Origin: Candidatus Nanohalarchaeota archaeon
GTDB taxonomy: Archaea; Nanohalarchaeota; Nanosalinia; Nanosalinales; Nanosalinaceae
Assembly (NCBI GenBank): GCA_022729235.1
Contig: JALDAJ010000001.1
Span: forward strand, 192,001 to 256,000
DNA length: 64,000 bases
Direction: 5' to 3'
Under the pieces are notes generated by a model. That model searched no databases. It saw only the letters and a program-made list of their open reading frames with translations, and was not told where the DNA came from. This document shows, in pieces, positions 1 to 64,000 of the stretch (positions are counted from its first letter, which is position 1; each line of letters begins with the position of its first letter). The translations under genes were made by a program, and so were the position numbers.

Positions 1-489
1 CTCAGGACTGCAAGAGACAACCTTGACCAGCGTAACATCGTCTCACAGGCACTTTTCGACGACCTGCTTGACCGCGCCAGGAAGGTCACGTCGGAAAGTA
101 TAATCCCTAACAAGAAGATAATACAGAAGATAATCGTGGTCGGGATACTAAGCTTTCTCACTGTTTTCTCCGGTATCACCGGCTTCCAGATACAGGAAGA
201 CGGCGTCGAACTCCTACCCAGCGTTGAAAGATTTGAAGAATACATAGGAGGCGGTGAGGACGAGTTCCAGTTCAGGAATACAACACAGATCTACGGAGAC
301 GCAGAAGATGTAGACGCAGCGGATATGGATATAGACTTCAACATAACCGGTGAAGGAGAACGGCTGGAGGACGAAGGGATGGCAAGCCCTGAACCCGAGG
401 ACATGACTCTAGACGTCACGGGAGACTCCATTGACGAAGACCTCGAACTCGCAAAGGAATACAGCCTGGCAATAAGAGAAATGCGATAG
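1..489 (+). CDS. Membrane-anchored acidic hypothetical protein of a MoxR/vWA cluster, 5' end outside the window
   Basis: Frame 1 is open from base 1 (LRTARDNLDQRNIVSQALF...) through one hydrophobic segment to TAG at 487-489; lies directly upstream of MoxR. Confidence 0.7.
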   Translation, partial: LRTARDNLDQRNIVSQALFDDLLDRARKVTSESIIPNKKIIQKIIVVGILSFLTVFSGITGFQIQEDGVELLPSVERFEEYIGGGEDEFQFRNTTQIYGDAEDVDAADMDIDFNITGEGERLEDEGMASPEPEDMTLDVTGDSIDEDLELAKEYSLAIREMR

Positions 490-521
490 GTTAAAATGGG
501 ACTTTCACAAAGTAGATACAT

Positions 522-1499
522 ATGAAAATACAGGGCATGGACAAGGCAACGGACGATGCCGGAAACTACGGGAAGATAAACCAGAAACTGGCCCAAGCCC
601 AGGAAGAAGTCAAGAAGGTTATAGTAGGCCAGGAAGAGGTCTTAGAAAAACTCCTTATATCTATCATGTGCGACGGGAACATCCTGGTAGAATCATACCC
701 CGGGCTCGGAAAGACCAAAATGATACGTACCCTTTCCAGCGTTCTAGGACTGGATTTCTCACGGATACAGAACACGCCCGACCTGATGCCCTCGGACATA
801 ACCGGGACACACATAATCGATGAAACCGGCGGGGAAACCGATTTCGTCTTCCAGAAAGGACCTATATTCGCGAACATGATTCTCGCAGACGAGATTAATA
901 GGGCAACACCGAAGACCCAGGCTGCACTGCTCGAGGCAATGGAGGAGAAACAGGTCACCGCCGGAAACAAAAGCTACCAACTAGAAAAACCGTTCTTCCT
1001 CATGGCAACCCAGAACCCTATCGACCAGGAAGGAACCTACCCGTTACCAGAGGCGCAGAGCGACCGGTTTATAATGAAGATAAAGGTTGACTATCCCTCA
1101 GAGAACGAGGAAAACGAAATCGTTAACAGGTTCACATCAGAACTCAACTACGAACCAGAACTGGAAACAGTGCTATCGAAAGGTTCAGTGGTTAAAATAC
1201 AGGAGTTCGTCCGACAGGTACCTATCGCGGACGACATCAGGGAGAGGGCGGTCAGGATGGTGAAAAGAACACGTAACCACGAAGACCTGGACTGGGGTGC
1301 CTCACCGAGAGCATCGCTAAGCCTCGTAACGACCGCAAAGGCACGGGCGCTGATACAGGGAAGGAACCACGTGTCAGAGGATGATATCGAAAACATGGCT
1401 CTCCCTGTTCTCCGGCACAGGATAGGACTCAACTTCCAGGCAGAGAAGAAAGGAAAAACGGCTGAGGATGTGGTAGAGGAGATAGTGGACCAGACATAG
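522..1499 (+). CDS. moxR: MoxR-family AAA+ ATPase
   Basis: Walker A-like SYPGLGKT, RIQNTPDLMPSDITG, LADEINRATPKTQAALLEAMEE, ATQNP.DQEGTYPLPEAQ.DRF. Confidence 0.95.
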   Translation: MKIQGMDKATDDAGNYGKINQKLAQAQEEVKKVIVGQEEVLEKLLISIMCDGNILVESYPGLGKTKMIRTLSSVLGLDFSRIQNTPDLMPSDITGTHIIDETGGETDFVFQKGPIFANMILADEINRATPKTQAALLEAMEEKQVTAGNKSYQLEKPFFLMATQNPIDQEGTYPLPEAQSDRFIMKIKVDYPSENEENEIVNRFTSELNYEPELETVLSKGSVVKIQEFVRQVPIADDIRERAVRMVKRTRNHEDLDWGASPRASLSLVTTAKARALIQGRNHVSEDDIENMALPVLRHRIGLNFQAEKKGKTAEDVVEEIVDQT

Positions 1500-1503
1500 G
1501 ACG

Positions 1504-2361
1504 ATGATAGAGCTTGACTTTCTCGACGAACTCGACAGATTTCAGCTGGCACTGAAAAAGAACTCCACAGAGCTGCAGCAGGGAGAACAAACATCAGCGT
1601 CGATGGGGCAGGGAATGGTTTTCGAGGACCACAAAAAATACGTCCCAGGAGACGATATCAGGAGGATGGACTGGAACGTCTACGCAAGGACCGAGGAACT
1701 CTTCATCAAGCGCTTCCAGGAAGAGAAAAGTGTTACAGTCCACGTACTAGTAGACCGTTCCTCATCGATGGACTATGGTCGCGTAAACAAGTACGAGTTC
1801 GCCTCAAAGATAGGGCTTGCGATCGCATACATGGTTTCCAATACCAACGACCGGTTCCGGTTCTCAGTATTCTCCGAAACAGTTACAGACATCTCATCCG
1901 CGAGAAGAAACGCTAACATGGGAGAAATCGTCGACACTATGAACGGTTTAAGACACACTCCTGAAAGCTTGATCGGGCGGTGCCTTACAGAATACTCAAA
2001 CCGGATACACAACAAGTCCACGATAGTCGTCCTCAGCGACTTCTTAACTGACATAGAGCAGATAGAAGAAGGAGTAGAACGCTTGAGAGGTGTTGACACG
2101 GTACTCGTTAACACTCTTGACGCCACAGAACTCGACCCGGACTTCGACGGTGACGCAATTTTAAAGGATCCCGAGAGCGATTCCCGGCTAAGAACCTATC
2201 TTTCCCGAAAGACAAAACAGGATTACCAGGACCGGTTAATGCAGCATACCTCACAGATAGAAGAGATAGCAGACAAGAACAACGCGCACTACCTACAGCT
2301 TTCAACAAACGAGGACCTCTTCAACGCATTCCTGAGAGTCTGGCGACAGCTTAACCGGTGA
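1504..2361 (+). CDS. DUF58 (vWA-like) MoxR partner protein
   Basis: FEDHKKYVPGDDIRRMDWNVYAR motif, VDRSSSM, VVLSDF; follows moxR. Confidence 0.9.
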   Translation: MIELDFLDELDRFQLALKKNSTELQQGEQTSASMGQGMVFEDHKKYVPGDDIRRMDWNVYARTEELFIKRFQEEKSVTVHVLVDRSSSMDYGRVNKYEFASKIGLAIAYMVSNTNDRFRFSVFSETVTDISSARRNANMGEIVDTMNGLRHTPESLIGRCLTEYSNRIHNKSTIVVLSDFLTDIEQIEEGVERLRGVDTVLVNTLDATELDPDFDGDAILKDPESDSRLRTYLSRKTKQDYQDRLMQHTSQIEEIADKNNAHYLQLSTNEDLFNAFLRVWRQLNR

Positions 2362-2400
2362 ACCTCTCTTACTAAAGAATTGCCATCAGAGAATCTTGTC

Positions 2401-3135
2401 ATGGAAATCTTAGGCTTTGAAACCATTGACTCACTGCCCCTACTGTACCGCCCGGAGCTGGACATGATAATCATCAGCGACCTGCATCTCGGGCTGGAGG
2501 GCTCAGTGACTTATGAAGGCGGATACGTTCCGCAGTTCCAGCTGGAAGGACTGATAGAAGACCTCGAACTCGCGAAAGAGGAGACCAACGCCTCAAGAAT
2601 CCTTGTCAATGGCGACCTGAAACACGAGTTCTCCACCACTCGGTACAGCGAGCAGAAAGAAATCGAGAAATTCCTGGGCTTCCTCAGCGATAGTTTTGAA
2701 GAAGTTATAGTCATCCAAGGCAACCACGACACTTTTCTCGAAAATCTCGTGGAAGACGTCGGCGAGTTCAAGGATCACCACCTGGAATCAGGCATCCTGT
2801 TCGTCCACGGGCACCAGGAATTTGACGATATAGAGGCAGAAGATTACGAAACCCTGGTTATCGGACACGAGCATCCCGCACTCGTGCTGAAAGACGAAAT
2901 CGGAGTAAAGGAGAAGGTGGACTGCTTCCTCTACGGCAAAATGCGGAACGGGAAAAATATCGTCGTGATGCCTGCATTTTCGAAAATATCCGGCGGCTCC
3001 AAGGTAAACCAGGTGCCTTCCAGCGAACTCCTGTCACCCGTGCTGAGAAACCAGGCCGATACCGGCGGTCTGAAGGCGGTCGCGGTCTCCAGAGAGGCAG
3101 GTCTCTTCGAATTCCCGGAACTTAATCGGATCTAG
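2401..3135 (+). CDS. Calcineurin-like metallophosphoesterase
   Basis: SDLHLG, NGDLKH, GNHD, HGH, GHEHP, MPAFS motifs. Confidence 0.9.
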   Translation: MEILGFETIDSLPLLYRPELDMIIISDLHLGLEGSVTYEGGYVPQFQLEGLIEDLELAKEETNASRILVNGDLKHEFSTTRYSEQKEIEKFLGFLSDSFEEVIVIQGNHDTFLENLVEDVGEFKDHHLESGILFVHGHQEFDDIEAEDYETLVIGHEHPALVLKDEIGVKEKVDCFLYGKMRNGKNIVVMPAFSKISGGSKVNQVPSSELLSPVLRNQADTGGLKAVAVSREAGLFEFPELNRI

Positions 3136-4304
3136 TTCTGCAGGCTGTGGGCAGCCACCAGGAATATAACCGCGGATATCCCTGCGGCAACTATGAAGCT
3201 AGCGTTCAGGCTCCATACCGAGGCGACTGTGCCCGCCATGAAGGGTCCCAGCGCCTGCCCCGAGTGCTTGAAAAGCTCCAGGAAGCCCACCATCTCGCTC
3301 TCAACAGCCTCCGGCACGTTCCTGTCAAAGACTGAGTGGAGTACCGGGGTAAACCCCGAAATCAGTGTCATCGCCACCAGGTAAAACCCGGCGAGGATGT
3401 ACAGCTCTCCGACTATACCCATCACGAAAAGGACTGGTGTCACCAGGAGCGCCAGCACAACCGTTACTTTCAGCTGTCCTACCCTGTCGCCGAGGTCGCC
3501 AAACACGAACTGGAACGTCCTCGGTAACGCAGCGGCTCCAAAGACAAGTCCCATAGTGACGAAGTCCGCACCCATTCTTTCCAGCATCAGCGGTATAGCG
3601 AGCCAGAAGAAGGAGAAAACTATCGAGTGCAGGAATATCAGGGCTATAGGCAGCTTTACGCCGCTCCAGTTCTCTTTCAGGTGCCGGATATCGTTGGAGT
3701 AAGTATTTCTCTCGAACAGGTCGTTCATGGAGTCGAAGAACCCTCTTTTACCTTCAAGACCGATGTAGACGTAGAAAACCAGTAGTGTAAGCATTGAACC
3801 TCCCAGCCAGATAAGTATCGGTAGCTGGAAACCGTGACTCATAATCAGGTAACCGCCTATAACCGGTCCCATAACCGCGGCGAGCTGTAGACCAAGAAGA
3901 AATACCGAGAGCGCCTCGGATTCGTAGTCCTCGTCCGCCGATTTCATAGAGACGCTCCATGATCCGCTCCAGACAAGAGATTTCATAACACCTTCACAAA
4001 CCTTCGCGGCACCTAGAAGCACCGGGACTGCCGTAAGGTAAAGTATAGATGGCAGGACACCGACAACAAAACCTGCAAATATCACTACCCTCTCACCTGA
4101 CCGCTGGACAAGGTTCCCAACAGGGATGTCTATCAGGACGGGTACGAAAGCGAAGAGCGAGGTAAGAACTCCTACCCAGAAAACGCTCATGTGCTGCTCG
4201 AAGTAAATCGGTAGAAAGTTCCAGACTGTATAAGCAGTAATCCAGTAAAGGAAGAACACTACTGACAGGTACTTTGCTATCTCCGGTATCCTGTCAAACT
4301 TCAT
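3132..4304 (-). CDS. MFS transporter
   Basis: About 12 hydrophobic segments, G.L.DR.G motif (GDLGDRVGQ), GPVIGG. Confidence 0.9.
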   Translation of the reverse strand: MKFDRIPEIAKYLSVVFFLYWITAYTVWNFLPIYFEQHMSVFWVGVLTSLFAFVPVLIDIPVGNLVQRSGERVVIFAGFVVGVLPSILYLTAVPVLLGAAKVCEGVMKSLVWSGSWSVSMKSADEDYESEALSVFLLGLQLAAVMGPVIGGYLIMSHGFQLPILIWLGGSMLTLLVFYVYIGLEGKRGFFDSMNDLFERNTYSNDIRHLKENWSGVKLPIALIFLHSIVFSFFWLAIPLMLERMGADFVTMGLVFGAAALPRTFQFVFGDLGDRVGQLKVTVVLALLVTPVLFVMGIVGELYILAGFYLVAMTLISGFTPVLHSVFDRNVPEAVESEMVGFLELFKHSGQALGPFMAGTVASVWSLNASFIVAAGISAVIFLVAAHSLQN

Positions 4305-4353
4305 CGAACTTCTGTAAATCTTTGATAAATCGCCGCGTTAAAAAGGTCTCGAT

Positions 4354-4572
4354 TCAGTGAGTGATGAACGGATCATCTTCCGATTCCTCTTCTTCCTGTT
4401 CTTCTTCCCGCTCTTTCTGACGCTGTATGAACTCCTTTTTCGCCTCTTCCTTCAGCTCCTGGTAGCGCTTCTCCGCCTTGTCCTGGTTCGTCCCTGCTTC
4501 CTCCTTCTTCAACTCCTGGTACCGGGTCTCGGAGTCCTCCTCGCTGTCGTCACTGTTGAACAGGTCAGTCAC
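4354..4572 (-). CDS. Small acidic coiled-coil hypothetical protein (GTG start)
   Basis: GTG overlapping the end of the upstream ORF; internal repeat E.RYQELK.E twice. Confidence 0.6.
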   Translation of the reverse strand: MTDLFNSDDSEEDSETRYQELKKEEAGTNQDKAEKRYQELKEEAKKEFIQRQKEREEEQEEEESEDDPFITH

Positions 4573-4789
4573 GTCTATCCCTCCCGACAAAAGGCAGGTA
4601 TCTTTCAAGCACGAAAAGCTTTCCTATCGTCTTCGACGTTTTCTCGATGGATTCAGCAGATCGCTCAACCGAACGGATGGTTCTATCAAGATTTCTCAGG
4701 ATAAATATCAGATAGACGAATACTCCTAGAAAAACCAGTTTGATGGCAGCGTCCAGCGCCAGATTCAACGTCGCAAGATCTACGGGCAT
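4565..4789 (-). CDS. Small membrane protein with coiled-coil
   Basis: N-terminal TM helix followed by heptads (LDRTIRSVERSAESIE). Confidence 0.65.
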   Translation of the reverse strand: MPVDLATLNLALDAAIKLVFLGVFVYLIFILRNLDRTIRSVERSAESIEKTSKTIGKLFVLERYLPFVGRDRRD

Positions 4790-4879
4790 ATACAGACTTT
4801 ATAGTCCTCGATTATTATATTCTTGGCTACTTCGAGAAAGTCTTAAAAGCCTGTGAACGGAAATTTCAGGTGTGATAAC

Positions 4880-5221
4880 ATGGTAGAAGTCCCAGAAGAC
4901 ACAAACGTTGCAGATCTTCCTTTCACACACGCCAGGATTAAAAGAATGATAAGAGACAAGGCGTCAGACGGCCAATACGTGCGCTCAAACGTATACTATG
5001 GCCTTAACCTTCTCCTAGGCGAAATCGCGGAAGAAATCATCGACAACATGATGGACACAGAAGCCGCATACGTCGAGAAACATCACCTTGATCACGCAGC
5101 CAGGAAATACGAGAAGGTCGAGAACATCATCCAGGAGAAAGAGAGGGTCTCCCGGAAACTTGACGCGCTAGCGTCAGACATCGAGCGGCTTTCACGCGAG
5201 GTCGAACAGGCCGACCACTAG
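4880..5221 (+). CDS. Histone-fold protein with C-terminal coiled coil
   Basis: LPFTHARIKRMIR...VRSNVYYGLNLLLGEIAEEII...YVEKHHL resembles the archaeal histone fold, followed by a heptad tail; GGTG SD-like site upstream. Confidence 0.7.
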   Translation: MVEVPEDTNVADLPFTHARIKRMIRDKASDGQYVRSNVYYGLNLLLGEIAEEIIDNMMDTEAAYVEKHHLDHAARKYEKVENIIQEKERVSRKLDALASDIERLSREVEQADH

Positions 5222-5282
5222 ACCATTTCCTCCATCCCTTTTCTTTCTATCTCTATCTGGGACACCGACCCTTTTTGAATCT

Positions 5283-5297
5283 TATAACATTGTTATA
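5283..5297. promoter_or_regulatory. Perfect palindrome TATAACA-T-TGTTATA, candidate autoregulatory operator
   Basis: 7-bp inverted repeat between a T-rich TATA-like box and the ATG of an HTH gene. Confidence 0.5.
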
Positions 5298-5302
5298 CTC
5301 TG

Positions 5303-5644
5303 ATGCGTTTCGAAGCCGAGGTCATAACCGAGGAAATCCTCCCTGCGATAAGGAGTATCATCGCCACTAGACTTCACCAGGAGTACGGTCTGACACAGGA
5401 GGAAATAGCCAACAGGCTCGAAGTCACACAGCCCGCTGTATCTCAATATTTAAGCCAGTCGCGCGCCGACCAGGACGTGGTAGAGAAATTGAGAGATGAC
5501 CCGCAGGTAGACATCATGCTGGACGATGCCTCGGGTAACGCCGCGAAGGGTAAAGAGTTCTCAGGAAATGTCTCGCAGGTAATCGAAACCGTGCGTGACA
5601 AGGGACTGCTCAAAGAGAAGTTTCAGGACACCAAGAAACTCTAG
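5303..5644 (+). CDS. HTH transcriptional regulator (archaeal XRE-like)
   Basis: ILPAIRSIIA..L...GLTQEEIANRLEVTQPAVSQYL. Confidence 0.85.
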   Translation: MRFEAEVITEEILPAIRSIIATRLHQEYGLTQEEIANRLEVTQPAVSQYLSQSRADQDVVEKLRDDPQVDIMLDDASGNAAKGKEFSGNVSQVIETVRDKGLLKEKFQDTKKL

Positions 5645-7698
5645 TTCTCGAAGCCGTCCCACTCGAATTCTTCTGCCTCTTCTTCAGCCCTATCCACTAG
5701 ACCTTTCAGCCTATCCTCGATATCTTCGATAATCCCTGTATCTATGTCATATCCTTCAAGGAGCTCTCCCGTATCATAGTCTTCACTTCTGTAGAGGAAA
5801 CCTCCTACGCCCGCTATAACAAGCAGGGTTAATCCGCCTCCAACCATAAGAAACGTGTTCCTGCGGTCTATCCTGTGCTCTCTTTCAATATCCTCAAGAG
5901 CGTCACTAGCCTTCTGGTAATCCTCTTCTATATTTTCAAGGTAGTCAGAGATTTTATAGTACTCCCCATCTTCCTTTGCATCTCTTGCCCCATCTATCCT
6001 GTTCCTGAAGTCAGAGGTCTCTGATTCCAGTCTCTCCATCCTCTCACCGGATAGCACGCCTTCAAGCCGCGTTATATTTTGCTCTAGAAGTTCGAACCTG
6101 TCCTCGTACCCGGACAGATCAGACTCAAGCCGTTCTTCCTGGTCTCCCGTAGCCCTGACCGCAAGAGTTGTCTCCTCCGATACAAGGTCTCCGGCAGAAA
6201 TCACCAGGTCATAACCCCCGACATCAGCTTCATCAGTCGGTACAGTGAACATGGCTGTTGTCGAGTTGCCAGGTCTGAGTTCATCAATCGTATAAGTATC
6301 GGAGAAAAGTTCGTCAGCAGAGGCAGATATATCAGTTCCGGGAATGAAAACATCACCAGTATTCTCCACCGTTACGCTGAAAGTCGTTGATTCCCCTGCC
6401 TCTACCGAGACGTTTTCAGGGGTTGAAAAGCTGAGGTCAGGATCTGCGTCCGGGTCATAAGTGAACTCACTAGTCTCTGCTTCACTCCACCAGCCTGCAT
6501 TATCCCGGAATCTGACGTAAAGCGTGTGTTCTCCAGCATCGAGACCGGCTACCGAAGCAGTGAACTCGTCCGTGGTATCATTTATTTCAACCGGGGCGCC
6601 ATCACCGGTATCAAGACCATCATCGTTGTAGAAGTATTCCAGCTCATCCAGTCCTGAAGCATCAAATGCATCGAACTCGACAGGGAAGTTATCATTGACC
6701 AGTCCGGAGGGCATCTCAAGAGAAACTACTGTCGGCGGACTCGCGTCAAAGACAAACTCGAAAAATCCTTCCTCCTCACAGTTACCCGCCATGTCACAGA
6801 CCTCAACAGTCAGGTTTACCTCTTGATCAGTGTAGTCGTCATCTATTTCGCAGCTGGTCGTAGTATCAGTTATACCTTCCACGCTATCAATAGTATCTCC
6901 ATCCTCATCCTGGCATTCCAGGTTAACGCCTTCATCCTCACTGTTATCCGCGATTTCTATCGTAAGACTGTCACCATCCTCCCATTTATGGATTCCAGGG
7001 GACGGGGTGAAACTTGGGTCAACCTCGAAGTCAATCGTGGTATCGACCGTGAACTCCCATGTTTCAGAATCACTGTTATAACCTTCATCAAAGGCTGTAG
7101 CTTCGATAGTATACTCTCCGTCATCAAGCCCATCTCCAAGTTCTATAGTACAGGTTTCTGAATCGGAATCCGCGTCGATGCAGTCTTTCTCATCGATTTC
7201 ATCACCGTCACCGTCCTCGATAGATACCGTGATATTCTCTATATTCGACGTCTCATCGGTAGCCTCGACCTCTATTTCGGGTTCATCATCATTGGTGAAT
7301 TCATCCGGTCTCTCGAGAGAAAGCTCCGGGTTATTGTTATCTACCGTGACTTCTATTATCTCCCAGTCCTCCTCACTTTCTGTCTCGTTAGCCCTGAGTT
7401 CGTAAGTCCCTGTACCTGCATCCGACAGATCCCAGTCATAGACCCAGTCGTTATCATCTTCAGACTCGAAATCATACAGTTCGCCCCATTCGTCATCGGA
7501 GTCTTCCCGGTAAGAAAACGCGACAGGACCTGAGTCACTATTCACCGTTAGTGGGTACTCCTCCGCCATCGCATCAGATATAACACCCTCGTCCTCTGGA
7601 TCAACCCATTCAAGCGCTACCGCGGCTCCGACAAGCAGTGCTGTAGCAGAAACCAGTACTGTTAATTTGGAGACCGGGTTTTTGGTGGCGGAGAACAC
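5641..7698 (-). CDS. Large acidic cell-surface protein (signal peptide, Ig-like/CARDB-like repeats, coiled coil, C-terminal TM anchor)
   Basis: Hydrophobic N-terminus, Ig-like motifs (DGEYTIEATAFDEGYN, GEHTLYVRFRDNAG, VTVENTGD), many N-x-S/T sequons, TM near C-terminus. Confidence 0.8.
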   Translation of the reverse strand: MFSATKNPVSKLTVLVSATALLVGAAVALEWVDPEDEGVISDAMAEEYPLTVNSDSGPVAFSYREDSDDEWGELYDFESEDDNDWVYDWDLSDAGTGTYELRANETESEEDWEIIEVTVDNNNPELSLERPDEFTNDDEPEIEVEATDETSNIENITVSIEDGDGDEIDEKDCIDADSDSETCTIELGDGLDDGEYTIEATAFDEGYNSDSETWEFTVDTTIDFEVDPSFTPSPGIHKWEDGDSLTIEIADNSEDEGVNLECQDEDGDTIDSVEGITDTTTSCEIDDDYTDQEVNLTVEVCDMAGNCEEEGFFEFVFDASPPTVVSLEMPSGLVNDNFPVEFDAFDASGLDELEYFYNDDGLDTGDGAPVEINDTTDEFTASVAGLDAGEHTLYVRFRDNAGWWSEAETSEFTYDPDADPDLSFSTPENVSVEAGESTTFSVTVENTGDVFIPGTDISASADELFSDTYTIDELRPGNSTTAMFTVPTDEADVGGYDLVISAGDLVSEETTLAVRATGDQEERLESDLSGYEDRFELLEQNITRLEGVLSGERMERLESETSDFRNRIDGARDAKEDGEYYKISDYLENIEEDYQKASDALEDIEREHRIDRRNTFLMVGGGLTLLVIAGVGGFLYRSEDYDTGELLEGYDIDTGIIEDIEDRLKGLVDRAEEEAEEFEWDGFEN

Positions 7699-7747
7699 TG
7701 TTAGACGTTTCCTCTCATACGTTTAAGTAATATTTGTCGTCAAGGCA

Positions 7748-8407
7748 CTACTGTCCCTGGAAGAAGTTGTCAAGCTCCTGCTTCTGCTCTGCTGAACCAA
7801 CTAGCAGGAGCTGGTCCTCCTCATCTATACGGATGTTGAGATCTCCTGTAAGCACCTTGTCCGGCTGTACAACAGCCACGACCTTGAACCTGTCCGGGAA
7901 GCTCCCGTCCTCCTGTATCTCCGTAACCGTTGAACCTATAAGATTAGAATCCTCCTTTATCAGCGCCTTCAGAACCTCGCGGTCGTTCTCAAGGTTGGCG
8001 AGCTTCACCAAGTAAGGGTGTTCCACGGTAGAAAGGAACTCACTGATAAGCAGGTCGGTGTGACCGATTGTCTCCGCACCGATGACCTGGAACGCGTCGT
8101 AGTATTCCTCATCCTCTACGCGGGAAACTACCTTCGGTACACCGTATTTCTTCCCGAGAGAGCATATAACCATGTTCTCATTGTCGTCCTTCGAGGTAGA
8201 AATCAGGACGTCAGCCTCGGTGATACCCGCGTCCTCCAGCGCTGATAGCGTGGAAGGTGACTTGTTGATAACCGTCGCACCGGATGACGAATACATCCTC
8301 TTGCACCTGTCCTCGTCCTCGTCGATTATAACAACATCATGCCTGTCTTCAAGCCTGCCAACGAGCCTGCGGGAGAGAGTGTTTATACCAGCTATAACGA
8401 CGTACAT
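7748..8407 (-). CDS. trkA: Trk K+ uptake system RCK/NAD-binding subunit
   Basis: YVVIAG, LEDAGITEADVLI, RCK-C domain; coupled to trkH. Confidence 0.9.
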   Translation of the reverse strand: MYVVIAGINTLSRRLVGRLEDRHDVVIIDEDEDRCKRMYSSSGATVINKSPSTLSALEDAGITEADVLISTSKDDNENMVICSLGKKYGVPKVVSRVEDEEYYDAFQVIGAETIGHTDLLISEFLSTVEHPYLVKLANLENDREVLKALIKEDSNLIGSTVTEIQEDGSFPDRFKVVAVVQPDKVLTGDLNIRIDEEDQLLLVGSAEQKQELDNFFQGQ

Positions 8408-9843
8408 TACGAAGTATCTTTGAACAGGTCGCTATTAAAGATTGCCAGAAGCGGTAGCATCTCAAGACGTCCAGCAAGCATACCCGCCATCCAGGCTACT
8501 TTGACGAGAGGCGACATCGAGACCATGTCCACACCGTCCATGTAGACCGGACCCATGTTACCTATGGAGGACACACTACCAGAGAGCGCAGCCAAGAAAG
8601 ATACATCTTCGAACGCAACCGTGACTAGCGCAAGCAGAAAAACCGCAGTGGTCCAGACAAAGAAGAGCACCGAGATAGTCCTGACCGTCGAGTTCTCCAG
8701 TATCTCACCATCAACTTTCACCTCGTTTACCGCCGTATCAGGAAGAGAATACGACCTTATACGCGTCCTCATCAGCTCTATCATCGTCTTCACACGGAAA
8801 ACCTTCACACCACCGGAGGTCGAACCTAGAGAACCCCCGCAAAACATGACACCTATGAATAAAACCTGGAGCGCAACCGAAAGACTAGCTAAAGACATCG
8901 TTGAGTAACCTGTCGATGAAATAACCGCGGCGGACTGGAATGCTGAATCCAGCAACGACGAACCAGCACCATTACCATTCCTGAAAAGCTCAATTGCCAT
9001 CAAAGCCGTAATCAACAGGAATATCTTGAGGTACAGCTTGAACTCCGAGTTCTTCCTGAGAGAAGAGATATCCCCTCGGATAACCTTGTAGAGCAGAACG
9101 AAGTTTACACCACCAATAAGCATGAAAACAACTGTAGCAGCCTCAATCGACGTGGACTCGAAGCCAGCTATACTTGACCCCATGGTAGAGAAACCACCTG
9201 TCGAAATAGCTGAGAACGCGTGAATAACCGCGTTAAACGGCGTCATCCCCAGGATTATGTAGGTAGATATTATCACCGCAGTAAGGAAACCGTAAACCTT
9301 CCACAGCGTGAAAATCGACTTTGTCAGAGAAGGTCTTATAGAGCCCGCGTCAGTCTTGTGCGCCTCCGCAGAGAAAAGACGTCGGGAGACACCTCCTGAT
9401 TCACGAAGTACCGCGATGAAGAACGTTAGAACCCCGAGACCTCCCAGCCACTGCATGAAGGAGCGCCAGAAAAGTATCGAGTTAGGGAGTTCTTCGGGCG
9501 CAAGAAACATCGAGATACCTGTCGTTGTAAGACCGGCAGCTGCCTCGAAGAACGCGTCAACCATCCCTAGATATGTGATCAGAGGTATAGCTCCGAAACC
9601 TACCGCGAGAACCCATCCCAGCACCGTTGCGAACATAGCCTCGCTGGTTGTCGGCTCCATCTTCTCGCCCCCCATCTTCACCGCGTAACCAAGCACCATC
9701 GCCGATATAGCTGCGACGACAAAACCTGAAGAGATATACAGTGGCTCAGCGTAGTAGACCGCGATCAGCAGCGGTAGCGCTATCATCACCGAGAACACCT
9801 GCAGGAAGTTCCCTACAAACCGCAGAATCACCGGTGTGCGCAT
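8407..9843 (-). CDS. trkH: Trk K+ uptake membrane subunit
   Basis: Pore motifs GLTTTG, STGGFS, SSTGYS, GSTSGGVK, GNMGP, GRLE. Confidence 0.95.
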   Translation of the reverse strand: MRTPVILRFVGNFLQVFSVMIALPLLIAVYYAEPLYISSGFVVAAISAMVLGYAVKMGGEKMEPTTSEAMFATVLGWVLAVGFGAIPLITYLGMVDAFFEAAAGLTTTGISMFLAPEELPNSILFWRSFMQWLGGLGVLTFFIAVLRESGGVSRRLFSAEAHKTDAGSIRPSLTKSIFTLWKVYGFLTAVIISTYIILGMTPFNAVIHAFSAISTGGFSTMGSSIAGFESTSIEAATVVFMLIGGVNFVLLYKVIRGDISSLRKNSEFKLYLKIFLLITALMAIELFRNGNGAGSSLLDSAFQSAAVISSTGYSTMSLASLSVALQVLFIGVMFCGGSLGSTSGGVKVFRVKTMIELMRTRIRSYSLPDTAVNEVKVDGEILENSTVRTISVLFFVWTTAVFLLALVTVAFEDVSFLAALSGSVSSIGNMGPVYMDGVDMVSMSPLVKVAWMAGMLAGRLEMLPLLAIFNSDLFKDTS

Positions 9844-9949
9844 AGTACCGAGTTACCCGGAACCGGAATAAATAAGCCAGGCTTAGAAGGGATTGAAAAG
9901 GTTTACTTTCCAATCTCAGGATGCTCGGGCAACTGAGCGGTGATACACT

Positions 9950-10324
9950 ATGCAAGTTACAATCGGAACACAGGACGGCGAAACGTTTCAAACCGAAGTA
10001 GACGACGCTTCTCAACTCACAGGAAACAAGATAGGAGACGAGATAGAAGGCGGAATCGTCGGACTCGACGGCTACACCCTCAGAATTACAGGTGGAAGCG
10101 ACAGCGACGGTTTCCCGATGAGAGAAAGCATCGACGGAACCGGCAGAAGACGCGTTCTAATAGGAGAAGGCTCCGGAATCAACGAGGAAGAAGACGGAGT
10201 CAGGAGAAGAAAATCCGTGAGAGGAAACACCATTTCCGAAGACATCCAACAGCTCAACACGCAGGTAGTAGAAGAAGGAAGCAAAAGCGTCGAAGAACTA
10301 CTCGGTGAAGAAGACGAAGAATGA
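9950..10324 (+). CDS. rps6e: 30S ribosomal protein S6e
   Basis: ITGGSDSDGFPM, RRRKSVRGNTI. Confidence 0.95.
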   Translation: MQVTIGTQDGETFQTEVDDASQLTGNKIGDEIEGGIVGLDGYTLRITGGSDSDGFPMRESIDGTGRRRVLIGEGSGINEEEDGVRRRKSVRGNTISEDIQQLNTQVVEEGSKSVEELLGEEDEE

Positions 10325-10380
10325 TTCGAAAATCGGAGATTTTCTACATCACACAGAAACAACGAGGTAGTTTCGAATGA
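10319..10380. repeat. Junction hairpin insertion, GAATGA duplicated at 56-nt offset
   Basis: GAATGA at 10319 and 10375; contains GAAAATC-GGA-GATTTTC hairpin and GAGGT upstream of the new ATG. Confidence 0.7.
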
Positions 10381-11564
10381 CAGGGACACCCGAAGTAAAC
10401 ATCGGACTGGTAGGTCACGTAGACCACGGGAAGACCACCTTGACGCAGGCTTTATCCGGTAAATGGACGGACGAGCACTCTGAAGAACTGAGAAGAGGTA
10501 TCACTATCAGGATTGGTTACGCCGACATAACATACTACGAAAACAGTGACGGCGAACTGAACGTCGACGGAGACGGAGAAGAAGTAAGAACCGTTTCACT
10601 TGTTGACGCACCAGGGCACGAAACGCTGATGGCAAACGTTCTTTCTGGAGCCGCCATAATGGACGGCGCAGTACTGCTTATCGCGGCGGACGAGGAATGC
10701 CCGCAACCACAGACACGGGAGCACCTAGCCGCGCTCGACATGATAGGTATCGACAACATCGTCATAGCGCAGAACAAGATAGACCTCGCCGATGAGGATC
10801 AGGTAAAGGAGAACTACCAGCAGATACAGGAGTTCGTGGAGGGAACGGTCGCGGAGGACGCGCCAGTTATCCCTATAAGCGCCCAGCACGGCGTCAATAT
10901 CGATGCACTACTGGAAGCTATCGACAGGGAAATCCCTACCCCCGAGAGAGAACCTGGCGCGGAGCCGAAGATGCTTGCCGCGCGCTCGTTCGACATCAAC
11001 AAGCCAGGCACGCCTATAGAAGACATCAGCGGAGGCGTAATCGGCGGAAGCCTTGTCCAGGGAGAACTGGAAGAGGGTGAAGAAATCGAGCTGAGACCTG
11101 GTAAAAGAGATGGTAAAAACTGGGAGCCGGTAACGACAACTATAGAAAGCATCATGCAGGGCTCCGAACAGACCGGTAAAGGTGATCCCGGCGGTCTACT
11201 CGCGATAGAGACCGGTCTGGACCCGTCCATGACTAAATCAGACGGTCTCGCAGGCAATGTCCTCGGACGTGAAGGAGAACTTCCGGAGACTACAAATCAG
11301 CTGGAGCTGGACGTTGACCTCATGGAAGCTCTCGTAGGGGCTGAGGAAGAGCAGGAGATAGAGAACATCAAAGAGAAGGAGACTCTGATGCTTAACGTAG
11401 GTACCCAAAAAAGCGCTGGAGCAGTTACACAGGCCGGAAAAGACGTGAGAATACAACTCAAGGTACCTGTCTGCGCAGACGAAGGAGACAGAGTGGCGAT
11501 TTCCCGGCAGATAGGCTCTCGATGGCGTTTAATCGGTCATGCGCAGATAAAGAGCCTTGAATAA
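10377..11564 (+). CDS. eif2g: Translation initiation factor aIF2 gamma subunit
   Basis: GHVDHGKT, RGITIRIGYA, DAPGHE, QNKID, RSFDINKPG, WRLIG. Confidence 0.97.
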   Translation: MTGTPEVNIGLVGHVDHGKTTLTQALSGKWTDEHSEELRRGITIRIGYADITYYENSDGELNVDGDGEEVRTVSLVDAPGHETLMANVLSGAAIMDGAVLLIAADEECPQPQTREHLAALDMIGIDNIVIAQNKIDLADEDQVKENYQQIQEFVEGTVAEDAPVIPISAQHGVNIDALLEAIDREIPTPEREPGAEPKMLAARSFDINKPGTPIEDISGGVIGGSLVQGELEEGEEIELRPGKRDGKNWEPVTTTIESIMQGSEQTGKGDPGGLLAIETGLDPSMTKSDGLAGNVLGREGELPETTNQLELDVDLMEALVGAEEEQEIENIKEKETLMLNVGTQKSAGAVTQAGKDVRIQLKVPVCADEGDRVAISRQIGSRWRLIGHAQIKSLE

Positions 11565-11606
11565 CCACGCGGTTTTTTATAACCCAAGTATCTAGTTGAT
11601 GGTTAT

Positions 11607-13124
11607 ATGGTCCTCGACACCGCTCTGCTCGCTCCGGCGAGCGGAGAAGACGCCCTGTTAAGGGTGCTTTTTGCCCTTCTGATACTTGTATTTGGACATA
11701 TAGGTGTGAAACTTGTAGGGCTTGCATCGAGAAAGTTATGGATTCAGGGCAGAGACTTGAACAAGAAAGAGGTTAAAGAAAGACATGAAGCCCTGCAGTA
11801 CCTTACGTACCTGTTTGACGGCGCAGTAGTCGTAGTTGCTCTATTGTATCTCAACGCAGGAATTACTACGGATATAACCACGGAATTTGTACAGTTCATG
11901 CCTGAACTCCTATCTGTCATCCTACTTGGTATACTCGGAATCATACTCATCAACCTCGGTGTAAAGCTAGGGGCAGAATTCCTCGAAATCCTCGGTATGA
12001 AAAGCTACCTCCGGGAAGTAGGTCTCTCGGGAAGCGCACTAAATGTTATCGCAGGACTGGTCAAGGCGTTCCTATACCTTATCCTCCTCCAGATAGCTCT
12101 CGAACAGCTCGGTGTAGGAGAGACTTTCATCAGCGAGCTCGTGACTGCCTCATCCTGGGCTGCCGCACTACTGGCTGCAGGGCTACTTTTCTACGGGTTT
12201 AAGGATTTGTTCCAGAACTTTGCTGCAGGGATTTACCTCAAAAACTCAAGGCTAGTGAGACCTGGAGAAGAGATTAACATGGGTGATGAAACCGGAGAGA
12301 TAAAAGAGATCTCGCTCTTCAGCGCCACAGTTAATACTGACACAGGTTATACCCTGCTAACCCCTAACAAGGAGGTCATGAACTCAGATATCCGTTTCAA
12401 GAGGACTAAAAGCGACGTGGAGACCCTGGAGGATATGAAGGACTACTTCGTCGCCGAAAAGGAGTCCTACAGCGGACCTGCATCGATGGAGATGGCGCTT
12501 GATATCTTCGGCTACAGGAAAGATCAGGAAGAGATAGACGAAGCAGCGGAAAGCCTTGATCCGGAAGACCTCATCACTGCGGTAGAGGAACTGACAGAAG
12601 AAGAGGTAAGAGGTGCTTTCGTACCTCAAGAGAAGATAACAGACATAGGCGACGAATTCAAGGCATGGTTCAATGACGGGGCGTTGCTAACAACATACTT
12701 CGACCGCGAGAAACTGTTCTCCGAGTCGGGCGGAGAGTACGCTCTCTCAGTAGGCTTTGAATCCGATGAGACGCTCGTGATAGACCCGAGCTCGAAGACA
12801 GGCGGAGTTTACTACGTCAACAGGCAGAAACTCTATGAGGCGATGGAGAACAGAGGCTATCTGGTGCTCGCACCTGAGGGAACAACCGCTTACTGGCGTA
12901 TAAAGAACGATTTGATATACGGAGACAAGAACTACTACGAGGAACTCTCCAAGACCCTGGAAACACGGCTGACAAAGATTCTGAGACAGGGAAGAATACT
13001 GAAGAATGTTATGCCTTCGTCCGTGAAGAGCTACATGGAGAACTGGAGATCAGAGCGATACGTCACACGCATATGGCAACCAGAAAAACAGGGGGGAGAA
13101 AATGAGGCTTCTAAAAATAACTGA
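11607..13124 (+). CDS. MscS-family mechanosensitive channel fused to a C39-peptidase-like C-terminal domain
   Basis: Multiple TMs, FKDLFQNFAAGIYL...RPGEEI...GEIKEI (MscS beta domain), then YFVAEKESYSGPASMEMAL...LSVGFE..ETLVIDP. Confidence 0.75.
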   Translation: MVLDTALLAPASGEDALLRVLFALLILVFGHIGVKLVGLASRKLWIQGRDLNKKEVKERHEALQYLTYLFDGAVVVVALLYLNAGITTDITTEFVQFMPELLSVILLGILGIILINLGVKLGAEFLEILGMKSYLREVGLSGSALNVIAGLVKAFLYLILLQIALEQLGVGETFISELVTASSWAAALLAAGLLFYGFKDLFQNFAAGIYLKNSRLVRPGEEINMGDETGEIKEISLFSATVNTDTGYTLLTPNKEVMNSDIRFKRTKSDVETLEDMKDYFVAEKESYSGPASMEMALDIFGYRKDQEEIDEAAESLDPEDLITAVEELTEEEVRGAFVPQEKITDIGDEFKAWFNDGALLTTYFDREKLFSESGGEYALSVGFESDETLVIDPSSKTGGVYYVNRQKLYEAMENRGYLVLAPEGTTAYWRIKNDLIYGDKNYYEELSKTLETRLTKILRQGRILKNVMPSSVKSYMENWRSERYVTRIWQPEKQGGENEASKNN

Positions 13125-13905
13125 CCAGGAGCACGGTCAACTCGATAGAGAGTTCGATGAGGTAGAATCGGCCGGAATCGATGATATATCACCCCAGATA
13201 ATAAACGGGGAGAAAAGCGTAGTTGTCAATGGTAGTTCGATATCAGATTACAACTCGGCCTTCCTTGAGATACCCTCGAAAAATGCGATATTCGGGCGTG
13301 TGCTGCTAGAAGCTATAGAGGAGGAGAATGTTACAGTCAACTATCCTTCGATAGCCTTTTTCGTAATGGCCAAGAAAAACTATCTCTACTACGTCCTACA
13401 CCAGAAAGACATTCCTGCCCCGAGGACAGTAGCAGTTGCATCAGAGAAGGCAGCCAGAAATGTAGAGAAAGAGTTGAAAGGACCGCTAGTTGCCAGGCGG
13501 ATAGAAGACATGGAAGAGGTAGAAAGGAAAAAACTGGAGACGGTTGACGGGATACACGATTTCGCGGAAGGATCGGAATACGAGGAAGATATACTCCTCT
13601 TCCACGAGTACAGCAACGGGGATAAATACAAGTGCCTCGTAATCGGGGACAGTATCTTATCTCTCCAGGACACCTCAGACAACTGGAGGTTTGATAATAG
13701 CAGTCTCCAGTACTCCAACCTTTCCAGCGACCGGAAGGAGACTGTTAAAAAGGCGGCAAGAGCTGTCGGAACCAGGTACGCAGAAGTGATACTTAGAGGA
13801 GACGAGATAACCGATATCAACCCCAACCCCGACCTCCAGATGTACTCAGATCTCTCAGGTAAAAACATCTACGGCAGTGTCGCGGAGGTCCTGAAAAATG
13901 AGTGA
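13102..13905 (+). CDS. RimK-like ATP-grasp protein, degenerate active site
   Basis: RimK-like layout (VNYP, KNYLY..L..KDIPAPRT, HEY, TDINPNP) but no K-x-x-x-G-x-x-G-x-G loop. Confidence 0.7.
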   Translation: MRLLKITDQEHGQLDREFDEVESAGIDDISPQIINGEKSVVVNGSSISDYNSAFLEIPSKNAIFGRVLLEAIEEENVTVNYPSIAFFVMAKKNYLYYVLHQKDIPAPRTVAVASEKAARNVEKELKGPLVARRIEDMEEVERKKLETVDGIHDFAEGSEYEEDILLFHEYSNGDKYKCLVIGDSILSLQDTSDNWRFDNSSLQYSNLSSDRKETVKKAARAVGTRYAEVILRGDEITDINPNPDLQMYSDLSGKNIYGSVAEVLKNE

Positions 13906-14788
13906 CACAAGGCTCGCAATAGTATACGGGGAAATCTCGACCAAGCACCAGCTAATTATGGAACGGGCAGAAGACATCTTCGACTCCGTTCTCGCAGCAC
14001 CGGTAGACGGATTAAAATACATCTACGGCAAGGACGAGACAAAAGTGCTTTACAAAGATATCGACCTCACCGAGTTCGACGCGGTCTACATAAGAATAGA
14101 TGACCGAGACGCTATGTTTGCGGAGCACCTTGTAGAAGTACTGAATGAGGAAGAAGTTATCACCCAGGCTGAGAACGACACATTTGCGTATGACTCCAAC
14201 AAGTTCTACAACATGAAAGTGCTTGCAGAAAACGGGGTGAACGTACCCGACTCCGTATACACTCTATCACCTGATGTAGCCGTTGAAGCAGCGGAGAAAC
14301 TTGGATACCCGGTTATAATGAAGACTGTCAAAGGCGCAGGCGGGGAAGGCGTTATGCGCGCAACATCCGAGAACGAACTAAAACCTGTGATGGATACGAT
14401 GAAATCACTGGAGCAAGAGATCTGTCTCCAGGAGTACAAGGAGCACGACGGCAGTGACACCCGGATGGTCGTGATAGGCAATCACGTAACAGGATACGGT
14501 CGTACCTCAGGCGGAGACGACTGGAGGTCAAATATATCTGCAGGAGGAGAACGAACAGAAGCAGAAATAGATGAGGAGAAAAGAGAGATAGCACTGAAAG
14601 CAGCCCGGTCAACCGGTTTCGATATATGCGGATGCGACATGATAGATACGGAAGAAGGCTTCTACGTCCTGGAAGTCAACGGAGCCTTCGCAGTTAACGA
14701 AAAAATGAACGAGATAATAGGCGATGACGTTATACTACGCCTAGTTGAAAGGATGCACGAGAAGGCTATTGAAAAGAATCGTGACTAA
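13898..14788 (+). CDS. RimK/LysX-family alpha-L-glutamate ligase (ATP-grasp)
   Basis: MKTVKGAGGEGV, QEY, DTRMVV, WRSNISAGG, GCDMI, LEVN. Confidence 0.9.
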   Translation: MSDTRLAIVYGEISTKHQLIMERAEDIFDSVLAAPVDGLKYIYGKDETKVLYKDIDLTEFDAVYIRIDDRDAMFAEHLVEVLNEEEVITQAENDTFAYDSNKFYNMKVLAENGVNVPDSVYTLSPDVAVEAAEKLGYPVIMKTVKGAGGEGVMRATSENELKPVMDTMKSLEQEICLQEYKEHDGSDTRMVVIGNHVTGYGRTSGGDDWRSNISAGGERTEAEIDEEKREIALKAARSTGFDICGCDMIDTEEGFYVLEVNGAFAVNEKMNEIIGDDVILRLVERMHEKAIEKNRD

Positions 14789-15717
14789 CCCATAGATACC
14801 AGAGTTTCAACAAGCCCTTCTACAGTCGGAAGCTTCCGCTTCTTAATCTCTTCATCTTCATAGAAAGCGAGACCTGGCTTCGAATTGAATTCCAGAACCC
14901 ACGGCTTACCATCACTATCGATCATCATATCGACCGAGTATAGACAGGGCTCGTATTTACTGAATTTCTCTTTGACACCCTGAACAGTATCCAGAGCTGT
15001 CTCAGGAACTTCCTCAAGATCAACAAAAGTGATTTCACCCCCAAGATGCACATTACTCAGGAGCCCTTCATCCGGCGTCCTTATATAGGCGAGAGTGTTC
15101 TCCCCGTTCAAAACATAGACCCTTAGATCGTGGACTCCCTCGATACCCAGCTCTTCGATACCTTCAGTCTCTATGAAGCGTTGTACGAGCAGATCTTCTT
15201 CAGGTTCGAACTCTGAGATGTCCTCTATGACCTCTATACCTTTCCCTCCAAAATCGTATCTAGGCTTCACGATAACACGGTCATACTTCTCCAGCATATC
15301 TTTGACCGTCTTCCTATCCGCCTTCTTTGTCTCAGGAATAATACCAGGAAACTCTTGATAGGTTAGAAGCTTATCCTTGCATATCTCCTCAAGATCAAAG
15401 CGGTTCAATACCGGGAGAGCTCTGTTCAACTTTTTCTTCAGCGGAACTGTTTCATCATCAAATTTGAACTTATCGAAAACCACGTCTAACTCAACATCTT
15501 CGACCTCTCTCCAGCCCCCGTCTCTATAAGTAAACCCCTTTCTCAGCCCTGTATCTTCTATCCAGTTAAAATTAGCGATAAAGACCTTACCTCCTCTCTC
15601 TTCAGCAATCTCTGAGAAAATAGCGTAAGACGAGTTCATGTGATCTATATCTTCCCGAAACGGTCTACCTTCCTCACCATTAACCTCATCATCCCAGAGA
15701 ACACTGATTTTCTTCAT
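14785..15717 (-). CDS. ATP-grasp amidoligase (YheC/D- or glutathione-synthetase-like)
   Basis: DKLLTY, VKPRYDFGGKGI, VQRFI, DLRVYV, SNVHLGG, LEFNSKPG. Confidence 0.85.
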   Translation of the reverse strand: MKKISVLWDDEVNGEEGRPFREDIDHMNSSYAIFSEIAEERGGKVFIANFNWIEDTGLRKGFTYRDGGWREVEDVELDVVFDKFKFDDETVPLKKKLNRALPVLNRFDLEEICKDKLLTYQEFPGIIPETKKADRKTVKDMLEKYDRVIVKPRYDFGGKGIEVIEDISEFEPEEDLLVQRFIETEGIEELGIEGVHDLRVYVLNGENTLAYIRTPDEGLLSNVHLGGEITFVDLEEVPETALDTVQGVKEKFSKYEPCLYSVDMMIDSDGKPWVLEFNSKPGLAFYEDEEIKKRKLPTVEGLVETLVSMG

Positions 15718-15778
15718 AGAACAATCCGGTACTTCACCGCTTAAGTCACTTTTTAACAAGCGATAGGCAAGATATATT

Positions 15779-16999
15779 ATGGAAATCGATTTCTCCAGTG
15801 CGGGCGAAGAAACACTGGAAGAGGCGCTCTCAAACAACTCAGACCCGAGTGTGCACGTGTCAAGCGATAGACCCTTAGAAGACCTTTACAACGCCACGCT
15901 ACTCCTGAAGGACAAGGTAAGCGTCGTCAAGAACGCCGGCATCTCCAACCGCGTAGAAGAAAGAGAGCGGTTCATGGATGCATGGGACAACGGAAAAGGC
16001 TTTGAGCCTGACTTCGAGTTCCAGAACTTTCCCTATAACGCAGAAACCACGCTAATGGTGCTTGAGAAACTAAAACAGGAACTGGAAAAAATAGATCAGG
16101 AAACAATGAAGAAGTACGGCGCCAGAGAACTCGGAGCCCAAGACGTCAGAGATCTGTTTAAAGGACTCTTCCAGGAGTACAGGCTGTACGTCCAGCTGGT
16201 CGACTCTATAGACGACCGCGAAAGGTGGAAGAAGAACTCGCTGGAGATCTGGCCGATGATAGATCAGGGTCACGTAGATAAATGCCGGAAAAAGCTGGAG
16301 AAAGGCTTCAAAGTCGAAGAAAAAGACAAAGACTTGGACTCTCACGACCTCAAGTCGATGTGGAAGGAGGAATTAGAGTGTTTGGGCGTGGAATGGAACA
16401 TTGAAGTACGTGAAGTAGGAGGATGCTTCAACATACCAGAGGAGAGAACAGTTGTAGTCGCTGACGGAAGCAACGAGAAACGATATTATTCACGAGAAGA
16501 AGCTCGCATGTTGACTATGCACGAGCTCTTCCACGTGACAAGAGCTTACAACGGAATCAAAGCCGGTGAGAGCGCAGGACTACCTCCCATCCTCGGACTT
16601 CACACCCCTTTTTATGACATGACAGAGGAGGGCGGCGCCATCTACCGCGAAAAGCAGACTAACGTAGACTACCCGGAGAAAGGAAAAGACTACTACCTGA
16701 GGGCATTGGCAGCATACTACCAGCATCAAGATATCGAGTTCCAGGAGATAGTAGAGAAACTGGTCGACCTAGGAGGTAGCGTCGAAAGAAGCTTCTACTT
16801 AGCCGCGAGAAACCGCGAGATGCTCCGGCACCACATCTACCTCGGCGGCTACTGGAAACAGTGGAAGCAGAGGGAAAACGTGGAACCATTACTTCTAGGA
16901 AAAGTCAACCCGGAATGGGCGGAGAGGTTATGGAGTGAAGTAGAAGCAGAAGGTATGCTGGAGAAACCACCGGTTACTTCCAACGACCTTTTCGACTAG
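15779..16999 (+). CDS. DUF1704-like zinc carboxypeptidase (MATCAP-related family)
   Basis: HELFHVTRAYNG zinc motif with downstream TEEGGA (QEGLA-type motif), YLGG, LLLGKV. Confidence 0.75.
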   Translation: MEIDFSSAGEETLEEALSNNSDPSVHVSSDRPLEDLYNATLLLKDKVSVVKNAGISNRVEERERFMDAWDNGKGFEPDFEFQNFPYNAETTLMVLEKLKQELEKIDQETMKKYGARELGAQDVRDLFKGLFQEYRLYVQLVDSIDDRERWKKNSLEIWPMIDQGHVDKCRKKLEKGFKVEEKDKDLDSHDLKSMWKEELECLGVEWNIEVREVGGCFNIPEERTVVVADGSNEKRYYSREEARMLTMHELFHVTRAYNGIKAGESAGLPPILGLHTPFYDMTEEGGAIYREKQTNVDYPEKGKDYYLRALAAYYQHQDIEFQEIVEKLVDLGGSVERSFYLAARNREMLRHHIYLGGYWKQWKQRENVEPLLLGKVNPEWAERLWSEVEAEGMLEKPPVTSNDLFD

Positions 17000-17085
17000 A
17001 CGCTTTTTCTTCGGTTTCAAGAAGATTCTGGAGATACGTCCACAAGACTAATTTAATTTCAGCCCGTTAATTCGTTCTAGATAGA

Positions 17086-17577
17086 ATGGACTTCGTTGTA
17101 AGAGTCGATTATTCAACTGGTTTGGAGGATAAAATCGGATCAAAAGCTGACAGTAGACAAGAACTTTCTGAAATACGAGACCAGTTCTATAAGCCCAACG
17201 GAACGAAGTTGTCAGATTTCAGTCCGCGAGATGTAATCGTTAGAAAACGTACATTTCCAGAGAAAAAGACGCTGGTCAAAATAAACATTATCCAAAAGCC
17301 CCTGGGATACACAGACACAAAAGAGGATGTTGAGAACATTGAAGACTATGAAAAATGGGGAGAATTTACCTCTTACGCCGTCGAATACAGGCTGACCGTA
17401 GAGAACAAGAAAATTCCGATCCTGATAGAAACATTTGACTTCGGCAAATTTATCAAGATAGAATCTCCGTCACCAGAGATACTAGACAGTATTCTCCAAG
17501 AACTTAACCTAGATAGAAGCGAGATAATTGAAAAGAACTCGGCCGAACTACTCGCAGAAGAGAGGGATATGATTTAG
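17086..17577 (+). CDS. Degenerate CYTH-like protein
   Basis: CYTH-like layout (RDQFY, VIVRKR, FGKFIKIES, LQELNL) but no ExExK motif. Confidence 0.5.
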   Translation: MDFVVRVDYSTGLEDKIGSKADSRQELSEIRDQFYKPNGTKLSDFSPRDVIVRKRTFPEKKTLVKINIIQKPLGYTDTKEDVENIEDYEKWGEFTSYAVEYRLTVENKKIPILIETFDFGKFIKIESPSPEILDSILQELNLDRSEIIEKNSAELLAEERDMI

Positions 17578-17627
17578 TATTTCTCAACCAAGAGGCTCCT
17601 TTAAATCTCCCTCTCCAAGAAAAGTTT

Positions 17628-18008
17628 ATGGAAAAGAAAATCCTGCTTGACACAAATTTCCTTGTAGCACCTTTCCAGCTCTCGCTCGACGTTTTCGATG
17701 AACTGGAGCGCATCTATCCGCACGCCGACATCTACACGCTGGACGATGTTATCCAGGAGGCGAAGAGCATTGAATCCGGCCGCTACATATCTCTGGTGGA
17801 GAAACTCATTGAGACACAGGACGTAGAAGTACTTGAAACAGAGGGCGAGGGAGACGTCGACGACCTGCTAGTACAGCTCTGCGATGAGTACGTGGTCGCG
17901 ACCAACGACCGCGAACTAAAGGAGCGTTTACTGGACAGAGACGCCGAAGTCATCATTATCAGAGGCAAGAACCATCTGGAAGTCAAGAACCAGCAGGACT
18001 ACCTGTAG
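17628..18008 (+). CDS. PIN-domain protein (Fcf1/Utp24-like)
   Basis: LLDTNFL, DVDD, VATNDRELK; usual position upstream of rpo7. Confidence 0.9.
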   Translation: MEKKILLDTNFLVAPFQLSLDVFDELERIYPHADIYTLDDVIQEAKSIESGRYISLVEKLIETQDVEVLETEGEGDVDDLLVQLCDEYVVATNDRELKERLLDRDAEVIIIRGKNHLEVKNQQDYL

Positions 18009-18067
18009 TAGGAAACACCATTTAAAAGTTGCGTCAAATCCTCTACTTGTTCTGAGGTATAAAACAG

Positions 18068-18640
18068 ATGTACAAGAGGCTGACAGTGGAAGATTCCGTT
18101 AGGGTACCTCCCGAGCACCTGGGAGATGACCTCGAAGAAAGCGTCCAGGCAGGACTAAAAGAAGAAGTAGAAGGAGAGATCCAGGAAGGACTCGGTGTCG
18201 TGATCGGCGTTGAAGAAGTGAACTCTATCGAAGGCGGCGATATCAAACCGGAGGACGCGGGAGTACACTACGATGTCGAGTACCAGGCGATAGTTTACGA
18301 GCCTGAACTGCATGAGGTAGTGCACGGCGAGGTTGTTGACGTAACAGGATTCGGAGCATTCGTAAGGATAGGTCCTTTCGACGGACTGTGCCACGTAAGC
18401 CAGGTCATGGATGAGTACGTCAACTACGATGAAGAGAACGAGATGCTGGTCGCCGAGGAAGAAAACTTCTCTGTAAGCGTAGGAGATGTATTGATTTCAA
18501 GAATAATCGCAGTTTCACTCGAGAACCAGGAATCCAACAAGATCAACCTGACTATGAGACAGCCCGGACTCGGGAAGGACGAGTGGATCGAAAAATACGA
18601 AGAAGAACAGATAAGTGAAGAGGAAGAAGCCGAGGCATAG
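18068..18640 (+). CDS. rpoE1: RNA polymerase subunit Rpo7 (E')
   Basis: VRVPP, FGAFVRIGPFDGLCHVSQVMD, LTMRQPGLGK. Confidence 0.96.
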   Translation: MYKRLTVEDSVRVPPEHLGDDLEESVQAGLKEEVEGEIQEGLGVVIGVEEVNSIEGGDIKPEDAGVHYDVEYQAIVYEPELHEVVHGEVVDVTGFGAFVRIGPFDGLCHVSQVMDEYVNYDEENEMLVAEEENFSVSVGDVLISRIIAVSLENQESNKINLTMRQPGLGKDEWIEKYEEEQISEEEEAEA

Positions 18641-18650
18641 GTGATCATCG

Positions 18651-18836
18651 ATGGCAGAGAAAGCGTGCAAAAACTGCAATAGAATAGTAGATGGCGCCGA
18701 TGAGTGCCCAGTGTGCAAGAACAACGATCTCTCCAACTCGTGGAGCGGACTTGTTGTCATATACGACCCTGAATCTGAAATCGCGGAAAAACTCGGAATC
18801 CAGACCCCTGGTCGGTACGCCATTCGTGTTAAATAA
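18651..18836 (+). CDS. spt4: Transcription elongation factor Spt4 (RpoE'')
   Basis: ACKNC...CPVC...WSGLVVI.DPE.SEIA..LGI..PGRYA. Confidence 0.95.
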   Translation: MAEKACKNCNRIVDGADECPVCKNNDLSNSWSGLVVIYDPESEIAEKLGIQTPGRYAIRVK

Positions 18837-18868
18837 AAAGCTTTCTCCAACTGTTGAGGATACAAACC

Positions 18869-19369
18869 ATGGAAGCAAGAATTGAATCAGTACGTGAAAA
18901 CCCTCTGCTCGACAGGTTCGAGGTAGAGGTAACACTTGAACACGAAGGAGAATCGACACCGAGCGAAGAAGATGTAGTTTCAAGAATCGCAGCGGAAAAC
19001 AACCTCGACGAAGGCAACATCGAAGTAAACGGCATCTACACAGGCTTCGGTTCACAGACCTCAAGAGCAGAACTGAAAATCCGTGAAGAGTTCGACTATG
19101 ATGAAAACCTCGAGGAAGAAGCCGAGGATCGTGAAGAAGTCGGTGGTGTCGAAGAAACTAGTGAACCAGAAACCGAGGATGAAGAGGAAACAGAAGACGA
19201 AGATGCTTCCGAAGCCGACTACGAGGAACTCGTCGACAACACAATCAGCGACGCCAAAGACGCGCTCGAAGAACTCGAAGAACCAGACTACCAGGCAGCA
19301 CTCGAAGCAGAAAAAGACAACAAAAACCGCACAACATTCACAGACTGGCTGGAAAACCAGACTGAATAA
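18869..19369 (+). CDS. rps24e: 30S ribosomal protein S24e with acidic linker and extra C-terminal helical domain
   Basis: RENPLLDR.EV...HEGESTPS...I.TGFG; follows spt4. Confidence 0.9.
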   Translation: MEARIESVRENPLLDRFEVEVTLEHEGESTPSEEDVVSRIAAENNLDEGNIEVNGIYTGFGSQTSRAELKIREEFDYDENLEEEAEDREEVGGVEETSEPETEDEEETEDEDASEADYEELVDNTISDAKDALEELEEPDYQAALEAEKDNKNRTTFTDWLENQTE

Positions 19370-19407
19370 AAGCTTAAAAGCACAGAGCGGAACAGGTGAA
19401 TTATCAG

Positions 19408-19605
19408 ATGGCGATTCTACGTAACGATGAAATACGAGACATGGACACCGGTGAACTCGAGGAGAAAATGAATGATTTACAGAAAGAGCTTGTCGAGGAA
19501 CGCGGTCAAATCGAAGTCGGAGGTTTTGCAGATAACCCTGGACGTATCAAAGAGATGAAGAAAACCGTTGCAAGGATTAAAACAGTTCTCAACGAACGCG
19601 AGTAA
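19408..19605 (+). CDS. rpl29: 50S ribosomal protein L29
   Basis: MAILRNDEIRDM...NPGRIKEMKKTVARIKT; GGTGA SD. Confidence 0.95.
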   Translation: MAILRNDEIRDMDTGELEEKMNDLQKELVEERGQIEVGGFADNPGRIKEMKKTVARIKTVLNERE

Positions 19606-19614
19606 AAAATACTG

Positions 19615-19926
19615 ATGTCAGAGACTTGTCCTAAATGTGGAATGCCTGAGGATCTTTGTGTATGTGATTCTATAGCCAAAGGCGAACAGACTATAACCGT
19701 TAAACTCGATACCAGAAGTTTCGGCAAGGAGATGACCGTTGTCGAAGGGCTTGACGATGGAGAAGTAGACCTGGGAGATCTCGCATCGACGCTCAAGTCG
19801 AAACTCGCCTGCGGAGGAACCGCCAAGAACGGTCAAATCCAGTTACAGGGCGACCACACCAGGAGAATCACGGAAGTACTAGTCGAGGAAGGCTTCGACG
19901 AAAGCCAGATAGAAGTGAACGCGTAG
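19615..19926 (+). CDS. sui1: Translation initiation factor SUI1/aIF1
   Basis: CPKCGMPEDLCVC, LKSKLACGGT, IQLQGDH. Confidence 0.95.
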   Translation: MSETCPKCGMPEDLCVCDSIAKGEQTITVKLDTRSFGKEMTVVEGLDDGEVDLGDLASTLKSKLACGGTAKNGQIQLQGDHTRRITEVLVEEGFDESQIEVNA

Positions 19927-19937
19927 CCGCATCAGCT

Positions 19938-20279
19938 CTATAACATACCTATCTCGGCATCACTGTAGTCAGTATCAAGAACCCTGACAACAGCTTCAAC
20001 CTCTGCCAAGTCGTTGAATTTATAGGACTTCTTTTCCCACGCCCTGTATACCTCATCGTCTTTCCAGCTTGAGGCGTATAGAAAGATGTCTGCAGACACA
20101 CCGTCTTCCTCCAGTTCAGTAACTACCTCTATCTCCAGTTCGGATCCCTCATACACATCGTTCTCCTCCATAAATCCTCTTACAGCCATTTCTACTTCCT
20201 CATCCTGAAATCCATATTCAGGCAGGTTACCCTGCGAGAAGTCTTCCTGTCCCCCCGGGCTCTCTTTATCGGTACTCAT
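19938..20279 (-). CDS. Acidic hypothetical protein
   Basis: 113-aa acidic ORF with own TATA-like box; no recognisable motif. Confidence 0.6.
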   Translation of the reverse strand: MSTDKESPGGQEDFSQGNLPEYGFQDEEVEMAVRGFMEENDVYEGSELEIEVVTELEEDGVSADIFLYASSWKDDEVYRAWEKKSYKFNDLAEVEAVVRVLDTDYSDAEIGML

Positions 20280-20370
20280 AATGTCTTCATAAAGTAAGCT
20301 CGCCTTATAAACAAGAGTTCACAGCGCCGTAAACAATATTATAATAGGTCTCAAATCCCTGCCCGAGAAC

Positions 20371-20682
20371 ATGCCCGGCGCAGTATTTCTTGAAGGCGAC
20401 AGCATCAACCTACGGACAGTCGAAGAAGGAGACCTTGAGAGGATAAGAGACATCTACAACCATCCTGAAGTAAGGAGATTCATTACTAACGACCGACCTG
20501 CAAACCTCGAACAGGAACGCGACTTAGTCGCCCGTGTAATAGAATCCAACGAAGCGTCACAGCAGGTCTGGGAGAAACTCGGGTTCACGCAAGAAGGAGA
20601 GCTCCGGGAAGAAATCTTCAGGAACGGAGAATACGAGAACGCATATATCTACGGACTTCTAAAGGAAGAGTGGGGCGGATGA
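20371..20682 (+). pseudogene. RimJ/RimL-type GNAT acetyltransferase with large in-frame internal deletion
   Basis: N-terminus MPGAVFLEGDSINLRTVE joined directly to C-terminal LVARVIESNEAS..VWEKLGF..EG.LRE; central acetyl-CoA-binding segment absent. Confidence 0.6.
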
Positions 20683-21401
20683 GCGAGAATCTTTACGAAA
20701 ATCGGGCGAAGTACTACGACATCCTCTACCGTGACAAAAACTATGAAGGAGAAGTCGAGTTCATAGTCGAGAAGTTCGAGGAACACGCTGAAACGGATAG
20801 TAGAAGACTACTGGTGCTCGGGTGCGGAACAGGAAACCACTCGAAACACATCCAGGACCACGGTTTCGAGGTAACCGGTCTCGACCTTTACGAAGACATG
20901 CTTGAACACGCCAGAGAGAAATGTGATGGAGATTTCAGGCAGACCAATCTACCTGAGATAAACGCGGCGGGCGAATACGACCTGATCCTGATGCCGTTCA
21001 CTATTATCAACCATCTACCGGAAGAAAAAGCCAGGGAAACGTTGGAAAACGTGAAAGATATGCTTGCAGACGGCGGAGCCCTGATATTTGACAACGGAGG
21101 TTTCTCGCTTGATGAGGACGAGACCGTTTCAAAACCCTTTATAGAAACAGTATCTAAAGAAGAAGATGTCGGCAGGATTGGACAGGTACGGGATTCTGGA
21201 GAAAACCAGGTTACATTCAACTCCATGATTTTCACCCGCGAAGGTTTCTTCGTTGACGAACATGAACTCTGGAACTACGACGACACGGAGATAGAGAATA
21301 TCCTTGAGGAACAAGGATACAGGTACGAGAAAAACAAGGACGGCTACGGGACAGATTCACCGAAAGACCACGGAACAGCCTTCATAGCATGGAGGAGCTA
21401 G
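20679..21401 (+). CDS. Class I SAM-dependent methyltransferase
   Basis: AKYYDILY, LLVLGCGTGNH, GLDL..DML; ATGA overlap with upstream ORF. Confidence 0.9.
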   Translation: MSENLYENRAKYYDILYRDKNYEGEVEFIVEKFEEHAETDSRRLLVLGCGTGNHSKHIQDHGFEVTGLDLYEDMLEHAREKCDGDFRQTNLPEINAAGEYDLILMPFTIINHLPEEKARETLENVKDMLADGGALIFDNGGFSLDEDETVSKPFIETVSKEEDVGRIGQVRDSGENQVTFNSMIFTREGFFVDEHELWNYDDTEIENILEEQGYRYEKNKDGYGTDSPKDHGTAFIAWRS

Positions 21402-21402
21402 A

Positions 21403-21687
21403 ATGCCTATAACACCTGAAAACCTGCCGCGCCACGAACTTATCGGACTCAAAGCAGAGGTCGTGGAGAGCGAGGACGAGAACCAGACAGGTATCAAGGG
21501 AGAAGTGCTCGACGAGACACAGAACACGCTGAGAATCAGGGACAAACAGGTCGAGAAGAAGATCTCCGTGTTCCGTTTTACGCTTCCATCAGGAGAAAAA
21601 GTAAAGGTCGATGGCGAACTCATCGCGAAACGACCAGAGGAACGCGTAGACATGAAACTGCCCGGTAAATGGGAGCATCCAGACTGA
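21403..21687 (+). CDS. rnp1: RNase P protein component 1 (Rpp29/Pop4)
   Basis: ITPENLPRHELIGL...GEVLDETQNTL...DG..I.KRPEER. Confidence 0.93.
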   Translation: MPITPENLPRHELIGLKAEVVESEDENQTGIKGEVLDETQNTLRIRDKQVEKKISVFRFTLPSGEKVKVDGELIAKRPEERVDMKLPGKWEHPD

Positions 21688-21703
21688 AAAAAGGATATAC
21701 TAC

Positions 21704-22012
21704 CTACAGACCTATATTTCCGCCTGAATTATCCTCTATCGAATATACAAAACCGTTCTCTTCGACCTGTTTACCTATACTTGGACTTGAGATACCAGCT
21801 CTCTTACAAAACCTCTTCACATCTCTTCGAATCCCGGGCTTGACAGAACCCTCATCCCAGCATATAGAAACCCACATACGGTCATCTGTAGTGCCTACAG
21901 AAACGCCGTATCGTCCATCAAAATTATCGTCTAGGAAATCTCGGAGTTCTTCCTCATACTCTTCACAAGAACCTATTTCCTCATAGACGGAGTTGGATGA
22001 ATCGCCAAACAC
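21704..22012 (-). CDS. Small hypothetical protein (paralog-like to 44122..44376)
   Basis: Shares YGVS[VI]GT motif with ORF at 44122; start uncertain. Confidence 0.55.
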   Translation of the reverse strand: MFGDSSNSVYEEIGSCEEYEEELRDFLDDNFDGRYGVSVGTTDDRMWVSICWDEGSVKPGIRRDVKRFCKRAGISSPSIGKQVEENGFVYSIEDNSGGNIGL

Positions 22013-22040
22013 TAACGAAAGGTTGAACTAGAACAGTTTT

Positions 22041-22583
22041 ATGGCTGATCGAGAAACACAGTATATGAACCTGGAGATAGACAACGAGAACTACAGCGCG
22101 ATGCAGATTGAAGGCAGGATAAGAGAGCTTGTGGAAGAAAACGAGCTCTGCTCACTCGCCACCGTACAAGAAAACAATAATCGCGATCCTTCAGCACATA
22201 TCGCCACCGCATGGTACGCATATGATGACGAACTCCGGCTCTACGTTCTGACGCCGCCCGACACCGATCACGCGAAGAACCTGGAAGAGAACGACTCCAT
22301 CGCACTCACCATTTTCGACAGTCACCAGGACTGGAGCGCCAAGAAGAAAGGGCTACAGGTGTTCGGGACCGCGGAAAAGATACCGGACGAAGACGCGGAA
22401 GAAGCGCTCGAACTCTACAACCAGCGTTTCCCGGGACTGGAGGAGCACGCGTCCACGACGGAAGAACTACAGGACCTCGACTCCAGCTTCTACGTGATAA
22501 CACCGGAGCGTATCAAACTTTTCGACGAGCCTGCCTTTGGAAATGAGACATGGATAACCGCCGAGCTCTACTACAGGGACTAG
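22041..22583 (+). CDS. Pyridoxamine 5'-phosphate oxidase-like (split-barrel) protein
   Basis: CSLAT, T.H.KNL..N..IALTI, GLQVFGTA. Confidence 0.8.
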   Translation: MADRETQYMNLEIDNENYSAMQIEGRIRELVEENELCSLATVQENNNRDPSAHIATAWYAYDDELRLYVLTPPDTDHAKNLEENDSIALTIFDSHQDWSAKKKGLQVFGTAEKIPDEDAEEALELYNQRFPGLEEHASTTEELQDLDSSFYVITPERIKLFDEPAFGNETWITAELYYRD

Positions 22584-22927
22584 ACTGATTCGTACCGGAA
22601 ATGTACTTCTAACTCGTCTTCATGAACAGCATCGACATACCAGTACGAACCCGAAGAAAGGAAAGTCGGCTCATATTTCTGACCGTATATCTCTCCTTCC
22701 TCTGCCATAACCTCCAACACACCTATCCACTCCTCTAGCTCTCTATCCCTATACGTTACAGGCTCTCCATACCTAAAATCATCGATTTCTCCACCAACAG
22801 ATTCTTCTCTAGCCGGGTAATCTAGTACGTCGAAATCATCCAGGTAGCCGTTATAACCCAATCTGTGAAAAGGATGGTTCAGCTGCCTCCACAACCTCTC
22901 TCTAAAAACAGGTCGAGCACCAGCCAT
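22580..22927 (-). CDS. Hypothetical protein
   Basis: 115-aa ORF co-oriented with the upstream hydrolase. Confidence 0.55.
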   Translation of the reverse strand: MAGARPVFRERLWRQLNHPFHRLGYNGYLDDFDVLDYPAREESVGGEIDDFRYGEPVTYRDRELEEWIGVLEVMAEEGEIYGQKYEPTFLSSGSYWYVDAVHEDELEVHFRYESV

Positions 22928-22949
22928 ATTGTATTAAGACCGTGAGCGA

Positions 22950-23516
22950 TTAAATGCTGACATTCAGAACAGTATCTAAAAGCTCCGGGAACTCCTCATA
23001 GCCCGCGTCCTGGTTCAGGTGCTTCCCGCCCTCGATAACCTCCAGTTCCGCGTCAAGCTTCTCTTCAAGCTCTTCTGCTTTCTCCAGCGACACGTACGGA
23101 TCGTTGTCGGAATGGAAAATATAGAACTCGCCACAGCTCTCTCGGATATTTTCCCAGTTGAAATCGCGCTCTGCGAACGACTCGTTCAGTGGGTCGAACT
23201 TCTCTAGCCCTAGCGGACCGACGAAACCCGCGACCAGAAACGCCGCTTCGATTTCGAAATCCTTGATATCCAGTAAATCCAGTACGAACACTGCGCCCGT
23301 GCTGTGACCAATCATGATAGAATCTTCATTGATCTCATCCTCGTACTCTTCGAAAACTTCCAGCCAGTTCTCCAAGCTCTGACCGTCCATCGTCGGAAAC
23401 TCCGGCACAAACACCTCGAACCCGCGCTCCTCCAGCTCCTCCTTCAGCCATCGGAACCAGTGCTGACCCGGATTACTACCGGTGCCGTGGAAGATGAATG
23501 CTGTTCGGTTGGGCAT
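22950..23516 (-). CDS. YdeN/RBBP9-family alpha/beta serine hydrolase
   Basis: IFHG...HWFRWL, GHSTG, SDNDPYV, GGKHLN. Confidence 0.9.
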   Translation of the reverse strand: MPNRTAFIFHGTGSNPGQHWFRWLKEELEERGFEVFVPEFPTMDGQSLENWLEVFEEYEDEINEDSIMIGHSTGAVFVLDLLDIKDFEIEAAFLVAGFVGPLGLEKFDPLNESFAERDFNWENIRESCGEFYIFHSDNDPYVSLEKAEELEEKLDAELEVIEGGKHLNQDAGYEEFPELLDTVLNVSI

Positions 23517-23602
23517 AAGACGAAATAGCTAAATACACAAAAAAATCTAACGGAACTGAGTTGTAACTATATAATAAATATTTTTCTGAGAAACTTCTCT
23601 CT

Positions 23603-24811
23603 ATGACCGACGTTGATTACGATGTAATAGTTGCTGGCTCTGGACCATCAGGAGGGCAGTTCGCTAGATACTTTACAAGAGAATCTGACTACTCTCTTGC
23701 TCTTCTGGAAAGAGATGAAAACCTAGGAGATAACGATAAATCAACGGCAGGGAGTTTTCCCGAGGTCGTAGACGAAAGAAATATCCCTGACTGGGTCGTT
23801 ATGGATGAAAACGAAGAAGTTATTTTGGAGAGTCCAAACGAGCAAGCTACTCTACCTATACATAACTACGTGCTAGACTTCCCTGCTCTGCAGGAATTCC
23901 TAGGACAAGAAACGGAAGAATACGGGGGAGATATCTACACTGATGCGAGAGTTGTCGGCCCTATAAGAGAAAATAACAGAGTTAAAGGAGTAGAATACGC
24001 GAACGGCTCTGGCGAGACGAAAGAAATGACAGCTCAAATAGTAGTAGATGCTACAGGACCTGCCTCAGTTATTGCATCGGAACTAGGATTATTCGATAAA
24101 GAACGGGCTCAGAATGCAGTGGGTCTAGAGTATGAGGCAAGAGGAAACTATGAGCCGGAAGACGCGATGGTTTTCAGCTTTGACCATGAAGACGCTCCTG
24201 GCGGATATGCATGGACATTTCCCTCCGGTGATGATGTCTTTAAAGCAGGAGTGTGCTATGTAGACGACTTTAGAGAAAAACACGGAGACGGACGTAACCT
24301 ACGGGAACTTGTCGATGACTGGGTCGAAGATGACAGATGGGAAATAGATGAAGTACGAGCAGAACATGGAGGAAGAGCTCTTTCTGACAACTCAATTAAT
24401 CAAAGAGCTACAGATGGCTTCATGGCGATAGGCGACTCCGTCTCCAGCATAAACCCTCTATTCGGTGAAGGTATTAGACCCGGAATGGAGTCTGCAGACA
24501 TGGCAGCCCAAGTAGCAATAGAGTCTCTTAAAGAAGATGACATCAGTGAGGAGAGCTTGAGAAGATATGACCAAAGATGGAATCAAGAAAAAGGTCGAGG
24601 CTGGAGAATCCAGAAGATTTTTGGTGAGCTGATATACGACTTCAATGAAAATCAACAAGATGAGTTTGTTAGAAGATCAGACCAGCTTTCAGAAGAAGAA
24701 ATAGAAGATTTCATGAGCTATGAAATCCCTCTAAGAACCTTAGCAAGGCTCTATCCCTTTGAGATCAAGGATCTAAAGAAAGCACCAGAACTTGGAAGAC
24801 ATCTGATTTGA
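23603..24811 (+). CDS. Geranylgeranyl reductase-family FAD oxidoreductase
   Basis: YDVIVAGSGPSG, VDATG, APGGYAWTFP, IGDSVSSINPLFGEGI. Confidence 0.88.
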   Translation: MTDVDYDVIVAGSGPSGGQFARYFTRESDYSLALLERDENLGDNDKSTAGSFPEVVDERNIPDWVVMDENEEVILESPNEQATLPIHNYVLDFPALQEFLGQETEEYGGDIYTDARVVGPIRENNRVKGVEYANGSGETKEMTAQIVVDATGPASVIASELGLFDKERAQNAVGLEYEARGNYEPEDAMVFSFDHEDAPGGYAWTFPSGDDVFKAGVCYVDDFREKHGDGRNLRELVDDWVEDDRWEIDEVRAEHGGRALSDNSINQRATDGFMAIGDSVSSINPLFGEGIRPGMESADMAAQVAIESLKEDDISEESLRRYDQRWNQEKGRGWRIQKIFGELIYDFNENQQDEFVRRSDQLSEEEIEDFMSYEIPLRTLARLYPFEIKDLKKAPELGRHLI

Positions 24812-24830
24812 GCAAGACAGACAAAACCCC

Positions 24831-24838
24831 TTTTAAAG
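24831..24838 (+). promoter_or_regulatory. TATA box for the non-coding RNA
   Basis: TTTTAAAG about 30 nt upstream of the closing helix of the structured RNA. Confidence 0.5.
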
Positions 24839-24869
24839 TTTACTTTCTCTTGCGTAGTTACGAGCTTTG

Positions 24870-24994
24870 TCCGCTTGGAGTCGGTTGATGACCGGATGCC
24901 TGTTGTCTGGGCGTCGGGTCTGAGGACGATACTCTGGGCGACCCAGTAGGAAAAACCTACCTGTCAGGTCGCTTTCTAGAAGACTTCAAGCGGA
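24870..24994 (+). ncRNA. Unidentified structured RNA with K-turn (box C/D motif)
   Basis: 13-bp closing helix 24870-24882/24982-24994; arm 1 flanked by UGAUGA (24886) and CUGA (24920); arm 2 GGGCGACC/GGTCGCTT; G-U pairs indicate + strand. Confidence 0.65.
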
Positions 24995-25081
24995 GTATAA
25001 ACCCTCGCGGGTTTAATGGCCGAGAAACCGTTAACGGTTTCGTTCGGTTTAAAAGAGTTCGTTTCGAGGATTGAACACACG

Positions 25082-25378
25082 ATGTCAGACGGAAACAAGT
25101 CACAGAAAGCGGAAGAATTCCCGAAGAGAGGGAACTCCTTCGAGGGAGAGGTAGAGTCCACGAAGATGGACAAGTCCGCGACAGTAAGATGGGCGTATTC
25201 TGAAGAAGTCCCGAAGTATGAGCGTTACGAGAGAAGAAATACCAAGATAACCGTTCACGTCCCGGAAGATATCGAAGTAAGCGAGGGCGACCATGTAAAA
25301 GTTGTCGAGACCCGCCCGATTTCCAAGACCAAAAGCGCCGTGATAACAGAAATAATTCAAAACGGTGACGAGCAATGA
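25082..25378 (+). CDS. rps17: 30S ribosomal protein S17
   Basis: RGNSFEG.V.S.KMDK, PKYERYERR, ETRPISKTK; TATA TTTAAAAG at 25048. Confidence 0.95.
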   Translation: MSDGNKSQKAEEFPKRGNSFEGEVESTKMDKSATVRWAYSEEVPKYERYERRNTKITVHVPEDIEVSEGDHVKVVETRPISKTKSAVITEIIQNGDEQ

Positions 25379-25435
25379 AGCTTTCCGCAGGAAAGACTTC
25401 TCGCAGAAATCACCCGAAAGGTGATTTCGAGTGAA
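25364..25435. repeat. Junction hairpin insertion, SD+start duplicated at 56-nt offset
   Basis: GGTGA-N6-ATGAA at 25364 and GGTGA-N6-GTGAA at 25420; TCGCAG-AAATCACC-CGAAA-GGTGATTT-CGA hairpin. Confidence 0.8.
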
Positions 25436-25829
25436 ACCGGTAGGAGCAAATATTACAAGGACTCTGGACAAGGAAGCTGTTCTCACATGCGCTGACAACT
25501 CTGGCGCCCAGAAACTGCAAATAATCGGTGTCAAGCACACACAGGGCAGGCGTTCAAGAAGAGAGTCAGCTGGTGTAGGCGACATCGTAAAGGTCAAGGT
25601 TCTGAAGGGAGACCAGGAAGTCATGCACCAGGTCTTCGACGCAGTTATCGTGAGACAGGCAAAAGAATACCAGAGAGCCAACGGCATGAGGATTTCGTTT
25701 GAAGATAACGCAGCTGTACTTGTAGAGGAAAACATGCTACCAAAAGGATCTGAAACCCGTGGACCGATCGCGAAAGAAGTAGTTCAACGCTTCAGCCCGA
25801 TCGGAAAAATTGCTTCACAGGTGGTGTAA
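25431..25829 (+). CDS. rpl14: 50S ribosomal protein L14 (GTG start)
   Basis: CADNSGA, AVIVRQ, FEDNAAV, GPIAKEV. Confidence 0.97.
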   Translation: MKPVGANITRTLDKEAVLTCADNSGAQKLQIIGVKHTQGRRSRRESAGVGDIVKVKVLKGDQEVMHQVFDAVIVRQAKEYQRANGMRISFEDNAAVLVEENMLPKGSETRGPIAKEVVQRFSPIGKIASQVV

Positions 25830-25893
25830 AATCATGACAAATGATTTTACGGCTCGCAGAAAATCTCTGATTTTCGAGTGGTGTAAAAAATGA
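25821..25893. repeat. Junction hairpin insertion, ATG duplicated at 56-nt offset
   Basis: GTGGTGTAAAATCATGA and GTGGTGTAAAAAATGA flank an inverted copy (ATGATTTTAC) and TCGCAGAAAATC-TCT-GATTTTCGA. Confidence 0.85.
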
Positions 25894-26645
25894 GCGAAAC
25901 AGAGAACTGGAGCAGGGAATGGAACTCAAGCACGGATCCTTCCAAACAGCGCAAGTACAGGGATAACGCGCCGCTCCACGTAAAAGACAAGATGATTTCA
26001 GCTAACACCTCCGAAGTTATCAGGGAAGAACTCGGCACACGTTCGATCCAACTGAAAGTGGGTGACCGGGTAAGAGTCATGAGAGGCGATGAGAAAGGTA
26101 AGGAAGGAATCGTCAGCGACATCGACAGGGAGGAAGAAAAAGTATACGTACACGGCATAATTGTTGAACGAACAGATGGTACTGAAAGAGAAATCGCACT
26201 GAGACCGTCAAACCTGCAAGTCCAGGCGATGAATATCGAAGACGACATGAGGATGGAGAAATACGATATCGATGACTTCGAAGCTATCCGCGTTGAGGAA
26301 GAAGAGATGGAAGAAGCCCTCGAAGAAGACGAGGAAGGAGAGATGATGGAGCAGATGCAGACCGGAGAAAGCTCCCTGGAAGCAGGCGAAGACGAGGAAG
26401 AAGACACCGAGGATGAAGAGGAAACAGAAGACGAAGTAGACGAGGAGACATCCGAGGAAGAAACAGCAGAAGACGAAGATGCTTCCGGAACCGACTACGA
26501 TGACATCGTTGACAACACGATCAGCGACGCCAAAGAACAACTACAGGAACTCGAAGAACCAGACTACCAGGCAGCACTCGAAGCGGAAGAAAATAATAAA
26601 GATCGTAAAACCTTCAAAGAATGGCTTGAGAACAAAGCAGAGTGA
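25890..26645 (+). CDS. rpl24: 50S ribosomal protein L24 with long acidic linker and extra C-terminal domain
   Basis: PSKQRKY...APLH, GDRVRVMRG, PSNL; long C-terminal extension. Confidence 0.95.
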   Translation: MSETENWSREWNSSTDPSKQRKYRDNAPLHVKDKMISANTSEVIREELGTRSIQLKVGDRVRVMRGDEKGKEGIVSDIDREEEKVYVHGIIVERTDGTEREIALRPSNLQVQAMNIEDDMRMEKYDIDDFEAIRVEEEEMEEALEEDEEGEMMEQMQTGESSLEAGEDEEEDTEDEEETEDEVDEETSEEETAEDEDASGTDYDDIVDNTISDAKEQLQELEEPDYQAALEAEENNKDRKTFKEWLENKAE

Positions 26646-26651
26646 TAATAT

Positions 26652-27314
26652 ATGGCACACGATAAACGACTCCCGGCACCAAAGCATTACCCTATCAAGA
26701 GGAAGGAGACTAAGTACATCTCCACTATAGAGGGTTCAAGAAGCCGTGAAAACGCTGTTCCCGCGGTAGTAGTGCTGAGAGAGATTCTGGGATACGCAGA
26801 GAACGAAACAGACGCGAAAAAGATAGTACAGGACCGCGAACTACTTAGAAACGGAGAACCGGTAACCGACATCAGGCAGGGTATCGGAATCCTTGATACC
26901 GTGGAGCTTCCAAAAACGGAGGAGGCTTACCGCGTACTGAGAAGCGGTCAAGACCTGAGATTTGTACCTGTAACAGATGAAGAGAAAGTCGTCACAAAAA
27001 TAGTAGGTAAAGATTCTGAAGGCGACGGTTACGTCTACCGGCTTCATAACGGAGAGAATTACAGGACGGATGACGAATACGCGACAGGTAACACGCTCAT
27101 CTTCAACTCCTCGGTAACCGAAGTAGAACTGGAAGAAGGAGCGCAGGTAGTAGTTATAGACGGTAAACACGCCGGTCAGATAGCAGAGCTTAAAGAGATA
27201 AGCGAACACCGCATGAACCCGGACATCGGCGTTATAGAAGCTGATACAGAGTTTGAGACACAGCTTAAAAACCTTGTAGCAGTGGAAAAGGTCCAGCTAG
27301 GTGAAGAACAGTGA
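26652..27314 (+). CDS. rps4e: 30S ribosomal protein S4e
   Basis: KRLPAPKHYPIKRK, LHNGEN, GKHAG. Confidence 0.95.
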   Translation: MAHDKRLPAPKHYPIKRKETKYISTIEGSRSRENAVPAVVVLREILGYAENETDAKKIVQDRELLRNGEPVTDIRQGIGILDTVELPKTEEAYRVLRSGQDLRFVPVTDEEKVVTKIVGKDSEGDGYVYRLHNGENYRTDDEYATGNTLIFNSSVTEVELEEGAQVVVIDGKHAGQIAELKEISEHRMNPDIGVIEADTEFETQLKNLVAVEKVQLGEEQ

Positions 27315-27364
27315 ATGCTGAAAGCGTTCACTTCGCAGAGAATCACAGGGTGATTTTCGAATGC
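27310..27364. repeat. Junction hairpin insertion, GAATGC duplicated at 46-nt offset
   Basis: AGTGAATGCT/AGCGTTCACT hairpin then TCGCAG-AGAATCAC-AGG-GTGATTTT-CGA and new ATG. Confidence 0.8.
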
Positions 27365-27870
27365 AGGAGATGAAGGAAATCCAGATCGAAAAAATAGTAG
27401 TTAACGCAGGGGCAGGAGAAGTAGGAGATGAGGTCGAGAAATCAGTAAGGCTCCTGGAAAAGCTTACCGGCAAACAGCCAGTAAAGACAGAGTCCCGTCG
27501 GGAAGCCAAGACTTTCGGTCTTAGAGGCGGACTCGAGATAGGTGTTAAGATAACTCTTAGAGGAGAAGAGGCAAGAGAATTCCTGGAAAAAGTACTTCCA
27601 GCTGCTGACAACGAAATCGATGCCTCAAGCTTTGACGGCAACGGCAACTTCGCGTTCGGTATCTCAGAGTACATCGACGTACCAGGAGTAGACTATGACG
27701 GAGATATCGGTATGAGAGGGTTCGAAGTAGTTGTAAACCTTGAAAGACCAGGATACCGTGTAAAGCGGCGCGACTACAAGCCTTCAGAAGTCGGAAAAGA
27801 CCACGAGGTCTCCGATGAAGAAGCAAAGGAGTTCGTTGAAGAGGAACTTGGTGCAGAGGTGACAAACTAG
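27361..27870 (+). CDS. rpl5: 50S ribosomal protein L5
   Basis: [29 protein letters not shown]. Confidence 0.97.
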
Positions 27871-27872
27871 AT

Positions 27873-28097
27873 ATGGGATACGAAGACGTACTAGACCAGA
27901 TCAAGCATAAGGAAGGTGACCGGAAAGCCTTCGAGAAACATAATACTCCAAAGGAGAGAGATTACGGAAAATCCAAGAAAGAATGCCGGCGCTGTGGAAG
28001 GACAGGAAGAGGAGTCATCTCAAAATACGGACTCAACTACTGTCGACAGTGCTTCCGCGAGATTGCGGAAGAGCTCGGCTTTAAACAGCTCAAGTAA
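27873..28097 (+). CDS. rps14: 30S ribosomal protein S14 (zinc-binding, N-terminal extension)
   Basis: CRRCG...[13 protein letters not shown]. Confidence 0.95.
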
Positions 28098-28108
28098 GGT
28101 AGATAACA

Positions 28109-28498
28109 ATGCAGCAAGACACACTCAGCGACGCACTGTCCTCAATCAACAACGCAGCGAGGACGGGTAACGAATACGCAACGGTCGCACCCACAAGCAA
28201 CCTGGTAAAGAACGTACTTGTCAAGCTACAGGAAGAGAATTACATAGGAGTATTCGAACTTGTAGAAGACGGTAAGGGCGGAAAATTCAAGGTAGAGGTC
28301 AAGCCAGAGATCAACGAATGCAAGCCTGTAAAGCCAAACTTCTACGTAGGGAACGATGAATACACGAAGTGGTCCAAGAGATACTTACCGGCAAGAAACT
28401 TCGGAAAACTACTCGTAACAACACCTGAAGGCGTACTAACCCATGAAGAGGCTCACGAGAAAGGAGTGGGTGGAAAACTACTCGGATACGTCTACTAA
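28109..28498 (+). CDS. rps8: 30S ribosomal protein S8
   Basis: D.LSDAL, YLPARNFG.L.VTT..G, GGKLLGYVY. Confidence 0.96.
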   Translation: MQQDTLSDALSSINNAARTGNEYATVAPTSNLVKNVLVKLQEENYIGVFELVEDGKGGKFKVEVKPEINECKPVKPNFYVGNDEYTKWSKRYLPARNFGKLLVTTPEGVLTHEEAHEKGVGGKLLGYVY

Positions 28499-28507
28499 GT
28501 GATACAG

Positions 28508-29041
28508 ATGGAACTCAAAACCGAACTCGGAGACGCGGAAGCAGAATACGAAGACGGAGTGCTTAGAGTCAGCGATAACGATGGAGAAGTCGAAAAGAAG
28601 CTGGAGCACGCACAGATCGATGTAGAAGTGACAGACGAGGAAGTAGTTTTCTCCACCGAGAGCGATAGAAAGGACATGGAGAGTATAGTCAAGACTTTCC
28701 AGAGACACCTGGAGAACATGCTCAAAGGACTGGAAAGCGACCACGTATACCGGATGAAAGGTGTCTACGCACACTTCCCGATGACTATCAAACAACAGGG
28801 AGAAGAGATCCATCTCGAGAACTTCATGGGAGAAAGAGCACCCAGAGTCATAGAGATAATGGACGGTGTAGACGTCTCCATCAACGGCGAAGATCTTGAA
28901 CTAAGAGGTCCAGACAAGGACAAAGTTTCACAGACTGCAGCCCGTATAGAACAGGTATGCAAGAAAGGAAACCGCGATCCCAGGACATTCCAGGACGGAG
29001 TATACATAACAGAAGCCGAAGAAGGTGGTTCAGATGAGTAA
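28508..29041 (+). CDS. rpl6: 50S ribosomal protein L6
   Basis: [26 protein letters not shown]. Confidence 0.96.
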
Positions 29042-29381
29042 AGACAAAGATTTCAAGAAAGAGGATAGCCACAAGAAGAAGGGATATCCTGGCAAATGGA
29101 GGAGACCGAGAGGGCGACACTCCCGCATCCGGCTGGAGAAGAAAGGCGCTCCTGCAAAGCCAAAAGCAGGATACAGGACAGAAAAAAATGCTAGAGGGAA
29201 ACATCCTTCCGGGTACGAGGAAGTACTCGTACACAATACTGGCGACCTTGAAGAGATCGATACCGAGACAGAGGCAGCAAGAATCGCCTCAAAGGTCGGC
29301 GCAAGAAAAAGAGAGACTATACTTGAAAAAGCTGACGAACTCGAAATAGAAGTACTGAACCCAGGTGATAATGATGAGTGA
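29034..29381 (+). CDS. rpl32e: 50S ribosomal protein L32e
   Basis: [24 protein letters not shown]. Confidence 0.96.
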
Positions 29382-29820
29382 TTTGAAGAGCCAGAGACGG
29401 ATGGCTGCAGAAGTAATGGACATAGGAGAGAACCGTGTATGGATCGATCCTGAACAGACAGAAAGAGTCGAAGAAGCTATCACACGACAGGATATCAGGA
29501 ACCTGATTGAAGGCGGTGCAATCCAGAAGAAAAAGGTGAAAGGAACCTCCCGGGGTCGCACAAGAGAGAACAGGAAGCAGAAAACAAAAGGACGTAGAAA
29601 AGGACATGGGTCTCGGAAAGGAAAGAAGACAGCGAGAAAAGAGAATAAGAAACGATGGATGGAAAAAATCCGTGCGATCCGATCCAGGCTTAAAGAGATG
29701 AGAGACGAAGGAGAAATCTCACAGGAACAGTACAGGACGCTCTATGACAAATCAAAAGGCGGATTCTTCCGGGACATAAAACACCTTGAAAACCACATAG
29801 AAGAAGAAATGGAGGTATAA
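29374..29820 (+). CDS. rpl19e: 50S ribosomal protein L19e
   Basis: [24 protein letters not shown]. Confidence 0.96.
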
Positions 29821-29828
29821 CGATAAAC

Positions 29829-30341
29829 ATGGCAGATTCATCAAACTACCACGTACCGTTCAGGCGGAGAAGAGACCAGAAGACAGACTACGACCAGAGA
29901 CTGGACCTGTTAAAGTCAGGTAAACCGAGAGCAGTTGTAAGACTCTCAAACAACCATACTAGAGTCCATATAGCTGAATACAGTCAGAAAGGAGATGAAA
30001 ACAGAGTTCAGACAGTTTCCGGAGATCTAGAAGAGTACGGATGGGATGGGCACTCAGGCAACATCCCTGCAGCATACCTAACCGGATACCTAGCAGGTAT
30101 GAAAGCAGACATCAGTGAAGCAGTACTCGATGTAGGACTTAAAAATGTCAAGAAAGGAGGAAGAATATTCGCCGCAGTACAGGGACTTAGAGATGCAGGC
30201 GTAGAAGTACCTGTAGGAGAAGACATGGTACCGGAAGAAAGCCGGTTAAGAGGAGAGCACATCGAAGAGATGCGGGAAACAGATACTACTGAAAACTTTG
30301 AAAAAGTCAAAGAAAACATCAACGAGGAAAACGACGGCTGA
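29829..30341 (+). CDS. rpl18: 50S ribosomal protein L18
   Basis: RRRRDQKTDY..R, N.PAAYLTG, G..DAG. Confidence 0.96.
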   Translation: MADSSNYHVPFRRRRDQKTDYDQRLDLLKSGKPRAVVRLSNNHTRVHIAEYSQKGDENRVQTVSGDLEEYGWDGHSGNIPAAYLTGYLAGMKADISEAVLDVGLKNVKKGGRIFAAVQGLRDAGVEVPVGEDMVPEESRLRGEHIEEMRETDTTENFEKVKENINEENDG

Positions 30342-30347
30342 TACACG

Positions 30348-31016
30348 ATGGCGCAGGAAGAAGTAGAAGAGGAAATATGGAACCCGAAGACCGAACTCGG
30401 TAGAAAAGTCGCAAACGGGGAAATCACACGGATAGATGAAGCACTGCACGCAGACGAGAAAATAATGGAGCCTGAGATAGTTGACCACCTCGTCAACCTG
30501 GACGAAGAAGTAATGCTTATCGGAGGAACACCAGGCAAGGGAGGTGGTAAAAGACGTACTGTATCCAAGAGAACCGCAAGGATGCACAAGTCAGGCGCAC
30601 GTTACAGGACAAAAGCTATGTCCGTACTTGGAGACAGGAACGGCACCATAGGACTCGGAAACGGGGAAGCAAACGATACTAGAGCAGCGATTGAGAACGC
30701 AGCAAGGGAGGCAAAACTTAACCTGGTATCTGTGGACAGAGGATGTGGTTCATGGGAATGCGCCTGCGGAACTGAACACAGCGTGCCTTTCGAAGTGGAA
30801 GGTAAGTCAGGGAGCGTAACGGTAACCCTGAAACCTGCACCGAAAGGTATCGGTCTTGCAGCAAGCGATGACATGGCAAAGATGCTCGAACTTGCGGGAT
30901 ACCAGGATGTATGGGTACAGTCCCGCGGAAAGACAAGGACACGTGAAAACCTTATCCGCGCAGGATTTAACGCGCTGAAGAAAATCAACGAGATGAAGAG
31001 AACAGAGGATAAATAA
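30348..31016 (+). CDS. rps5: 30S ribosomal protein S5
   Basis: W.PKT.LG, RGCGSWEC.CG..HS, PAPKGIGL. Confidence 0.96.
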   Translation: MAQEEVEEEIWNPKTELGRKVANGEITRIDEALHADEKIMEPEIVDHLVNLDEEVMLIGGTPGKGGGKRRTVSKRTARMHKSGARYRTKAMSVLGDRNGTIGLGNGEANDTRAAIENAAREAKLNLVSVDRGCGSWECACGTEHSVPFEVEGKSGSVTVTLKPAPKGIGLAASDDMAKMLELAGYQDVWVQSRGKTRTRENLIRAGFNALKKINEMKRTEDK

Positions 31017-31017
31017 G

Positions 31018-31077
31018 ATGACGAAAATCAGAGATTTTCTAAATCACCAGGAACTCAAAGGTGAGTTTCGGTAATGA
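31018..31077. repeat. Junction hairpin insertion, ATGA duplicated at 56-nt offset
   Basis: GAAAATC-AGA-GATTTTC plus GAACTCA-AAGG-TGAGTTT hairpins; new AGGTGA SD. Confidence 0.75.
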
Positions 31078-31421
31078 TAGCAGCTGTAAGAATAAGGAGC
31101 GATACTGACGCGAGACAGAAAGTGGCAAGGACGCTGGACAACCTCGGATTGAGGAGGAATAACCAGTGCGTGGTTCACGAGGACTCGGAATCTATCAGGG
31201 GTATGCTTAACGTTGTAAAAGACTACGTTGCCTACGGAGAGATAGACGAAGAAACAGTAGAGAAACTAGAGGAAAGAAGAGGAGAAATCCTTGAAAACGG
31301 TGATACAGTAAACCTGTCACCTCCTAGCAAGGGATACAGGAGTACAAAGAAAAACCACGGACAGGGCGGCTCCCTAGGTGAGCGGCCGGACATGAACGAA
31401 CTTATCTCCAGGATGGTATAA
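31074..31421 (+). CDS. rpl30: 50S ribosomal protein L30
   Basis: AAVRIR, TL..LGL, VKDYVAYGE, LSPPSKG. Confidence 0.93.
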   Translation: MIAAVRIRSDTDARQKVARTLDNLGLRRNNQCVVHEDSESIRGMLNVVKDYVAYGEIDEETVEKLEERRGEILENGDTVNLSPPSKGYRSTKKNHGQGGSLGERPDMNELISRMV

Positions 31422-31435
31422 GCAGGTGATTGATA

Positions 31436-31861
31436 ATGGTAAAACGTAGAAAGAAGAAAAAGAAATCCGGATCATACGGCAAAGGCTCTTCCAAGAAGGG
31501 TCGCGGAGCAGGAAGTAGAGGTGGTCGCGGAGCTGCAGGACAGGGAAAGAAAGGGATGCAGAAGAAGATGACTAAAGACGGCATCCACGAACTCGGAGAG
31601 AAAGGATTCTCAAGCCAGACAGAGCAGAACGGGATTAACTTGAGAGATATCGACCAGAGAATAGAAAGTTTCGTGGAACAAGGTCTTGCAGAAGAAACAG
31701 ATTCAGGGTACGTTTTCCACGCAGATGAGGCAGGTTACGAAAAGATACTTGGATCAGGAAAGCTGACAAAGGAAATAGAGGTTCATGCTGAAAAGTTTTC
31801 CTCAACCGCGGAGAAAAAGATTGAAGAAGCGGGAGGAGAAGCTGTAAAAGTAGAGGAATAA
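31436..31861 (+). CDS. rpl15: 50S ribosomal protein L15
   Basis: RGAGSRGGRGAAG, KILGSG, A.KKIE.AGG. Confidence 0.95.
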   Translation: MVKRRKKKKKSGSYGKGSSKKGRGAGSRGGRGAAGQGKKGMQKKMTKDGIHELGEKGFSSQTEQNGINLRDIDQRIESFVEQGLAEETDSGYVFHADEAGYEKILGSGKLTKEIEVHAEKFSSTAEKKIEEAGGEAVKVEE

Positions 31862-31865
31862 GGTA

Positions 31866-33254
31866 ATGTCCTACATAGTAAAAGCCGCAGGATATCTTCC
31901 AAGCGTAAAGGAGCCGGAGAAAGAGCAGTCTCTCAAACAGATGCTGACATGGACCGGTATCGTACTTCTACTATACTTCACGCTTGCAGAAATCAGCATT
32001 TACGGAGCCGACCACGCGGCGGTCGAACAGGCACTCCAACAGCTTGAAACATTCCAGACCCTTCTAGGAGCAGAAATTGGTTCTATCGTTACACTGGGAA
32101 TCGGACCTATCGTCACAGCATCGATTGTACTACAGATGATGGTCGGATCCGACCTCCTGCCCTGGGACACCAACACCGACGAAGGCAGGGCGAAGTTCCA
32201 GAGCACGCAAAAAGTACTCGCATACAGCCTCTGTGTAGTCAATGCACTAGGATTCGTTCTGACAGGGACATTCGGAAACGTTATGGGAAGTCCTTTCCTC
32301 ATAGCCCTACTAACAGGACAGATAGCGCTGGGCGGAATGATAATCGTTATACTGGACGACCTCATACAGAAATGGGGCTTCGGATCAGGAGTAGGACTGT
32401 TCATCGCCGCAGGAGTTTCAAAAGCAGTATTCGTCTCCGCGTTCTCACCCTTAACAACCACAGGAGAACTCTACTGGACATCCGGCGGTAACCCTGTAGG
32501 CGCTCTATTCCTGTTCGCCAACACACTCGACCTGACCGCATTGATGCCTATAATCTCGGCAGCAGCAGTTTTCGCGGTCGTCGTGTACATGCAGTCGATG
32601 AGAGTAGAGATACCGCTGACCTTTGGAAATGTAAGAGGATTCGGACAGAAATGGCCTCTCAAGTTCCTGTACACCAGCGTCATGCCAGTCATCCTGCTGG
32701 TAGCTCTCATCGCAAATATACAGATCGCAGGAACCGCACTCGCAGGACAGGACGGATGCTCGGTACTGGGATGCTTCTCAGGCGGGCAGGCAACCTCCGG
32801 ACTGGTGCTATGGCTTAACGCGCCGACAGAGGTATTTGAGAATCTTATCAGCACAGGATTCGCAGCAGTCGGTGCGATCGATATGATCCGTGTGCTCTTC
32901 TACCTATCCATATACTCAATCGGAGGGATAGTCTTCTCTGTATTCTGGGCAAAAACAACCGGACAGGGCTCTGGAGACGTCGCGGAACAGATCTCCCGGA
33001 CAGGAATGAAAGTTCCAGGGTTCAGGAAGGATACAAGAATAATCAAGAAAGTACTCGACCGTTACATCCCCGGGCTCGCAGTACTGTCCGGACTCGTAGT
33101 AGGTCTCCTCGCAGCGCTCGCCGACATGACAAGGGCAGCGGGTGGAGGAATCGGTGTACTTCTTACCGTCATGATCCTCTACCGAATGTACGAACAGCTA
33201 GCGCAAAAGCATATGGAAGAGCTCCACCCTGCGATGAGAGAGTTCTTCGAATAA
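31866..33254 (+). CDS. secY: Preprotein translocase SecY
   Basis: LGIGPIVTASI, KWGFGSGVGLFI, PLKFLYTS.MP, PGFR. Confidence 0.97.
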   Translation: MSYIVKAAGYLPSVKEPEKEQSLKQMLTWTGIVLLLYFTLAEISIYGADHAAVEQALQQLETFQTLLGAEIGSIVTLGIGPIVTASIVLQMMVGSDLLPWDTNTDEGRAKFQSTQKVLAYSLCVVNALGFVLTGTFGNVMGSPFLIALLTGQIALGGMIIVILDDLIQKWGFGSGVGLFIAAGVSKAVFVSAFSPLTTTGELYWTSGGNPVGALFLFANTLDLTALMPIISAAAVFAVVVYMQSMRVEIPLTFGNVRGFGQKWPLKFLYTSVMPVILLVALIANIQIAGTALAGQDGCSVLGCFSGGQATSGLVLWLNAPTEVFENLISTGFAAVGAIDMIRVLFYLSIYSIGGIVFSVFWAKTTGQGSGDVAEQISRTGMKVPGFRKDTRIIKKVLDRYIPGLAVLSGLVVGLLAALADMTRAAGGGIGVLLTVMILYRMYEQLAQKHMEELHPAMREFFE

Positions 33255-33291
33255 CTCACAATTTAAAAGCGTTCCCGCAGAGAGATTTGTT

Positions 33292-34023
33292 ATGGCTGGT
33301 ATCGAAGCACTGCTTACAGCGATGTACGGCTTCTATGACGCTATTTTCCAGCCTGTACTCCTCTTCGGACCCTATATCTCGCTCGCGTTCTTTTCCGCAG
33401 TACTGGCCGCACTTTTTTCCATAATCTACTGGTACCTGCTTGACATCGAGAAGGCAGACGAAATCAAGGATAAGCTGAGCGAACAGCAGGAAAAGATGAA
33501 AGAGGCCAGAAGTGACGATGAGAGCGACAAGGCATCAGAGCACATGCAGAAGACGATGCAGCTCAACCAGGAACTCATGAAGCTTAACCTGAAGCCTATG
33601 ATCGCCACGATGGTCTTCGTTGCACTGATATTTCCCTGGCTCAGCTACACATTCTCCCCAGCAGTAGCGCTAGAACCGGTAAATGACCATGTATTCGAGG
33701 GGGAGCTGGAGTATGCAGGACAGGTGGAACAGATACAGGTTGACAACTCGACAGATCCTGCTACGGTAACCGTTAACGGTAGCGAAGGAGAAATAGGCGG
33801 ACTAGTCGAGGCTCACAACATTGAATGGGAGCTGGTTCGTTTCGGTGAAAACGGAGGGTTCTTTGCCGTACAGGAAGGGCTTATACTCAGCGTAAGCGCA
33901 AAGTTCATCGACCTACCATTCACACTACCCTACATCGGTGGAGCACTTAACTGGCTAGGATTCTACATCCTCATCGCGATGCCCCTAACATACGGATTCC
34001 GAAAGCTTTTAGGCGTAGCATAA
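33292..34023 (+). CDS. DUF106 (EMC3/TMCO1, Oxa1 superfamily) membrane insertase
   Basis: TM-coiled coil-TM, KPM, WLGFYIL...RKLLG; conserved position after secY. Confidence 0.88.
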   Translation: MAGIEALLTAMYGFYDAIFQPVLLFGPYISLAFFSAVLAALFSIIYWYLLDIEKADEIKDKLSEQQEKMKEARSDDESDKASEHMQKTMQLNQELMKLNLKPMIATMVFVALIFPWLSYTFSPAVALEPVNDHVFEGELEYAGQVEQIQVDNSTDPATVTVNGSEGEIGGLVEAHNIEWELVRFGENGGFFAVQEGLILSVSAKFIDLPFTLPYIGGALNWLGFYILIAMPLTYGFRKLLGVA

Positions 34024-34056
34024 ACCGGCTTAAAGCTTCACCCAGCATCCATCACT

Positions 34057-35022
34057 ATGACCGATAAACACTGGTACACCCGGGAAGCATCTGAACCTTC
34101 TGAAGACTACGGGACGAGACCTGAGAAAAGATCTATAGAAGAGCTTCTGGAACAAGGGATTTTGATAGTTGATAAACCGTTCGGACCGACAAGTAACCAG
34201 GTATCAGGCTGGATAAAGGAGGAGCTCGATTTAAAGAAGACAGGTCACTTCGGAACACTTGACCCGAACGCGACAGGAGTCCTACCGATAGGTGTCAACC
34301 GTGGAACCCGGATACAGGAAGCGCTTGCAAAAGCCCGGAAAGAATACGTTTTCGAGGCAGAGCTGGGCGAAGAGAAGCCAGAAGACGATATACGAGAGGC
34401 AGTAAAGAGCTTTGAAGGAGTCAACAAACAGGTACCTCCAGAAAAGAGCGCGGTCAAAAGAGAGGAACGTGAACGCGAAGCATACGAGACCGAACTGCTT
34501 GAAGTCCAGGAGAATCAAGTTCTTGGACGGGTTAGATGTGAATCAGGGTTCTACGTGCGCGTCATGATAGAACAGCTCGGAGAGAAACTTGACACATCGG
34601 CAGAGATGACCGAATTACGGCGGACAAAACAGGGAGAACTCAGCGAGGAAGACACCGCAACACTGCAGGATATAGTCGATGCATACAACTTCTACCGCAA
34701 GGAAGGTAAGGAAGAGGAAATCAGGAAAGTTTTACATCCCATCGAGAGGGCGGTCGCACACATGCCGAAAATCGTTATCAAGGATACCGCAGTCAACGCT
34801 GTCGCAAATGGTTCCGACCTCGGATCAACCGGCATCTCAAAGCTGCAGGACGGCATCCAGGAAGGCGATAGAGCGGCAATCATGACACTGAAAGGCGAAC
34901 TCGTGGCGCTCGCAACCGCGCAGATGACCTCAGAAGAGATGTACGACCAGAAAGGTACAGCAGCCACACTGGAAAGCGTTCACATGAACCCAGAAATCTA
35001 TCCGAAAAAGTGGAAACGGTAG
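34057..35022 (+). CDS. cbf5: H/ACA pseudouridine synthase Cbf5
   Basis: DKPFGPTS, GHFGTLDPNATGVLP, ELRRT, PUA domain, YPKKWK. Confidence 0.96.
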   Translation: MTDKHWYTREASEPSEDYGTRPEKRSIEELLEQGILIVDKPFGPTSNQVSGWIKEELDLKKTGHFGTLDPNATGVLPIGVNRGTRIQEALAKARKEYVFEAELGEEKPEDDIREAVKSFEGVNKQVPPEKSAVKREEREREAYETELLEVQENQVLGRVRCESGFYVRVMIEQLGEKLDTSAEMTELRRTKQGELSEEDTATLQDIVDAYNFYRKEGKEEEIRKVLHPIERAVAHMPKIVIKDTAVNAVANGSDLGSTGISKLQDGIQEGDRAAIMTLKGELVALATAQMTSEEMYDQKGTAATLESVHMNPEIYPKKWKR

Positions 35023-35055
35023 AGGAATTATTAGTATGGAGGATAAAATCTTGAT

Positions 35056-35568
35056 ATGAAACTGATAATAACAGACGAGGAACCTGACCTCGACGGCGCA
35101 GCTTCCTCCTACGCGTATGCTGAATTTCTCAAAAAGAACGATGAAAAAGCAGTAGGAGCCGTATTCGGCGACCTGAACGAACAGACGGAACAGATACTTG
35201 AAGAACTTGACGAGGAGATACAGGACGCCTCTTACTACCTGTACTCCGCGGACGAAATCATCATCGTAAGCGCGAGCAGTATGGACCATATCTCACGGCG
35301 CATATCCCCTGACAAAGTCGTAGAAATCATCGACCACGAAGACGTCAGCAAGGAAGACTTCCCGGAGGCAGATATCGAGATAGAAGGCGTCAGCACCGCA
35401 TCAACCATTATCGCGGAGAAATTCCGGGACAACGACATCGAGGTAAGCAAGGGCGCAGTCACACTACTACACGCGGCGATAACTTCCACCATTGAAGAAC
35501 TGGATGACGAAGAAGTAACCGACCGCGACCGGGAAATAGTCGAGTGGCTGGAAGAACAGAAAGAATAA
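35056..35568 (+). CDS. Truncated, degenerate DHH/PpaC-like phosphoesterase N-domain
   Basis: PDLDG..S, IIDHE (for DHH), STASTIIAE, T.RD; no DHHA2 domain. Confidence 0.65.
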   Translation: MKLIITDEEPDLDGAASSYAYAEFLKKNDEKAVGAVFGDLNEQTEQILEELDEEIQDASYYLYSADEIIIVSASSMDHISRRISPDKVVEIIDHEDVSKEDFPEADIEIEGVSTASTIIAEKFRDNDIEVSKGAVTLLHAAITSTIEELDDEEVTDRDREIVEWLEEQKE

Positions 35569-35633
35569 CTCCTCTCCAGCAGGGTAGCTTATAAGATTCT
35601 TAGTCAAGCTCTTCCTCATAGTGGCTTCCATAA

Positions 35634-35780
35634 GCCGGGGTGACTGAGTCTGGACGAAAGTGCCAGCCTGGAATAGCCGGCTCCTCTTTGAGGTGACGGC
35701 TTGAGAAGAGCTCTTCTCTTCGATCCCAGTCAGCTGGTGACCCATACCGGGTCTCCTGGGTTCAAATCCCAGCCCCGGCG
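35634..35780 (+). tRNA. tRNA-Ser(GGA) with 58-nt intron (35674-35731) at 37/38
   Basis: GCCGGGG/CCCCGGC acceptor, CCAGC/GCTGG anticodon stem, long variable arm, GTTCAAATC; central helix CTGG/CCAG with bulges AA|T and TC|A. Confidence 0.93.
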
Positions 35781-35908
35781 TCTTCGACGCCTTGCTGGAT
35801 TTGATTATCCTCACATCTCTCACGAGAAGTTCAGGGTTCAAATCCGAGAAATCCAGTTCTGGTTTCGAGTTGCAGAAAATCTTTTGATTTTCGAACCCAT
35901 ATCCGGCG
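35758..35908. repeat. Hairpin insertion(s) with partial duplication of tRNA-Ser 3' end
   Basis: GGGTTCAAATCC at 35758 and 35834, inverted copy GCTGGATTTGA at 35794, GCAGAAAATC-TTTT-GATTTTCGA at 35872. Confidence 0.7.
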
Positions 35909-35962
35909 CTTATCTAATATTCAGCCGGTTTTATAACCGAACTTCACCAAATCTTGTCCATC

Positions 35963-36811
35963 ATGAAAAAATCTATCTTACTCGCAACACTTGTACTCGC
36001 TATAGGCGTGGGATTCGCGAGTGCACAGGACGCGGAGACTCAGGAAGAACCTCAACCTGACGAGGAGGTACCTGAAGAAGTAAGTACAGGATGGTTTACA
36101 CCTGACTCAGCGCTCTACGGGCTCGAAACTGCCTGGGATAACACAGGTATGGCTCTAGGAGTCAAGTCTCCTGGCGATGTAGCCCAGAAGAGAGCTGCCG
36201 AAGCTCAAGTAATGGCTGAAGAAGGAAACTACGGGGCAGCACAGAGGGCGGCGGAAGGACTTGAGAACGCCGCATCAAGAGCCGGAGATGACGATATCGA
36301 AGGTATTGAACAGGCAACATCGACACTTGAAAGAGTGATCGAAGATGCGCCTGAAGAAGCCCTTGAAGGCCTCCAGACAGCGATGGAGAACGTGGCGGAA
36401 GCGGGTCCGGAGGATTTAGAAATCGAACCAGGACCACCGGGAGATGAACCAGGTGAAGACGTAGAACCCGGACAGCCGGATGACGAGCCTCAACCAGGTG
36501 ACCAACCGAATGGTGACGCTGAAGCAGGCGGTGAAGAAACTAGAGAGATAGTAGTAGAGAACGACGGGATGTCATTCGAAACAGGAGAAATCGAGGTTGA
36601 AGAAGGAGAAGAAGTAACTATCACATTCGCCAACCAGGGCGGTATCCACGACCTGAGAATCCCTGAACTTGAAGTAGGAACAGAGGAAATCTCAGGCGGA
36701 GAACGAGCGTCCTTCACCCACACCTTTGACGAACCAGGAACTTACGAATTTGAGTGCAGCGTCGGCAACCACGCCGAACAGGGTATGACTGGAGATATAG
36801 TAGTTGAGTAA
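35963..36811 (+). CDS. Secreted protein: helical N-domain, Pro/acidic linker, C-terminal cupredoxin (halocyanin-like)
   Basis: Signal peptide, TPDSALYGL (DUF5667-like), type-1 copper ligands HDL...CSVGNHAEQGM. Confidence 0.8.
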   Translation: MKKSILLATLVLAIGVGFASAQDAETQEEPQPDEEVPEEVSTGWFTPDSALYGLETAWDNTGMALGVKSPGDVAQKRAAEAQVMAEEGNYGAAQRAAEGLENAASRAGDDDIEGIEQATSTLERVIEDAPEEALEGLQTAMENVAEAGPEDLEIEPGPPGDEPGEDVEPGQPDDEPQPGDQPNGDAEAGGEETREIVVENDGMSFETGEIEVEEGEEVTITFANQGGIHDLRIPELEVGTEEISGGERASFTHTFDEPGTYEFECSVGNHAEQGMTGDIVVE

Positions 36812-36869
36812 ACCCTGTTCCTGGGACTCCTTCCTTTATTTTTACTACTTGCGTCTTGAAGCCAGTTCT

Positions 36870-38237
36870 TTAATCTATATAGAGAGTTTTCCTATTCACG
36901 AACTCTTTGATGCCTTCCTCTCCAAGCTCTCGACCGTAGCCAGAGTTCTTCACTCCGCCAAAGGGCAGTCTAGGATCGGATTTTACTAGTTCGTTAACAA
37001 ATACATTCCCTGCTTCTAGCTCTCTACTAAGTCTTTCCGCCCTTTCCAAGTCTTGTGTCCATATTGAGGCGCCTAGACCGTATGGAGTTCTATTTGCAAT
37101 TTCAACTGCTTCTTTTTCGGAAGAAACCGTAAAGACTGAAGCTACAGGTCCGAATAGTTCTTCTTCATAAGCCGGTGTTTCCTCCGGGATATCTCTTAAA
37201 ATCGTGGGTTCGTAGAAGAATCCGTTTCTATCCGGTATGCTGCCGCCGGTAACCACTTCAGCTCCTGCTTTAACTGATTCTTCAACCTGAGCGGCAAGTT
37301 CATCTCTCAGGTCTTTCCTTGCTATAGGGCCTATATCTACATCTTCGTTCGCCGGATTTCCGATTTGCATGGATTCAAACTGATTCTTAAGCATCTCCAG
37401 GCATTCATCAGCGATGTCCTCGTGCACTATTATTCTTTTTGCGGCGATACAGCTCTGTCCGTTGTTAAGAAGCCTTGATGTCGTGGCTACCTCACATGCT
37501 TTCTCTATATCTGCATCTTCAAGAATTATGAATGGGTCGCTGCCGCCAAGTTCTAGAACCGTCTTCTTCAGGTTTTCTCCCGCCTGTCTTGCCACCGCTT
37601 TTCCAGCTCCCGTGCTTCCTGTCAGAGTTACTCCTCTGACCCGGTCATCTGCTATAATTTTGGAGGCTTGATCGTTTGTCACGTATATATTCTGGAACAC
37701 GCCCTCAGAGAACCCTGCGTCTTTAAAGATTTCTTCTATCTTCGCAGCAGTTTTCGGGACATTTGGCGCATGTTTCAATATACCTACATTCCCTGCCATC
37801 AGGTTTGGTGCGGCGAAACGCATTACCTGCCATAGAGGAAAGTTCCAGGGCATTATCGCGAATACCGGTCCTAGAGGCTCATATCTTACCGTGCTTTTCT
37901 GCGCATCTGTAGGTATATTCTTCTCCGATAAGTAAGACTCAGCATATGATGCGTAGTGTTCACATACCCACGCACATTTCTCTACCTCTGATTTTGCAGA
38001 ATTTATGGGTTTGCCCATCTCCTCTGTCATTGTTTCAGAGAGTTCCTTCGAGTTCTCTCTAAGTAAATCAGCTACTTTTCTCATTTTCTGCCTTCTTTCT
38101 TCAAACCCTGTCTTTCTCCATTCTTGGAACGTTTCCCAGCTTTTCTCCAGGACTTGTCTCACTTCTTGATCTGGAGCAGTTTCAAACTCCTCTATATTTT
38201 CCTCCGTAGCCGGGTTAACTATCCTGTATTTTGACAT
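36870..38237 (-). CDS. NAD(P)-dependent succinate-semialdehyde dehydrogenase (Sad/GabD-like)
   Basis: IMPWNFPLWQVMRFAAP, LTGST, LELGGSDP, NNGQSCIAAKR, EELFGP. Confidence 0.9.
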   Translation of the reverse strand: MSKYRIVNPATEENIEEFETAPDQEVRQVLEKSWETFQEWRKTGFEERRQKMRKVADLLRENSKELSETMTEEMGKPINSAKSEVEKCAWVCEHYASYAESYLSEKNIPTDAQKSTVRYEPLGPVFAIMPWNFPLWQVMRFAAPNLMAGNVGILKHAPNVPKTAAKIEEIFKDAGFSEGVFQNIYVTNDQASKIIADDRVRGVTLTGSTGAGKAVARQAGENLKKTVLELGGSDPFIILEDADIEKACEVATTSRLLNNGQSCIAAKRIIVHEDIADECLEMLKNQFESMQIGNPANEDVDIGPIARKDLRDELAAQVEESVKAGAEVVTGGSIPDRNGFFYEPTILRDIPEETPAYEEELFGPVASVFTVSSEKEAVEIANRTPYGLGASIWTQDLERAERLSRELEAGNVFVNELVKSDPRLPFGGVKNSGYGRELGEEGIKEFVNRKTLYID

Positions 38238-38248
38238 ATCTCTCCACT

Positions 38249-39889
38249 TCAAGTTGGACAAATCATTTCTCCAAGTTTTTCAGTCAACCTGTGATTTTCC
38301 TCGGGATCCACGGGAACCTCGATTACATCTACTTCTCCACTGTCCAGCGACTTCTCCAGTATTTCTGTAAGCTGGCAGGGCGATTCAACTCTGTGACCTT
38401 GAGCACCATAGCTCTCCGCCAGCTTCACGAAGTCAGGATTGTCGAACTCTGCGCCGAACTTGTGACCGTATTCATCCACCTGTTTCCATGTTATCGCACC
38501 TAATTCCTGATCATTGAATACCAGAAGCGTCAAATCAAGATTTAGACGTGTGGCTGTTTCAAGCTCTTGGGCGTTCATAACAAAACAGCCATCCCCTATT
38601 GTAGCTACTATATTCCTCTCAGGTTCCGCCAGCTTTGCACCTATAGCTCCAGGAAGCGCTATCCCCATAGTAGCCAGTCCGTTTGAAACAATGAACGTGT
38701 TGGGTTCATAGGTAGGGTATAACCTGCTCATCCAGAGTTTATGGGCTCCCGTATCTGTTATAAGCACGTCATCATCCGCCAGATGTTCTCTAAGATCATG
38801 CACTATTCTCTGGGGCTTCATAGGAAGTGAATCATCATTTGTGTACTTGTTAAACTCGTCTTCTATAAACCTCTTCAGGTCTCTCGAATATTCAGCATCT
38901 TTTCCTTCTATATCCTCCTCTTTCAAAGTCCTCAAGGATTGTCTAATATTCCCTACCATCTGTGCTGAAGGCCTGTAATGTTTGTCGACTTCCGGAATCC
39001 GTGAATCAATATGAATGATTTCCTTATCTCTATCAGGATTCCATTTTTCAGGATAATATTCTATGTAATCCGTACCTACGGCGATAATAAGGTCGGCCTT
39101 TTCTATACCACACATCACATAATCCCGGTTCTGAAGACCGATTGTACCGATAGAAAGGTCTTCTCTAGCCGAAATAGCTCCTTTACCCATGAAAGTAGTC
39201 ACGACAGGAATATTATTCTGTTTTACAAACTGTGTGAGCTCCTCAGACGCGCCGGAACGTATAACGCCGTTACCAGCTATTATATACGGATTTTCAGAAT
39301 CCTCTATTAGTTCAGCTACTTCTCTGACAGTTTCAGCGTCCGGTTTTGTATCGCTGTCAAGTCCGGGTTTCGGCAGCAAAGGTTCGCCAATATCCTTGTT
39401 TTCCAGGACATCCGCGGGAAGCTCTATATGAGTGGCTCCCGGTTTCTCAGACTCAGCAATCTGAAAGGACTTCCTGACTATTTCAGGTATAGCCTCCGGT
39501 TTTTCCACGGACTTATTGAACTGGGTGACTTCACTTAGAATATTTACGACATCAATATACTGGTGTGATTCCTTGTGCGTCTTATCTCTTTCTAGTTGAC
39601 CCGTTAAAGCTACTAGCGCGCCTGCATCCAGGTTTGCGTCAGCGACAGCTGTAATAAGATTCGTGGCTCCCGGTCCAAGAGTTGAAAGACATACCCCTGC
39701 ATCTCCTGTCAGCCTTCCATAAACATCCGCCATGAAAGCCGCTCCTTGCTCATGCCTTGTTAAAACAAGATCGATATCGGAGCGAGAAAGTTCGTCCATT
39801 ATACTCGTGGTCTGTTCACCCGGCAAACCAAAGATGTATTCCACTCCTTCATTTTCTAATGCCTTGATGAGAAGCTCAGAGCCTCTCAT
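38249..39889 (-). CDS. ThDP-dependent acetolactate-synthase-like enzyme (candidate 2-oxoglutarate decarboxylase)
   Basis: FGLPGE, RHEQGAAFMADVYGRLTG, TLGPGATN, SNGLATMG, GDG..N motif; coupled to SSADH, no small subunit. Confidence 0.85.
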   Translation of the reverse strand: MRGSELLIKALENEGVEYIFGLPGEQTTSIMDELSRSDIDLVLTRHEQGAAFMADVYGRLTGDAGVCLSTLGPGATNLITAVADANLDAGALVALTGQLERDKTHKESHQYIDVVNILSEVTQFNKSVEKPEAIPEIVRKSFQIAESEKPGATHIELPADVLENKDIGEPLLPKPGLDSDTKPDAETVREVAELIEDSENPYIIAGNGVIRSGASEELTQFVKQNNIPVVTTFMGKGAISAREDLSIGTIGLQNRDYVMCGIEKADLIIAVGTDYIEYYPEKWNPDRDKEIIHIDSRIPEVDKHYRPSAQMVGNIRQSLRTLKEEDIEGKDAEYSRDLKRFIEDEFNKYTNDDSLPMKPQRIVHDLREHLADDDVLITDTGAHKLWMSRLYPTYEPNTFIVSNGLATMGIALPGAIGAKLAEPERNIVATIGDGCFVMNAQELETATRLNLDLTLLVFNDQELGAITWKQVDEYGHKFGAEFDNPDFVKLAESYGAQGHRVESPCQLTEILEKSLDSGEVDVIEVPVDPEENHRLTEKLGEMICPT

Positions 39890-39936
39890 AATCGAATCTC
39901 TCCTCCCGGAGATTTCTGCCTATCCATACTAATGTG

Positions 39937-39957
39937 TAAAAATGTTGCACATTTTTA
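39937..39957. promoter_or_regulatory. 9-bp inverted repeat TAAAAATGT-TGC-ACATTTTTA, candidate operator
   Basis: Perfect palindrome between the HTH regulator and the decarboxylase/SSADH pair. Confidence 0.55.
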
Positions 39958-39961
39958 AACA

Positions 39962-40270
39962 TTAAAGTCGTTCGATTGCCTCCCTCTTTTCCTCCATCCA
40001 CAAATCCAGTTCTTTACTGGCTTTCTCCCTGAGACTCTCAGAATCCATTGAATAGACATGTTCCCTCCCATTTCTTGAAACCTTAACCAAACCTGCTTTC
40101 TTAAGTCCTGACAGGTATCTCTGAACAGTGCTTCTGTCAAGATTGATACTATCAGATAGCTCTTTAACCGTCATCTCCTCTCCACAAAGCTCCATCAGGA
40201 TATCTACATCCCTACTTTTCAGCTTGAAAACAACACTCAAGAGCTCCTCTAACTCGGGGGAACACTCCAT
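39962..40270 (-). CDS. Winged-HTH transcriptional regulator (TrmB/ArsR-like)
   Basis: MTVKELSDSINLDRSTVQRYLSGLKKAGLV. Confidence 0.85.
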   Translation of the reverse strand: MECSPELEELLSVVFKLKSRDVDILMELCGEEMTVKELSDSINLDRSTVQRYLSGLKKAGLVKVSRNGREHVYSMDSESLREKASKELDLWMEEKREAIERL

Positions 40271-40474
40271 ACATGTAAATAAAGAAACTATACTTTTATT
40301 CTTGAAACGTATCACAGCCAGCCAGAAGCCCGAATCCCTTTAACACGACCTTAATCAGTACCTGATTAATAGCTACTAACACGCGATTTCTGCAGAAGCC
40401 GTAAGAGAAACGAGTGTTCAAGGGACACACACAACATTAATAAACTTTGCGGTAACAACAGTTCTCTTGTAACC

Positions 40475-40681
40475 ATGACAGAATGCGAAATCTGTGGTAG
40501 AACCGAGAAAGAACTCAGCGAAGAGTTCGGACGCGAGATCAAGGTTAGCGAGCATGAAGGCATGAACAAGTGCCAGAAATGCCTCAGCGAGTACCAGAGA
40601 GAGACAGGGGAAGAAAAAGTCGAAGACCTTGATAACGAGCTCGCGGAAAGTAAGGACTGGAAAGACGTCGTAACGGCGTAA
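40475..40681 (+). CDS. Small zinc-finger-like protein
   Basis: CEIC...CQKC, acidic tail. Confidence 0.65.
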   Translation: MTECEICGRTEKELSEEFGREIKVSEHEGMNKCQKCLSEYQRETGEEKVEDLDNELAESKDWKDVVTA

Positions 40682-40712
40682 CATTTCTATTTCTTCCTTC
40701 CAAAACTTAGAC

Positions 40713-41063
40713 ATGCCACAGCCAGAAAACTATCTCAGAACCATCTACGAACTCTCCGAGAAAGGAGAGAGTTCTACAGCCAACTCCGAAGTAGCTGAGG
40801 CTCTAGACGTATCAGACGCAAGCGCCTCGGAAGCCATACAGAAACTGGAGGAGCGAAATCTAGTGTGCAGAGCACCCTACAAAGGCATTACCCTGAGCCC
40901 ACCCGGGAAAAAGCAGGGAGAAAAACTCTCCAGAAAATACAGCGTACTTGTAAAATTCTTCGAATGGTTAGGAGTTGAAAACCCTGAAAAAGAAGCTGTT
41001 GAAATAGAACACGCGATTTCCAGTGATGCCACGGAAAAGATAGAAGAACTCGTCAACAGATAA
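40713..41063 (+). CDS. DtxR/MntR-family metal-dependent regulator
   Basis: ENYLRTIYEL, VAEALDVS.ASASE, PYKGITL, EIEHAIS. Confidence 0.9.
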   Translation: MPQPENYLRTIYELSEKGESSTANSEVAEALDVSDASASEAIQKLEERNLVCRAPYKGITLSPPGKKQGEKLSRKYSVLVKFFEWLGVENPEKEAVEIEHAISSDATEKIEELVNR

Positions 41064-41150
41064 CATGTCAACGATATCAGTCCTCCAGGAACTAGTCCCC
41101 CAAGAATAGACTGTTTTCTTAAGTGTTGCCTTCTTTCAGTAAAATGTACG

Positions 41151-41223
41151 AAACAGCCCCCTGGTGTGAACGCAGATACGAGATCTGCTTGAAGCACACA
41201 GGAAGCAAATAGCCCCCTGGTGT
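41151..41223. repeat. Duplication of tRNA-Gln 5' end at 56-nt offset
   Basis: AGCCCCCTGGTGT at 41155 and 41211 flanking a GCAGAT-ACGAG-ATCTGC hairpin. Confidence 0.8.
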
Positions 41224-41343
41224 AGCGGTCAATCATAGCGGCCTTTGGCACCTCAAGTTCTCGTCAGGGAACGAGGACTTTGAAGAGCTCTGCTCTTCAG
41301 GTGAAGATAGCCGCTGACCCAGGTTCGAATCCTGGGGGGGCTA
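41211..41343 (+). tRNA. tRNA-Gln(TTG) with 60-nt intron (41249-41308) at 37/38
   Basis: AGCCCCC/GGGGGCT acceptor, GCGGC/GCCGC anticodon stem, GTTCGAATC; BHB: CTTT/GAAG helix, bulges GG|C and AT|A, outer ACCT/AGGT. Confidence 0.93.
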
Positions 41344-41346
41344 ACC

Positions 41347-41628
41347 ATGGCATCAGAAGTACGTGCATCCCACATCCTGGTCGACAGCAAGGAAAAAGCA
41401 CAGAACATAAAAGAACAGCTGGACAACGGAAAAAGCTTTGAACAGCTGGCAAAGGAGGCAAGCGAATGTCCCTCATCGGAGAAAGGAGGAGACCTCGGAT
41501 TTTTCGGAAAAGGTGACATGGTCAAGCCGTTCGAGAGGAAGGCGTTCAGCATGGATGTCGGCGACGTTTCCGGACCTGTCAAGACAGAGTTCGGGCATCA
41601 CCTGATCAAGAAGACTGATGAACGCTGA
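41347..41628 (+). CDS. ppiC: Single-domain parvulin peptidyl-prolyl isomerase
   Basis: RASHILV, SECPS..KGGDLGFF.KG.MVKPFE, VKTEFG.HLI. Confidence 0.92.
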   Translation: MASEVRASHILVDSKEKAQNIKEQLDNGKSFEQLAKEASECPSSEKGGDLGFFGKGDMVKPFERKAFSMDVGDVSGPVKTEFGHHLIKKTDER

Positions 41629-41678
41629 ACGCTGTCCACCCTTTATAAAATTTAGAGTGAAGTTGAGTGGTACGGGTT

Positions 41679-42170
41679 ATGTCTGAGACAAAAGAAGTTG
41701 TAAGAATTGCAAGAACAGATATCGACGGCACCAAGCCTGTAGCCAAAGCTATAACCTCACTGCAGGGTGTCGGCGAGACTTACGGTCACGCAGTATCACA
41801 GGTAATAGATGTAGATACAGAGACCAAGATAGGAGACCTTAGCGATGAAGAAATCGATAAAATCGAGGATACTATAAGAAGCCCGGAGGAAGCCGGAATC
41901 CCTGAATGGCTCAGAAACAGAAGAAAAGATAGGGAAGAAGGAGATGACCAGCACCTGATAGGTTCGGATCTTGAACTGAAAGAAGAATTCGATATCAGGC
42001 GCCTGAAAGAAATCGACTCGTACAAGGGCTGGAGACACGAAATCGGACTACCTGTTAGAGGACAGAAGACCAAGTCCTCGTTCAGATCAGGTTCAAAAAT
42101 CGGTGTTTCACGCGCACGCCTAAGAGAAGAAGCTTCCGAAGGCGGCGGAGACGACGAAGGTGAGGAGTAA
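41679..42170 (+). CDS. rps13: 30S ribosomal protein S13
   Basis: RIARTDIDG, WL.NRRKD, SYKGWRH..GLPVRGQKTK. Confidence 0.96.
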   Translation: MSETKEVVRIARTDIDGTKPVAKAITSLQGVGETYGHAVSQVIDVDTETKIGDLSDEEIDKIEDTIRSPEEAGIPEWLRNRRKDREEGDDQHLIGSDLELKEEFDIRRLKEIDSYKGWRHEIGLPVRGQKTKSSFRSGSKIGVSRARLREEASEGGGDDEGEE

Positions 42171-42192
42171 TGCACGGACAAGGTGATTTTGA

Positions 42193-42783
42193 GTGGTAAA
42201 AAAACTGAAGAAGCAGTACGAGACTCCTAACGAAGGATGGAACCAGGAAAGAATTAACAGAGAAATAGAGCTTATGGAGGAATACGGACTGAAGAACAAG
42301 GAAGAAGTCTTCAAAGCCCAGAGCCAGCTAAGAAGCCTGAGACGCGAAGCCCGTAACCTGGTAGCATCGGAAAACGAGAAGGAAAGGAAAGATCTTATTG
42401 AGAAAGCCAACCGGCTAGGGATTGTAAAAAAGGATGCAGAGCTTGAGGATATACTATCCCTAAGTGTTACAGACTTCCTTAACAGGAGACTCCAGACCGC
42501 AGTAAACAGGCGAGGATATACAGACACAGTGCAGGAGGCACGACAGCTTGTTGTTCACGGTCACGTTTACGTCAACGGACAGAGAGTAAACGTCCCGAGC
42601 TACATGCTTACACAGGAGGAAGAAAAAGGTATAGAGGTAATACTGCCTGAACCAGAAGATGAAGAAACAGAGCAGGAAGAAGATGAAGCCGAAGCAGAAA
42701 CAGGTGAAGAAGAGGAAACGGAAGAAAATGAAGAAGCAGAGGAAAAAACTGACGAAGAATCCGAAACGGAGGAAGAAGAATGA
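42193..42783 (+). CDS. rps4: 30S ribosomal protein S4 with acidic tail (GTG start)
   Basis: [27 protein letters not shown]. Confidence 0.96.
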
Positions 42784-43160
42784 CTAAAGGAATAGTTAAC
42801 ATCTACTCAAGCTTCAATAACACGATAATCCACATAACTGATGCTACAGGAGCTGAAACAATTTCCCGTATATCATCAGGCATGGTTACCGACAAAGGTC
42901 GGCTCCAGGGAGAACCGTTCCCTGCTATGAAGGCAGCGAAACAAGCAGTAGAGGAGGCACTGGAGAAAGGCATAGAAGAAGTAGACATCCAGGTAAGAGC
43001 ACCTGGAGGACAGAAACAGAAGATGCCCGGGAAAGGCGCACAGCCAGCTATCCGTGCGATTTCACGAAGCGAAATCGATGTCGGAAACATCGAAGACGTT
43101 ACACCCGAACCACACGACGGCGTAAGAGCCAAAGGCGGTAAGAGAGGTCGAAGAGTATGA
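42780..43160 (+). CDS. rps11: 30S ribosomal protein S11
   Basis: [28 protein letters not shown]. Confidence 0.97.
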
Positions 43161-43729
43161 ATATCGAAGTTGAAACAGAAGAAGACGGCGTCATGGAACT
43201 AAGACTTGAAAACGGGAACGCCGCAGTAGCGAACACTCTAAGACGCACAATGATGGCTAAAGTACCAACCCTCGCGGTACAGCACCTGGATATCGTGAAG
43301 AACGAGTCAGGTATTTTCGATGAAGTCCTGGCTAACAGGGTCGGACAGGTACCATTTACTATACCCGATAACGTTGAAGAAGGCGATACCGTGAACATCG
43401 CCCTGAAACAGGAAGGACCCGGAACAGTACTCGCTGAAGATCTCAAAACAGACAACGACGAGGCAGAACCTGTCAACCCAGAAGCTGTATTAGTCAGCCT
43501 GAAAGAAGATCAGGCACTGGAATTCGAGGCAGAAGCACAGCTAGGACGCGGTAAGGACCACACCAAACACCAGGGAGGAACAATCGGCTACGAGAAAGTC
43601 GATGAAGGAGAATTCCTCTTCAGGATAGAATCAACTTCCGGCTACAGCAACGAAGAACTCGTGGAAGCTGCGATTCAAGAAGTCAAGCAGGAACTTGATG
43701 AGTTCGAAGAAGCAGTTGAAGAGCTGTAG
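43157..43729 (+). CDS. rpoD: RNA polymerase subunit Rpo3 (D), short form
   Basis: [37 protein letters not shown]. Confidence 0.93.
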
Positions 43730-43814
43730 AATTTTTCTCTCATTCTGGATAACCTACCTCCCCCACTTTAAACTCTTCTACATTAATTCTCCTCTAGAGC
43801 CAGCTGTATCCAAC

Positions 43815-43965
43815 GCCGGGGTGGCCGAGTGGCTAAAGGCGCGGGACTTAAGTTCCTCAAGTTCTCCGACAGGGAGAACGAGGACCTAGAAGCGAACGCA
43901 CGTGAGCTTCGTGAGGATATCCCGTCCCCGCAGGGGGTGCGCGAGTTCAAATCTCGCCCCCGGCA
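43815..43965 (+). tRNA. tRNA-Leu(TAA) with 66-nt intron (43853-43918) at 37/38
   Basis: GCCGGGG/CCCCGGC acceptor, CGGGA/TCCCG anticodon stem, long variable arm, GTTCAAATC; relaxed BHB. Confidence 0.9.
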
Positions 43966-44043
43966 AATAATTTTTTCTGGCGAGATTTAATAAGCGGCAG
44001 AAAATCTCCGATTTTCAACCGAGTTCAAATCCCTGCCCCGGCA
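43943..44043. repeat. Duplication of tRNA-Leu 3' end (78-nt offset) with inverted copy and GCAG hairpin
   Basis: GAGTTCAAATC...CCCCGGCA at 43943 and 44021; AAATCTCGCC/GGCGAGATTT; GCAGAAAATC-TCC-GATTTTC. Confidence 0.8.
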
Positions 44044-44085
44044 TTTTCAGTGCTTACAAGCTGTAAGAACAGACCTTCCGAAAAG

Positions 44086-44101
44086 TTTAGGCAAGCCTAA
44101 A
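44086..44101. promoter_or_regulatory. DtxR/MntR-like operator TTTAGGC-AA-GCCTAAA
   Basis: Perfect palindrome resembling the DtxR-family TTAGG..GCCTAA box; similar sequence overlaps the start of the DtxR-family gene at 40696-40720. Confidence 0.5.
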
Positions 44102-44121
44102 AAAGGTTGTACTCTAGTGCA

Positions 44122-44376
44122 ATGTTTGTTATGTCCTATAGTAAAGATTTCTCCCATCTTGAAGACACAGTGAAAACCTGCCTAGGAGACGGTTATGGAG
44201 TCAGTATAGGCACCAATAATGATAATTTTGAGGTCTACGTGACACCAGCAGACGGGCTAAGCAGCGAAGAGTTGGAAAAAATTGAAGAAGACGTACGTCG
44301 AGCTATCAATCCAGGAGCATACTGCGACAGTCACAGACTTGAGGAGTTCTATAGAGTGAGAATCCGCGCCCCATAG
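44122..44376 (+). CDS. Small hypothetical protein (paralog-like to 21704..22012)
   Basis: LGDGYGVSIGTNNDNFEVYV motif. Confidence 0.6.
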   Translation: MFVMSYSKDFSHLEDTVKTCLGDGYGVSIGTNNDNFEVYVTPADGLSSEELEKIEEDVRRAINPGAYCDSHRLEEFYRVRIRAP

Positions 44377-44446
44377 CTCTCAAACCATGACACCAGCGCA
44401 ACCGATTTATAAAGTTTTATCTCAACTGAATGACTACAGCCATCAG

Positions 44447-44510
44447 TGGTCTCGGTCGAACCTCTGGTTCGAGCCGTTGAGAAGATCTCTGATCTTCGAA
44501 CCGCGAGGTG
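44447..44510. repeat. Double-hairpin element in rpl18e leader
   Basis: TCGAACC-TCT-GGTTCGA and GAAGATC-TCT-GATCTTC followed by GAGGTGA SD. Confidence 0.7.
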
Positions 44511-44518
44511 AATACATC

Positions 44519-44869
44519 ATGGATAAAAACGCAGACCCAACCAACCCAGTACTTATCGAAACTCTAGATGTTCTTGAGGAGCAGGAAGCTCCTATATGGA
44601 ACTCAGTTAGAGAAAACCTTGGAAAAGTTAACCGTCAACGACCTGAAGTCAATATATCGGATATCGAAAGGATCGCAGAGGACGGAGAAACAGTTGTTGT
44701 ACCTGGTAAAGTACTTGGAGCCGGAAGACTGACAAAGAACGTTACAGTCTCCGCATTCGACGTTTCAAAAGGTGCAAGACAGAAAATCGAAGAAGACGGC
44801 GAGTTCATGTTTATCCAGGATTTAGTTGAGGAAAATCCCGAAGGAGAAGGGGTGAGAATAGTAAAATGA
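44519..44869 (+). CDS. rpl18e: 50S ribosomal protein L18e
   Basis: TNP.L, EVNIS.I, VVVPGKVLGAG. Confidence 0.95.
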   Translation: MDKNADPTNPVLIETLDVLEEQEAPIWNSVRENLGKVNRQRPEVNISDIERIAEDGETVVVPGKVLGAGRLTKNVTVSAFDVSKGARQKIEEDGEFMFIQDLVEENPEGEGVRIVK

Positions 44870-45303
44870 CTGATACAGAAAATGTGGTAGTGATCAACGC
44901 TGAAGGCAAAGTAATCGGAAGACTGGCGTCAGAAATCGCGAGAAAAGTTAGAGACGGAGAAGAAGTAAGAGTTGTGAACTCTGAAAAAGTAGTTATCTCA
45001 GGCGATGAAGAAGAGATAAAAGCTGATTACAGACAGAGACACGAGAGAGGCGCAAGACACGACGGTCCTTACTTCCCAAAGAGACCTGACAAGATACTGA
45101 AGAGAACAGTCAGAGGCATGCTACCGTACAAGAACCAAGAGGGTCGAGAGGCATTCAAAAGAGTCAAGACCTACCTGGGTGTCCCTGAAGAGTTCGAAGA
45201 CTACGAAGAAGTTGAAGAGGTCAAGGAAGGAGACGAGCTGAAGAACCGGAACTATGTAAAACTTGGCGAAGTATCCAAGCACATCGGGTGGACTCCTAGA
45301 TGA
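44866..45303 (+). CDS. rpl13: 50S ribosomal protein L13
   Basis: IGRLAS, GPYFPKRPD.I.KRTVRGMLPYK. Confidence 0.96.
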   Translation: MTDTENVVVINAEGKVIGRLASEIARKVRDGEEVRVVNSEKVVISGDEEEIKADYRQRHERGARHDGPYFPKRPDKILKRTVRGMLPYKNQEGREAFKRVKTYLGVPEEFEDYEEVEEVKEGDELKNRNYVKLGEVSKHIGWTPR

Positions 45304-45707
45304 GCGATGAAGCATTCGGAACCGGGAAAAGAAAGACAGCGAAGGCTAGAGCAAGCATAGAAGAGGGCGAAGGAACACTTAGGATTAACTCCAAGCCCCT
45401 GCACACGCTGCCCAAGATGTCCCAGCAGAGGATTAAAGAACCGCTTACCATCGCTGGCGAAGAAATAATAGAAGAAATCAGCATAGAGGTCAATAGCAAC
45501 GGGGGCGGAGTACAGGGACAGGCAGAAGCCATCAGGATGGCTATCGCCCGCGCACTAGTAGAATACACAGACAGCGACGAACTCGAAAACAAGTTCCGTG
45601 AATACGACAGGAACATGCTGGTCGAGGACCCACGAAGAACTGAGACCAGAAAACCCTCACAGTCGAGCAAAGGAGCCCGACACAAACAACAGAAGTCCTA
45701 CAGGTGA
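45300..45707 (+). CDS. rps9: 30S ribosomal protein S9
   Basis: GKRKTA.A, GGG..GQAEA, YDR..LV.DPRR, QKSYR. Confidence 0.97.
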   Translation: MSDEAFGTGKRKTAKARASIEEGEGTLRINSKPLHTLPKMSQQRIKEPLTIAGEEIIEEISIEVNSNGGGVQGQAEAIRMAIARALVEYTDSDELENKFREYDRNMLVEDPRRTETRKPSQSSKGARHKQQKSYR

Positions 45708-45769
45708 TCAGCAGTGCATTTCACTGAAATGGACTTCGCAAAAACTCACGGAGGTGAGTTTTGAGTGCA
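45702..45769. repeat. Junction hairpin insertion, AGTGCA duplicated at 51-nt offset
   Basis: AGGTGA...GTGCA twice; hairpins CATTTC-ACT-GAAATG and TCGCA-AAAACTCAC-GGAG-GTGAGTTTT-GA. Confidence 0.8.
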
Positions 45770-45962
45770 GATACCAGTTAGATGTCTTTCATGCGGAAAA
45801 GTTATCGCAGACAAGTGGGAAGAATTCCAGGAACGTACAGAAGAAGGTGAGGACGCTGGAGAAGTACTTGACGACCTCGGAGTCGACAAATACTGCTGCA
45901 GAACAATCTTCCTGACCCATGTCGACACAATCGATGAAATCGGGGAACACAAGATTACTTGA
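45765..45962 (+). CDS. rpoN: RNA polymerase subunit Rpo10 (N) (GTG start)
   Basis: IPVRCLSCGKVI, LDDLGV.KYCCR. Confidence 0.96.
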   Translation: MQIPVRCLSCGKVIADKWEEFQERTEEGEDAGEVLDDLGVDKYCCRTIFLTHVDTIDEIGEHKIT

Positions 45963-46344
45963 GTAACTTCCTCAGCGCTGGAAGAATCATCTCCAGATTA
46001 GGAGCCAGCTCTATATCCTCCAGCTTAGAGGAGTCAATCCACTCCATCTCAGAGAATTTTTCCTCTTTTATCTCCGGCTCTCCGCTCTTTATCTTCGAAA
46101 GATATCCGTGCCAGAGAAAAAGTTCTCCATCATGCTGGAACTCTCCGCTGAAAAACGGTTTCTCAAGCGCCACTTCGACACCGAGTTCCTCCCCTGCCTC
46201 CCTCACAGCGGCTTCGGTCGGCGACTCCTCGTCTTCAACCTTGCCACCAGGCACCTCCCACCAACATTCATCTTCCCTGTAAAGAAGGAGGACCTTGCCG
46301 TTCTCGACTATAACATTACCTGCAAGTTCAGTTACGCCGCTCAT
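45955..46344 (-). CDS. Nudix hydrolase
   Basis: Nudix box PGGKVEDEESPTEAAVREAGEELG. Confidence 0.93.
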   Translation of the reverse strand: MSGVTELAGNVIVENGKVLLLYREDECWWEVPGGKVEDEESPTEAAVREAGEELGVEVALEKPFFSGEFQHDGELFLWHGYLSKIKSGEPEIKEEKFSEMEWIDSSKLEDIELAPNLEMILPALRKLLK

Positions 46345-46498
46345 AACTCCTCTGCACCCTCCCGGAGTTCATTTATTTCTCGATTATTTCCCGAAAACAG
46401 GCATCCTACCACCATAAAATCTCCATATCACTGGAAATTTCTTAATCTTCCGGATATATCAGTCAGGTTTTTATTCCAGCCTCCTTCAAACCTTCCTA

Positions 46499-48742
46499 AT
46501 GGGTATCGATAGTTTCCTGGACAAGCTGAAATCAAGTGATGAGGACTTCGAGGAGCAGATTGAACAGCTCCAGGAGGAGGAAACAACCGAGGTACGGAAC
46601 CAGATCAATAATGCTATCGGCGAATCACTTTCAGAGCTTGAAAATGAGTGGAAGAAGGCGTTCGAGACATACCGGAAACGCGACCAAGAACGCTTCCTTG
46701 AGGCAGTCAAGAACATAAAGAGAAATATAGTTGAGGAAATATCCGAGGAACTGGGGGAAATAACTGAACGAGAGCACGAAGAGATAGAACAGCAGATAAA
46801 AACACAGTTAGGGACTTTTGAACAGCGGCTAGGAAACGTAGAACAGGAATTAAAGCACGATATTGGTACAAAGGCAGACAGAAACTGGGTAGAAGAACTT
46901 GAAGACCGTATCGAACAGTTTCTAGAAGAAGAAAAACAGCTCGAAGAAGAATTTGACGGATTCAGGTCCGAAACCAACTCCCGCCTCAACGAGCTTCGGA
47001 CTGATACGTCAGAGAACCGAGAAATAGTGAAGAGCCTCCAGGAAAACCTGGAGAAGCATGAATCCGGCACTGATAACCGATTCGAGAAGCACCGGGATAG
47101 ACTAAACGCTGAAAGCCAGACCCGGGAAGAGATGGAGGAACGCCTCAAGAACAGGATATCCTCGCTCTCGACCGAGTTCGACTCCATGGAGGAGTCTGTA
47201 CACGAGAAGACACAGAACGTACTTGACTCGAACAAGAAGATGTCCCAGAGACTGGACAACATCCAGAAACGGATGGACGAAGCCGGGGAGGCAAGACTGA
47301 ATCTCCGTGAGGAACTTGAAAAAGAACGGGAGCAACGTCTCGAAGAAGTAAAGAACAAGGTGATAGAAAAGACACCAGATCATGAAGATGTCAACAGACT
47401 CCGGGAGAAGCATGCCTCGCTCCAGAACGAGATGGATGAGAAAGCTGAAACAACCGAGATAAGCCGGCTTGAGGAGAACATCGGATCTTTCGAGAAAAGA
47501 CTTGACAGTTTATCAGAAACATTACCGGAGAAACATGAGATTCAGAACCTTGAAGACCGGGTGGAAGAAGTCAAAGAGGAATTATACGGATCTCTGGATG
47601 AGACACGCGGAGACCTGCACGAACGGATTGAGGAGAAAGTTGCGGAGATACAGGAAGAGATAAACCAGCTCGAGGACGCGGCAGAACACGACCGGAACGA
47701 GCTCTGGGGTAAGACAAGCGAACTCGGCTCCTGGCTGGAATCCATACAGGGACGGGTTGAAGAGGTTGAAGACAACAGGGACGAGTTCTGGGACAACCTT
47801 GAGACCACGAGAGCGGAACAGCGGGAGCTAAGGCAGGATGTTGAAGAAAAAGAAGAGAATCTGTCATCTAGAATAGAGGGTGTCGAGAACTCTCTCAATT
47901 CACGGGCAGATAACCTTGAGGAAAACATGTCACAGAACAAGAGCGAGCTGGAAGCCCGGATAGAAAGGGAGACCGGAGAAGTGAGAGATAAACTATCTTC
48001 AAGAATCCAGGATGTTGAAAGCGGTGCTGAGTCAAGAATGGACTCTATACAACAGAGCATATCCGAGACAAAGAACGACTTCGAGACCCAGCTGGACAGG
48101 AAGACAAAGATGTTGAGACAGGATCTAAACGATAATTTAGAGCAGGAAGTCGAGATACTTGACAACAAAGTTGAATCCAACAGGGATAGTCGTGAATCGA
48201 TGAGAAGCGAAGTGAAAGGAGAGCTCCAGTCTGTAGAGAAGAAAGTTGACAGCCTCAACCAGGAGATGGAAGGACTGCGTTCAAGGCTCGAAGACGAAAA
48301 AGCAAACCTGAAACAGGAGCTGATGAATGTAGAAAACGAGATCGATGATCTCAGATCAGAAATAGGGAAAAAAGCGGACAAATCCCGGTTCTCAAACATC
48401 GATGTCGAAGCTCTACACCGCAATGCACAGCAGTTGCAGGAAAGAGCAGAAACCGCGCCCGGTAGCGGTACCGCACCGCCCGAAAACAACAATCAACAGG
48501 ATTTAAGCGATACTCTGAGACCCTCCGAAGTTACCTGGAACATGGAAGGTAACCGTGCAAAAGTAGAGGGAAGTTTAGAGTTCAGGAGAAATATTGACGG
48601 CAACTACCTGTACACTTTCTCAGACGGACAGGACAGCATCATAGTCAAGAGCAACTTAAGACTTGAAGAAGGACCGGAAACGCTTACAGGAAGAATAAAG
48701 ACAATGGACGACATTCTCTACCTCGAACCTGAACACGCTTAA
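46499..48742 (+). CDS. Long coiled-coil protein with C-terminal beta (OB-fold-like) domain
   Basis: About 650 aa of acidic helical heptads, Pro-rich linker, beta-rich end (AKVEG...YLYTFSDG...LTGRI). Confidence 0.8.
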   Translation: MGIDSFLDKLKSSDEDFEEQIEQLQEEETTEVRNQINNAIGESLSELENEWKKAFETYRKRDQERFLEAVKNIKRNIVEEISEELGEITEREHEEIEQQIKTQLGTFEQRLGNVEQELKHDIGTKADRNWVEELEDRIEQFLEEEKQLEEEFDGFRSETNSRLNELRTDTSENREIVKSLQENLEKHESGTDNRFEKHRDRLNAESQTREEMEERLKNRISSLSTEFDSMEESVHEKTQNVLDSNKKMSQRLDNIQKRMDEAGEARLNLREELEKEREQRLEEVKNKVIEKTPDHEDVNRLREKHASLQNEMDEKAETTEISRLEENIGSFEKRLDSLSETLPEKHEIQNLEDRVEEVKEELYGSLDETRGDLHERIEEKVAEIQEEINQLEDAAEHDRNELWGKTSELGSWLESIQGRVEEVEDNRDEFWDNLETTRAEQRELRQDVEEKEENLSSRIEGVENSLNSRADNLEENMSQNKSELEARIERETGEVRDKLSSRIQDVESGAESRMDSIQQSISETKNDFETQLDRKTKMLRQDLNDNLEQEVEILDNKVESNRDSRESMRSEVKGELQSVEKKVDSLNQEMEGLRSRLEDEKANLKQELMNVENEIDDLRSEIGKKADKSRFSNIDVEALHRNAQQLQERAETAPGSGTAPPENNNQQDLSDTLRPSEVTWNMEGNRAKVEGSLEFRRNIDGNYLYTFSDGQDSIIVKSNLRLEEGPETLTGRIKTMDDILYLEPEHA

Positions 48743-48780
48743 AAGTGTTATACTCGATTTCTTCTATACTCATTTACAAT

Positions 48781-48855
48781 GCGGCCGTGGTGTAGTCCGG
48801 TCAATCATCTCGGCCTTTCGAGCCGATCACCCGGGTTCAAATCCCGGCGGCCGCA
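48781..48855 (+). tRNA. tRNA-Glu(TTC)
   Basis: GCGGCCG/CGGCCGC acceptor, TCGGC-CTTTCGA-GCCGA anticodon arm, GTTCAAATC. Confidence 0.94.
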
Positions 48856-48911
48856 TAACCTTTCAGGTTCTACTTGAGCCGGGTTTTGAAGGAAAAATCC
48901 TGGCGGCCGCA
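48839..48911. repeat. Duplication of tRNA-Glu 3' end at 56-nt offset with inverted copy
   Basis: AAATCCCGGCGGCCGCA (48839) and AAATCCTGGCGGCCGCA (48895); GCCGGGTTTTGAA at 48878 is complementary to the T-arm. Confidence 0.85.
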
Positions 48912-48932
48912 CTTAATTATCTTCTATAAACA

Positions 48933-49250
48933 CTACTCGTTATTCTGCTTATACGTGCTCCACATGTAAACCAGTCTCTTGAAACAGTTCTTCCAGTCGT
49001 CTTCTCTGGTGAAGAACATCTTCTTCCATTCACCATCAATTTTCAGCATTATAGAGGGAAAAACAGGGTCAAGCTCGAAATCCAGGTCTTCTACATCCGA
49101 ATATTTCACGGAGTCAAGTATGATCTCTCTCGAAAACATGTCCGAAATCCGCTCCCAGTCCTCCACATCTTCTCTTTCCCGGGAAATACTTCCAAGACCT
49201 AAAGTGACATCACCCAGTTTTGATTCAAAGGTCTCCTCATCTTCGTTCAT
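48933..49250 (-). CDS. Hypothetical protein
   Basis: 105-aa ORF abutting citryl-CoA lyase. Confidence 0.6.
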   Translation of the reverse strand: MNEDEETFESKLGDVTLGLGSISREREDVEDWERISDMFSREIILDSVKYSDVEDLDFELDPVFPSIMLKIDGEWKKMFFTREDDWKNCFKRLVYMWSTYKQNNE

Positions 49251-49952
49251 CTAATCACCGATGTACTCTCCTTCTTCACGCCGGAAGTCTTCCTCGTCCA
49301 TCTCTTCACGTACGTGCGCGACGAGTCCCGGTGTCCTCGCGATTATGAACAATCCTTTCCCAAGTTCAGGCTCCCAGCCGAGGTCAGACATAACCGAGGC
49401 GATAGCACCGTCCACATTGATAACCAGCCGTGTCTTCCTTTCTGCGAACTCTTCCTGTATCCGTCTTATCTTCTCAACGTGCTCTCCAGCGATGCCAAGT
49501 TCTTCCGCTTTCTCGAATATCTTCTCGGCTCTAGGATCCTCCTCGTCATAGACCTTATGCCCTATACCAGGGAGTTTCTCACCCCTGTCGAGGCATCCTT
49601 CAACTATCTCTTCCGCCCCGTCTTCCTGCTGGAGCATCTCCATCGCGCCCTCGATAGCGCCACCGTGCTTGTCGCCGAGCGCGAGCACGCCAGAGGCTAC
49701 ACTAGCATTCATATCGTTTCCTCCGCTCTGGACGGTGCGGGCGGAAACAGTTGACGGGTTGCCGATGCCGTGGTCGATACAGCTCGAAAGTATCGTGTTG
49801 AAAATTTCCGATTCTCCGTCGCTTGGCTCTTCCCCTCTCAGCACCAGCCAGATAGCGTCCGCGAAATCCATGTCCATCACGTCTTCCAGTAGCTCTCCTC
49901 GGACAACCGCGTCCTCACCGCTTGAAGAGATACTAGTCTCCCACTCCGACAT
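49251..49952 (-). CDS. Citryl-CoA lyase (citrate-synthase-like domain)
   Basis: W.TSIS, DHG...PST..AR, HGGAIE, PGIGH, DPR, INVDGAIA, R.PGLVAH. Confidence 0.88.
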   Translation of the reverse strand: MSEWETSISSSGEDAVVRGELLEDVMDMDFADAIWLVLRGEEPSDGESEIFNTILSSCIDHGIGNPSTVSARTVQSGGNDMNASVASGVLALGDKHGGAIEGAMEMLQQEDGAEEIVEGCLDRGEKLPGIGHKVYDEEDPRAEKIFEKAEELGIAGEHVEKIRRIQEEFAERKTRLVINVDGAIASVMSDLGWEPELGKGLFIIARTPGLVAHVREEMDEEDFRREEGEYIGD

Positions 49953-50355
49953 GTTCTTCACCCGATTTGTTGATCGAGATTTGTCGCATCGTAAGGTCTT
50001 CCAGTATCTCGTTTACCGATACTTCGCCTGGTTCAAGGGCTTTCAAGAGAGATGAGCCGACCCTTTTCCTCCAGACCTCATCTATTTTCTCTCGGGTCCT
50101 ACCCGAACCATCTTCATAGGTAAGCTCGATTACCGCATTTTCCTCACCGCTGGCGTAGACCTCTATAGTATGACTTGAAGAATCTATTTTCAGGTAACGC
50201 GCATCCTCTCCCAGTTGCATCTCTAGAGATTCCTCGTCCTCATATCTGTCACCGTGGTCGCGTAGTTGTGCCAAAAAACGGTTAATATCATACTCCTCAC
50301 CTATACTACTTTTCCGGTAAGCAATACCTCCTTCTCTTCCGTATAACGTCCTCAA
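49933..50355 (-). CDS. Hypothetical protein
   Basis: ORF overlapping both neighbours in the operon. Confidence 0.55.
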   Translation of the reverse strand: MRTLYGREGGIAYRKSSIGEEYDINRFLAQLRDHGDRYEDEESLEMQLGEDARYLKIDSSSHTIEVYASGEENAVIELTYEDGSGRTREKIDEVWRKRVGSSLLKALEPGEVSVNEILEDLTMRQISINKSGEEHVGVGD

Positions 50356-51242
50356 AGTATCTCCTCCAGTTTGTCGCCTATCTCGTGGTGCACGTCTACC
50401 ACGTGTGCACCTGCGTCTTGGAGGGCTTTAACTTTACCTGACGGCGTGCCTCTTTCACCCCTTATGATGGCGCCGGCGTGCCCGTACTTCTTCTCGGGCA
50501 TCTCCTCCGTGAACTTTCCGGCGATGAAAGCAATCAGCGGCTTCGAGAACCCTCCCTTCTCCAGCAGTTCCGCGGCTTTCTCTTCGTAGGTACCGCCTAG
50601 CTCGCCGTACATGACGACCGCTTCCGTCTGAGGGTCTTCCTCGAAAAGCTTTAGCGCGTCCTCGAAGGACGTTCCGGCGATTACGTCTCCGCCGAGACCA
50701 GCTGCTGTCGAGATACCGTAGCCTTTCTGCCTGATGACCCACGCGGTCTCCGTTGTCATCCCTCCGCTCTTCGATATCACTCCTACCTTACCCGGCTCGT
50801 ATACTTTTCCAGGACTGCTTCCGCCGATAGGCCCGAGCTTGCACTCGCCCGGCGTTATTATACCGACCGAGGTCGGTCCGACAACTCTTGCGCCTTTCTC
50901 TCTTGCTTTCTCGTTTATCTTCCACGCATCTTTCGTAGGTATCCGTTCAGTCACGATGTTAAGGAGCGGTATATCGTTCTCCAGCGCCTCGAACGCTGCG
51001 TCTTTAGCCGCGAAGCTGGGTACGTACACGAGCGATGCATTAATTTCTGGGTGCTCGTTAAGCGCCTCCCTGACGGTGTCGTAGACCGGTACGCCCGTGA
51101 CTTCCTGCCCGCCTTTGCCCGGAGTCACGCCCGCGACGACGTCGGTCCCGTACTCTATCATCTCCGGTACTTTTTCGGATGCCTCCCTGCCTGTTATTCC
51201 CTGGACCAGTACCTTTGTATCCTCATCAACCAGTATACTCAT
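50352..51242 (-). CDS. CoA-ligase alpha subunit (citryl-CoA/succinyl-CoA synthetase alpha-like)
   Basis: VQGITG, GVTPGKGG, SKSGG, GELGG, phospho-His motif GHAGA. Confidence 0.9.
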   Translation of the reverse strand: MSILVDEDTKVLVQGITGREASEKVPEMIEYGTDVVAGVTPGKGGQEVTGVPVYDTVREALNEHPEINASLVYVPSFAAKDAAFEALENDIPLLNIVTERIPTKDAWKINEKAREKGARVVGPTSVGIITPGECKLGPIGGSSPGKVYEPGKVGVISKSGGMTTETAWVIRQKGYGISTAAGLGGDVIAGTSFEDALKLFEEDPQTEAVVMYGELGGTYEEKAAELLEKGGFSKPLIAFIAGKFTEEMPEKKYGHAGAIIRGERGTPSGKVKALQDAGAHVVDVHHEIGDKLEEIL

Positions 51243-51895
51243 TCTTGCGTCATCTCTTCTCGAACCGCGTCTTCGATGTTTTCAAAGCTGAGTTCTTCTA
51301 TCTGTTTCCCGTTCCAGTCGGAGCCAAATGTGTTGAACTGTTTCACCCAGACGAACTCCATGCCGACTTTCCGGCATCCTTGATCCACTCTCGCATTGTT
51401 TCCAAAATAGGTGAACTCCTCCGCGCGTTCGTCCCGGATATTGAGAAAAGCCTGGAAAATATCTCTCGATGGTTTCTCCGCGCCGACTTCTTCTGAGACA
51501 ACGTAGCCCTCGTAGTTGATGTAGTGGTTCCTGAAAACATCAATCATGAACTCTTTCTCCTCCACAGAATTGTCGCTGATGAAGCCTATAGTTCCCAGCT
51601 GAGAGTTGCACCTCATAAGGGTTTCGGGTATCTCGCTTCCCGCGATGAACCTCCGCGCCTTTCTCCTGTACGCCTCCACTATATCTTCCGGGTCTGCCTT
51701 GAGATTGTTCGACATCAGGAAATCGTGGACCTCCTGTAGCTTGAAGATGTTGTACTCGTAAATCGGGAACCTCGGTATATCCTTCTCAGGGTATCCCTGC
51801 TCCACCAAGACATCCTTCACCGCCTCGTTCATCAAACGGTCGTCCGGCAGTAAAGTGTCGCCGATGTCGAATACAGGTGTTTTAATCCTAGCCAT
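51239..51895 (-). CDS. HAD-superfamily hydrolase
   Basis: VFDIGDTL, ISD, SEEVGAEKP, GNN...D. Confidence 0.8.
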   Translation of the reverse strand: MARIKTPVFDIGDTLLPDDRLMNEAVKDVLVEQGYPEKDIPRFPIYEYNIFKLQEVHDFLMSNNLKADPEDIVEAYRRKARRFIAGSEIPETLMRCNSQLGTIGFISDNSVEEKEFMIDVFRNHYINYEGYVVSEEVGAEKPSRDIFQAFLNIRDERAEEFTYFGNNARVDQGCRKVGMEFVWVKQFNTFGSDWNGKQIEELSFENIEDAVREEMTQE

Positions 51896-53057
51896 CAGTC
51901 GAAACCTCCGGTTTCTCATCCTCCGAACTCTCCGAGTTTCGTCCGTCCACCATCTCCATCAAGACCTCCGCGGTCTCAGTCATCGGAGTGTCATTCCTGA
52001 AAAGCTCCATTTCGAGCCCGAGTTTGTCGCGGGTCTCCCTCAGCAGCTCGAACGCTTTATCGGCGTTCGGTCCGTCTCGCCTCACAACTATCGGGTAGTC
52101 CGGCTCGATTTCTTCCAGCGCCTGGCAGAAGCCTTTCATGGTGCGATAGATGTCGGTGTTGTTTGCTGTTCCTCCTGCATGCCAGCAACCCTCAAGACCG
52201 GGCTTTGAAAGCACTATTTTCGATAACCGGTAGACCTTCTCCGTGGGCGGATTGCCCCCGTATTCAGTGTAGTTCGCCGGGCTTCCGCCGTACGATATCA
52301 GCGCGTCCATATTTGTCAGTGACGCGCCACCCCCGGCAAGCATCATCGCGATGTCGCCGTCCAGCTCGGTGTATTTGCCCGCGATTCCATGGTGGTCGTC
52401 CTCATCGATTCTCTCCGCTTTAATCTCTCTATCTGTTTTCTCCCTGCCGAACTCTGACCGCTCCGAATAGTCGCGGTCGTGCCTGTAGGACGCGTCATCC
52501 TCTAAATCTATCACCGCATCCAGAACCACATATCCCTCTCCCGTCTTGACGAGCGGGTTGACCTCCAGCATCCGGGCGTCCTCCTCGAAGAAGCAATGCG
52601 CCAGCTTCTCCAGCGCGGAACCCAGTTTAACGATGTCGTCGCTTTCTACACTGTTCTCCTTCAGAAACTGCCGTATCCTCCACTGCAGGACATCTTCAAG
52701 CACCAGTTTCTCGACTTCTCTATCCTCGATTCCTGTTCCACCGTCTCTAGAAAACATGAGCACAGGTTTTCTCAAATCGGTATCGTAGATTATAGCGGCG
52801 TAGTATTCCGCCGAGTAATCAACTTTCTCCTCGACCAGGACTTCCTCCACACGGCGACCATTGACCTCGCTACCTCTCATCTCCGAGGCAATTTCCTCTG
52901 CTTCCTTCCTGCTGGATGCGAACTTGACACCGCCGTGCTCCTTCCTGTTCTTCGCCAGCACCTGTGCCTTGACCACGTACTCTTCTCCGTTATCGCGGGG
53001 CGTCTCCAGACCGTAGTTTTCGAGAAGTTCCTTGGCTTCGTGTTCGAAAAGCTTCAC
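51888..53057 (-). CDS. ATP-grasp beta subunit with ATP-citrate-lyase-type citrate-binding domain (GTG start)
   Basis: KLFEHEAKELL, VKAQV, LEVNPL, AGGGAS, ANYTEYGGNP, GGTANNT, VRRDGPN. Confidence 0.85.
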   Translation of the reverse strand: MKLFEHEAKELLENYGLETPRDNGEEYVVKAQVLAKNRKEHGGVKFASSRKEAEEIASEMRGSEVNGRRVEEVLVEEKVDYSAEYYAAIIYDTDLRKPVLMFSRDGGTGIEDREVEKLVLEDVLQWRIRQFLKENSVESDDIVKLGSALEKLAHCFFEEDARMLEVNPLVKTGEGYVVLDAVIDLEDDASYRHDRDYSERSEFGREKTDREIKAERIDEDDHHGIAGKYTELDGDIAMMLAGGGASLTNMDALISYGGSPANYTEYGGNPPTEKVYRLSKIVLSKPGLEGCWHAGGTANNTDIYRTMKGFCQALEEIEPDYPIVVRRDGPNADKAFELLRETRDKLGLEMELFRNDTPMTETAEVLMEMVDGRNSESSEDEKPEVSTDG

Positions 53058-53108
53058 GTTAACCGTGTTGTATCCAAAACTTAAAGCATTCACTGAGAAT
53101 CGGATACC

Positions 53109-53627
53109 ATGGTATACACCGGTCGCGGCGATAAGGGAGAAACTGATCTCGGCTCAGGCGAGAGCGTGGGAAAGGACTCGGAGAGACTTGAAGCGTACGG
53201 AACCGTCGACGAATTAAATTCTCTTCTCGGCGTGGTAGCTTCGAAGTCAGAGAGAAAAAGAGAGGATATCGAGGCGATACAGAACGAGCTGCATATTTTA
53301 CAGGCGGAGCTAGCAGACATGAACTCGGAGCACAGGATTACTGAAGAAGACATCGATAGGCTTGAAAACGAGTGTGATTCTTACCAAGAAGAACTGCCTC
53401 ATCCAGGAGGTTTCGTAATATCCGGGGGTACGGAAACTGCAAGCTATCTACATCTTGCACGTTCAGTAGCGAGGAGAGCAGAGAGAAAAATTGCGGCGCT
53501 GAGAAACGAGAAATATATCCAGCCAGAAGTATTGACGTATATTAACCGGTTGAGCGACCTGTTCTTCCTGATGGCGCGGCACGAGAACCATGTTGAAGGT
53601 GTCGAGGAGAAGAATCCGGACTACTGA
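53109..53627 (+). CDS. pduO: PduO-type cob(I)alamin adenosyltransferase
   Basis: YTGRGDKGET, AYGTVDELNS, ARSVARRAER, YINRLSDLFF. Confidence 0.93.
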   Translation: MVYTGRGDKGETDLGSGESVGKDSERLEAYGTVDELNSLLGVVASKSERKREDIEAIQNELHILQAELADMNSEHRITEEDIDRLENECDSYQEELPHPGGFVISGGTETASYLHLARSVARRAERKIAALRNEKYIQPEVLTYINRLSDLFFLMARHENHVEGVEEKNPDY

Positions 53628-54374
53628 TTACATCTTCCGCGTCCATTCGTTGCTGGAGAACTTTTCATCAGCCAGTTCGCACGCCTCTTCAAGCTCTTCC
53701 TCGGTCAGCGAACCTTCTTTCCCACCGTATTCTTCCTTGAACTTTTGCTTCATCTCGTCGATGACTTCTTCCCGTGAATGTTCGATATAGTCCTTCATTA
53801 CCGCAACCCGTTTCTCCGCAGATTCTATCGCCTTGTCCGACACTTTCTCCTTACCGATGCGCAGAGCTTTCAGCATCTTTCTAGTATCGAGGTCGTAGCT
53901 CAGCATGGTGTGGTGCAGTACCGCGTCCTGTTTCCTCAACTGTGCGGCACCACCGATTTTCCCGTCCGGGTGCTCTATGTCGTTTAGAGGTCTCCACTCC
54001 ACGTCAAGCCCAAGAGAGTTCAGCGCCTGGATAGCCCATCTGTCAAGCTCACGGTAGCTTTTTTCGACGTCCGCCGGCACCTCCTTCTTCGGTATGTAGA
54101 GCGAGTAAGTTATCACGTTTCCAGGTTCGGCGTACATCGCACCACCGCCCGTTATACGCCGTACGACCTCTATCTCGTTCTCCGTCACATAGCCATGCTG
54201 TACCTCATCTTGGTATGCCTGGAATCTTCCAAAAGGAATCGAGGAATTCTCGCGGTGCCAGAAGCGCAGTGTCGGACGCATCTCTCCACTATCCAGCTTC
54301 TCGGTCAAAACTTCGTCGAGGGCGTGGTGCACCGCCTCCGAGTATCTTCCTTCATCTATTATACGCCACTTCAT
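53628..54374 (-). CDS. lplA: Lipoate-protein ligase catalytic subunit
   Basis: VVRRITGGGAMY, NDI...GKIGGAAQ, LHHTM. Confidence 0.9.
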   Translation of the reverse strand: MKWRIIDEGRYSEAVHHALDEVLTEKLDSGEMRPTLRFWHRENSSIPFGRFQAYQDEVQHGYVTENEIEVVRRITGGGAMYAEPGNVITYSLYIPKKEVPADVEKSYRELDRWAIQALNSLGLDVEWRPLNDIEHPDGKIGGAAQLRKQDAVLHHTMLSYDLDTRKMLKALRIGKEKVSDKAIESAEKRVAVMKDYIEHSREEVIDEMKQKFKEEYGGKEGSLTEEELEEACELADEKFSSNEWTRKM

Positions 54375-54643
54375 CCAGACACCACCTTTTCCAGTGCTTC
54401 CACGACATGCTCCGGGGAGAAACCTATGAGTTCCGCGTCTACATCCTCGATAGCATCTATGACTTCTTCTTCGGAGAAGTCTGTTGGAACTCCTGTTATA
54501 GCCTCTTCTATATCTTCAAGGGCTTCAGGCGGCTGGATGAAGAAATCACCGGTTATAGAGATCTGGTTAAAGACATCGTCAAAATCAGCCTCCACTTGAA
54601 CGAGCTTACCGTCCGGTACTTTAACCGAGGCTTTCTCTGCCAT
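54371..54643 (-). CDS. lplB: Lipoate-protein ligase accessory subunit
   Basis: KVPDGKLV, ITGDFF..P.EAL..IE. Confidence 0.85.
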   Translation of the reverse strand: MAEKASVKVPDGKLVQVEADFDDVFNQISITGDFFIQPPEALEDIEEAITGVPTDFSEEEVIDAIEDVDAELIGFSPEHVVEALEKVVSG

Positions 54644-54699
54644 ACGTAGAACGGTTAAATCCCAATTTATATAGGTTGTCAAGACTAACTTCCGGTTAA

Positions 54700-55446
54700 A
54701 TGGGTCAGGTAGAGGGAATATCTTACCGTACAGAGAAAGGGGAAGGAACTCCTCTAGTCTTCATACACGGGTGGCTATGCTCGAAGGAGACCTGGGAACC
54801 TATAGATGACGAGCTTGAAATCGATAATCCGAAGGTGTTCTACGATTTGCGCTGTCACGGCGAATCCTCCTGTTCAAAATTCGACTTTGATATCCTGGCA
54901 GAGGATCTCAAAACCGTTATAGAAGAGCTCGGACTGGAGAATCCGGTACTGGTCGGGGACTCGATGGGAGGTATGGTTGCATTGACCTATGCCGTCCAGT
55001 ACGACGGTTTTTCAGGACTCTTTCTAACCGGGACCTGTGCCTCAACACCTGAACCCGAGAACTACTCGCCGCGTTTCTTCCTCGAAAAATTCGGTTCTAT
55101 GGACCGGCGTGCGTGGGCGATAGAGATAATCGAGAACTATGCCTCTGACACAGATAACGTGGAGGCGAAGGATGCAGCCCGTAAGACCCTTATAGAGGCG
55201 GGAGACACCGAAGTGATCTATGGTTTAGGTTCGATGATAAGCTACGATTTGAGAGACAGGTTAGAAGAGTTAGACACGTCTGCCGCGGTCGTGGCAGGAA
55301 AGAAAGACGGAGCGATAACTATGGAAAAATCAAAAGAACTAGCAGAGATTCTTGACGCAGAGTTACATAAAATCGATGCCACACACCTGATGTTCTCAGA
55401 GAAACCGGGAAAGATAGCCAGTTTACTTGAAAACTTCCTCTCCTGA
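54700..55446 (+). CDS. Alpha/beta hydrolase
   Basis: VFIHGW, DLRCHG, GDSMGG, G.KD, catalytic His. Confidence 0.9.
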   Translation: MGQVEGISYRTEKGEGTPLVFIHGWLCSKETWEPIDDELEIDNPKVFYDLRCHGESSCSKFDFDILAEDLKTVIEELGLENPVLVGDSMGGMVALTYAVQYDGFSGLFLTGTCASTPEPENYSPRFFLEKFGSMDRRAWAIEIIENYASDTDNVEAKDAARKTLIEAGDTEVIYGLGSMISYDLRDRLEELDTSAAVVAGKKDGAITMEKSKELAEILDAELHKIDATHLMFSEKPGKIASLLENFLS

Positions 55447-56322
55447 TTCTAAATCTTCAAATCCGTCATATCTACCCTGTAGAGAGAACCTGTTCCTGCT
55501 GTCTCCTGTCAGGAGGCAGAAGCCACGGTAATCCCTGCCTTCACCATCCACAGGATTTTCCAGCCACTCGTCTGTCGAGTAACGTTCCCTTCTCCAGTAA
55601 TCCATACCATCATCTGTAAGACTCTCCTCCCTATACTCAAAGGGAAACTTGTCGGCGATATGGTCCAGGAAGTGCTCCTGGTAAGACTCCTTCAATCCCG
55701 TCCTGTTTAACGCCGGATCCTCCGAAAGCGCTGGTAGGCGCTCTATATACTTTTTCTCTTCTACTTGGTGCTCCTCGCCGTCCCTGAGCCTTATCCACCT
55801 TTCCAGGTCCTCCGCAGGCCACTCCTCGAGAGAGACCATGCCAACGAAAAGGATTGAACCTGAATCATAGTCTACGTAAGTGCTGTTGCCTGACAGGGGC
55901 TTACCATCCAGCAGAACACATAGCTCGTCACTGTCTTCCGCGAGACCCAACCTCTCCTGTTCAACGCCAACATCCACGCAACTATCGATAATCGAAGGTC
56001 CTATGTAGCGTTCGAACAAGTCCTCTTTACGTCCCGGATACTCTCCTGACTCCGGGAGCGCTATCGCGTAGTGGAAGTCTCCCGGCTTTATCATTATCGC
56101 GGAGCCACCGGTCAGCCTCCTGTTAAGCGGCAGACCGTCACCCTTTATCTCCCCCTGATTCACGTGATTCAGGGGTTCCGATCTTGCAAGAGAGATTCCT
56201 TCTTTACTGAACTCCGAGACATCGACGACAGGCATACCTTCTCTCGCCCGGCTGAGATGGCGATTGTAAGCCGAGAAGACCTTCTCTATATCGCCTTCTA
56301 TACTCTGTAGTTCCGCGTCCAT
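55423..56322 (-). CDS. Divergent lipoate/biotin ligase-fold protein
   Basis: RRLTGGSAI and DGKPLSGNS motifs. Confidence 0.7.
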   Translation of the reverse strand: MDAELQSIEGDIEKVFSAYNRHLSRAREGMPVVDVSEFSKEGISLARSEPLNHVNQGEIKGDGLPLNRRLTGGSAIMIKPGDFHYAIALPESGEYPGRKEDLFERYIGPSIIDSCVDVGVEQERLGLAEDSDELCVLLDGKPLSGNSTYVDYDSGSILFVGMVSLEEWPAEDLERWIRLRDGEEHQVEEKKYIERLPALSEDPALNRTGLKESYQEHFLDHIADKFPFEYREESLTDDGMDYWRRERYSTDEWLENPVDGEGRDYRGFCLLTGDSRNRFSLQGRYDGFEDLESGEEVFK

Positions 56323-56400
56323 CTTTAACCGTAGATGAAAATAGGCGACACTACCTGTTAAAAAACTAGTCACCAACTCAGTTTACAGTATTCTCCATAC

Positions 56401-56481
56401 GCGGGGGTAGCCAAGAATAGCTTGCCAACCCCCTCCTCAAAAACAATAGGCAAGCCTTTACCCCATGCGGGGGTAGCCAAG
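56401..56481. repeat. Duplication of tRNA-Leu 5' end at 66-nt offset with inverted copy
   Basis: GCGGGGGTAGCCAAG at 56401 and 56467; CTTGCCAACCCCC at 56421. Confidence 0.85.
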
Positions 56482-56549
56482 TGGCCAAAGGCGCAGGATT
56501 TAGGCTCCTGTCCTGCAGAGGTTCGCAGGTTCGAATCCTGTCCCCCGCA
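56467..56549 (+). tRNA. tRNA-Leu(TAG)
   Basis: GCGGGGG/CCCCCGC acceptor, CAGGA-TTTAGGC-TCCTG, long variable arm, GTTCGAATC. Confidence 0.94.
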
Positions 56550-56615
56550 CTATTACATCTCGCTCAAGACAGCGACCTGCAAACATTCCATGTTTGCTCT
56601 ATCTCAAAAGATGTC

Positions 56616-57266
56616 TCAGGAAGCCTCCGGCAACAGTTCTGGGAGAACATCTTGAGCGGTATAGGGTGATACTGCAAAGCCTGTGTCCGGTCCCTGTCTG
56701 GCACTGATTATACCTGCTACTTCTCCTTCTTGAGTTATCATAGGTCCGCCTGAATTACCTGGTCGTATAGATGCCTCTATCCTCACCGCGTCCTCTATTG
56801 TAACACCTTCCTGGGTCATGACGGAATGGTTTAAGCCACTTACTTCTCCTATAGTAGTCTTCTTCCCCTGTCCGTGCGGATTACCTATTATAAGCAGTTC
56901 CTGGTTCTTTTCCGGAAGCTCTTCAGCTATCTCAAGTTCATCGGCTTCAGACGGTATTTCCTCCATTTCCAGCACTGCTAGGTCGCTGTCGTAGTCCCTG
57001 CCTACAATCTCCGCATTTTTCCATTCTCCCTCACCGAAGCTTACGTGTATTGTTCCCAGAGGATTGTTTCTAGGGGCTACAACATGGTTATTTGTAACGA
57101 TGTAGTTTGACTCGTAAACAAAACCTGATCCCATATTCAGCTCCTCCCCTCCCCACCCCTTGATTTCGACCACAGATTCGCTATAACTCTCGTCAAAGCC
57201 CTCAATCTCTGCTGCTGCAGGATACACCAGAAAAGCCACGATAACTAGGAGATAGACCGGTTTCAT
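56616..57266 (-). CDS. Secreted HtrA-like trypsin serine protease without PDZ domain
   Basis: Signal peptide, GSGF, TNNHVV, DLAVL, GNSGGP. Confidence 0.92.
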   Translation of the reverse strand: MKPVYLLVIVAFLVYPAAAEIEGFDESYSESVVEIKGWGGEELNMGSGFVYESNYIVTNNHVVAPRNNPLGTIHVSFGEGEWKNAEIVGRDYDSDLAVLEMEEIPSEADELEIAEELPEKNQELLIIGNPHGQGKKTTIGEVSGLNHSVMTQEGVTIEDAVRIEASIRPGNSGGPMITQEGEVAGIISARQGPDTGFAVSPYTAQDVLPELLPEAS

Positions 57267-57360
57267 TGTCTTATCTATCTATATTTCTCAGTTTTGAAGA
57301 ACTCCTGTAGCGTATGTAATATTTGACGCTATATCAATTCCAGAAGAATCATATAAACCC

Positions 57361-57687
57361 TTAATAGTCATCTTCATCCTCTCTTACCTCATCCCAGAGT
57401 TCATCGAGACCGTTCTCACGGTATACCTCTCCTACCCTGTCATGCATTCCATCCATTAAACCTTCAAGCCCTTTGGCACCTACCACTGCACCGAGCATGA
57501 ACGCGCTGACAGAGTTATAATCAGAATAACTGTATAGCAATCCTGTAGCGGCTACCGGCTGGTACGTTTCTTGTCCAGCATTCCCAGGAAGTTTCCCTGC
57601 ATCATCAAGCAACCGCAGGGAACCGGCTATGCTAGCTGAAATCGTGGCTCCGGCTAGAAAGCTCCCTGCATACACAGAATCCTCCAT
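57361..57687 (-). CDS. Small membrane hypothetical protein
   Basis: Gly/Ala-rich hydrophobic helices, acidic tail. Confidence 0.55.
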   Translation of the reverse strand: MEDSVYAGSFLAGATISASIAGSLRLLDDAGKLPGNAGQETYQPVAATGLLYSYSDYNSVSAFMLGAVVGAKGLEGLMDGMHDRVGEVYRENGLDELWDEVREDEDDY

Positions 57688-57693
57688 CGGAAA

Positions 57694-58383
57694 TCACGGG
57701 TCGATGTGCCTCCCTTTTCCAGTCACCTGTTTCTGTTCAAACCCGGCGCCGAAACCGGCGCTCAGGACGCGGGTTATAGCCTCAGTTTTCGTCTCATCGG
57801 TTCTCGTCACCCATTGCTCATCTATCTCAACGAGGAAACCGGAGGTTATATTCGGGGAGGTCGGTATAAATACAAGGTTTTGTCCTCTTTTGCACCCGTT
57901 ACCAGTCTCAAACCCGGTGATTTTCATCCCTCCTAGGTCAACTTTAACCGGGTGCCCGAAGTCAGAGCTTCCGAGGACTGTGTCAGCAGTTGTCTTTGTT
58001 GCACTGTAAACCGTGCCCAAAATAGGCGTCTTACCGATTGTCCTGTCAACACCATCCTCTAAACGTGTACCATAACCAGTACTTGCAAACTTTCCTATAC
58101 CTGCGACCGCGATACCTCCAAGTACAGAGATAACTATCAGCTTTATAGCCTGGTTAACATAGTAATAAGAGGTAATTTCCAGGAAACCTGTCGCCGGTAC
58201 ACCGCTCATAAGTCCGAGAATCCAGAAAACGATAGCCAGCGTGATTATTATCGGCGATAAGAAAATTAGACCTGCTGCCATCGAGCTACTGCTTCTCCCT
58301 AGAAACCCTGGTTCCTTTCCAGACACCGTCTTTAATTCCCTGTTCTCATCCATTTCTACCCCCTCCTCTCCAAGCGTATTCAT
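57694..58383 (-). CDS. DUF502 membrane protein
   Basis: AGL..L.P...T, P....VYS, VFIPTSPNITSGFL, LSAG. Confidence 0.88.
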   Translation of the reverse strand: MNTLGEEGVEMDENRELKTVSGKEPGFLGRSSSSMAAGLIFLSPIIITLAIVFWILGLMSGVPATGFLEITSYYYVNQAIKLIVISVLGGIAVAGIGKFASTGYGTRLEDGVDRTIGKTPILGTVYSATKTTADTVLGSSDFGHPVKVDLGGMKITGFETGNGCKRGQNLVFIPTSPNITSGFLVEIDEQWVTRTDETKTEAITRVLSAGFGAGFEQKQVTGKGRHIDP

Positions 58384-58737
58384 TCTTACATGAAGACAAG
58401 GCTGGGTATCTCTGGATTAAAATAATAGTTACACCAGGAAATCCTCACTTTCAATATAGCCCTCTGAAAACCCTTGTATCCCTCCGCTTACCTCTCTATC
58501 CTCCGTCCCTCTAAAAGCTTTATACAGGCTCAGATATAGAAACAAAGAAGTAATAACAGGTTTAAAAGAATATAGCTGTAGTAAAATAGTTTTTATCATT
58601 AAATAGTTCAGTAAATAGCCTATATTAGGATTTAACTTTCTTTAAAAACTTCTTTGAAAGATAAAAGCTTTATACGTTCGGCAAAAGAGTCGAACAACCC
58701 AAAAACCACAGAAATAACTTTCATGAGGTGATACTAT

Positions 58738-59499
58738 ATGACAGACGATACAGACAGTAGTGACACGATAGATGTAGGAGAAGATGTTGACACAGATGTA
58801 AAAGGCGTAGGAGAAGACGTTGATACAACTAAAACCGAGGACAGAAATCTACGGCAACGTACCCGGGACTACTTTACAGCAGATGAAGATACAGAAGAAG
58901 GCTGGGGAGCACCCGCAGCAGGCACCCGATTCAGCAGAAGAGGATTTGTTACAGGTGCCGGAGCAGCAGTAATCGGTGCAGGAGTTCTAGGATACGGAGC
59001 CACGGAAGCAGATCTTCTAAACGAGGATCCGGCAGCACCAGCCCCTCCAGCAGTAGATGAAACACCGACACCCACCCCTGAGCCAGGAGTAGCTATAGAA
59101 AGGGAGAACGAATACCGGTTCGACTCCGAGCAAGAGTTAAAGGAAGCGACCCCGGAGGACTGGGTATGCAACCCTTCACCGGGGAACTACCTCGCCACAT
59201 TCAACTCTGACGAAGTAGAAGACTTGCTTACTGAGGGCGACCTCCACGGTACAGACCCAACTGGAACTCTAAACTCTGAAGAACGGGCAATGGACCTCGG
59301 CGACATAACGCCGCACCAAGGCCTTTACGCCCTAGACGTCGACCGGAGAAGTACCGACGATGGAGAAGAATACGGATTCTTTGTCCAGATTGTAGGTCAG
59401 GAAGAGGGAGGAGTCTACGCGACCAGGGGCGCAGCAGTCGAGATGATAGACGAACTTGAAAGACAGGACGATCTCGAAGGTTTCTACGAATGCACATGA
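58738..59499 (+). CDS. Acidic protein with twin-arginine-like signal and Pro/Thr linker
   Basis: SRRGFV + hydrophobic segment after an acidic N-terminal extension; PTPTPEP; GAGGTGA SD. Confidence 0.75.
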   Translation: MTDDTDSSDTIDVGEDVDTDVKGVGEDVDTTKTEDRNLRQRTRDYFTADEDTEEGWGAPAAGTRFSRRGFVTGAGAAVIGAGVLGYGATEADLLNEDPAAPAPPAVDETPTPTPEPGVAIERENEYRFDSEQELKEATPEDWVCNPSPGNYLATFNSDEVEDLLTEGDLHGTDPTGTLNSEERAMDLGDITPHQGLYALDVDRRSTDDGEEYGFFVQIVGQEEGGVYATRGAAVEMIDELERQDDLEGFYECT

Positions 59500-59516
59500 A
59501 GACGAGGTGAGAAGTA

Positions 59517-60824
59517 ATGAAATCTAGAAACCTCAGAGCCCCTCTTATTTTATTCTTAACCTTATTCCTGGCAGCAGGAGCTCTGGCTCTTGGAGAGGCA
59601 AGTACCTCCAGTTTCGGGAGCGACATGGAAGACAGAGACGTAGATGACGATCTCAGGTCAGGATTCGGAGATGACATCTACGATGAAGGACAGTCTGAAG
59701 AGTCAACCACGTCCAGCTCTGAGTCCACAGATTCGTCTACCCAAAGCACAGATTCAGAAAATGAAGAGACCACAGGAATCTCCTCTGAAGACTTTGGTGG
59801 AGACATAGATGACGAAGGAACATCAAGAGACGGATTCGGAGATGATATAGACGACGAGACAGGTGAGGAAGAAACCGAAGAAACAGAGGATACAGAAGTT
59901 ACGTCTGAAGACTTTGGTGAAGATATAGATGACGAAGGAACATCAAGAGACGGATTCGGAGACGACACAGATGATGAAGGATCACCAAGAGACGGATTCG
60001 GAGACGACACAGATGATGAAGGATCACCAAGAGACGGATTCGGAGACGACGTAGATGACGAATCGCCTGGCGATGGACCGGAAGATGAACCAGCTGACGA
60101 AGAGCAGGATGAAACAGAAGAAAACGAGGAAGAATCCGAGTCAGCTGCTGACGCTATAGACCCAGAACTCTCCTCTTCAGTCTGGCCCGGAACAGTGAAC
60201 ATAGGAGAGACTGTAACCGTTACAGGCAACGTCGTGGGAGTGGAAGATGAAGAGCTGACCGTCATGACCAACACAGGGATAGTCTCAACAGAACAAGTAG
60301 ATGGACAGCAGACCTTCCAGACCACGTTCACTCCTGAAGAGACAGGTACACACGAAGTAGAAGTTGTGGTAGGAGAACTCAGCGAGACCCACGATATCGA
60401 AGTACAGTCTACAGTAGATATCGAATCAATCACCTGGCCGAGTTCAGTTGAAGAAGGAGAGAGCTTCCAGGTATGCGCCGAAGTCTCTTCCGAGGAAGAC
60501 CCCGAGGTCAGACTGCTAAAGGATGGAGCACAGGTCGAGGTTAAGACAGGAGACGGCACGAAATGCTTCACGACACAGCTCCACCAGGTAGGCGACCACC
60601 AGTTAACGGTCGAAGCAGAAGTTGACGGGGACAGCGACACGGAGACAACAACAGTAAATGCCTACACAGTAGCGACCGGTACAGAACCTCAGAACAACCA
60701 GGGTATGATAGGAAGCTTCATGGACTCCATGTCCGCGAACCTCGGACTTGTGATTGCCGCTATACTGGCAGTCGCACTCGCAGGGTATGTCTACAGCAGT
60801 AGCAGAAGCCGGAGCAAAACCTGA
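59517..60824 (+). CDS. Cell-surface protein with acidic GFGDD repeats, Ig-like domains and C-terminal TM
   Basis: Signal peptide, repeated DGFGDD.DDE, beta-rich domains, TM plus basic tail. Confidence 0.8.
   Translation: MKSRNLRAPLILFLTLFLAAGALALGEASTSSFGSDMEDRDVDDDLRSGFGDDIYDEGQSEESTTSSSESTDSSTQSTDSENEETTGISSEDFGGDIDDEGTSRDGFGDDIDDETGEEETEETEDTEVTSEDFGEDIDDEGTSRDGFGDDTDDEGSPRDGFGDDTDDEGSPRDGFGDDVDDESPGDGPEDEPADEEQDETEENEEESESAADAIDPELSSSVWPGTVNIGETVTVTGNVVGVEDEELTVMTNTGIVSTEQVDGQQTFQTTFTPEETGTHEVEVVVGELSETHDIEVQSTVDIESITWPSSVEEGESFQVCAEVSSEEDPEVRLLKDGAQVEVKTGDGTKCFTTQLHQVGDHQLTVEAEVDGDSDTETTTVNAYTVATGTEPQNNQGMIGSFMDSMSANLGLVIAAILAVALAGYVYSSSRSRSKT
59784..60062 (+). repeat. In-frame 42-bp tandem repeats plus a 120-nt-offset duplication
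   Basis: CAAGAGACGGATTCGGAGACGACACAGATGATGAAGGATCAC at 59944 and 59986, partial at 60028; 59784/59904 duplication. Confidence 0.9.
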
Positions 60825-60889
60825 CAACCCCCCATTTCCTTTTCATTTTCTCCAGACAGGTACAAAGAAGGTGAAACAGGTGACCGAAG

Positions 60890-61561
60890 ATGAGAGAATA
60901 CCCAGAAAACGACAGTCAAATCCAGGAAGAAAACCCGGAGATAAACCGGAGAGACTACCTGAACGACTACGTAAAGCCTGCAGGAAAGGCTGCTCTGACA
61001 GGGAGTCTTGCAGGATGTTTCCACAGACCGACCGCTCCCAGACTGGAGGAGCGTGTCGAAGAAGTCGAAACCAGTATACGCCGGAACTTCCCCATAGGAG
61101 ACTACAACTTCAACTTTGAATGGAATACCACCGAACTAGATCTTTACCACATAGAGGAGACCAACGTACAGGACGCCAGTAACTTCGGGCTTTACGCAGA
61201 AGTAGACCTTGCCGATGACTCAGATGACCTATTTGGATGGCTGGAAGGAGCCTCCAGGGAAAGACAGGAACAGTTTTTCGAAATCCTCTCAGAACCTATG
61301 TACGACCTGAAGAACGAGATATACAGCGAGCTAAGAGACGCTACAGACCCCCAGAGACCGTTACACCGCAACCGTATAACCGAATACGGCGTACGGATAA
61401 ACGGAAGAAAATGCTCATATATCGAAGACTTCGTGCAGGGAGAAGACATGGACGAAACACTCAGGAGCGCAAGCCACTACAGAGACTACATAGGTACAGG
61501 AGAGGAAGTCCATGTAGAACTTGACAGAGGATGGCCATTCGGACTAGGATGGGTCTGCTAG
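60890..61561 (+). CDS. Putative Tat lipoprotein
   Basis: NRRDYL...SLAGC lipobox. Confidence 0.65.
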   Translation: MREYPENDSQIQEENPEINRRDYLNDYVKPAGKAALTGSLAGCFHRPTAPRLEERVEEVETSIRRNFPIGDYNFNFEWNTTELDLYHIEETNVQDASNFGLYAEVDLADDSDDLFGWLEGASRERQEQFFEILSEPMYDLKNEIYSELRDATDPQRPLHRNRITEYGVRINGRKCSYIEDFVQGEDMDETLRSASHYRDYIGTGEEVHVELDRGWPFGLGWVC

Positions 61562-61639
61562 AAATCCATCCCATAAACTTCTTGACATAATTAAAAAGAT
61601 TCACAACCTCACCCCTTATTGACGACCACGATACAACGT

Positions 61640-61714
61640 GGTGGGGGTAGGTTAGCTGGTCTATACTCCGACCTTGTGGCGGTCGGGACGCGGGTTCGAA
61701 TCCCGCCCCCCGCC
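61640..61714 (+). tRNA. tRNA-His(GTG) with genomically encoded G-1
   Basis: G + GTGGGGG/CCCCCGC + C73, CGACC-TTGTGGC-GGTCG, GTTCGAATC. Confidence 0.92.
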
Positions 61715-62869
61715 CTACCTTTCAACACCTGTTTCTCTCGCCGCCTCCTCTACTTTCTCCGCGACATCCATCGCCAGCTCACGATCAAGCGTTTCAGGAA
61801 CTATCTTATCTCTTTCAGACTCTACAAAATTCTTTATCGCCTCAGAGGCAGCCAGCTTCATCTCCTCGTTGATATCTGTTGCTCGGGCATCAAGCGCACC
61901 CCTGAAGACGCCCGGAAATGCAAGCGAGTTGTTCACCTGGTTGTCGAAGTCGGAGCGACCGGTCGCGGTGATGAAAGCTCCCGCGTCCCTCGCATCTTCT
62001 GGCATGATTTCGGGTTCAGGATTGGCGAGCGCGAAAACAACCGGGTCTTCTGCCATGCTCTCGATCATCTCCTCCGAGATGACACCTGCCGTAGAAAGAC
62101 CGATCACGGCGTCAGCACCCTCCATCGCGTCCTCCAGGGAACCCGACTCCTCCCTCGCAAGAGTCTTCTCCGCGAGTTCTGCCTTGTACCCATTTCCGCT
62201 CTCTGGATCCAGTACCCCCGAGGAGTCAACCGGAACAACTTTCTCCGCACCCGCGTTCACGAGAAAGTTCGCGACCGCGATTCCAGATGCTCCCGCACCT
62301 ATTATCACAATCCTCGAATCCTCCAGCGACTTCTCGGCGAGTTCGAGAGCGTTCTCCAGCGCCGCCTTAACTACTATAGCAGTGCCGTGCTGGTCGTCGT
62401 GGAAGACCGGTATATCCAGCTTCTCCTTCAAATCTTCTTCTATCTCGAAGCATTTAGGCGCGGATATATCCTCCAGGTTGATACCTCCAAACGTCGGAGC
62501 CATCCTTTCCACTGATTCGATTATTTTGTCCGTATCCTGAACATCCAGAACAACCGGGAAGCCATCGACATCTCCGAACTTTTTCATCAGGTTTGCCTTC
62601 CCTTCCATGACCGGCATCGATGCCTCCGGACCTATATCACCCAGCCCGAGTACAGCGCTTCCATCACTCACAACTGCGACCAGGTTACCCTTGCTGGTGT
62701 ACTGGTAAGCGTTCTCCCTGTCCCTATCGATCTCGTGACAGGGTTCTGCGACGCCCGGAGTGTAGACCAGTCCGAGGTCTTCCGCGTCATCTATCTCCAC
62801 GGATGGTTCGACACTGATTTTCCCAGGGTTCTTTGAGTGAAGTTCGAGAGCTTCTTCTCTATCTACCAT
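61715..62869 (-). CDS. NAD(P)-dependent malic enzyme (short type)
   Basis: [57 protein letters not shown]. Confidence 0.95.
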
Positions 62870-62946
62870 AGACAAACCTGATTATCCCAGGAATTTAATC
62901 ATACCTACTTTACCTTGAGGTCACCAAAACAGCTAAAAGATAATTT

Positions 62947-62963
62947 ATATTACCATGTAATAT
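62947..62963. promoter_or_regulatory. Palindrome ATATTAC-CAT-GTAATAT overlapping the gdh start
   Basis: Perfect 7-bp inverted repeat in the divergent malic enzyme/GDH spacer. Confidence 0.4.
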
Positions 62964-64000
62964 GTCCGAACTGGAAGACGCGCGTCAGAACCTGGAAGAA
63001 GCATTAAACGCCATAGGTAAGGAAGAATACTACGATCACCTGAAGCACCCTGAACGTTTCGTTGAAGTGAATTTTCCTGTATCAATGGACGACGGCTCGA
63101 AAAAAGTTTTTACCGGCTACCGTTCACAGCACTCGACCGTCCGAGGTCCTGGAAAAGGAGGTATCCGTTTCTCACCCAATGTCAACGAGGAGGAAGTAAA
63201 GGCGCTGTCTATCTGGATGAGCCTGAAGTGCGCAGTAGCAGATATCCCCTACGGCGGTGCGAAAGGAGGAGTGATTGTAGACACAGAAGAGATCTCACAT
63301 GCAGAAGAAGAGCGCCTATCCCGCAGGTACATCGATGCAATAGCAGAAGTGATAGGCGTGAACCACGATGTCCCGGCGCCGGACATGAACACTACAAGCA
63401 AGCACATGGCGTGGATGATGGACGAATACAGCAGCGACAACCGGGAACACCGTCCAGGAGTAATAACCGGGAAACCCGTAGAAGCTTTCGGAAGCGAAGG
63501 CAGAGATGTCGCAACCGGATACGGTGCTGCATATGTTATAGAGAGGATAATAGAAGACGAGAATTTAAACCCTGATGAACTTACCGCTGCGATCCAGGGA
63601 TTCGGTAATGCGGCATCACCTGCGGTCAAGAAACTTATCGATATGGGTGTGAACGTCGTCGCGGTCTCCGACCACATCGGCGCCACCTACAACGAGAACG
63701 GGTTCACCCGGGAAGAGTTGACCAGCTGCGACAATGATCCGGGAATAGTATGTAAAGCCGGAGAAGACCTGGAAAACGGCGAACTCCTGGAGCTTGAAGT
63801 CGACTTCCTGGTACCCGCAGCTATCGAGAACGTGATAACGGAAGAAAACGCGGACAACGTCTCCGCGGACTACGTAGTGGAAATCGCGAACGGACCTACC
63901 ACTAGAGAGGCGGACGAGATACTGGAAGAAAAAGACATCACAATGGTCCCGGGTATCCTCGCGAACTCGGGCGGAGTAACTGTCTCCTACTACGAATGGG
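62962..64000 (+). CDS. gdhA: Glutamate dehydrogenase (Glu/Leu/Phe/Val family), runs off the window; absent from the ORF track
   Basis: GPGKGGIRF, MSLKCAV..IPYGGAKGG, DVPAPD, TGKP, IQGFGN, PAAIEN, EIANGP, LANSGGVTVSYYEW. Confidence 0.96.
   Translation, partial: MSELEDARQNLEEALNAIGKEEYYDHLKHPERFVEVNFPVSMDDGSKKVFTGYRSQHSTVRGPGKGGIRFSPNVNEEEVKALSIWMSLKCAVADIPYGGAKGGVIVDTEEISHAEEERLSRRYIDAIAEVIGVNHDVPAPDMNTTSKHMAWMMDEYSSDNREHRPGVITGKPVEAFGSEGRDVATGYGAAYVIERIIEDENLNPDELTAAIQGFGNAASPAVKKLIDMGVNVVAVSDHIGATYNENGFTREELTSCDNDPGIVCKAGEDLENGELLELEVDFLVPAAIENVITEENADNVSADYVVEIANGPTTREADEILEEKDITMVPGILANSGGVTVSYYEW

Follow-up and report, generated by a model that had tools for sequence, protein, structure and literature searches.

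Introns of three archaeal tRNA genes share short hairpin units with small, apparently mobile DNA behind tRNA genes and elsewhere between genes

Three tRNA genes in the window, the 64,000-nt stretch of DNA that we analysed, have introns built from short hairpin units that also lie dispersed behind tRNA genes and in the gaps between other genes, where they look like small mobile DNA. We favour the view, with a probability of roughly 0.58, that these units form one family of small non-autonomous hairpin cassettes, kept at position 37/38 of tRNA genes since the splicing endonuclease removes them there. If so, archaeal tRNA introns may originate in this way, a route that can be tested.

The Ser(GGA), Gln(UUG) and Leu(UAA) introns

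When introns were allowed, aragorn found 20 of the 35 tRNA genes of the 1.03-Mb genome to be interrupted at 37/38. Three of the interrupted genes lie in the span 35674-43918 (aragorn; Rfam tRNA model for Leu), which opens with the Ser intron's first base and closes with the Leu intron's last, as placed by manual reading of the anticodon loops and by the fold. Their parts are as follows:

35634-35780, + strand: tRNA-Ser(GGA) gene, interrupted by a 58-nt intron at 37/38
35674-35731, + strand: Ser(GGA) intron by the bulge-helix-bulge fold (35675-35732 by aragorn)
35675-35700, + strand: by folding, a module A variant (A') in the Ser intron, AGCCG..CCUC uuu GAGG..CGGCU
35701-35723, + strand: Ser intron module B (UUGA-GAAGAGC..UCUCUUC-GA)
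41210-41347, + strand: tRNA-Gln(UUG) gene (aragorn) with a 60-nt intron at 41249-41308
41251-41278, + strand: Gln intron module A
41281-41299, + strand: Gln intron module B (UGAAGAGC ucu GCUCUUCA)
43815-43965, + strand: tRNA-Leu(UAA) gene, its 66-nt intron at 43853-43918
43855-43885, + strand: Leu intron module A
43888-43911, + strand: Leu intron module B, its upper part long (AGAAGC..GCUUCG)

The splice site of Ser(GGA) folds into the anticodon stem, a 3-nt bulge (AAU), a 4-bp helix (CUGG/CCAG) and a second 3-nt bulge (UCA). The Gln(UUG) and Leu(UAA) introns score 62.8 and 65.8 bits, respectively, with the R1 model, and in an intronless tRNA-Gln-like contig from another, more abundant organism, 41248 is joined to 41309. 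As judged from sequence and fold, all three are predicted to be ordinary spliceable bulge-helix-bulge introns at 37/38, filled by a conserved cassette of two hairpins, B coming after A or A'. The genome encodes a single endonuclease domain, in an ORF of 198 aa (96.1 bits), and its splicing endonuclease looks short and alpha4-like.

The original prediction was that these introns share hairpin modules with each other and with intergenic elements, and all the strings that it quoted were found where it had placed them, with a chance expectation of 0. The unit CCTCAAGTTCTC-loop-GRGAACGAGGAC, assigned to the Gln and Leu introns, has two matches in the window (41251-41278 and 43855-43885), as has GAAGAGCTCTKCTCTTC, assigned to the Gln and Ser introns (35705-35721 and 41282-41298); neither was matched in 100 shuffles. 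The Ser segment 35701-35723 differs from 44477-44499 at 3 of 23 positions, these two sites being the only matches in the window (0 in 100 shuffles). The latter site had been described as a variant of the GCAGAAAATCTCTGATTTTCGA module, which occurs at four window sites with up to 3 mismatches (0 in 100 shuffles) and at 18 sites genome-wide with up to 4. Its description as an rpl18e leader is reasonable: an L18e-like gene follows 44499 (PF00828, 32.5 bits; PF17135, 24.1 bits, under its cut-off), and then L13. An echo of the intron start AGCCGG (35675-35680) in the exon-2 start AGCTGG (35732-35737) is likewise present but is weak evidence. In 69 introns of the genome and its relatives, an average of 3.78 of the 7 positions agree between the intron start and its own exon-2 start, and 3.43 when the two are mispaired; the observed mean was reached by 0 of 200 shuffles, but the effect is small and the sequences are related.

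The hairpin family within and outside introns

Seven introns of the genome share the cassette, with module A (CCUCAAG..CGAGGAC) followed by module B (GA-GAAR..YUUC-GA); Ser-GGA has the variant A'+B, and an A'-type hairpin also opens introns in the relatives G008, G024 and G031. A covariance model made from the seven introns retrieves exactly these seven in this genome, at 58.7-69.9 bits, the next match (21.8 bits) being an A'+B unit in the 23S trailer. Among 40 related genomes, the cassette is present in 25 (18 of 24 in family f1, 3 of 7 in f3 and 4 of 7 in f4). Across 62 cassettes from 26 genomes, the bases of B (RAGAAR..YUUCGA) and of A (CCUCAAG..CGAGGAC) are nearly invariant and the upper stems covary, in both helices. 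Pairing occupies 92.6% of the cells, and 15 of the 18 pairs vary on both sides; 0 of 500 shuffles equal this pairing, and slid controls are 36-68% paired. Module B is an old, integral half of the intron cassette and no recent add-on. The suggestion that introns were expanded by the repeat family does not extend to module B. Extra or nested hairpins do visibly enlarge some introns, in its support: that of Arg-UCU reaches 116 nt, those of Met and Asn have two hairpins nested inside B, and module A is doubled in the Arg-UCG intron of the relative G005.

By manual reading of the 14 nt upstream of the matches, the cassette is hosted by about 16 anticodon types in 10 amino-acid classes, and about 50 of the 62 matches lie in anticodon loops. 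Gly-UCC, Leu-UAG, Pro-UGG and Ser-UGA are intronless here and have the cassette at exactly 37/38 in G001, G034 or G003, where the exons can be aligned on both sides. Ten of the 62 matches come after the GGTTCAA of a T-loop-like piece; the six that were inspected are all situated behind a tRNA gene, the 3' end of which is re-copied after them. On a tree of the 62 cassettes, clustering is significant neither by genome, with 48 changes where shuffling gives a mean of 50.8 (12 of 200 shuffles as low), nor by tRNA type (38 against 39.7; 38 of 200). Similarity between genomes is 0.633 for the same tRNA type and 0.637 for different types, and same-genome pairs are only slightly higher, at 0.661. Gain is inseparable from loss, and recent copying within a genome is at most weakly visible.

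Sharing extends well past the three introns first named. The Arg(GCG) intron is identical over 22 of 22 positions to two intergenic sites (E 2.7e-6 each), one of which is 44479-44500 in the L18e-like leader, and over 20 of 21 to a third. Module B of the Ser intron matches a hairpin of RNase P RNA (22/24), and the Thr(UGU) intron a Gly trailer (26/28); the Met intron, in its 3' part, is 32/36 identical to the leader 5' of tRNA-Val. A second intron family, of Cys and Thr-GGU (57/61), has a 27/30 match located after a stop codon. Comparison of introns with intergenic sequence thus confirms a common hairpin module, far beyond chance.

Module B belongs to the dominant hairpin family of the genome, the members of which lie mostly in non-coding DNA. 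Among 624 perfect hairpins, 101 start with GAA and end with TTC (20 for the next trinucleotide). Flanks of the type A..G or C..T border 53 of 71 merged hairpins, and 65 of 106 candidates lie outside ORFs, in 13% of the genome. Density per kb is 0.026 in coding, 0.358 in other non-coding DNA and 3.9 in introns, an 11-fold enrichment of introns over other non-coding DNA. The family has a GAA..TTC stem base within conserved flanks (NNA-GAAR..YTTC-GA), and most members are single B-type hairpins or pairs without A, the pairs often being inverted with ends that read TCGAAA..TTTCGA. The exact hairpin AGAARATC-NNN-GATYTTCG occurs in 28 of the 40 relatives, at 1-14 copies each, for a total of 143 (14 here and 129 in relatives), against 0 for the reversed pattern in the 41 genomes. 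Genomes with more copies of it tend to have more cassette introns (Spearman 0.63 over n=40 genomes, which, being related, are non-independent). Introns in lineages without the repeats and with no similarity to them were not the pattern found: cassette and hairpin are both present in 22 of the 40 relatives, neither in 9, introns only in 3 and hairpins only in 6, as counted with a strict hairpin pattern among non-independent genomes.

Outside introns, the following elements were delimited in the window:

10326-10375, - strand: hairpin pair TCGAAAC..GTTTCTG, spacer, GTA-GAAAATC..GATTTTC-GA
25832-25877, + strand: 46-nt two-hairpin insertion between two genes, with the direct repeat GTGGTGTAAAA at 25821-25831 and 25878-25888
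31022-31076, unstranded: intergenic pair of hairpins, its ends CGAAA..TTTCG, with a duplicated start-codon region
35781-35915, + strand: Ser trailer cassette, with a T-arm-like piece GGGTTCAAATCC, two GAA/TTC hairpins and a diverged re-copy of a tRNA-Ser 3' end
43966-44043, + strand: Leu trailer cassette, with GGCGAGATTT, a GAAAATC hairpin and a second T-loop-to-3'-end piece ending CCCCGGCA
44456-44499, + strand: L18e-like leader hairpins, TCGAACC ucu GGTTCGA and then module B at 44477-44499

That intergenic members behave like inserted DNA is supported by their absence from the matching sites of relatives and by flanks that are repeated or re-copied. The 25832-25877 insertion, between exact 11-nt direct repeats, is missing in G001 and G005, in both of which hardly any space separates the two genes; the 31022-31076 pair is missing in G001 and larger at the same site in G005; and the Leu trailer cassette, in which GGCGAGATTT is the complement of the gene's own T-loop and T-stem, is missing at the corresponding tRNA-Leu locus of the same-genus relative G001. 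These three intergenic or trailer copies are thus presence/absence polymorphisms, with an exact direct repeat at one and a re-copied flank at the others, although in relatives this distant (genes about 70-76% identical in DNA) absence could also reflect precise loss. For 15 of 53 oriented hairpins, 8 nt or more of the 3' flank recur upstream as a direct copy (null, 4.9%); flanking repeats vary irregularly in length, between about 7 and about 20 nt. In about a dozen tRNA genes, the tRNA end is followed by about 50-130 nt of hairpins and then by the re-copied tRNA end. By manual reading, the Ser(GGA) trailer, at which public contigs break, is nearly identical to the tRNA-Ser(UGA) trailer elsewhere in the genome. 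The pair at 10326-10375 lies 3 nt past one ORF and 32 nt ahead of the next. Other copies occur in RNase P RNA, in tRNA leaders, where they abut position +1, and in the 16S leader and 23S trailer. The hairpin pair of the L18e-like leader, in contrast, looks like a conserved structure, which argues against mobility: G001 has two hairpins of other sequence in the same place.

Proposed mobile cassettes and alternative readings

As mobile DNA, the elements would be copied into non-coding sequence (tRNA gene flanks, rRNA spacers, RNase P RNA and between protein genes), and copies beside tRNA genes would often adjoin a re-copied piece of that tRNA's end. A copy inside a tRNA gene would survive only where the cell can excise it from the RNA, and with a short, alpha4-like endonuclease the tolerated place would be the canonical 37/38 site. 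The presence of the cassette at 37/38 in many tRNA genes, with carriers that shift by genome, may then arise because it is excisable only there; T-loop cassettes appear only in what would be spare, duplicated 3' pieces behind the gene. We infer that copies move as DNA, that those in introns arose by the same process as those between genes, and that splicing acts as a filter on where copies survive. The idea that introns were gained from the repeat family is partly borne out, by the insertion-like intergenic members and by carriers that vary between genomes, but no clear target duplication was seen at the introns themselves, which counts against mobility. A search of the genome with a handful of Pfam families, which other kinds of transposase could escape, found neither a Y1 transposase nor a reverse transcriptase, and TnpB-like (20.4 bits) and DDE_Tnp_1 (21.4 bits) matches only as sub-threshold fragments; two tyrosine recombinases are encoded, with no linkage to the hairpins.

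The order-wide retention of B in the cassette and the sense orientation of all intron copies fit an RNA-level role as well as they fit mobility. Possibly, the hairpins function in RNA, B together with A or A' forming a unit for binding or folding that serves a factor which processes, protects or chaperones precursor RNAs. Selection, and not mobility, would then account for their occurrence in introns, leaders and trailers of tRNAs, rRNA spacers, RNase P RNA and some mRNA ends. The near-invariant stem bases and covarying upper stems, the sense orientation of 6 of 6 perfect intron copies and the retention of the exact 19-mer hairpin in three families of the order, despite the divergence of their genes, would all be expected of such a module. 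So would the copies in discarded parts of nearly all stable-RNA precursors, the two hairpins of the G001 L18e-like leader and the likeness of the Ser(CGA) trailer here to the Ser(UGA) trailer of G003 (about 90% over about 49 nt, by manual reading). We nevertheless consider this role unlikely as the explanation, given the copies that are absent at matching sites of relatives and the duplicated flanks at filled sites. Moreover, the 31022-31076 copy has its B hairpin antisense to both neighbouring genes, 23 oriented copies lie inside predicted ORFs, the modules match no Rfam family, and a K-turn reading was rejected (the expected G is present in 16 of 53 copies and the pairing register is unfit). 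Where the flanking genes run in the same direction, sense copies number 12 and antisense copies 17, a count confounded by inverted pairs, which read alike on both strands.

It is quite improbable that the direction was the reverse, with an old self-propagating tRNA intron spread among tRNA genes by recombination or by the excised and possibly circular intron splicing back in, and the other copies its stray offspring or fragments. The full A+B unit does lie mainly in anticodon loops, the cassette is widespread and old, and module A, as a hairpin, is limited to introns in this genome; the Met intron resembles the tRNA-Val leader, and trailers of relatives hold the full cassette within tRNA-derived sequence, as expected if tRNA-like structures were the target. 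Against this stand the failure to find a reverse transcriptase with the families searched, the predominance of B-type hairpins without A, and insertions between protein genes, one with an exact direct repeat, that have no tRNA-like target. That the similarity is meaningless, a product of easy A/T-rich GAA..TTC palindromes, old vertical introns, convergence or chance, is very unlikely indeed, and the controls contradict it already. In its favour, the shared unit, of about 20 nt, is short and hairpin-constrained, the background is high for stems of at least 6 bp (80 in the reversed genome, 166 observed), and orthologous introns are not more alike than non-orthologous ones; but every shuffle test gave 0 matches, identity is complete at the two Arg(GCG)-matching loci, GAA-type stems are in five-fold excess among perfect hairpins, and both the reversed-pattern control and the enrichment in introns point the same way.

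Comparison with known elements

Recurrent tRNA introns of Thermoproteales were reportedly described by Fujishima et al. in 2010 and Sugahara et al. in 2008. Non-canonical tRNA introns are linked to a broad-specificity type of splicing endonuclease; unlike in Thermoproteales, all introns here are at the canonical 37/38 and the endonuclease looks alpha4-like. The preprint 10.64898/2026.10.13.758758 describes recurrent ('transposed') introns in Thermoproteales, similar in sequence across tRNA identities in one genome, the carriers of which differ among related genomes and the persistence of which is tied to a spliceable bulge-helix-bulge site, as here. In the present family, however, it is the two-hairpin architecture that is kept across the order, not high identity (mean pairwise about 0.64), and the modules are not confined to tRNA genes, being found also as intergenic repeats that some genomes have and others lack.

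Rickettsia palindromic elements are small palindromic repeats that settle where harm is little, RNA genes included; they differ from ours in lineage, sequence and size and are alike in being small palindromes within RNA genes. Bacterial REP/BIME/REPIN elements are mobilised by RAYT Y1 transposases, whereas a Y1 transposase was not found here with the Pfam families used, and the conserved head is A-GAA..TTC-GA, not GTAG or CGTC. To our knowledge, REPs make no flanking duplications; these are present here, and the hairpins lie inside tRNA introns and RNase P RNA, in an archaeal host. Features in common with the bacterial elements (PMC3733652, PMC3184786) are the short hairpins (about 20-35 nt), the base of which is conserved while the stems covary, in tens of intergenic copies and often in inverted pairs.

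Miniature inverted-repeat transposable elements, or MITEs, going by excerpts of two reviews (PMC10969869, PMC11602168), are similar in being non-coding, with inverted ends (here TCGAAA..TTTCGA in pairs), flank duplications and presence/absence between genomes. Compared with the MITEs of those excerpts, our elements are much smaller (about 40-55 bp), a parent insertion sequence or transposase was not found in the genome with the families searched, and the flanking repeats are irregular in length; where elements follow a tRNA gene, what is repeated is that tRNA's own segment from the T-loop to the 3' end. Disruption of tRNA genes by integrating elements, with intron gain linked to mobile DNA, is the subject of Sugahara et al. 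(2012; PMC3293823), and here too partial tRNA gene copies lie beside an intact gene. In the case described there, a 1.8-kb recombinase-encoding element separates the copies, whereas here only about 50-130 nt of hairpins lie between them.

Introns of the tRNA genes and their two-hairpin cassette

The genome, from a sample labelled as a soda lake metagenome, is a single contig of 1,027,595 bases with 48.5% G+C, and it is matched by archaeal rRNA and RNase P models. Searched as a whole with aragorn and intron detection, it yielded 35 tRNA genes, a total at which further genes may be hidden, and 20 of these have an intron in the anticodon loop; the Rfam tRNA model found 30 tRNA genes at E <= 0.01. 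All 20 introns were placed by aragorn one base 3' of the anticodon, that is at 37/38, the intron position named in the original prediction. Three of the intron-bearing genes lie within the span with which that prediction dealt:

35634-35780, tRNA-Ser(GGA), intron-bearing
41210-41347, tRNA-Gln(UUG), intron-bearing
43815-43965, tRNA-Leu(UAA), intron-bearing; the gene is supported by the Rfam tRNA alignment

Seven introns, in the genes for Gln-UUG, Leu-UAA, Arg-UCU, Arg-GCG, Arg-UCG, Thr-CGU and Lys-UUU, are built on one plan, which we call the cassette. Two or three bases are followed by hairpin A, made of CCUC, a bulge of two A residues, a variable stem and CGAGGAC; after another 2-3 bases comes hairpin B, with GA-GAAR, a variable stem and YUUC-GA, and then a short complement of the anticodon loop. 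A covariance model made from the seven (R1) matched exactly these source introns in the genome, at 58.7-69.9 bits, and hairpin A was not found outside them; the next-best match, at 21.8 bits, was a related unit right after the 23S rRNA. The Ser intron has a variant of A (A') as its first hairpin and then B. B-like hairpins were also seen by eye in the Thr-UGU, Leu-GAG, Trp, Met and Asn introns, and in the last two B appears to enclose two extra nested hairpins. The Cys and Thr-GGU introns (57/61 identical) form a second family, and the nested parts of the Met and Asn introns (55/65 identical) a third. As with recurrent or transposed introns, similar introns are found in tRNA genes of different identity within this one genome.

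The tRNA-Trp and tRNA-Met introns have in common GATGATTAAAAC after hairpin B and an AUGAGG motif ahead of the first hairpin, which to the eye resemble box C and C' of methylation guides. Guides with these boxes occur in tRNA-Trp introns of other archaea. No guide family in Rfam matched the Trp or Met introns, and on 16 intron-bearing loci only the tRNA model reached the Rfam threshold, the models below it being unrelated microRNA and snoRNA families.

In the minimum-energy fold of the Ser pre-tRNA a textbook bulge-helix-bulge is predicted, with 3-nt bulges (AAU and UCA) flanking the 4-bp helix CUGG/CCAG. The minimum-energy folds of Gln and Leu lack this structure; a 4-bp complement to the anticodon loop can be found by eye, and the junction of hairpins A and B is predicted to stand in place of the helix beyond the 5' bulge. 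The ends of the Gln intron were confirmed by an intronless tRNA-Gln-like gene in public contigs, which joins 41248 to 41309. These contigs have a depth of 120-600x, as against about 15x for the present organism, and the 3' half of the gene differs; by its high depth and divergent downstream sequence, the joint belongs to the intronless tRNA-Gln of another organism, and it serves here only as a check on the intron ends. In the same samples, the tRNA-Gln of a much more abundant organism has a similar 5' half. No variant without a hairpin element was seen among the public DNA contigs compared. The splicing endonuclease was detected as a single PF01974 match (96.1 bits) in a 198-aa ORF, a length that presumably fits the homotetrameric type, which needs canonical sites. 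At 285340-285525 (-) in whole-genome coordinates, aragorn called a tRNA-Ala(AGC) and put its intron at position 34. From the anticodon-loop sequence CUGUUA and the absence of a G3-U70 pair, we read this gene as a probable tRNA-Asn(GUU) with a 112-nt intron at 37/38.

Hairpin B as a genome repeat and its probable insertion sites

Among 624 perfect hairpins in the genome (stem of at least 7, loop of 3-9), 101 start with GAA and end with TTC; the next commonest trinucleotide accounts for 20. Merging of overlaps gave 71 GAA/TTC hairpins, 53 of them with A..G or C..T flanks, the two orientations of NNA-GAAR..YTTC-GA. Under looser criteria, 65 of 106 candidates fell outside predicted ORFs, in sequence that makes up 13% of the genome. 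The density per kb was 0.026 in coding sequence, 0.358 in other non-coding sequence and 3.9 in introns, where the hairpin was in sense in 6/6 copies. Inverted pairs were frequent, with the arrangement TCGAAA..TTTCTG, spacer, CAGAAA..TTTCGA.

The Arg-GCG intron is identical over 22/22 positions to the leader of an L18e-like gene and to a second intergenic site, and over 20/21 to a third; the Ser intron matches a hairpin in RNase P RNA at 22/24. Such sub-families suggest copying rather than independent invention. The hairpin at 44477-44499, originally assigned to an rpl18e leader, does precede an L18e-like gene, followed by L13, and every string quoted in the original prediction was found in its place, with 0 chance matches in shuffle controls. 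The echo seen between the start of the Ser intron and that of exon 2 is also present, as a small effect only.

The exact form AGAARATC-NNN-GATYTTCG occurs in 28 of 40 relatives of the same order, with 1-14 copies each, and the reversed control had no match in any of the 41 genomes. Genomes with more copies tend to have more cassette introns (Spearman 0.63, across genomes that are related and not independent samples); when the two sets of matches are compared, about a dozen of the counted copies are the introns' own B hairpins. At whole-genome 761756-761830, directly 3' of the stop codon of a protein gene, lies a homologue of the three-hairpin Cys/Thr(GGU) intron, with compensating changes in two hairpins, which indicates that the second intron family, too, has an intergenic relative.

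Two readings of hairpin B as a known signal were set aside. A K-turn has tandem G-A/A-G pairs next to a 3-nt bulge and a closing stem. For an L7Ae-binding K-turn, or a box C/D element, the required 5' partner G is present in just 16/53 copies, and the predicted internal loops, 1x2 or 3x2, lack the K-turn register. As for terminators, the hairpins often lie close 3' of stop codons, yet they also occur within introns and 2-34 nt ahead of start codons.

Sites were compared with G001, of the same genus, and with a second relative, G005; the genes of both are about 70-76% identical to those studied here, and the comparison is thus a distant one. All three loci compared differ in presence or absence at matching sites, as MITEs do:

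25832-25877, two-hairpin insertion of 46 bases, flanked by the direct repeat GTGGTGTAAAA; the flanking genes nearly abut in G001 and G005
31022-31076, hairpin pair with CGAAA..TTTCG ends, standing between a stop codon and the start codon after it, with the sequence around that start codon duplicated
43966-44043, tRNA-Leu trailer cassette of 78 bases, missing at the matching tRNA-Leu of G001, where sequence further downstream still aligns

The direct repeat around the first insertion measures 11 nt (at 25821/25878). That around the second is imperfect and about 7 nt long (at 31015/31070); this pair is not in G001, and in G005 a larger array takes its place. Across the genome, 8 or more bases of the 3' flank are repeated exactly and in direct orientation, no further than 158 bases upstream, at 15/53 oriented hairpins, against a null of 4.9% obtained from mismatched pairs. 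No target duplication was found at the introns. Inverted copies of the flank were not enriched as a general feature (5/53, against a null of 5.2%); most are seen downstream of tRNA genes, the T-arm there being palindromic in its own right.

Cassettes in related genomes, tRNA trailers and other stable RNAs

R1 matches were found in 25/40 relatives, distributed over the families of the order as 18/24 (f1), 0/1 (f2), 3/7 (f3), 4/7 (f4) and 0/1 (f5). Together with those of the present genome they make 62 cassettes. In the alignment of these, which was fitted to the R1 model and is hence tilted toward the structure, 92.6% of cells pair and 15/18 pairs show changes on both sides, a result equalled by 0/500 shuffles; sliding the pairing partners lowered pairing to 36-68%. 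About 50 of the 62 come after an anticodon loop, as judged by eye from the 14 bases upstream. Some 16 anticodon types are represented: Arg UCG/UCU/GCG, Leu UAA/UAG, Gln UUG, Lys UUU/CUU, Thr CGU/UGU, Pro UGG/CGG, Ser UGA, Gly UCC, Cys GCA and Glu UUC. These assignments were read manually, because several aragorn labels of the matches were wrong. The genes for Gly-UCC, Leu-UAG, Pro-UGG and Ser-UGA are intronless in the present genome and have a cassette exactly at 37/38, between well-aligning exons, in G001 or in one of two other relatives, G034 and G003. As with recurrent introns, the carriers of the cassette vary among related genomes, by gain or loss. No non-canonical intron position was found among the 20 introns of this genome and the anticodon-loop matches in relatives, all of which are at 37/38.

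A tree of the 62 cassettes (60 columns) showed no significant clustering by genome, tRNA type or amino-acid class; 12/200, 38/200 and 104/200 shuffles, respectively, were as low as the observed value. Mean identity was 0.633 for the same tRNA type across genomes and 0.637 for any others, and slightly higher, 0.661, within one genome. The differences in carriers may therefore reflect either gain or loss of a cassette.

In the present genome, about a dozen tRNA genes have trailers (including 35781-35915 and 43966-44043) in which GAA/TTC hairpins terminate in a second copy of the tRNA's own T-loop-to-discriminator segment, 16-20 bases long for Gly-GCC, Cys, Lys, Trp and Phe; the Lys and Pro-GGG trailers hold two units in tandem. 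Ahead of the trailer hairpin stands a complement of the T-loop and T-stem, e.g. CGGGATTTGA, so that a single long hairpin can form from the whole unit. In relatives, 10/62 R1 matches come after the GGTTCAA of a T-loop-like piece; each of the 6 inspected stands downstream of a tRNA gene, with the 3' end of that gene copied again after it. Thus, the complete A+B unit also occurs outside anticodon loops. Its T-loop occurrences are limited to spare partial tRNA copies behind genes, as would be expected if an endonuclease restricted to canonical sites cannot remove the cassette from a T-loop.

The RNase P RNA, at about 267625-268108 of the genome (79.8 bits, just below the curated Rfam value of 84), has a 51-base A'+B insert between model positions 257 and 258. 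A close copy of this insert, also an A'+B unit, lies at 263240-263305, about 30 nt past the 3' end of the 23S rRNA. The RNase P RNA is about 484 nt long against the 288 positions of the model, with other large inserts of 54, 53, 51 and about 37 nt, and a GAA/TTC hairpin at 256501-256521 precedes the 5' end of the 16S rRNA by about 30 nt. The last 60 or so nt of the 203-nt tRNA-Met intron are homologous to the 5' leader of the neighbouring tRNA-Val (32/36 positions; 91899-91952 and 92090-92292), and a GAAACT hairpin abuts tRNA position +1 in Val and Ser(CGA). One module thus stands ahead of a 3' exon in one place and of a tRNA 5' end in another.

Proposed origin of the cassettes and relation to known elements

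The reading best supported by these comparisons is that the introns, the trailer cassettes and the intergenic hairpins belong together, as a single family of non-autonomous hairpin elements of very small size. Position 37/38 would then be the site at which a copy inside a tRNA gene can survive. A wider proposal, to which we give a probability of roughly 0.3, is that tiny hairpin cassettes without a transposase insert into the seven-base hairpin loops of tRNAs in these small archaea. Landing at 37/38 would yield a spliceable intron, making the cassettes an actual source of archaeal tRNA introns; a cassette landing in the T-loop would persist only if it lay in a duplicated 3' portion of the gene, and such portions would now litter the trailers; RNase P RNA and the rRNA spacers would have been remodelled likewise. 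The other reading that we keep alive is that the hairpins are functional RNA, and it is favoured by the strong conservation of the hairpin bases and by the sense orientation of every intron copy. The original prediction, that the introns were gained or expanded by the repeat family, is partly right. The link that it drew is real and the repeats look mobile; however, hairpin B makes up an ancestral half of the cassette and did not invade it late. A hairpin common to introns and intergenic sites is borne out (22/22), and transfer may have run from repeat to intron or the other way.

Copying of introns between tRNA genes has been proposed for Thermoproteales (10.64898/2026.10.13.758758), and in Caldiarchaeum intron gain has been tied, as a proposal, to an integrating element (PMC3293823). 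The present genome resembles the Thermoproteales in its similar introns across tRNA identities and in their changing carriers; spread to non-canonical positions, a feature there, was not found here. The nearest repeat classes are REP and MITE elements. With REPs and REPINs (PMC3733652, PMC3184786) the hairpins share many short intergenic palindromes with a conserved head, but the head here, A-GAA..TTC-GA, is unlike that of REPs, and no match to a cognate RAYT (Y1 transposase) was obtained with PF01797 (genome 95% complete; a control search matched 6/14 known genomes). With MITEs (PMC10969869, PMC11602168) they share presence or absence at matching sites. The pair units end in TCGAAA..TTTCGA and the flanking direct repeats are irregular in length; no parent transposase with the same ends was found above cut-off for PF01797, PF07282 or PF01609. 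None of the systems compared unites intron families at the canonical site, a common intergenic hairpin repeat and re-copies of tRNA ends, and no published description of such cassettes was found in searches covering the main text of articles.

How introns come into archaeal tRNA genes can be approached concretely in this lineage, with its two-hairpin cassette in about 16 anticodon types, carriers that differ by genome, T-loop-like copies behind tRNA genes, and a hairpin common to introns and to intergenic repeats that are present or absent with duplicated flanks. Closer relatives or a culture could allow intron gain to be caught in the act and the enzyme to be identified. Our Pfam searches for mobilising enzymes covered PF01797, PF07282, PF01609, PF00589 and PF00078, and among these families no enzyme that moves the hairpins was identified. 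A reverse transcriptase was not found in the genome by profile search, and TnpB-like and DDE fragments were present below threshold. Two tyrosine recombinases, both unlinked to the hairpins, were detected (whole-genome coordinates):

862694-863212 (-), tyrosine recombinase 1, 66.4 bits, in a 472-aa ORF
841035-841625, tyrosine recombinase 2

Some 700 nt separate the first from the tRNA-Thr(GGU) 3' end, as at the border of an integrated element. Partial tRNA copies were also seen near two tRNA-Pro genes. The genuine tRNA-Pro(UGG) is followed some 800 nt downstream, at 158700-158830 (-), by a copy without the 5' part, which runs from the anticodon arm to the 3' end and has a hairpin pair inserted in its T-loop between TTCAAGTCC and GAATCC; for tRNA-Pro(GGG), 20 nt of the 3' end are repeated 830 nt further downstream. 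The arrangement looks like the border of a small integrated element.
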